Of a stretch of DNA of 12,761 bases, positions 1 to 12,761 are shown piece by piece. Position 1 is the first letter of the stretch. Each line of letters starts with the position of its first letter. The notes beneath the pieces are model-generated. The model had not been told where the DNA came from. It saw only the letters and a list, made by a program, of their open reading frames with translations, and made no database searches. The stretch spans positions 1 through 12,761 of the forward strand of contig CBDUFM010000015.1 in the NCBI GenBank assembly GCA_965366325.1, written 5' to 3'. A program made the translations under genes and the position numbers. Source of the DNA: an uncultured bacterium (GTDB lineage: Bacteria > Planctomycetota > UBA11346).

Positions 1-1
1 G

Positions 2-532
2 GATTCCGCTGAAGCGCGAATTGTGCGTATTCGCCAATGGGAAGACGGACTTTATTGGGTGTGTAATTTGCAAAATGCTTACCCTAACCGAACGAACATA
101 TTTCACCGTCATATGCTTATCATTGAGAACACCCACGTATTAGTCATTGATCACGTCATTGGCAAGCAGGGTAAGCGCCCCGGTGTGAAGTGGTTCCTGC
201 AAACAGAATGTGCATCTGAATTCGTTGGCGAAGGTGCAACGCTTAATGCTGCAGCTGAAAATATGCAGATTGATTATTTAGTGCCAACCAGCGGCCATGA
301 TATCAAAGATTGGGAATTCGGCTCAAACAACAAAGGCGAAGCAAAAATGCTTAAGACCCTCAGTTGGACCTTAGACAGCGATGACGTAGAAGTCTTCCAT
401 CCCATGATGCTCAGCTTCGAGAAAAAGGCCTACGACTATACCTGCGATGGAAAAACAGCGTCTGTCACCATGGGCAAGCGCCGCTATGAGTTTGATCTCT
501 ACGACCTCGCTTTTCGAGTTGAGGAGCTGTAG
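2..532 (+). CDS. C-terminal fragment of a larger protein. It may be a polysaccharide-lyase-like (heparinase II/III-type) C-terminal domain, but that is a guess from genomic context, not from a recognised motif.
   Basis: The frame is open from position 2 with no stop before the first Met at 23, and no Shine-Dalgarno sequence precedes 23. It reads 169+ codons to TAG at 530-532. A sulfatase, an IclR regulator and a permease sit nearby, as in glycan-utilisation loci. The product call is weak. Confidence 0.45.
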   Translation, partial: DSAEARIVRIRQWEDGLYWVCNLQNAYPNRTNIFHRHMLIIENTHVLVIDHVIGKQGKRPGVKWFLQTECASEFVGEGATLNAAAENMQIDYLVPTSGHDIKDWEFGSNNKGEAKMLKTLSWTLDSDDVEVFHPMMLSFEKKAYDYTCDGKTASVTMGKRRYEFDLYDLAFRVEEL

Positions 533-595
533 ACAATTGTTGTCTGTAAAAGATACCTTTGGGATATTAGATCTAGAGGTGTCTGTAGATTGAAT

Positions 596-1285
596 CTAAC
601 TGTTTTGGTTCGAATCAGATAATGATTGTGTTTTAAAAAGCTGGTTAATCTCTTCCGCAATCCCTTCCAAGGTACTCATCGAAGAAGGGAGTAGGCCGCC
701 ATCACCGTGTGCTAGGTAATTCCTGATGTGTCGACCAGAGTGCAATCTTTTCTTAGCAATATCCAGGACTCTTAACTCTGCAGTTATTTCATGTTCTTTG
801 GGTTCGGGGATTGGTATTGACTCGCCGTTATCTAGTTGTCCGCTCCCAATTAGGTTAACAATATTTTTATGCCACACTCTACCTTCTGCTAATGGTCTAG
901 CTGATTCATATCCTTCATTGGCAATCCATCCCTGCTCAAGAGTGATATTCATATAGTCCATAAGTCTTGCTGGTGGGTGTTGAACTGCGATGGTGTCTTT
1001 TTCCTGTTCGTATTTCATTTTTAATGCTTTTTCTAAGGCGCTAAAGCCAATTGTCTCCGCGGCTTGATGTAGCCTATAGGAAAAATATGTGTAGAGTGCT
1101 ATGTTTTTTGCGTTCTCGAAAAGTTGCTTTACTTCATTGGGAGTGCTTTCAATTAAGGTAATATTGGCTATATCGGCATGCCAATTAGCAATATTAATAT
1201 GCTTGTTGCGAGGATCAGCGGTTGATATCTGATCCAACGGTTTCAATGAATCTTCGGGACGAATGGTGTTGTCTGAGTTGGTCAT
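596..1285 (-). CDS. Hypothetical 229-aa protein with a C-terminal HEPN-like motif. Candidate RNase, toxin or abortive-infection effector.
   Basis: An uninterrupted ORF in AT-rich DNA. Its start ATG (1283-1285) overlaps the upstream gene's TGA (1282-1284) as ATGA. Residues R188-N-Y-L-A-H193-G194 (nt 707-724) match the HEPN signature R-[N/H/D]-x3-H (Rx4-6H). No other recognisable domain. Confidence 0.65.
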   Translation of the reverse strand: MTNSDNTIRPEDSLKPLDQISTADPRNKHINIANWHADIANITLIESTPNEVKQLFENAKNIALYTYFSYRLHQAAETIGFSALEKALKMKYEQEKDTIAVQHPPARLMDYMNITLEQGWIANEGYESARPLAEGRVWHKNIVNLIGSGQLDNGESIPIPEPKEHEITAELRVLDIAKKRLHSGRHIRNYLAHGDGGLLPSSMSTLEGIAEEINQLFKTQSLSDSNQNS

Positions 1286-1794
1286 GTTAATTCCGAATTG
1301 GATAACAATTCTTTGAATTGTTTTTCCATTTTAGCGATTTCTATATTTAAGTATTCGATTGACTCAATAACCATGGATTTGAAATCAGATAGCAACTTGG
1401 CGTCATTCCACAATACTTTTGAGGATTTAAGGGCGATTGGAAATATATCGTGGGAGGGCCAATAGTGCAGTTTTGGGTTGTGTATGGTTATGTCTTTATG
1501 GGCGATTCTTGTGTCTCTCTCGTGTTCGAGTAGGTTAAATGTGGTGCTGTGGTTTGGACATACATTTTGACTGTCCAGTTTAATGAATTTTCCACTATGA
1601 ATTGCATGGCTTTTCTTAAAAGGTCTGAAGAAGCAGATTATGGCAAAGTAGAATAGGGCGGATCCTGTTGAGTTATCATCAGCTTTTTCGGAACTTTGTA
1701 ATAATGATTCTGTATATTGCAAATCGGCTAGCGCCATTCTTCGGCTAACGTATAATTCTTCCACTTTGTTATCCACGGTGAGCTCCTTGTTCAT
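1282..1794 (-). CDS. Hypothetical 170-aa protein, the upstream partner of the HEPN-like gene.
   Basis: ORF in the same AT-rich block with a 4-bp ATGA overlap onto the downstream gene. The Shine-Dalgarno sequence is weak. It contains a hydrophobic patch (ALFYFAIICFF) and an R-x5-H stretch (RDTRIAH) that could be a second, degenerate HEPN-like motif. No similarity I can name. Confidence 0.6.
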   Translation of the reverse strand: MNKELTVDNKVEELYVSRRMALADLQYTESLLQSSEKADDNSTGSALFYFAIICFFRPFKKSHAIHSGKFIKLDSQNVCPNHSTTFNLLEHERDTRIAHKDITIHNPKLHYWPSHDIFPIALKSSKVLWNDAKLLSDFKSMVIESIEYLNIEIAKMEKQFKELLSNSELT

Positions 1795-2123
1795 AGCAAT
1801 GATGCTTAAGGTAGTTTTTGGGTAACTCTGTTGGCTCTCGTATGGTGAGGTTGGGGTTGTGTCCCAAGATTATTTTGTTTATCATGCGTATTCCTTCTAG
1901 GATTGCTCAGAGTGTGTGTCCGTGCAGGCCCAAGAACAACGGTGATTGTTTATTATAATACTGTGTGTTTCTTACACGGCTTGTTTGTATCTGTTGGATG
2001 TCCACTTAACTGGTGCGTCTCAAGGCTCAAATGGGGTACGATCCAAGGCGGCAAAGCCCGTAGTTTACTGGTGTAAATAAGGGCTTTGCCAACGCCGGAG
2101 CGTGCCCCAGATGAGCATTGAGA

Positions 2124-3227
2124 CTACATCAAGAGGTTTAACTGTTCAGACAACTTGCGCTCACCTAGCTGAATGTGCAGGTTGTTGGTCTTGACCATTT
2201 CGAGCAAGATGTCCAACTTGTGCATTTCCATTAAGGTGCTGTTTTGTTCCAGCAACTTCGCGGTGTTGGCCTGACTACGCATAGCGGCGTGTTCTTCGCG
2301 ACGCGTAATCAAATGTGCCTCTGCCGTTGCCTTGGCTTCCGTGATCTTGTTCAGTAAAATTTTCATTTCACCGGGCAAGATGATGTCGCGAATGCCGAAG
2401 CTGATCAAGCGGATGCCGTAGCGCTTGCTGATGATCTGCAGATGTTCTTGCATTTCTTCAGTAAGTGCTTGCTTGGATTCAAGCAGGGCATCCAGTGTGC
2501 GAGAGCCAACGCTGCTACGTAAAGCTAACTGCGCTTCACGGTAGATGCTTTGTTCTAGGTGTTCGACCTGCATCACAATTAATTCGATATCTTGTGGGGC
2601 GTAGGTCAGCACAGCATTGAAACGAACACTTACACGGTCAGCGGTCATGATTTCTTGACCACTTAAATCAAGCACGCATTCACGTTGGTCGATGGTATGC
2701 AGGCGCACGTTCTTCACGTGATTCCACATAGCGTAACGACCAGGCTTGAGCAATTGCTGGTGATCGCCGTCTTCAAACAACAGGACGCGTTCGTGTGCTT
2801 GGACATGAAACACGCGTAGGTGTTGGGTGAAGCTAGGGCTATCGGCTAATTGCACAAAGCGTTCGTGTGTAAACAGGGCCGCAGTCGCATCAACAATTTC
2901 CACAGAAACGCTGTGGAAGCTGTTGAGTAAGATATGTGTACCGCGGCCTAAAATACGCGCAAAACGATCGTTGATCCACACCAGCGCACGTTGGTGATCT
3001 TTAACGTCGATCACTTCAGCGTGCTCTTTGAGCGCAGCGGATTTGATGAAGACATCGCTATCGTCATGCGTCACAAAGACGTCACGCAGGGAGAGGATAT
3101 CGACGCGGAAGCGCTTGCCTGGGTCAAATGTTTTAAACCAGCCAGCCTCAGCGATGTGCTGAAAAACATTGTCGCGGTACACAAGACCGATTTCAAAAGG
3201 CTTGATAAGTTTGCGTGTGTAGAACAT
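2124..3227 (-). CDS. SPFH/band-7 (stomatin/prohibitin/flotillin-like) domain protein, 367 aa.
   Basis: Strong Shine-Dalgarno (AAGGAG, 6 nt before the ATG at 3227). The central region has band-7 character (…RVSVRFNAVLTYAPQD…, …GIRLISFGIRDIILPGE…) followed by a long coiled-coil C-terminal tail. There is no N-terminal transmembrane helix. Confidence 0.85.
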   Translation of the reverse strand: MFYTRKLIKPFEIGLVYRDNVFQHIAEAGWFKTFDPGKRFRVDILSLRDVFVTHDDSDVFIKSAALKEHAEVIDVKDHQRALVWINDRFARILGRGTHILLNSFHSVSVEIVDATAALFTHERFVQLADSPSFTQHLRVFHVQAHERVLLFEDGDHQQLLKPGRYAMWNHVKNVRLHTIDQRECVLDLSGQEIMTADRVSVRFNAVLTYAPQDIELIVMQVEHLEQSIYREAQLALRSSVGSRTLDALLESKQALTEEMQEHLQIISKRYGIRLISFGIRDIILPGEMKILLNKITEAKATAEAHLITRREEHAAMRSQANTAKLLEQNSTLMEMHKLDILLEMVKTNNLHIQLGERKLSEQLNLLM

Positions 3228-3527
3228 GGGGTACTCCTTTAAGTTTTTATTATTTTAAATAGTGACCATTGGTGGTCGTGGTTGTGTTATCCCGTTACGG
3301 TGGCGGAATCGTGTTTAAGTCTGCTGGGCCGCGCGGCGCTGGGCATACGAGGCGATGTAAGGTGCGCATCTCCTGATATGCCGAGGGCTAGCGCAGCTGT
3401 GCAGGCGGTATCCACCGATTGCAAAGCCACTTGCTCGTTGCTAATGCGATACGTGCTGGTGATCGAAATCACCGTCCTCGCATCAGCAGATAATTGACAA
3501 ACCCGGCCACCGCCGGTGCATCCAAAA

Positions 3528-3546
3528 ACGTATCCTGTAAATACGT
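3528..3546 (-). terminator. Putative intrinsic terminator of the tRNA gene.
   Basis: Read on the minus strand, ACGUAU-UUACAGG-AUACGU is followed by UUUUUGG and begins 3 nt after the tRNA 3' end. Confidence 0.4.
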
Positions 3547-3549
3547 GAA

Positions 3550-3623
3550 GTCGAAATACTGGAGTCGAACCAGTGACTGACGGATTAACTGTCCGCTGCT
3601 CTACCCGCTGAGCTAATTTCCGA
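3550..3623 (-). tRNA. tRNA-Asn(GUU)-like gene, possibly a non-canonical tRNA or pseudo-tRNA.
   Basis: The cloverleaf reads from the minus strand. D-arm: GCUC-AGCGGGUA-GAGC. Anticodon arm: GCGGA-CAGUUAA-UCCGU, nearly identical to E. coli tRNA-Asn. Variable loop: CAGUC. T-arm: ACUGG-UUCGACU-CCAGU. Two oddities: position 33 is A rather than the near-universal U, and the 5' acceptor strand (UCGGAAAU) needs a bulged G to pair with the 3' strand (AUUUCGA). No CCA is encoded. Confidence 0.7.
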
Positions 3624-3834
3624 GCTGTTACGTAACGAGACGCATGTGTAGAATCCATTGCCAGAACAGACTGATCAGATGCATGAGCGCGTGTGAAGGC
3701 GGACATGTGTGAAGGGCTGCTGGTGGTCATAAGAATCGTTTTCATAACGATAGTTCTTAATGCCAAATTCGTGCCACGGGTTTTGAATGCAGTAAAATTC
3801 GCGTAAATATCTGTAGTTACAGTGCTTAATCATT

Positions 3835-3863
3835 TTGACCTATATTGGCTGCTGAGTAATACT
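3835..3863 (+). promoter_or_regulatory. Candidate sigma-70 promoter, TTGACC-N17-AATACT.
   Basis: A TTGACC -35 element at 3835-3840 and a weak -10 at 3858-3863. It points toward the 4008 gene. Confidence 0.25.
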
Positions 3864-4007
3864 ATCCGTTGGTATAGAATGCTTAGATGAGAGTCTATTG
3901 CTTTTTCAGGGCTACTGGCTGCAGCTGATGGGTGCGTCAGTGCGTGGCTGGATCTGAAGTCGCTTAGAAATTATTGTAATCGATAATAATCCTAGAAGCA
4001 TGTTGGG

Positions 4008-4334
4008 ATGTCAGATACGCAACAGCAGATTCAAGCCCTGGAACAAATGCAGTCGAAAATACTTGCCTTGCGCGCTCAATTAGCGGTGCAGTCGGAGGCA
4101 GGTGTCCCAACCGACGATGTGGAAATGTTGAGTGCTGTTGCTTTAGAACAATTGGATGAGCAGGCACTGAGTGCGCATCTTGGTCGCTGTGCAATTATTT
4201 TGGCTGGATTAGAGGCGCGTGCGCAGGCTCTTGGCAAGGGGCGCAGCGTGACTGGTCTGGCGAGTATTTTAATTGTGTTGGCTGTTGTGGCTGTGCTTTT
4301 GGTGGGTTTATTATTTATATTGCAGGCGCTCTAA
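4008..4334 (+). CDS. Small tail-anchored membrane protein, 108 aa, with an N-terminal coiled-coil/amphipathic region and a C-terminal transmembrane helix.
   Basis: The N-terminus (QQQIQALEQMQSKILALRAQLAVQ) has heptad-like character and the C-terminus (LASILIVLAVVAVLLVGLLFILQAL) is a clear transmembrane segment. The architecture resembles ElaB/YqjD-type proteins; the sequence itself is not recognised. Weak Shine-Dalgarno. Confidence 0.6.
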   Translation: MSDTQQQIQALEQMQSKILALRAQLAVQSEAGVPTDDVEMLSAVALEQLDEQALSAHLGRCAIILAGLEARAQALGKGRSVTGLASILIVLAVVAVLLVGLLFILQAL

Positions 4335-4339
4335 ATTAC

Positions 4340-4729
4340 ATGAGCGCTGTCCTTCGGGCTTTGATGGTCTTGCAGCTGTTTTCTGTGTTACTGGCATTTT
4401 CCACGCTTTGTGGGGTTGAGGATGTGGTCAGTAAGCGCTGGCAGTGGTTAATTGCGCAGAAGCTTGTCGTGGAACAGGGTCAGTCACTTGCCTATAAAGC
4501 TAGACTTACGCAAGCTGTTCGCTGCTGGCTTGATGCAGAAAAATCAGGACATTCCGTGTTTTGGTCGCCGCTTCTGTCTGCGCATCGCGACGAACAACAG
4601 GGCCATTATGATGGTTTTGCACTGGCTCAAAAAGTCATGGCCGTGGAAATTGCGCTGGCGAGTGGTGTCGAGGCTGACGAGATTGCCTCTGTTTTCATGG
4701 GGCGCTATTTCGTTTTGCATAAACATTAA
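4340..4729 (+). CDS. Hypothetical 129-aa protein with an N-terminal hydrophobic signal or anchor segment.
   Basis: It starts 5 nt after the preceding stop, so it may be co-transcribed and re-initiated. The N-terminus (LRALMVLQLFSVLLAFSTLCG) looks like a signal peptide or transmembrane segment. An AT-rich hairpin (cattaat-tgg-attaatg) overlaps its stop. Confidence 0.5.
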   Translation: MSAVLRALMVLQLFSVLLAFSTLCGVEDVVSKRWQWLIAQKLVVEQGQSLAYKARLTQAVRCWLDAEKSGHSVFWSPLLSAHRDEQQGHYDGFALAQKVMAVEIALASGVEADEIASVFMGRYFVLHKH

Positions 4730-4940
4730 TTGGATTAATGAGTAAGCATTAAAAATGAACAAAGACTGCGTAGCCAATGCGGGTTTATTATGATTACGTA
4801 AGCCTCATCGGGGCTCAGTGTTTTACTGTATGCTTAGGTGTTGCTGTATGATGGTGATAATAGGAGAATTCTACTAGTTTTAAAATCCCCGCTGATTATA
4901 CTACTTAATGAACTGTAGAACCATCGCGAAGGAGACAAAG

Positions 4941-5333
4941 ATGAGTGACGACGTTTGTGATAATCGACCCGACGATGTCTCTGCTGATACATCGCATGTT
5001 GATGGTGCCGCCTCGCAGCAAATGCAGGCGATGCTCAACCAAACCCTGTCGTATTATCCAGAACATTACTGCGCCTCGCAGGGCATTTTAGCAACTGTGA
5101 CCAATCACCAACGTGGCTGGCGTTGCTATGGGGCTATGGAAACCTGCTTGAGTAGTGAGGGTATGGAAGTGACCTTCGATTATCGTTATGGGAAGGGCAG
5201 CTCGTGGCGGCGATTATTAATTATGATTACGATGTCTGACGGAAAAATGACCTACCGAGATTATAGGGAAATGCTCAAGGGTCAGCATAGTGGTATTATG
5301 GCATTTGATGCTATTCAAGAGGACGTGGCCTAG
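4941..5333 (+). CDS. Hypothetical 130-aa protein.
   Basis: A strong Shine-Dalgarno (AAGGAG, 4929-4934) lies 6 nt before the ATG at 4941, so the track ORF starting at 4908 is probably too long. A terminator immediately follows. Confidence 0.6.
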   Translation: MSDDVCDNRPDDVSADTSHVDGAASQQMQAMLNQTLSYYPEHYCASQGILATVTNHQRGWRCYGAMETCLSSEGMEVTFDYRYGKGSSWRRLLIMITMSDGKMTYRDYREMLKGQHSGIMAFDAIQEDVA

Positions 5334-5342
5334 GTTACGCTT

Positions 5343-5368
5343 GTGGTCTTTTATGGACCATTTGTTTG
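5343..5368 (+). terminator. Rho-independent terminator.
   Basis: Stem gtggtc / gaccat with a 7-nt loop, followed by TTTGTTTGG. It starts 10 nt after the stop codon at 5331-5333. Confidence 0.5.
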
Positions 5369-5462
5369 GCCTCGATGAACAATTTCCACTAGGACGCCTA
5401 TTTTGTTCGGGCGAAATGAGAGTCGATCTGGTGTTGTTTGATCGAGGGCCTAGTGTGCGTCA

Positions 5463-6221
5463 ATGCCTTACGAGACCTATCAAATTCTTTTATGTGCGCT
5501 GATCCTATTGGCTGGTGGATTTTTACAGAGCACCGTTGGTTTCGCCTTTGGTTTATTTGCGATCCCTTTATTAATGTGGATAAAAATTCCTATCGAACAA
5601 GTTTTGGCTATTATTACAGTTTCTACGTGCGCGCAGAGTTTGGTTGCATCGCGGGCAATGAGTGAGGTCAAGGTTCCGAAGCAGATGCTGTTGATAGCAG
5701 CGAGTATTCGCATTGTGTTTATAGTTTTAGGCACGCTTATTTTGCAGCTCATTGTGGATTTTGATAAAAATATAATGCACGCGATAATGGGTGTTATTCT
5801 TATTTGTTCGGTGCTGCTGCTGTGGTTATTGCCGCAACGAAAAACAGAGACTGTGCAGCGGGGCTTATTGTACGGAGTGAGCGCACCGCTGAGTGGGACA
5901 ATTGGTGGCATGATTGGTATGGGTGGTCCGCCACTGCTGTTGTGGGCGATGTTGCAGCCATGGGATCCGAAGCAAATCCGTGTATTTTTGTTTATGATGT
6001 TTATGACCTCGATTCCATTCCAATTTCCAATTCTTGTTATTGTATTTGGATGGGATGTTTGTTGGGGTGCTGCCTTAGCGGTTTTATGTTTCCCGCTGGT
6101 GTATGTGGGTTCTCGTTTGGGCGTGCAGGTGGGGAATAAATTGAGCAAGGCGCAGCTCACCCACATTGTTTATGTGCTGCTATTAATTTTAGGCACTCGT
6201 TCGATATTTAAATATTTTTAG
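5463..6221 (+). CDS. TauE/SafE (TSUP, DUF81) family anion permease, a probable sulfite/sulfate/sulfonate exporter.
   Basis: A 252-aa polytopic membrane protein. Its N-terminus (…LLCALILLAGGFLQSTVGFAFGLFAIPLLM) and the glycine-rich stretch GGMIGMGGPPLL are typical of the TauE/SafE family. Confidence 0.8.
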   Translation: MPYETYQILLCALILLAGGFLQSTVGFAFGLFAIPLLMWIKIPIEQVLAIITVSTCAQSLVASRAMSEVKVPKQMLLIAASIRIVFIVLGTLILQLIVDFDKNIMHAIMGVILICSVLLLWLLPQRKTETVQRGLLYGVSAPLSGTIGGMIGMGGPPLLLWAMLQPWDPKQIRVFLFMMFMTSIPFQFPILVIVFGWDVCWGAALAVLCFPLVYVGSRLGVQVGNKLSKAQLTHIVYVLLLILGTRSIFKYF

Positions 6222-6236
6222 GGCGTTGCTGTGGAT

Positions 6237-6965
6237 TTACTGCATCAGGTCAGAGCAGGCCTCGGCGCTGCGGGCGAGTAAACCACCATAATGGTCGATG
6301 TCATTATCGGGCATGGTAAAAATATTGCCGCCTAGACAGAGCGCACCAATAATCTGTCCTTTGCAATAAACTGGTGCAGCGAGGCGTCGTCGTTCAGGAC
6401 CCGGTAAATAGGTGAAGCCACGCTCATCAAGCCGTTCGAGGTTTTCAATTATTTCATTGAGACTTAACTGGTAGCCTTTCTCTGTTTGATTGTTAATGCT
6501 GTTGGGGTCTTGTTGCTGCCACCAGTCCATGGATTTAAATAACCAGCCCCAGGGAGCGACGTGGAGATTTTTGACCACATGTCCCGGTTCTTGGAGTGGC
6601 GAAGCGTCTTCGTGCATGATGCGATCGAGGCAGATCATGGCGCTGCCACTCCAATAAATGCTAATCGCGGTGTTGCCGCTGCGTTGCTGGAGGCTGTTAA
6701 GGAAGCATTGTGCGGCGTCGCGAAAGCGCAGGCGTTGATTGTCGTTGCCCACCAATTGGCCTACCTTGGCGCTGTTTATATAGCCCTGATTGTCAGCTAG
6801 TTTTTTGACATAGCCGAGTTCACTGAGGCTCTTGAGCAGGCGCATGGTGCTGGCATTCGAGGCCTCGATGCATTTGGCGATGTTGCTGAAGCTGAGTCCT
6901 GCACTGTGTTTAGCGAGCAGACTGATGACTTGAAGGCCGCGTTCTAGGGCTGCTGGGCTGGACAT
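6237..6965 (-). CDS. IclR-family transcriptional regulator.
   Basis: An N-terminal winged helix-turn-helix (LERGLQVISLLAKHSAGLSFSNIAKCIEASNASTMRLLKSLSELGYV) and an IclR-type C-terminal effector domain. It is transcribed divergently from the sulfatase. Confidence 0.85.
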   Translation of the reverse strand: MSSPAALERGLQVISLLAKHSAGLSFSNIAKCIEASNASTMRLLKSLSELGYVKKLADNQGYINSAKVGQLVGNDNQRLRFRDAAQCFLNSLQQRSGNTAISIYWSGSAMICLDRIMHEDASPLQEPGHVVKNLHVAPWGWLFKSMDWWQQQDPNSINNQTEKGYQLSLNEIIENLERLDERGFTYLPGPERRRLAAPVYCKGQIIGALCLGGNIFTMPDNDIDHYGGLLARSAEACSDLMQ

Positions 6966-7009
6966 GGGTGCTGCTCCATCATCAGGCTAGGGCTGTTGCT
7001 GATTTGAAT

Positions 7010-7046
7010 GTTTCAAAAATGAAACTTAGTTACAAAAATGTTGTAA
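7010..7046. promoter_or_regulatory. Two adjacent palindromes, candidate IclR operators, in the divergent iclR/sulfatase promoter region.
   Basis: GTTTCA-aaaa-TGAAAC at 7010-7025 and TTACAA-aaatg-TTGTAA at 7030-7046. Both carry the core CAAAAATG, and both overlap a possible TGAAAC-N16-TGTAAT promoter for the sulfatase gene. Confidence 0.4.
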
Positions 7047-7085
7047 TCAAGGCAAAACCTGTAGCCTCTGGCTAGCAAGGAGCTG

Positions 7086-8600
7086 ATGATGGCAGAGGCA
7101 CATACACAAATCCCCGAGCAGTGGCAGGGTTTATCAGAGCGGCCGAATATTTTATGGATCTGCACTGATCAGCAGCGTAGCGATACGCTAGGTTGTTATG
7201 GGAATCAATTCGTGCGCACACCTGCTATCGATAAACTGGCACGTGAAGGTGTTTTGTTCGAGCAGGCCTTTGTGCAGAATCCATTATGTACGCCGAGTCG
7301 CGGTAGTTTTTTAACCGGCCGTTATCCATCGACTAATCGTCTGCGTCAAAATGGTCAGCTGTGTCCCCCAGATATACGTATCCTGCCGCGGATGCTGGCC
7401 GATAAGGGCTATGTCTGTGGCTTGGCTGGGAAATTACATTTAAGTCCCTGCGATAAACGCTTTGAGAATACGCAAAGTAAATCCGACTGGTGGAAATATA
7501 AAAACGATTATTATTTCTGGGGAAGCGAAAAACGTATTGATGATGGTTATGCCGAATTTTATTGGAATCATGCGCCAGGAAGCGGATCAAATCAAAATTG
7601 CAGTGATTACAATCGTTGGGTACAAGAACGCGGCGGGGAGATAGCCTATCCTAAGCGCGATGACTGTCATTCTGTGTTACAGGGGATGCCTGATGAATTA
7701 CATCAAACCCGTTGGGCGGTTGATCACGCGATTAATTTTATGCAACGTCATGCAGAGACGGACTATCCGTGGATGTTTTCGCTCAATATTTTTGACCCGC
7801 ATCCGCATTTTGATCCCGAGCCCCAGTATTTAGAACGTTACTTAAAGATGCTTGATGATATTCCCTTGCCGGCCTATGTGGCTGGTGAAAATGACAGGAA
7901 ACCAGCGCATCATCAAAAAGCACATGGCGTTGCTGAATGGTCCGACCACGACAAAAAAATGATGGTCGCAGCTTATTGGGCCATGTGCGATCATATTGAT
8001 GCACATATGCAGCGTTTAATGGATGCCTTAGAGGCGAGCGGTCAGCGCGACAACACAATTATTATGTTTCATTCTGATCACGGTGAATTATTGGGTGATC
8101 ATAATAAATCACCAAAGGGGCCGTATTTATACGACTGTAGTGTGCGCGTACCTTTGATCATGTCGTGGCCGGGGCATTTTGCACAGGGCAAGCGCGTGCA
8201 GGGTTTGGTGGAATTAACGGATATCGCACCAACGATTAATGACATTTTGGATTTAGGCGAAGAGGCTTCGATGCAGGGCGAGTCTTTGTTGACGGTCTTG
8301 GAATCTGATGGTGATACCGCGCATGTACGCGAGAATGTGTATTGTGAATATCACAATAGTAATCCCCACGGCGGTAATCGTATTTACCTTAATATGCTGC
8401 GCACGGAGACGCATAAAATTATTGTCGCACATTCGACCAATGACGGTGAATTGTATGATTTACGCGCCGATCCCGGTGAGCACCGCAATCTGTGGTCAGA
8501 TCCCGATTATGCCGCTATTAAATGTGATCTCTTATTGCAGCTGAGCCATAGACAGGCATTTAGCACGGATCCCTTGCCACAGCGCGTCGGTATTTATTGA
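7086..8600 (+). CDS. Cys-type sulfatase (arylsulfatase / sulfuric ester hydrolase family), apparently cytoplasmic.
   Basis: Shine-Dalgarno AAGGAG at 7076-7081. The formylglycine signature C-T-P-S-R-G-S-F-L-T-G-R is present, as is the second sulfatase motif (…MFHSDHGELLGDH…). There is no N-terminal signal peptide. Confidence 0.9.
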   Translation: MMAEAHTQIPEQWQGLSERPNILWICTDQQRSDTLGCYGNQFVRTPAIDKLAREGVLFEQAFVQNPLCTPSRGSFLTGRYPSTNRLRQNGQLCPPDIRILPRMLADKGYVCGLAGKLHLSPCDKRFENTQSKSDWWKYKNDYYFWGSEKRIDDGYAEFYWNHAPGSGSNQNCSDYNRWVQERGGEIAYPKRDDCHSVLQGMPDELHQTRWAVDHAINFMQRHAETDYPWMFSLNIFDPHPHFDPEPQYLERYLKMLDDIPLPAYVAGENDRKPAHHQKAHGVAEWSDHDKKMMVAAYWAMCDHIDAHMQRLMDALEASGQRDNTIIMFHSDHGELLGDHNKSPKGPYLYDCSVRVPLIMSWPGHFAQGKRVQGLVELTDIAPTINDILDLGEEASMQGESLLTVLESDGDTAHVRENVYCEYHNSNPHGGNRIYLNMLRTETHKIIVAHSTNDGELYDLRADPGEHRNLWSDPDYAAIKCDLLLQLSHRQAFSTDPLPQRVGIY

Positions 8601-8699
8601 GGCGCTTGCATCTGTCGATGTCGAGCAACGAATCATGAACCTTGAGTAGCGCTTGCGTTTGCAGGGGGGTATCGGCATGCTGTGCCCTGTTTGGGGGCC

Positions 8700-10103
8700 A
8701 TGATGTTAAAAGATCACTTGCTGATTAATCACTTACTGCCGCAGTCTGTCGCCGTGTGTTGCTGTCTGTTTGTTGTGGCCTGCTTATCGAGTGGCGTCTC
8801 GATCTGTGCCGCTGAGACGCAGGCAGCGTTTCAAGCGTTTGCATTAAAAACCAAATTAGGGGCCGCAAAAACGACCTTTCGGGCCCAGTCCTTGGGTGCA
8901 TTGGCGCAGCCCGTAAGCGAAGAAATACAGATCGCTGATCTGTTGATGAAAACGTCACGCGATGAGAAGGGGGCGTTAGTCGTCGACTACGGCGCCGCGC
9001 GTCCAAAGACGTTGAAAAAGACAACGGTATTGAAGGTCGCGGTCTCTGATCCAGAAAAAGCGGGTAAAACTATTAAATTACAGATTGAATTTGCACGCGA
9101 CGCAGATGATCAATGGACCTATGCGAATAAAACCATTGTGGCGATCAGTGTGCCCGGACTTTCTGGGGCCCTGGCCCTTGTCGATGCGAATGCGAATGGG
9201 GTTTATAATGACGTGCGCGCCGATGGTCTTGCATGGCCCGGTCATCAGGTTCTATTCCCCTTGCCGACAGCTGGTGAATCGTGGGTCCTGCCGGGCATCG
9301 AAATTAAAGATTTTCAGCTAGGCTCGCTGGGGCAGGATGCGCGGGCCTCATTAAGACCCTTGGCATCGATTGCTGAAAATGGATTGGCGGTTTTAAATGG
9401 CGCGAATGCAGAGCGTGTGCGTTTGGGTTTAACTCCGCGACCTGAGTCAGCGGCACTGACCACTGCTATTGCCAAGCACTGTCATTGGATGGCATTAAAT
9501 AAACAATTGAGTCACCCGGAAAAAGCAGGGACGCCTGCTTATAGTGAGGAAGGGAACGCATCAGGTAAGCGCAGCATATTATCAAGTGGACGTGCGCCAA
9601 ATTTGGTTGCTGATGGTTTTGTGAAAACCTTGTATCATCGCTATGATGTTATTCGTGCTGATTTACTGGCCTTTGGCGTCGCCTCTGAATCTAACTATAG
9701 TGGGATTGACGGGCGCAGTGATTTACTGGCCGATGCTCCTGCGCATTGGTGGCCGATTTTATGTCCGATGCCCGAACAAGTGGGCGTACCCTTGGCGTTT
9801 AATTTGGAAATGCCGGATCCAATTGCTGGTGATAAAAAAGCAGGTTTCCCAATTACGGTGGTTTTTGATACGAATAAAACCAGCCTAAAATCGTATAGTT
9901 TAAAACAGGTGCTAAAGGGCAAGCTCGGCCCGGCGATTGAATGCTATACATTTGATGCCAAGGACAGTTTTGTTAAATTTGGTAACTCGGTTGCACTGAT
10001 AGCCAAGGACCCACTCCTGCCGGCGACGGTTTACCAAGTCATGATAGAAGCTGAACTTGCAGGTAAGCCATGGTCGAAAACTTGGGTTTTTCAAACGCGG
10101 TAA
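8700..10103 (+). CDS. Hypothetical protein, probably a lipoprotein or otherwise exported. Function unknown.
   Basis: A long ORF with a start at 8682, 8700 or 8703; a GGGGG run precedes 8700/8703. The N-terminus has a hydrophobic core ending in the lipobox-like V-V-A-C. It lies directly downstream of the sulfatase with no terminator between, so it is probably co-transcribed. Confidence 0.65.
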   Translation: MMLKDHLLINHLLPQSVAVCCCLFVVACLSSGVSICAAETQAAFQAFALKTKLGAAKTTFRAQSLGALAQPVSEEIQIADLLMKTSRDEKGALVVDYGAARPKTLKKTTVLKVAVSDPEKAGKTIKLQIEFARDADDQWTYANKTIVAISVPGLSGALALVDANANGVYNDVRADGLAWPGHQVLFPLPTAGESWVLPGIEIKDFQLGSLGQDARASLRPLASIAENGLAVLNGANAERVRLGLTPRPESAALTTAIAKHCHWMALNKQLSHPEKAGTPAYSEEGNASGKRSILSSGRAPNLVADGFVKTLYHRYDVIRADLLAFGVASESNYSGIDGRSDLLADAPAHWWPILCPMPEQVGVPLAFNLEMPDPIAGDKKAGFPITVVFDTNKTSLKSYSLKQVLKGKLGPAIECYTFDAKDSFVKFGNSVALIAKDPLLPATVYQVMIEAELAGKPWSKTWVFQTR

Positions 10104-10281
10104 TTATTAAATGCTTGACCTGGTGCCGTGCGCTGTGTAGAAGGCTTCTCAGATGAAACCAATAACGCAAACCCTTGTACAGCAAACGCAAGAGCGACGA
10201 CGCCGCCAAACTCTCTGTTTGGACAGGTGCCGTATGGTGTATTAGCATAATCTAAAGTCGTTATTCTAAAAATATTATACA

Positions 10282-10309
10282 AGCCACCTGTGCGCAGGTG
10301 GCTTTTTTC
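10282..10309 (+). terminator. Strong rho-independent terminator.
   Basis: Stem agccacctg / caggtggct with a tgcg loop, then TTTTTT. It lies about 180 nt downstream of the preceding stop at 10103. Confidence 0.8.
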
Positions 10310-10338
10310 GTGTTTAAATGCAAAGCAAAAATAAGAGA

Positions 10339-10788
10339 ATGAATATGTTAGTTACATCTATGCAGCTCAGAACGATACAAATCGAGGACTATGACGCGTT
10401 GTGGCAGTGCTGGAGCAATGAGCCTGGGATTGCCTTGTATGAATGCGACACGCGGCAAGGCATCGCCGCCTATTTACAACGTAATCCAGATTTAAGTGTA
10501 CTCATCGAGGTAGAGGGGGCGGATGGCGCATCATGCATAATTGGTAGTCTCTTGTGTGGGCATGACGGGCGGCGTGGTTTCGTGCATCATATGTGGATAG
10601 CGGCAGCGTATAGACGTCAGGGCTTAGCGGAGACCTTGTTTAAGGAGGCTTCTGCGCGCTTGGCTGCTATTGGCATTCAAAAAACCCATTTATTTGTGCA
10701 GGATGCAAATGGTTCTGCTCAGGAATTTTGGCATGCGATCGGTTGTGAGGAGCGGGAGGACTTACGCTTATTTAGTTTTAGCCATTGA
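10339..10788 (+). CDS. GNAT-family N-acetyltransferase.
   Basis: The acetyl-CoA binding motif A is present (…HHMWIAAAYRRQGLAETLF…). An AAGAGA Shine-Dalgarno precedes the ATG at 10339; the track start at 10318 overlaps the upstream terminator and is probably too early. Confidence 0.8.
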   Translation: MNMLVTSMQLRTIQIEDYDALWQCWSNEPGIALYECDTRQGIAAYLQRNPDLSVLIEVEGADGASCIIGSLLCGHDGRRGFVHHMWIAAAYRRQGLAETLFKEASARLAAIGIQKTHLFVQDANGSAQEFWHAIGCEEREDLRLFSFSH

Positions 10789-10805
10789 GTCGATTGCTAA
10801 AATAA

Positions 10806-11414
10806 TTACACACATTTTTTAATGGTGGAAATTAAACCAGCAGTCTTAAAGCGTGCATGCGCCGCATCGGCCTCGCTTTTTGAGACATTGATTAAAACCT
10901 TGATAAATGGTTTTTTGGTCATGGCCTCTGCTTCATCGTTGCTAATTGCAAGAATTTCAGCAATAATTTCAACGGCGGCGCTGCGTTGTTTGGGGTTGAC
11001 TATTTTCTTTAAAAATAAGTTGAATGTGGCGGCTTCTTGGGTGTCGTTGCCGCCGAGGCCGGTGCTCGCCAGGCTGGGGGCGGCATCACCGCCAAAATCA
11101 AAGCGCACGGTTTGATTGGCGACAAAGCTGGGGTCGCTGTTTGTTGCTGCTGGGCTGCTTTCTTCTTCGCCAAAAAAAGTATCGGCGAATTCACCCCATT
11201 CTTCATCGACGTGTTCGGCATTTTGCGCAGCGACGGCCGCATGAATGGATTGATCTACGGTATCCCAGGCCTTCATGTCGCCGGTGCCTTTGAAGAATTG
11301 TTGTGTCATTTCACGTACATTTGGGTCTGCAGGCTCCTCACCAAAGAGGGTGTCGAGCTTGGAATCAAGGTCTGCAAATTCATCAAATTGAGCATCAGGA
11401 TCAGGCGTGGTCAT
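10806..11414 (-). CDS. Acidic protein with a ribosomal L7/L12 C-terminal-domain-like fold at its C-terminus.
   Basis: The last ~70 aa (TFNLFLKKIVNPKQRSAAVEIIAEILAISNDEAEAMTKKPFIKVLINVSKSEADAAHARFKTAGLISTI) align by eye to the L7/L12 CTD (EFDVILK…KVAVIKAVRG…[23 protein letters not shown]). The N-terminal ~130 aa are highly acidic and carry repeated aromatic-acidic motifs (FDEFADL…LFGEE; WGEFADTFFGEEE). Weak Shine-Dalgarno. Confidence 0.65.
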   Translation of the reverse strand: MTTPDPDAQFDEFADLDSKLDTLFGEEPADPNVREMTQQFFKGTGDMKAWDTVDQSIHAAVAAQNAEHVDEEWGEFADTFFGEEESSPAATNSDPSFVANQTVRFDFGGDAAPSLASTGLGGNDTQEAATFNLFLKKIVNPKQRSAAVEIIAEILAISNDEAEAMTKKPFIKVLINVSKSEADAAHARFKTAGLISTIKKCV

Positions 11415-11600
11415 AGAGGTAAACCCAGTGCAGATTTCAGTAGCTGATTAGCTAGGTATTGTTCGAATTGGTCGAGCAAAGTAAGGCTAACAGGCTGCGA
11501 CTACTTTGGCAACTGCTTGCTATGTTTTGTGTGTGTATGGTGGGTCTTTATGCTATTGCTGTATGGCAAACAGCGTGATTGTGCAAGGATGAGCGGCAGA

Positions 11601-12749
11601 TTAGGCCTGATTGCGGGTCTTGAGGATGTCGCTGGCTGTGTCTGCTTCGACCTCGGTGATGTCCATGTCGTCTTCTTCGCTGACTGGCATCGGGATATTG
11701 AGGGCGAGGATGGTCAGGTCATCACCAACATCATTGTTGGAAAATTCTTTTACTTCGTCGGCCATGGCGCTAACGATGTCTTCGCTGGAAAGGTCGTAAT
11801 TCGCAAGCAATGATGCCATGACACGGAAGTGGCCATATTCTTCTTTGTTATCATCCATGGCTTCGATGATGCCATCTGAATACTGGAGGAGGCAGTCACC
11901 TTCGCCCAATTGAATAATGGTGACGCGTAAGCTGTTTCTAAATAATTTGCCCGCCAATCCCATGGCCATGCCTTTGAGGCCAACCCGTTGCAGGACGTTG
12001 GGCTTGTGCATGTTCATCAGGAGGCAGGGGTGGTGCCCAGCAAGGACGCATTGTAATTCATCGGTGTCCGTATCGAGTACCGCGGCAAAGCCGGTGATGA
12101 ATTGTCCAGACAGTAAATCATTTTTAATTTCGTCGTTTAATTGTGTCATTAAATCGACGAGATCGTGTGAGCTGCGAGCGAGCAGGCGCAGTGTTTTCAT
12201 AGCGCTAGCAACTACGAGGGCAGCTTGCACGCCGTGACCAGTGACGTCGCCGAGCATGATAAAATAGCGTGATTCTGTTAATGGAATTGCTGTGTAAAAA
12301 TCACCACTGACTTGGCTGTAGCCTTCGTAGTGAACGGCGAACTCATAGTTTGGAATTTCTGGAAGTGGGCCGAGCGATTGCGTTTGAATTTCCTGGGCGC
12401 GCTTTAAATCCGCGTCGGCGTGTAATTCTTGTTCGCGGCGTTGTTCGGCTTCTTTAACGACCTTGTCTTCTTGGACGCGACGTTGACGGAGCATTTCACT
12501 GAGGTCGCTGTCTTCTTTAAAGACACCCTGCGCGGCAAAGGGGCACTGACTTAAAATCGCAGCAATTTGTGCAATGGTATTGCGGTTGATATTTTTTTGT
12601 GGCGCGTTGACGTCGTCTTGCCATTGCCCGGAAAAGGGATTTAACCAACCGCGGCCATCTTTGCCAAATAGGCGCAGGCGTGGGTCGTGCGGAATCATGC
12701 GTTCCACATCAAGCGTCCAGCGTAAATGCAGGAGGCGCGACATCGGCAT
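11601..12749 (-). CDS. PP2C-family Ser/Thr phosphatase (SpoIIE/RsbU-type), possibly 5'-truncated by the window edge.
   Basis: PP2C motifs are present: SGDFY, GDVTGHGVQAAL, DGIIEA and DDLTILAL. The C-terminus is an acidic tail. There is no in-frame stop between the first Met (12749) and the window end, so the true N-terminus (a sensor domain?) may lie outside the window. Confidence 0.85.
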   Translation of the reverse strand: MPMSRLLHLRWTLDVERMIPHDPRLRLFGKDGRGWLNPFSGQWQDDVNAPQKNINRNTIAQIAAILSQCPFAAQGVFKEDSDLSEMLRQRRVQEDKVVKEAEQRREQELHADADLKRAQEIQTQSLGPLPEIPNYEFAVHYEGYSQVSGDFYTAIPLTESRYFIMLGDVTGHGVQAALVVASAMKTLRLLARSSHDLVDLMTQLNDEIKNDLLSGQFITGFAAVLDTDTDELQCVLAGHHPCLLMNMHKPNVLQRVGLKGMAMGLAGKLFRNSLRVTIIQLGEGDCLLQYSDGIIEAMDDNKEEYGHFRVMASLLANYDLSSEDIVSAMADEVKEFSNNDVGDDLTILALNIPMPVSEEDDMDITEVEADTASDILKTRNQA

Positions 12750-12761
12750 GCATTGTTGGTC

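Follow-up and report, generated by a model that had tools for sequence, protein, structure and literature searches.

A stand-alone HEPN-fold protein of a large unannotated family, encoded beside an orphan gene in a probable planctomycete

Introduction

The HEPN superfamily is built on a four-helix up-down bundle, has metal-independent RNase activity and forms a composite active site in the dimer (Anantharaman et al. 2013, PMC3710099). In that definition the residue following the arginine of the catalytic motif is polar, helix 2 carries another conserved acidic residue (typically as Ex3[KR]), helices 2 and 3 are separated by variable inserts, and families that have become inactive typically lose the Rx4-6H motif (PMC3710099). 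One gammaproteobacterial family with a conserved Rx4-6H is carried as an integron cassette (PDB 3jrt; Anantharaman et al. 2013, PMC3710099).

HEPN abortive-infection proteins that act alone are already well established, and include HepS, ApeA, DARNA and AbiD/F/J/U2. HepS (“HEPN Solo”; PDB 9oik), an abortive-infection anticodon nuclease from the Salmonella prophage Gifsy-1, is a protein of 218 aa without a partner gene; its tetramer is inactive until the phage J tail-tip protein opens it, whereupon anticodon loops are cleaved (PMC13043305). ApeA, PD-T4-2 and DARNA/PD-T7-3 (PF18739, PF18735) are HEPN defence proteins encoded by single genes; they carry a motif of the RNxxxH type and are often found in restriction-modification or defence loci. 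For DARNA/PD-T7-3, a HEPN anticodon nuclease, the activator is SSB-bound ssDNA. In the HEPN Abi family Abi_2 (AbiD/AbiF) the motif lies near the C-terminus. Other HEPN proteins come in pairs, and upstream neutralisers are common for HEPN toxins. In the HEPN-MNT system HepT-MntA (type VII toxin-antitoxin), the tyrosine of the RX4HXY motif is AMPylated by MntA.

Here we report on two overlapping genes in a 12,761-nucleotide stretch of DNA from an uncultured bacterium, which as a whole we refer to as the window. A preliminary description of the window had proposed that they form an uncharacterised two-component HEPN system, serving phage defence or acting as a toxin-antitoxin pair.

Results

Two overlapping genes in a low-GC islet

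The two ORFs are arranged as previously described. ORF A (1282-1794, minus strand; 170 aa in the ORF list) and gene B (596-1285, minus strand; 229 aa) overlap by an ATGA at 1282-1285, read from the sequence, in which the stop of A meets the start of B. They lie in a low-GC islet, with a GC content of 0.365-0.41 over about positions 800-2000 vs about 0.47-0.52 elsewhere in the window (A 0.378, B 0.413). The start of B is backed by an alignment of homologue N-termini. The start of A is probably the GTG at 1776, giving a product of 164 aa, because a perfect Shine-Dalgarno sequence, AAGGAG (1783-1788), is found 6 nt upstream of it (the whole element, through the GTG at 1774-1776, covering 1774-1788 on the minus strand). 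B may lack autonomy in the lineage of the window, given how tightly the ATGA couples it to A. No sigma-70 promoter for A-B was found in a scan of the minus strand, which may not suit a planctomycete.

Upstream of A lies a gene for a slipin/SPFH protein (Band_7) from a family of about 4,300 homologues, whose named relatives are almost all from Planctomycetota (44-48% identity). Just after its stop codon, at 2050-2090 on the minus strand, lies an inverted repeat (I2) with 16-bp arms that are 88% complementary and a 9-nt loop. This hairpin probably separates the slipin transcript from A-B as a putative terminator. We considered whether the slipin gene belongs to the same system and rejected this based on the intervening hairpin, the wide conservation of its family and its absence from the vicinity of all other B homologues.

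Two further possibilities for the setting of the islet were rejected. First, a tRNA-Asn gene is present at 3550-3623, and an island anchored in it was dismissed as both a repeat of the tRNA 3' end and an integrase are absent from the window. Second, a search for attC-like or flanking direct repeats around the islet turned up only short repeats at chance level.

The low GC content, the gammaproteobacterial relatives of B (below) and the planctomycete-like flank together suggest that B was acquired across phyla. From these compositional and sequence affinities, the islet carrying B probably came from a gammaproteobacterium-like donor into a probable planctomycete.

Gene B belongs to a large family with conserved HEPN motifs

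Homology searches yielded 45 relatives of B, all of them hypothetical proteins. The named close relatives are all from Gammaproteobacteria: Cellvibrio, Vibrio parahaemolyticus, Microbulbifer, Gynuella, Shewanella mangrovi, Alcanivorax and Alteromonas. An exhaustive profile search extended the family to 1,138 representatives of clusters at 50% identity with E≤1e-3 (570 with E≤1e-10), nearly all of which are 200-230 aa long and are matched end to end. Conservation was assessed in two alignments, one of the close family (A1) and one of window B together with 149 representatives that are 22-46% identical to it (A2; n=150).

B contains GRHIRNYLAHGDGG, with R188 encoded at 722-724 and H193 at 707-709. 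The Rx4H signature R188-N-Y-L-A-H193 (707-724, minus strand) closes core helix 3 (176-193) on its C-terminal side, before a loop. R188 and H193, whose lack of conservation would have refuted the reading in the preliminary description, are, like N189, at least 90% conserved in both alignments, and the A2 consensus around them is RNxLAHGS. Only 12 columns of A2 reach this level of conservation: D24, P49, N61, L64, Y65, E85, A87, L88, A115, R188, N189 and H193. The glutamate among them, E85, is invariant in A1 and opens an Ex3[KR] second HEPN motif, E85-K-A-L-K89 (1019-1033, minus strand; A2 consensus LExALR), in core helix 2 (72-95). A family-specific block, PxxVxQxFENAKN...Y..HQ, runs from P49 to Q74 (1064-1141, minus strand) across core helix 1 and the beginning of helix 2. 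Eleven of its columns are invariant in A1 (P49, V52, Q54, F56, E57, A59, K60, N61, Y70, H73 and Q74), and P49, N61, L64 and Y65 are at least 90% conserved in A2.

The AlphaFold model of B, built on an alignment, is all-helical (pLDDT 85.5, pTM 0.80), with helices at residues 50-65, 72-95, 108-117, 127-148, 164-174, 176-193 and 203-216. The predicted structure contains a four-helix up-down bundle in which the Rx4H motif is placed as the superfamily requires, with a helix (176-193), a loop (194-202) and a further helix (203-216) (PMC3710099). The residue after the motif arginine is the polar N189, E85-KAL-K89 falls within helix 72-95, and an insert at 96-175 adds three extra helices between the Ex3K helix and the Rx4H helix. 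The protein does not end at HGDGG, as the preliminary description had it; it extends 35 residues past the motif, and these include the last core helix (203-216). Its identification of R188-N-x3-H193 as a HEPN signature held up: the motif can be considered meaningful because it is conserved among homologues and sits in a predicted HEPN fold at the position that the superfamily definition gives it. Thus, all sequence features, and all features of the model, that were open to checking support B as a HEPN-fold protein.

The B family falls outside described HEPN families

The B family is not modelled in Pfam, NCBIfam, PADLOC 2.0 or PHROGs, in line with the uncharacterised status first ascribed to it. 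B had no match in NCBIfam or PHROGs. In Pfam, it matched Abi_2 (PF07751) with an E-value of 0.053 and 14.3 bits, vs a gathering threshold of 25.6, residues 162-194 aligning with profile positions 148-179 of 184 and thereby covering the motif region. Weak Abi_2 matches were found for only 2 of 43 close family members. The wide family (n=150) gave weak matches to HEPN_RiboL-PSP (4), HEPN_Swt1 (3), HEPN_Apea and DUF4145, all below curated thresholds. Against PADLOC v2.0.0, the sole match of window B was to CARF_HEPN over the motif region (E 0.014), and it had no significant match to a system-specific model; across the close family CARF_HEPN was matched by 21/43 members (best 3e-5), RTasHEPN by 15/43 and Csx1/Csm6 by 5/43. 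In the wide family, one member matched PADLOC HEC-07. A, the slipin gene and a 169-aa ORF had no PADLOC v2.0.0 match. A Foldseek search of the B model against the PDB ranked HepT chains first, at E-values that were not significant (best 0.69), and profiles from both alignments matched no PDB sequence, those of solved HEPN structures included.

How does B compare with the described systems? Like HepS, members of the B family are stand-alone HEPN proteins with no conserved partner gene, a resemblance that is functional only: no sequence relationship was found in PDB profile searches at E≤10, the motif of HepS is in the middle of the protein (R100-H105) whereas that of B is near the C-terminus (R188-H193), and HepS is prophage-borne whereas viral contigs yielded no member of the B family. 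The Pfam models for the ApeA/RiboL-PSP group reach the wide family only through weak matches in 4 of 150 members (best E 7e-4), and DARNA, at 456 aa, combines an N-terminal HEPN domain with a large C-terminal sensor domain, whereas B is essentially one decorated HEPN domain. B shares with Abi_2 a motif near the C-terminus and, at 14.3 bits, does not qualify for membership. The integron cassette HEPN family (3jrt) has cassette carriage in common with a Vibrio homologue of B (below), yet PDB-wide profile searches found no match between them. Finally, the nucleotidyltransferase partner of HepT is absent from the window and from about 16 contexts of B homologues, and the tyrosine of RX4HXY is missing: B reads R188-NYLA-H193-G-D, with Asp at H+2, and the family consensus is RNxLAHGS. 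B is also ~100 aa longer than HepT, and has an extension at the N-terminus as well as an insert of roughly 80 aa. Since the HEPN features are present and assignment to HepT-MntA, Abi_2, HepS, 3jrt or a PADLOC system fails, B can be placed in a new family within a well-known kind.

ORF A is an orphan

In searches of 5.8 billion proteins we found no homologue of A besides an identical fragment from the same locus. A also had no match in the PDB, in phages and plasmids (tblastn), or in Pfam, NCBIfam, PADLOC and PHROGs, and phmmer found nothing like it among the ORFs of the loci retrieved for B homologues; no MNT, HTH or RHH features were detected in it. The view that A is not a minimal nucleotidyltransferase is thus upheld by the Pfam, NCBIfam and PADLOC searches. 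The suggestion that it might be a second, degenerate HEPN is not: A has no HEPN profile match, an hhalign comparison with B family alignment A1 gave a probability of 0.08%, and the RDTRIAH stretch on which the suggestion was based (R93-x5-H99) is no evidence in itself, because about 0.7 R-x4-6-H strings are expected by chance in A (5 Arg and 8 His in 170 aa). The single-sequence AlphaFold model of A has a pLDDT of 53.5 and was therefore too poor to justify a fold search.

A nonetheless looks like real coding sequence, based on codon usage, which is better in the true frame than in the shifted ones (by 0.22-0.32 nats per codon), and on ORF length, ORFs of at least 164 codons having arisen in 1.2% of composition-matched simulations of 1.5-kb regions. 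The exact 170-aa product is absent from the protein collection, so gene callers took another start or skipped A.

A second assembly of the locus (L020; about 3x coverage) is 99.88% identical, with 4 differences over 3,257 positions. Two of the four fall inside A, within 6 bp of each other, and one of these turns Leu134 into a stop (position 1394, minus strand; TTG in the window, TAG in L020). The copy of B in this assembly has a single change, which is synonymous. The stop may be a sequencing error, given the coverage of about 3x. On these findings, A may be a regulator specific to this lineage, a hitch-hiker unrelated to B or a gene in decay.

B homologues have variable neighbours in defence islands and mobile elements

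Over about 16 independent contexts, B homologues are preceded by a different gene nearly every time, and our survey of all loci found no recurring upstream partner, bar a DUF2726-B-Avs8 synteny internal to Alcanivoracaceae (L009-L011, L017 and others), in which DUF2726 lies upstream and a full-length PD-Lambda-4_A gene (E = 0, now Avs8) downstream. Defence and nuclease genes are found at other loci as well. In Microbulbifer, a retron Ec48 reverse transcriptase and effector are upstream of the homologue, and NERD, T5orf172 and AHH/Imm11 genes are downstream. A gammaproteobacterial MAG has Type I HsdR and HsdM-S directly upstream, and Shewanella has an HNH gene upstream. Metagenomic loci carry Mrr/PDC-S02 upstream with a second Mrr_cat gene downstream (L021), a Lit-like peptidase U49 upstream with groES downstream (L023), or a 69-aa QSregVF_b gene upstream with KAP NTPase and DUF5677 genes nearby (L006). 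Mobile-element genes are also found, with an integrase-like gene upstream and FRG/PDC-S15 downstream in Alteromonas, a divergent IntI-type integrase directly upstream in a metagenome (L026), and, in another MAG (L042), AAA_13 and CoiA_N genes upstream with ArdA, RadC, AHH/Imm11 and relaxase/MobC nearby. The upstream genes in Cellvibrio, Gynuella and a further metagenome (L024) encode unknown proteins of 564, 148 and 236 aa, respectively. In Alcanivorax venustensis nothing was called upstream, and a divergent gene codes for a 275-aa protein ending in ...LRSKLVHGS.

The Vibrio locus contains seven VCR-like attC copies in an array downstream of an IntI-type integrase. Its B homologue (6001-6645) is alone between two of them (5825-5969 and 6659-6774), and can thus be considered a one-gene integron cassette. 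Such cassette carriage applies to the Vibrio homologue and not to the window copy of B. The homologues have a GC content 7-17 points below that of their surroundings in 9 of 14 loci, in keeping with horizontal acquisition.

Taken together, these loci support the presence of B homologues in defence islands and mobile elements, as a qualitative count over about 16 contexts. Some contexts, the window included, have no recognisable defence gene. A phage origin of B was considered and rejected, as no family locus was found on viral contigs and no match among viral structures (BFVD).

The inference of phage defence or toxin-antitoxin function in the preliminary description fares unevenly against these contexts: the defence-island and mobile settings of the homologues favour it, and the conserved pair that it presumed is not seen. 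Its authors had also named single occurrence in housekeeping contexts as grounds for doubt. With regard to the pair, the homologues do occur singly; the contexts are not housekeeping ones.

Discussion

Our combined findings suggest that B is a self-sufficient, horizontally spread, catalytically competent HEPN-fold RNase of the abortive-infection type, and that A is a lineage-specific orphan translationally coupled to it. We assign this explanation a probability of roughly 0.6. Weighing against it are the absence of the family from viral contigs and viral structures, the premature stops in two homologues (below), the contexts with no recognisable defence gene and the tight coupling to A in the window. 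In this explanation the B family spreads horizontally as one gene that suffices by itself. By analogy with HepS, ApeA, DARNA/PD-T7-3 and AbiD/F/J/U2, of which the solo HEPN tRNases HepS and DARNA are the closest in function, its product would be made constitutively in a latent oligomeric form that an infection cue switches on. Active B would then cut host RNA, most likely in tRNA anticodon loops, and this would stop translation and abort the infection. The N-terminal extension, with the conserved D24, and the ~80-aa insert may contribute to oligomerisation, autoinhibition or trigger sensing. Any role that A might have in such a process is conjectural.

Of the competing explanations, the one that survives best is that A is non-functional, either what is left of a gene in decay or an ORF that arose by chance, favoured by a T-poor coding strand, so that only B matters. 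This would account for the lack of homologues, the missing 170-aa product and the nonsense variant in the second assembly, and the simulations render the length of A only moderately significant. On the other hand, codon usage is clearly better in frame than in shifted frames, a perfect AAGGAG precedes the GTG by 6 nt, and the stop codon exactly overlaps the conserved start of B. We view a non-functional A as unlikely.

Alternatively, A and B may be a true two-component module, toxin-antitoxin or sensor-effector, in which A neutralises or regulates B and the ATGA fixes their ratio. The overlap and the common low-GC islet are consistent with this, as are the strong Shine-Dalgarno sequence, coding-like codon usage and improbable length of A. 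In addition, the ribosome-binding site of B itself is weak, which makes its coupling to A plausible, and a neutraliser encoded upstream would be usual for a HEPN toxin. However, A has no homologue or domain anywhere we searched, has no MNT, HTH or RHH features and is absent from every other locus of the family. B-family genes are kept without it, including in a one-gene integron cassette, and a near-identical strain has a stop at codon 134 of A with only a synonymous change in B. The pair envisaged in the preliminary description thus finds little backing in the orphan status of A, the differing genes upstream of B homologues and the solitary cassette copy, and we regard a two-component module as rather unlikely.

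A third explanation has B as a selfish RNase, for addiction or stress dormancy, which keeps its carrier elements (integron arrays, islands and mobilisable elements) stable and is not anti-phage; this seems quite improbable to us. Homologues are indeed found in an integron cassette, at integrase-adjacent sites and on a mobilisable element that encodes a relaxase, MobC and ArdA, and the same role was proposed for integron cassette HEPN proteins in the 2013 HEPN survey (PMC3710099). Yet the conserved cognate antitoxin that an addiction module normally needs was not found, and the neighbours of B homologues are mostly anti-phage genes and not genes for plasmid or element maintenance.

A more far-reaching version of our preferred explanation would have the B family as a widespread solo anti-phage HEPN tRNase and the window as the birth of a two-component system, with A as a regulator or antidote newly coupled to B after the cross-phylum transfer; we consider this a long shot. 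A bolder variant, drawn by analogy, is that B-family proteins could be back-up RNases that monitor the defence protein encoded upstream, as PrrC monitors EcoprrI. Lastly, it is very improbable that B is a non-catalytic HEPN with a regulatory role in binding ligands or proteins, as in MtlR/YggD or in the HEPN that binds the substrate of nucleotidyltransferases, as the motif R, N and H and the helix-2 Glu are among the only 12 positions that are at least 90% conserved in the wide family, and no conserved DNA-binding or enzyme partner is found near B.

As solo HEPN abortive-infection proteins are an established kind, the B family extends a known theme, and is a plausible new single-gene defence candidate. 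If it is indeed an active defence RNase, the anti-phage catalogue would gain a large HEPN family encoded by a single gene, with at least 1,138 clusters at 50% identity. With a profile made from A1 and A2, many of the “hypothetical proteins” of defence islands and integron arrays could be annotated. The A-B pairing matters only if A is a newly evolved regulator. Premature in-frame stops are present in two B homologues, after the motif in Shewanella and at codon 35 in Gynuella, which fits gain-and-loss dynamics.

Origin of the low-GC islet

The close homologues of B, the 229-aa HEPN-fold protein (596-1285, minus strand), are all gammaproteobacterial, whereas nearly all relatives with names of the neighbouring slipin/SPFH gene (2124-3227, minus strand) are from Planctomycetota, with 44-48% identity. 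These relationships suggest that the low-GC islet, which carries B together with A, the overlapping 170-aa orphan ORF (1282-1794, minus strand), was transferred between phyla. Transfer RNA genes are frequent target sites for island integration. One such gene, for tRNA-Asn (GTT), is located ~1.7 kb upstream of A and B (3550-3623, minus strand); neither a repeat of its 3' end nor an integrase gene was found within the window. Elsewhere in the window, ORF 7086-8600 carries a CTPSR signature, sulfatase-like as judged from the motif only, which would fit a planctomycete host.

Genomic neighbours and domain fusions in the B family

In the Alcanivoracaceae (L009-L011, L017, L018, L029-L037), the gene order DUF2726 nuclease, B homologue, Avs8/PD-Lambda-4_A is kept throughout, with gaps of 66-70 bp. 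This order could reflect plain vertical inheritance or, alternatively, a functional three-gene unit in this lineage. In Alcanivorax venustensis (L003), the gene next to the B homologue is divergently oriented and encodes a 275-aa protein (4036-4863, minus strand) without a match in Pfam or PADLOC. This protein ends in ...YHLRSKLVHGSLKNS and, from this C-terminal sequence, looks like a further Rx4H/HEPN candidate. Pairs of an AHH-nuclease toxin and Imm11 immunity protein were found 3-4 kb downstream of the B homologue in two unrelated loci, one in Microbulbifer (L008, 9510-10672) and the other on a mobilisable element (L042, 9265-10974).

Within the wide family, an AIG2/GGACT (gamma-glutamyl-cyclotransferase-like) domain is fused N-terminal to the HEPN module in at least two members (P0065 and P0115), and three members matched AIG2_2 in a scan of the family. 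A weak GIY-YIG match is located C-terminal to HEPN in representative P0080. One wide-family representative from alignment A2, the alignment of B with 149 such sequences, gave a strong match to the PADLOC candidate system HEC-07 (E 2.7e-18).

Sequence variation in B homologues and in A

Two B-family copies contain in-frame stops, after HEYSG in Shewanella mangrovi (L016, 7977-8630) and at the conserved W35 in Gynuella (L015, 7995-8690), and are therefore probable pseudogenes. In the second assembly of the window locus (L020, ~3x coverage), two substitutions 5 bp apart fall within A, at L020 positions 2569 and 2574 (window 1399 and 1394), one of which turns codon 134 into a stop; the sole change in B is synonymous (window 1106). 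The start of A is also overlapped, in a different frame, by a 38-codon ORF (1769-1885, minus strand) that begins at ATG 1885, preceded by GAAGGA.

What the first reader, a model, noticed from the sequence alone, without database searches (positions are those of the whole stretch)
10806..12761. PP2C phosphatase followed by an acidic protein that fuses aromatic-acidic repeats to a ribosomal L7/L12 C-terminal-domain-like module
Seen in sequence: a SpoIIE/RsbU-type PP2C phosphatase (N-terminus possibly off-window) sits 186 bp upstream, on the same strand, of a 202-aa protein. That protein's last ~70 residues align convincingly to the L7/L12 CTD, the domain that recruits EF-Tu, EF-G, IF2 and RF3 to the ribosome. 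Its N-terminal two-thirds are a low-complexity acidic region with repeated F/W-x-E-F-A-D…F-G-E-E motifs. Established knowledge: PP2C phosphatases of this class normally act in partner-switching modules on STAS-domain proteins, and no STAS protein is present. Inference: a free, non-ribosomal L12-CTD carrying acidic-aromatic tails is reminiscent of eukaryotic/archaeal P-stalk C-terminal peptides, so it could act as a stalk mimic or decoy that titrates translational GTPases, perhaps regulated by phosphorylation. I do not recognise it as a described system.
Basis: partly seen in the sequence, partly recalled or inferred. Interest (0 to 1): 0.6.

Follow-up and report, generated by a model that had tools for sequence, protein, structure and literature searches.

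The report
Non-ribosomal L12-like protein beside phosphatase
A small protein of an uncultured Planctomycetota bacterium does end in a copy of the ribosomal L7/L12 factor-binding domain, but most of the residues that bind translation GTPases are changed, it belongs to a large unstudied family of such free L12-like domains, and its link to the neighbouring phosphatase is only a local gene-order feature.

Summary

The acidic N-terminal part carries two [FW]xEFAD…F(F)GEE motifs. It is not junk low complexity: it is as constrained as the folded domain.

The "stalk decoy" reading is poorly supported. The basic face K65/K70/R73/K81/K84 of bL12 reads R/E/A/D/E here, and the domain is net basic instead of acidic.

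The protein is the smallest branch of a large, unnamed, mostly Planctomycetota family (at least 147 clusters). Members carry this basic L12-like domain at the C-terminus, usually behind acidic hydrophobic motifs, and none of the three sampled sits beside a PP2C.

PP2C adjacency holds in 6/6 genomes of one narrow clade. It is lost in PP2C orthologues at 63-69% and about 42% identity. The gene also has its own conserved extended -10 promoter.

Best reading: a free bL12-derived tethered adaptor with an unknown, probably non-GTPase, client.

The parts
11601..12761 (-). 3' 1161 nt (386 codons plus stop) of a SpoIIE/RsbU-type PP2C Ser/Thr phosphatase. The full protein has 505 aa: an Arg-rich disordered N-terminus (off-window), a folded N-domain with two W-x-[DN]-P-[YF]-[ST]-G repeats, a long helix, the PP2C domain, and an acidic C-tail ITEVEADTASDIL.
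   Evidence: Frame open to the window edge. Pfam SpoIIE E 1e-39. Full-length identical protein P0160. AF2 pLDDT 88 with residues 1-57 disordered. Closest folds are the Rv1364c RsbU domain, SiaA, P. aeruginosa RssB and SpoIIE. Metal-binding motifs GDFY, DVxGHG, DG and DD are invariant in 72 homologues.
11415..11600 (-). 186-bp spacer between the PP2C stop and the target start. It is about 80-105 bp in the relatives.
   Evidence: The simple scan found no terminator-like hairpin here. No Rfam family matched.
11484..11512 (-). Conserved sigma-70-type promoter of the target gene: -35 TTGCCA (11512-11507), a 17-nt spacer ending in TGT (TG at 11492-11491, extended -10), and -10 TAGCCT (11489-11484).
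   Evidence: TTGCC and CTGTTAG are the only invariant blocks in an otherwise diverged intergenic alignment of 5 genomes. The pattern recurs at the orthologous spot in L002, L003, L004, L005 and L010. L001 has TTGCTT-N17-TACCCT even though its upstream gene there is a different, opposite-strand gene. Function as a promoter is inferred from the consensus, not shown.
10806..11414 (-). Complete gene for the 202-aa acidic protein (pI 4.4) with an L12-CTD-like C-terminus.
   Evidence: 7 homologues; alignment; purifying selection.
11145..11414 (-). Residues 1-90: the acidic N-terminal region (pI 4.05), with conserved amphipathic helices predicted at low confidence.
   Evidence: Composition. AF2 helices 6-24, 31-41 and 47-82 at pLDDT 50-65. 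pN 0.21-0.28, equal to the folded CTD. No significant match to any solved structure or to the bL12 N-terminal domain.
11334..11396 (-). Motif copy 1, residues 7-27: DAQFDEFADLDSKLDTLFGEE.
   Evidence: F10, D11, F13, A14, D15, L16, D17, L20, D21 and F24 are invariant in 7 orthologues. F13, L16 and F24 are also kept in the two paralogues.
11286..11309 (-). Invariant block MTQQFFKG (residues 36-43).
   Evidence: M36, T37, F40, F41, K42 and G43 are invariant in orthologues and paralogues.
11154..11207 (-). Motif copy 2, residues 70-87: VDEEWGEFADTFFGEEES.
   Evidence: D70, E72, W73, F76, A77, F80 and F81 are invariant. hhalign places FFGEE on the ELFPDD motif of the larger Planctomycetota family.
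11025..11144 (-). Residues 91-130: a flexible G/A/S/P-rich linker containing the conserved island QTVRFDFGG..PS.
   Evidence: pLDDT below 50. Highest pN, 0.34-0.52. Q101, T102, R104, F105, D106, G109, P113 and S114 are invariant.
10815..11024 (-). Residues 131-200: L7/L12-CTD-fold domain (beta-alpha-alpha-beta-alpha-beta), net charge +4.
   Evidence: for fold and homology. for residue mapping and charge.
10809..10814 (-). C-terminal Cys201-Val202. The penultimate Cys is invariant in the orthologues and both paralogues, and absent from the wider family.

Best explanation
What it is (shown). The 202-aa product is a real, selectively constrained, cytoplasmic, non-ribosomal paralogue of ribosomal protein bL12 in an uncultured Planctomycetota lineage. 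It has three parts:
- A 90-residue strongly acidic N-terminal region of conserved amphipathic helices. Two of them carry [FW]xEFAD…F(F)GEE.
- A linker of about 40 residues that is flexible.
- A 70-residue head with the L7/L12 C-terminal-domain fold.

It is the smallest and most divergent branch of a large, unnamed, mostly Planctomycetota family. In that family the same basic L12-like head closes proteins of very different lengths, including coiled-coil proteins, zinc-ribbon proteins and a Ser/Thr kinase. The head is typically preceded by acidic hydrophobic motifs such as SRLNELFPDE and DITSILNRLLPDE.

How it most likely works (inferred). It acts as a tethered two-part adaptor built on the bL12 plan of dock, hinge and head, but with a changed client.
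- The Lys/Arg face that bL12 uses to catch EF-Tu, EF-G, IF2 and RF3 is neutral or acidic here, and the head has become net basic. It therefore probably docks on another acidic protein surface or on nucleic acid.
- The acidic helices are either ligand motifs for a second partner or mask the basic head in cis.

Relation to the phosphatase. The gene has its own conserved sigma-70-type promoter. The upstream RsbU/SpoIIE-type PP2C is a neighbour conserved only inside one narrow clade. It is a possible regulator or partner, but an unproven one.
For: Fold and homology of the head:
- Family profile against PDB returns bL12 (E 0.0015 and 0.0028).
- hhalign against bL12: probability 88.7%, E 2.6e-6.

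Membership of the larger family:
- An exhaustive HMM search finds 147 further 50%-identity clusters that share only the head, down to E 1e-12.
- 38 of 73 of them match Pfam PF00542, best E 7e-12.
- hhalign against the closest subgroup gives probability 99.4%, E 3e-21, and extends through the FFGEE/ELFPDD motif.
- 38 of 147 members match the short motif pattern, most of them with the LFPDE/LLPDE motifs, and others have D/E-rich stretches before the head.
- Source names, where given, are Planctomycetota, "hypothetical" or "ribosomal protein L7/L12".

Changed client face:
- K65/K70/R73/K81/K84 become R144/E149/A152/D160/E163, i.e. +5 to -2. V66 becomes S and L80 becomes N. Head net charge is +4 against -1, and the wide-family median is +4.
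- Contact residues are taken from PMC5887453 and PMC10602876.

The N-terminal region is functional: pN equals that of the head while dS is saturated.

Own promoter is conserved in 6/6 genomes.

The PP2C link is local only.
Against: - No partner has been identified, so the adaptor mechanism rests on architecture and surface chemistry alone.
- K65 (as R/K), I69 and E82 equivalents are retained, and 5 of 8 family members keep K70. A weakened or altered GTPase contact is therefore not excluded.
- PP2C adjacency is perfect (6/6) within the clade despite saturated synonymous divergence. That is compatible with a real functional link which the comparative data cannot resolve, because the whole block is syntenic.
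- The N-terminal helices are low-confidence predictions (pLDDT 50-65).
Confidence: 0.5

Rival explanations
1. Phosphatase partner or substrate. The acidic L12-like protein is the phospho-substrate, or a regulatory partner, of the adjacent RsbU/SpoIIE-type PP2C. It would replace the STAS protein in a new kind of partner-switching module. It might contact the phosphatase through charge complementarity, either acidic N-terminus with the Arg-rich PP2C N-tail, or basic head with the acidic PP2C C-tail.
For: - The gene lies directly downstream on the same strand in 5/6 clade genomes, and one gene further in the sixth.
- The PP2C is catalytically intact.
- No STAS protein or GHKL kinase is nearby.
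- Invariant T37, T102, S114 and T197.
- The PP2C has a roughly 60-residue Arg-rich disordered N-tail and an acidic C-tail, ITEVEADTASD[IV]L, found in the clade and its 63-69% relatives.
- A family member is fused to a Ser/Thr kinase (P0100).
Against: - The whole block of about ten genes is syntenic in these genomes, so adjacency carries little information.
- PP2C orthologues with the same architecture at 63-69% identity (L013, L014: Rieske-PP2C-Na/Pi transporter-PhoU) and at about 42% identity (L011, L012) have no such neighbour.
- In L001 an opposite-strand gene separates the two.
- The target has its own promoter.
- Three sampled members of the wider family are not next to a PP2C.
- All known substrates of this PP2C class are STAS or STAS-like proteins (own knowledge).
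Confidence: 0.17
2. Stalk mimic or decoy. The free L12-CTD binds EF-Tu, EF-G, IF2 or RF3 away from the ribosome and titrates them. The acidic-aromatic motifs would act like P-stalk tails.
For: - True L12-CTD fold and homology.
- Retained K65-like basic residue, I69-like hydrophobic residue and E82. K70 is kept in 5/8 family members.
- No ribosome-anchoring N-terminal domain, so the protein would be free.
Against: - Contact residues V66, L80, K81, K84 and R73 are replaced in all members, and K70 is replaced in the window protein. The charge of the face is inverted, +5 to between -2 and +2.
- The head is basic whereas the bL12 CTD is acidic.
- The wider family also lacks the basic face.
- P-stalk peptides act at the extreme C-terminus on archaeal and eukaryotic factors (PMC5887453). 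Here the motifs are N-terminal and the factors are bacterial.
Confidence: 0.08
3. Alternative ribosome-bound stalk or ribosome-associated protein. The N-terminal helix (EFADLDSKLDTLFGE) would be a relic of the bL12 N-terminal helix (ELISAMEEKFGV) and would still dock on uL10. Alternatively, the basic head binds rRNA. Either way an altered head is placed on the ribosome.
For: - Both HMMER and hhalign pick exactly this helix pair as the best local match between the N-terminal region and bL12.
- The dock-hinge-head architecture is the same as in bL12.
- The head is basic, and the wider family has basic tails.
Against: - The helix match is not significant: HMMER -0.4 bits; hhalign probability 0.4%, E 0.14.
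- There is no Pfam Ribosomal_L12_N hit.
- The first helix of the bL12 dimerisation domain has no counterpart.
- The gene is not in a ribosomal operon.
Confidence: 0.07
4. ClpS-like proteolysis adaptor. The head is a ClpS-type domain that delivers substrates to a Clp protease, with the disordered N-terminus acting like the ClpS N-terminal extension.
For: - ClpS also has a flexible N-terminal extension (own knowledge).
Against: - All sequence-profile hits are bL12 and none is ClpS.
- The stretch that would hold the ClpS N-degron pocket motif (N-D-D…H, own knowledge) reads KKIVNPKQR.
- No clpA or clpC gene is nearby.
Confidence: 0.03

Closest known systems
Ribosomal protein bL12 (L7/L12), C-terminal domain (Pfam PF00542; PDB 1ctf, 8yeq)
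   Same: - Same beta-alpha-alpha-beta-alpha-beta fold, 20-26% identity, gapless apart from a 2-residue loop insertion.
- Shared core and the GVSK/AE signature.
- Same overall plan: a helical N-part, a flexible Ala/Gly/Pro-rich hinge and a globular head.
   Different: - No bL12 N-terminal dimerisation and uL10-binding domain.
- Not in an rplJ-rplL context.
- The GTPase-contact face is largely replaced (R/E/A/D/E for K65/K70/R73/K81/K84; V66S, L80N).
- The head is net basic (+4 against -1).
- Scores below the Pfam and NCBIfam cut-offs.
- Penultimate Cys.
- 90-residue acidic aromatic N-region.
Unnamed Planctomycetota family of C-terminal L12-CTD-like domains (for example the roughly 330-aa proteins P0010-P0044; annotated "hypothetical" or, loosely, "ribosomal protein L7/L12")
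   Same: - The head is closest to these (E 1e-12; hhalign 99.4%).
- The head is basic.
- An acidic hydrophobic motif (…LFPDE / FFGEE) and a low-complexity linker lie upstream of the head.
   Different: - The window family lacks their N-terminal domain and zinc ribbon.
- It has a unique N-terminal region (extra motif copy, MTQQFFKG).
- It ends in KKC[VLT] instead of a basic tail.
- It occurs only in one narrow clade, once as three tandem paralogues.
ClpS (N-degron adaptor of ClpAP), same ClpS-like fold class
   Same: - Same fold class.
- Small head plus a flexible N-terminal extension.
- Works as an adaptor.
   Different: - Lower structural and sequence similarity than bL12.
- N-degron pocket residues absent.
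- No clp genes nearby.
RsbU/RsbV/RsbW, SpoIIE/SpoIIAA/SpoIIAB and SiaA/SiaB/SiaC partner-switching modules
   Same: The neighbouring phosphatase is of this PP2C subclass. Its best structural matches are the Rv1364c RsbU domain, SiaA, P. aeruginosa RssB and SpoIIE. It has a long helical linker before the catalytic domain.
   Different: - No STAS or STAS-like substrate and no GHKL or SiaB-type kinase in the neighbourhood.
- The L12-like protein has an unrelated fold.
- Linkage is not conserved outside one clade.
Archaeal/eukaryotic ribosomal P-stalk C-terminal peptides (aP1, P1/P2)
   Same: Acidic run followed by aromatic or hydrophobic residues and Gly (…FFGEE against …MGFGLFD). Both are attached through a flexible region.
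   Different: - P-stalk peptides sit at the extreme C-terminus and bind archaeal and eukaryotic factors (PMC5887453).
- Here the motifs are N-terminal or internal in a bacterium.
- They are homologous to the LFPDE motifs of a Planctomycetota family.
- The resemblance is compositional only.

Membership tests
Ribosomal protein bL12 (L7/L12) | C-terminal domain with the beta-alpha-alpha-beta-alpha-beta L12-CTD fold | tested here: met
Ribosomal protein bL12 (L7/L12) | Sequence reaches the curated family thresholds (Pfam PF00542 25.9 bits; NCBIfam TIGR00855 84.4 bits) | tested here: not met
   12.6 bits, E 0.18. 19.7 bits, E 8.9e-4. Homology is nevertheless supported by profiles and transitively through the wider family.
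Ribosomal protein bL12 (L7/L12) | N-terminal dimerisation and uL10-binding domain (Pfam PF16320) | tested here: not met
   No Pfam hit even at E up to 10. N-terminal profile against PDB gives nothing significant. hhalign against bL12: probability 0.4%.
Ribosomal protein bL12 (L7/L12) | Conserved GTPase-contact residues on helices 4 and 5 (V66-V68, K70, L80, E82; conserved K65, K70, K81, K84) | tested here: not met
   R144, S145, A146, A147, E149, A152 (for R73), N159, D160, E161, E163. Face charge goes from +5 to -2. Residue list from PMC5887453 and PMC10602876.
Ribosomal protein bL12 (L7/L12) | Gene in the rplJ-rplL (rif) operon context | tested here: not met
   Flanked by a PP2C and a convergent GNAT. 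No ribosomal genes in the window or in relatives' neighbourhoods.
Planctomycetota C-terminal L12-CTD-like domain family (unnamed) | Basic L12-like head at the extreme C-terminus with the signature (F/Y)(S/N)(V/L)FL…A…EA…K.(I/F)I(P/K)VL…F | tested here: met
   HMM E down to 1e-12 against 147 clusters. hhalign 99.4%, E 3e-21. Column comparison. Net charge +4, equal to the family median.
Planctomycetota C-terminal L12-CTD-like domain family (unnamed) | Acidic hydrophobic motif(s) …LF(P/G)(D/E)(D/E) upstream of the head | tested here: met
   LFGEE at 23-27 and FFGEE at 80-84. FFGEE aligns with ELFPDD in the profile-profile alignment.
ClpS adaptor | ClpS-like fold | tested here: met
ClpS adaptor | N-degron pocket residues (N34, D35, D36, H66 of E. 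coli ClpS; own knowledge) and ClpS sequence family | tested here: not met
   No ClpS hit in Pfam, NCBIfam or PDB sequence searches. The corresponding stretch reads KKIVNPKQR. 8-16% identity in structural alignments.
PP2C partner-switching module (RsbU/SpoIIE type) | SpoIIE-family PP2C with intact metal-binding motifs | tested here: met
   Pfam SpoIIE E 1e-39. Invariant GDFY, DVxGHG, DG and DD in 72 homologues. Structural matches to the RsbU domain, SiaA, RssB and SpoIIE.
PP2C partner-switching module (RsbU/SpoIIE type) | STAS-domain (or SiaC-like) phospho-substrate encoded nearby | tested here: not met
   No STAS hit in any window ORF or in called genes of L001-L004 and L010.
PP2C partner-switching module (RsbU/SpoIIE type) | Cognate serine kinase / anti-sigma factor (GHKL HATPase_c) nearby | tested here: not met
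   None in the window. Neighbours are an ADK-like P-loop protein, a receiver domain and a Rieske protein. Hanks kinases occur only in L002, several kb away.
PP2C partner-switching module (RsbU/SpoIIE type) | Phosphorylation of the candidate substrate and its dephosphorylation by the PP2C | not testable with these tools
   Needs phosphoproteomics or in-vitro assays.

The most novel reading that the evidence does not exclude
Planctomycetota may have turned the factor-recruiting head of the ribosomal stalk into a widely re-used, free-standing signalling module. On this reading the acidic 202-aa protein, with its own promoter, still engages the translation machinery, either an altered set of translational GTPases or the stalk base through its bL12-like N-terminal helix. 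The adjacent redox/two-component-linked PP2C (receiver - Rieske - PP2C block) would switch it on or off. That would be a phosphorylation-controlled stalk competitor regulating translation.
Probability: 0.1. Interest if true: 0.75.

Novelty: new variant of a known kind. Interest (0 to 1): 0.4.

Why it matters
The L7/L12 C-terminal domain is textbook-known for one job: recruiting translational GTPases to the ribosome. [quoted passage not shown]

This analysis shows that Planctomycetota carry at least 147 sequence clusters of non-ribosomal proteins ending in a diverged, basic version of this domain. One is fused to a Ser/Thr kinase. The window protein is a minimal, stand-alone representative with conserved acidic helical motifs.

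If the client of this head were found, it would define a new interaction module and show how a ribosomal domain was exapted. The minimal 202-aa protein would be the simplest handle for that experiment.

As it stands, the function is unknown. The attractive decoy/phospho-switch story is not supported by the residues or by comparative genomics.

Tried and rejected
- Single-sequence searches (Pfam, PDB phmmer) do not reach significance for L12. Only profiles and structure do.
- N-terminal region: profile against PDB gave only chance-level hits, VPS37B E 0.065. hhalign against bL12 picks the NTD helix but at probability 0.4%. An NTD origin is therefore not claimed.
- ClpS reading rejected: lower scores and no pocket residues.
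- RimL idea (the convergent GNAT as an L12 N-acetyltransferase) rejected. The GNAT is generic, with weak RimI similarity only (E 1.3e-6, below cut-off) and no RimL hit.
- Defence-system reading: no PADLOC hit for the PP2C, the target or the upstream Abi-like ORFs.
- The simple promoter/terminator scan found nothing in the spacer. The conserved promoter emerged only from the intergenic alignment.
- No Rfam family other than tRNA-Asn.
- The scan of JGI metagenome contigs for more family loci found none. The genome-contig scan found only the known MAG.
- The afdb50 fold library was unavailable.
- Literature searches for non-ribosomal L12-CTD proteins or Planctomycetes L12-like proteins returned nothing relevant.
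- The bL12 set fetched with E. coli L7/L12 was nearly all Enterobacteriaceae. The T. maritima segments agree with the PDB alignment.


Full report
**1. What is in the sequence**

Both genes of the finding are on the minus strand.
- The reading frame 11601-12761 is open to the window edge (387 codons, no upstream stop). It matches Pfam SpoIIE at E 1e-39.
- A protein identical over the in-window part (apart from one residue, item 9 of section 11), found on an overlapping public contig, is 505 aa long.
- The PP2C stop codon ends at 11601 and the next ATG is at 11414, giving a 186-bp spacer.
- The 202-aa ORF 10806-11414 ends 17 bp from a convergent GNAT gene (10318-10788).
- Relatives place the contig in Planctomycetota (MAG PL25a_bin.47, GCA_028280785.1).

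**2. The 202-aa protein is a real, constrained gene of a very small family**

- A search of 5.8 billion clustered proteins finds only seven members at 50-100% identity.
- An exhaustive HMM scan of 1.84 billion representatives adds only one paralogue cluster that covers the N-terminal part (P0008).
- Against five orthologues, synonymous sites are saturated (pS 0.72-0.90).
- Non-synonymous change is low and equal in the acidic N-terminal part (pN 0.21-0.28) and the C-terminal domain (0.21-0.26). Only the linker is relaxed (0.34-0.52).
- The N-terminal two-thirds are therefore not throw-away low complexity.
- That region holds three invariant blocks: DAQFDEFADLDxKLDxxFG(E/D), MTQQFFKGxGDM and VDxEWxDFAxxFF.
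- Residues 1-90 have pI 4.05 (23 D/E, 4 K/R). Residues 131-202 have pI 9.7.

**3. The C-terminal module is an L7/L12-CTD homologue**

Alone, the sequence is sub-threshold:
- PDB phmmer E 1.1.
- PF00542 12.6 bits against a cut-off of 25.9.
- NCBIfam L12 E 8.9e-4.

Profiles and structure support the assignment:
- The family profile puts bL12 in six of the eight PDB hits (E 0.0015 and 0.0028).
- hhalign against a bL12 alignment gives probability 88.7%, E 2.6e-6 over 70 columns.
- AlphaFold2 predicts beta-alpha-alpha-beta-alpha-beta for residues 131-200 at pLDDT 84-89.
- Foldseek superposes it on 1ctf at TM 0.88 and rmsd 1.5 Å.

Nothing resembling the bL12 N-terminal dimerisation and uL10-binding domain is detectable. 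hhalign does choose the bL12 helix ELISAMEEKFGV as the best partner of EFADLDSKLDTLFGE, but at probability 0.4% (also -0.4 bits). I record this as a lead, not a finding.

**4. It belongs to a large unnamed family**

- The HMM scan returned 147 further 50%-identity clusters that match only the head. The match is always at their extreme C-terminus, in proteins of 73 to 1353 aa.
- 38 of 73 tested reach Pfam PF00542, best E 7e-12.
- Source names, where present, are "hypothetical protein", "ribosomal protein L7/L12" or "serine/threonine protein kinase". Named organisms are Planctomycetota apart from one Chloroflexota/Anaerolineales protein. P0100 has a kinase domain.
- The closest subgroup, proteins of about 330 aa, carries two acidic hydrophobic motifs upstream of the head: SR(L/M)(N/D)ELF(P/G)(D/E)(D/E) and DITSILNRLLPDE.
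- Profile-profile alignment of the window family with this subgroup gives 99.4%, E 3e-21. It runs from FFGEE (aligned on ELFPDD) through the linker to the end of the head.
- Other branches have D/E-rich runs before the head.
- The window protein is thus a minimal, divergent member of a lineage-specific expansion of the bL12 head. It did not come directly from rplL.

**5. Test of the decoy idea**

- Published contact and conserved residues of E. coli bL12 are V66-V68, K70, L80 and E82 (PMC5887453), and K65, K70, K81 and K84 (PMC10602876).
- My E. coli sequence and numbering were checked against database entries.
- In the alignment (gapless apart from a 2-residue loop insertion before helix 4) the window protein reads R144, S145, A146, A147, V148, E149, A152 (for R73), S158, N159, D160, E161 and E163.
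- The basic face K65/K70/R73/K81/K84 (+5) becomes R/E/A/D/E (-2). Across the family it ranges from -2 to +2. In the wider family the commonest values are -1 to +1.
- The head as a whole is net +4 (wide-family median +4), against -1 in E. coli.
- The head is therefore unlikely to grip the acidic G' domain or helix D surfaces in the bL12 manner.
- A K65-like basic residue, I69 and E82 are retained, so some altered contact cannot be excluded.

**6. The phosphatase and the neighbourhood**

- The PP2C is catalytically intact. GDFY, DVxGHG, DG and DD are invariant in 72 homologues.
- It models at pLDDT 88 as:
  - an Arg-rich disordered tail (residues 1-57);
  - a folded N-domain with two W-x-[DN]-P-[YF]-[ST]-G repeats;
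  - a 45-residue helix;
  - the PP2C domain;
  - a low-confidence acidic C-tail.
- Its catalytic domain is closest to the Rv1364c RsbU domain, SiaA, P. aeruginosa RssB and SpoIIE.
- No STAS protein or GHKL kinase is nearby.
- In six genomes of one clade the order is receiver - Rieske protein (about 540 aa) - PP2C - target, followed by a convergent GNAT. An ADK-like gene lies further upstream. This order is shown for the five relatives; in the window itself everything upstream of the PP2C is off-window, so only PP2C - target - GNAT can be read there.
- In these genomes the downstream genes (sulfatase, IclR, TauE) are syntenic too, so the order says little about function.
- In L001 an opposite-strand acetyltransferase gene separates the PP2C from the target, and two extra tandem paralogues follow.
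- PP2C orthologues with the same architecture at 63-69% identity keep the Rieske gene but are followed by a Na/Pi cotransporter and PhoU (L013, L014).
- Those at about 42% identity have unrelated neighbours (L011, L012).
- Three sampled members of the wider L12-like family are not next to a PP2C.

**7. Own promoter**

- The intergenic alignment is diverged except for two blocks. These form TTGCCN - 17 nt ending in TGT - TA(G/C)nnT, a sigma-70 -35 element plus an extended -10 element.
- In the window the -35 is at 11512-11507 and the -10 at 11489-11484, minus strand.
- The pattern is at the orthologous place in L002, L003, L004, L005 and L010.
- L001 has it as TTGCTT…TGT TACCCT, although the upstream gene there is different.
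- The target is therefore most likely an independent transcription unit. Read-through from the PP2C is not excluded, since no terminator was seen.

**8. Interpretation**

Shown:
- A free, non-ribosomal bL12-head paralogue with a constrained acidic helical N-region.
- Membership of a big Planctomycetota family.
- An altered factor-binding face.
- A local-only PP2C linkage.
- An own promoter.

Inferred: a tethered adaptor (dock, hinge, head). Its basic head binds a non-GTPase client, either an acidic protein surface or nucleic acid. Its acidic helices either bind a second partner or mask the head in cis.

Rivals, with my probabilities:
- PP2C partner or substrate, about 0.17.
- GTPase decoy, about 0.08.
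- Ribosome-bound alternative stalk or ribosome-associated factor, about 0.07.
- ClpS-like adaptor, about 0.03.

**9. Novelty**

- I found no paper describing non-ribosomal L12-CTD proteins in bacteria or in Planctomycetes.
- A 2024 review of extraribosomal functions, searched only for the term 'bL12', returned a single passage. [quoted passage not shown]
- The domain itself is known, and Pfam already recognises many family members. I therefore rate this a new variant of a known kind, of moderate interest (0.4).
- The interest lies mainly in the size of the unexplored family and in the minimal protein as an experimental handle.
- The attractive phospho-regulated decoy model is not excluded, but it is disfavoured.

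**10. Limits**

- No complex prediction could be run.
- The AFDB library was unavailable.
- Only one relative is from a named MAG.
- Whether these genomes also carry a canonical rplL was not checked.
- The ClpS pocket residues, the substrate range of RsbU-type PP2Cs and the P-stalk tail consensus are quoted from my own knowledge.

**11. Seen in passing** (the same list is filed in the noticed-in-passing field)

1. tRNA-Asn(GTT) lies next to a low-GC stretch (0.39-0.40 against about 0.47-0.50). That stretch holds two overlapping ORFs with no family match beyond a faint Abi_2 hit, so it may be an island or a defence cargo.
2. The target has a conserved extended -10 promoter in all six genomes, described in section 7.
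3. The MAG PL25a_bin.47 carries three tandem paralogues of the acidic L12-like protein (219, 200 and 181 aa; 32-53% identical). All keep the FG(D/E) helix, the MTxxFFKG block, the KP[FI]IKVLI strand and the penultimate Cys.
4. Receiver, a 540-aa Rieske protein and the PP2C keep their order. The Rieske-PP2C pair persists in relatives that lack the target downstream, so it looks like the more stable unit. An ADK-like P-loop protein lies nearby on either strand.
5. The PP2C has a 57-residue Arg-rich disordered N-tail, an unassigned N-domain with two W-x-[DN]-P-[YF]-[ST]-G repeats and conserved Cys residues, and an acidic C-tail seen only in the closer relatives. That tail loosely resembles the family's DITSILNRLLPDE motif, which may be chance.
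6. In the wider family the head is fused to TPR plus a Ser/Thr kinase (P0100), to long coiled coils (P0046, P0056), or follows zinc-ribbon-like CxxC motifs (P0010, P0025). A Chloroflexota protein (P0153) has three more canonical L12-CTD copies.
7. The convergent GNAT gene ends 17 bp from the target's stop and is kept next to it in 6/6 genomes. It is a generic GNAT with only weak RimI similarity and no RimL hit.
8. A TauE exporter, an IclR regulator, a sulfatase and a signal-peptide protein with a weak CAP match form a sulfated-substrate locus. The GNAT, sulfatase, IclR and TauE genes recur in the relatives, though not all in each (sulfatase in L001, L002 and probably L004; TauE in L003 and L010). 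This is why adjacency to the PP2C carries little information.
9. The window's PP2C reads …GMAMGLAGKLF… where the overlapping contig's P0160 reads …GMAMGLVAGKLF…, a one-codon difference between two assemblies of the same gene.

Noticed in passing
window 3550-3623 (-) and 500-2000: tRNA-Asn(GTT) lies next to a lower-GC stretch (0.39-0.40 against about 0.47-0.50). That stretch holds two overlapping minus-strand ORFs (596-1285 and 1282-1794) with no family match beyond a faint Abi_2 hit. It could be an integrated island or defence-type cargo at a tRNA. There is no PADLOC hit.
   Followed up: partly
window 11484-11512 (-); L001 about 9937-9966; L002 9935-9959; L003 5473-5497; L004 8207-8231; L010 8501-8525: A conserved sigma-70-like extended -10 promoter (TTGCCN-N17 ending TGT-TA[GC]nnT) lies upstream of the L12-like gene in all six genomes. 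It persists where the upstream gene differs.
   Followed up: yes
L001 10001-10660, 11026-11628, 11724-12269: The MAG PL25a_bin.47 carries three tandem paralogues of the acidic L12-like protein (219, 200 and 181 aa; 32-53% identical). All keep the FG(D/E) helix, the MTxxFFKG block, the KP[FI]IKVLI strand and the penultimate Cys.
   Followed up: partly
L001 3249-8538; L002, L003, L004, L010; L013 and L014: Conserved block of a single-domain receiver, a 540-aa protein with an N-terminal Rieske [2Fe-2S] domain, and the PP2C. The Rieske-PP2C pair persists in relatives that lack the L12-like gene downstream (L013, L014), so it looks like the more stable functional unit, possibly redox input to the phosphatase. 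An ADK-like 400-aa P-loop protein lies nearby on either strand.
   Followed up: partly
P0160 (full-length PP2C of the window organism); window 11601-12761: Unusual features of the PP2C: a 57-residue Arg-rich disordered N-tail; a confidently folded N-domain with two W-x-[DN]-P-[YF]-[ST]-G repeats and conserved Cys (QCMP, SQCP) with no assigned family; and an acidic C-tail ITEVEADTASD[IV]L present only in the closer relatives (63% identity and above). The tail loosely resembles the DITSILNRLLPDE motif of the L12-like family, which may be chance.
   Followed up: partly
P0100 (1353 aa), P0046, P0056, P0010, P0025: In the wider family the L12-like head is fused to TPR plus a Ser/Thr kinase (P0100), to long coiled coils (P0046, P0056), or follows zinc-ribbon-like CxxC motifs. 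The N-terminal domain of P0010 and P0025 may itself be of a similar small alpha/beta type. A Chloroflexota protein (P0153) has three more canonical L12-CTD copies.
   Followed up: partly
window 10318-10788 (+): A convergent GNAT acetyltransferase gene ends 17 bp from the stop of the L12-like gene and is kept next to it in 6/6 genomes. E. coli bL12 is N-acetylated by the GNAT RimL (own knowledge), but this protein is a generic GNAT with only weak RimI similarity and no RimL hit.
   Followed up: yes
window 5463-10103: A TauE/SafE sulfite-exporter-like gene, an IclR regulator, a sulfatase (504 aa) and a 473-aa protein with a signal-peptide-like N-terminus and a weak CAP-domain match form a typical Planctomycetota sulfated-substrate locus. 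The GNAT, sulfatase, IclR and TauE genes recur in the relatives, though not all in each (sulfatase in L001, L002 and probably L004; TauE in L003 and L010). This is why adjacency to the PP2C carries little information.
   Followed up: no
window 11601-12761 versus P0160: The window's PP2C reads …GMAMGLAGKLF…, whereas the overlapping-contig protein P0160 reads …GMAMGLVAGKLF…. This is a one-codon difference between two assemblies of the same gene, either an assembly error or strain variation.
   Followed up: no
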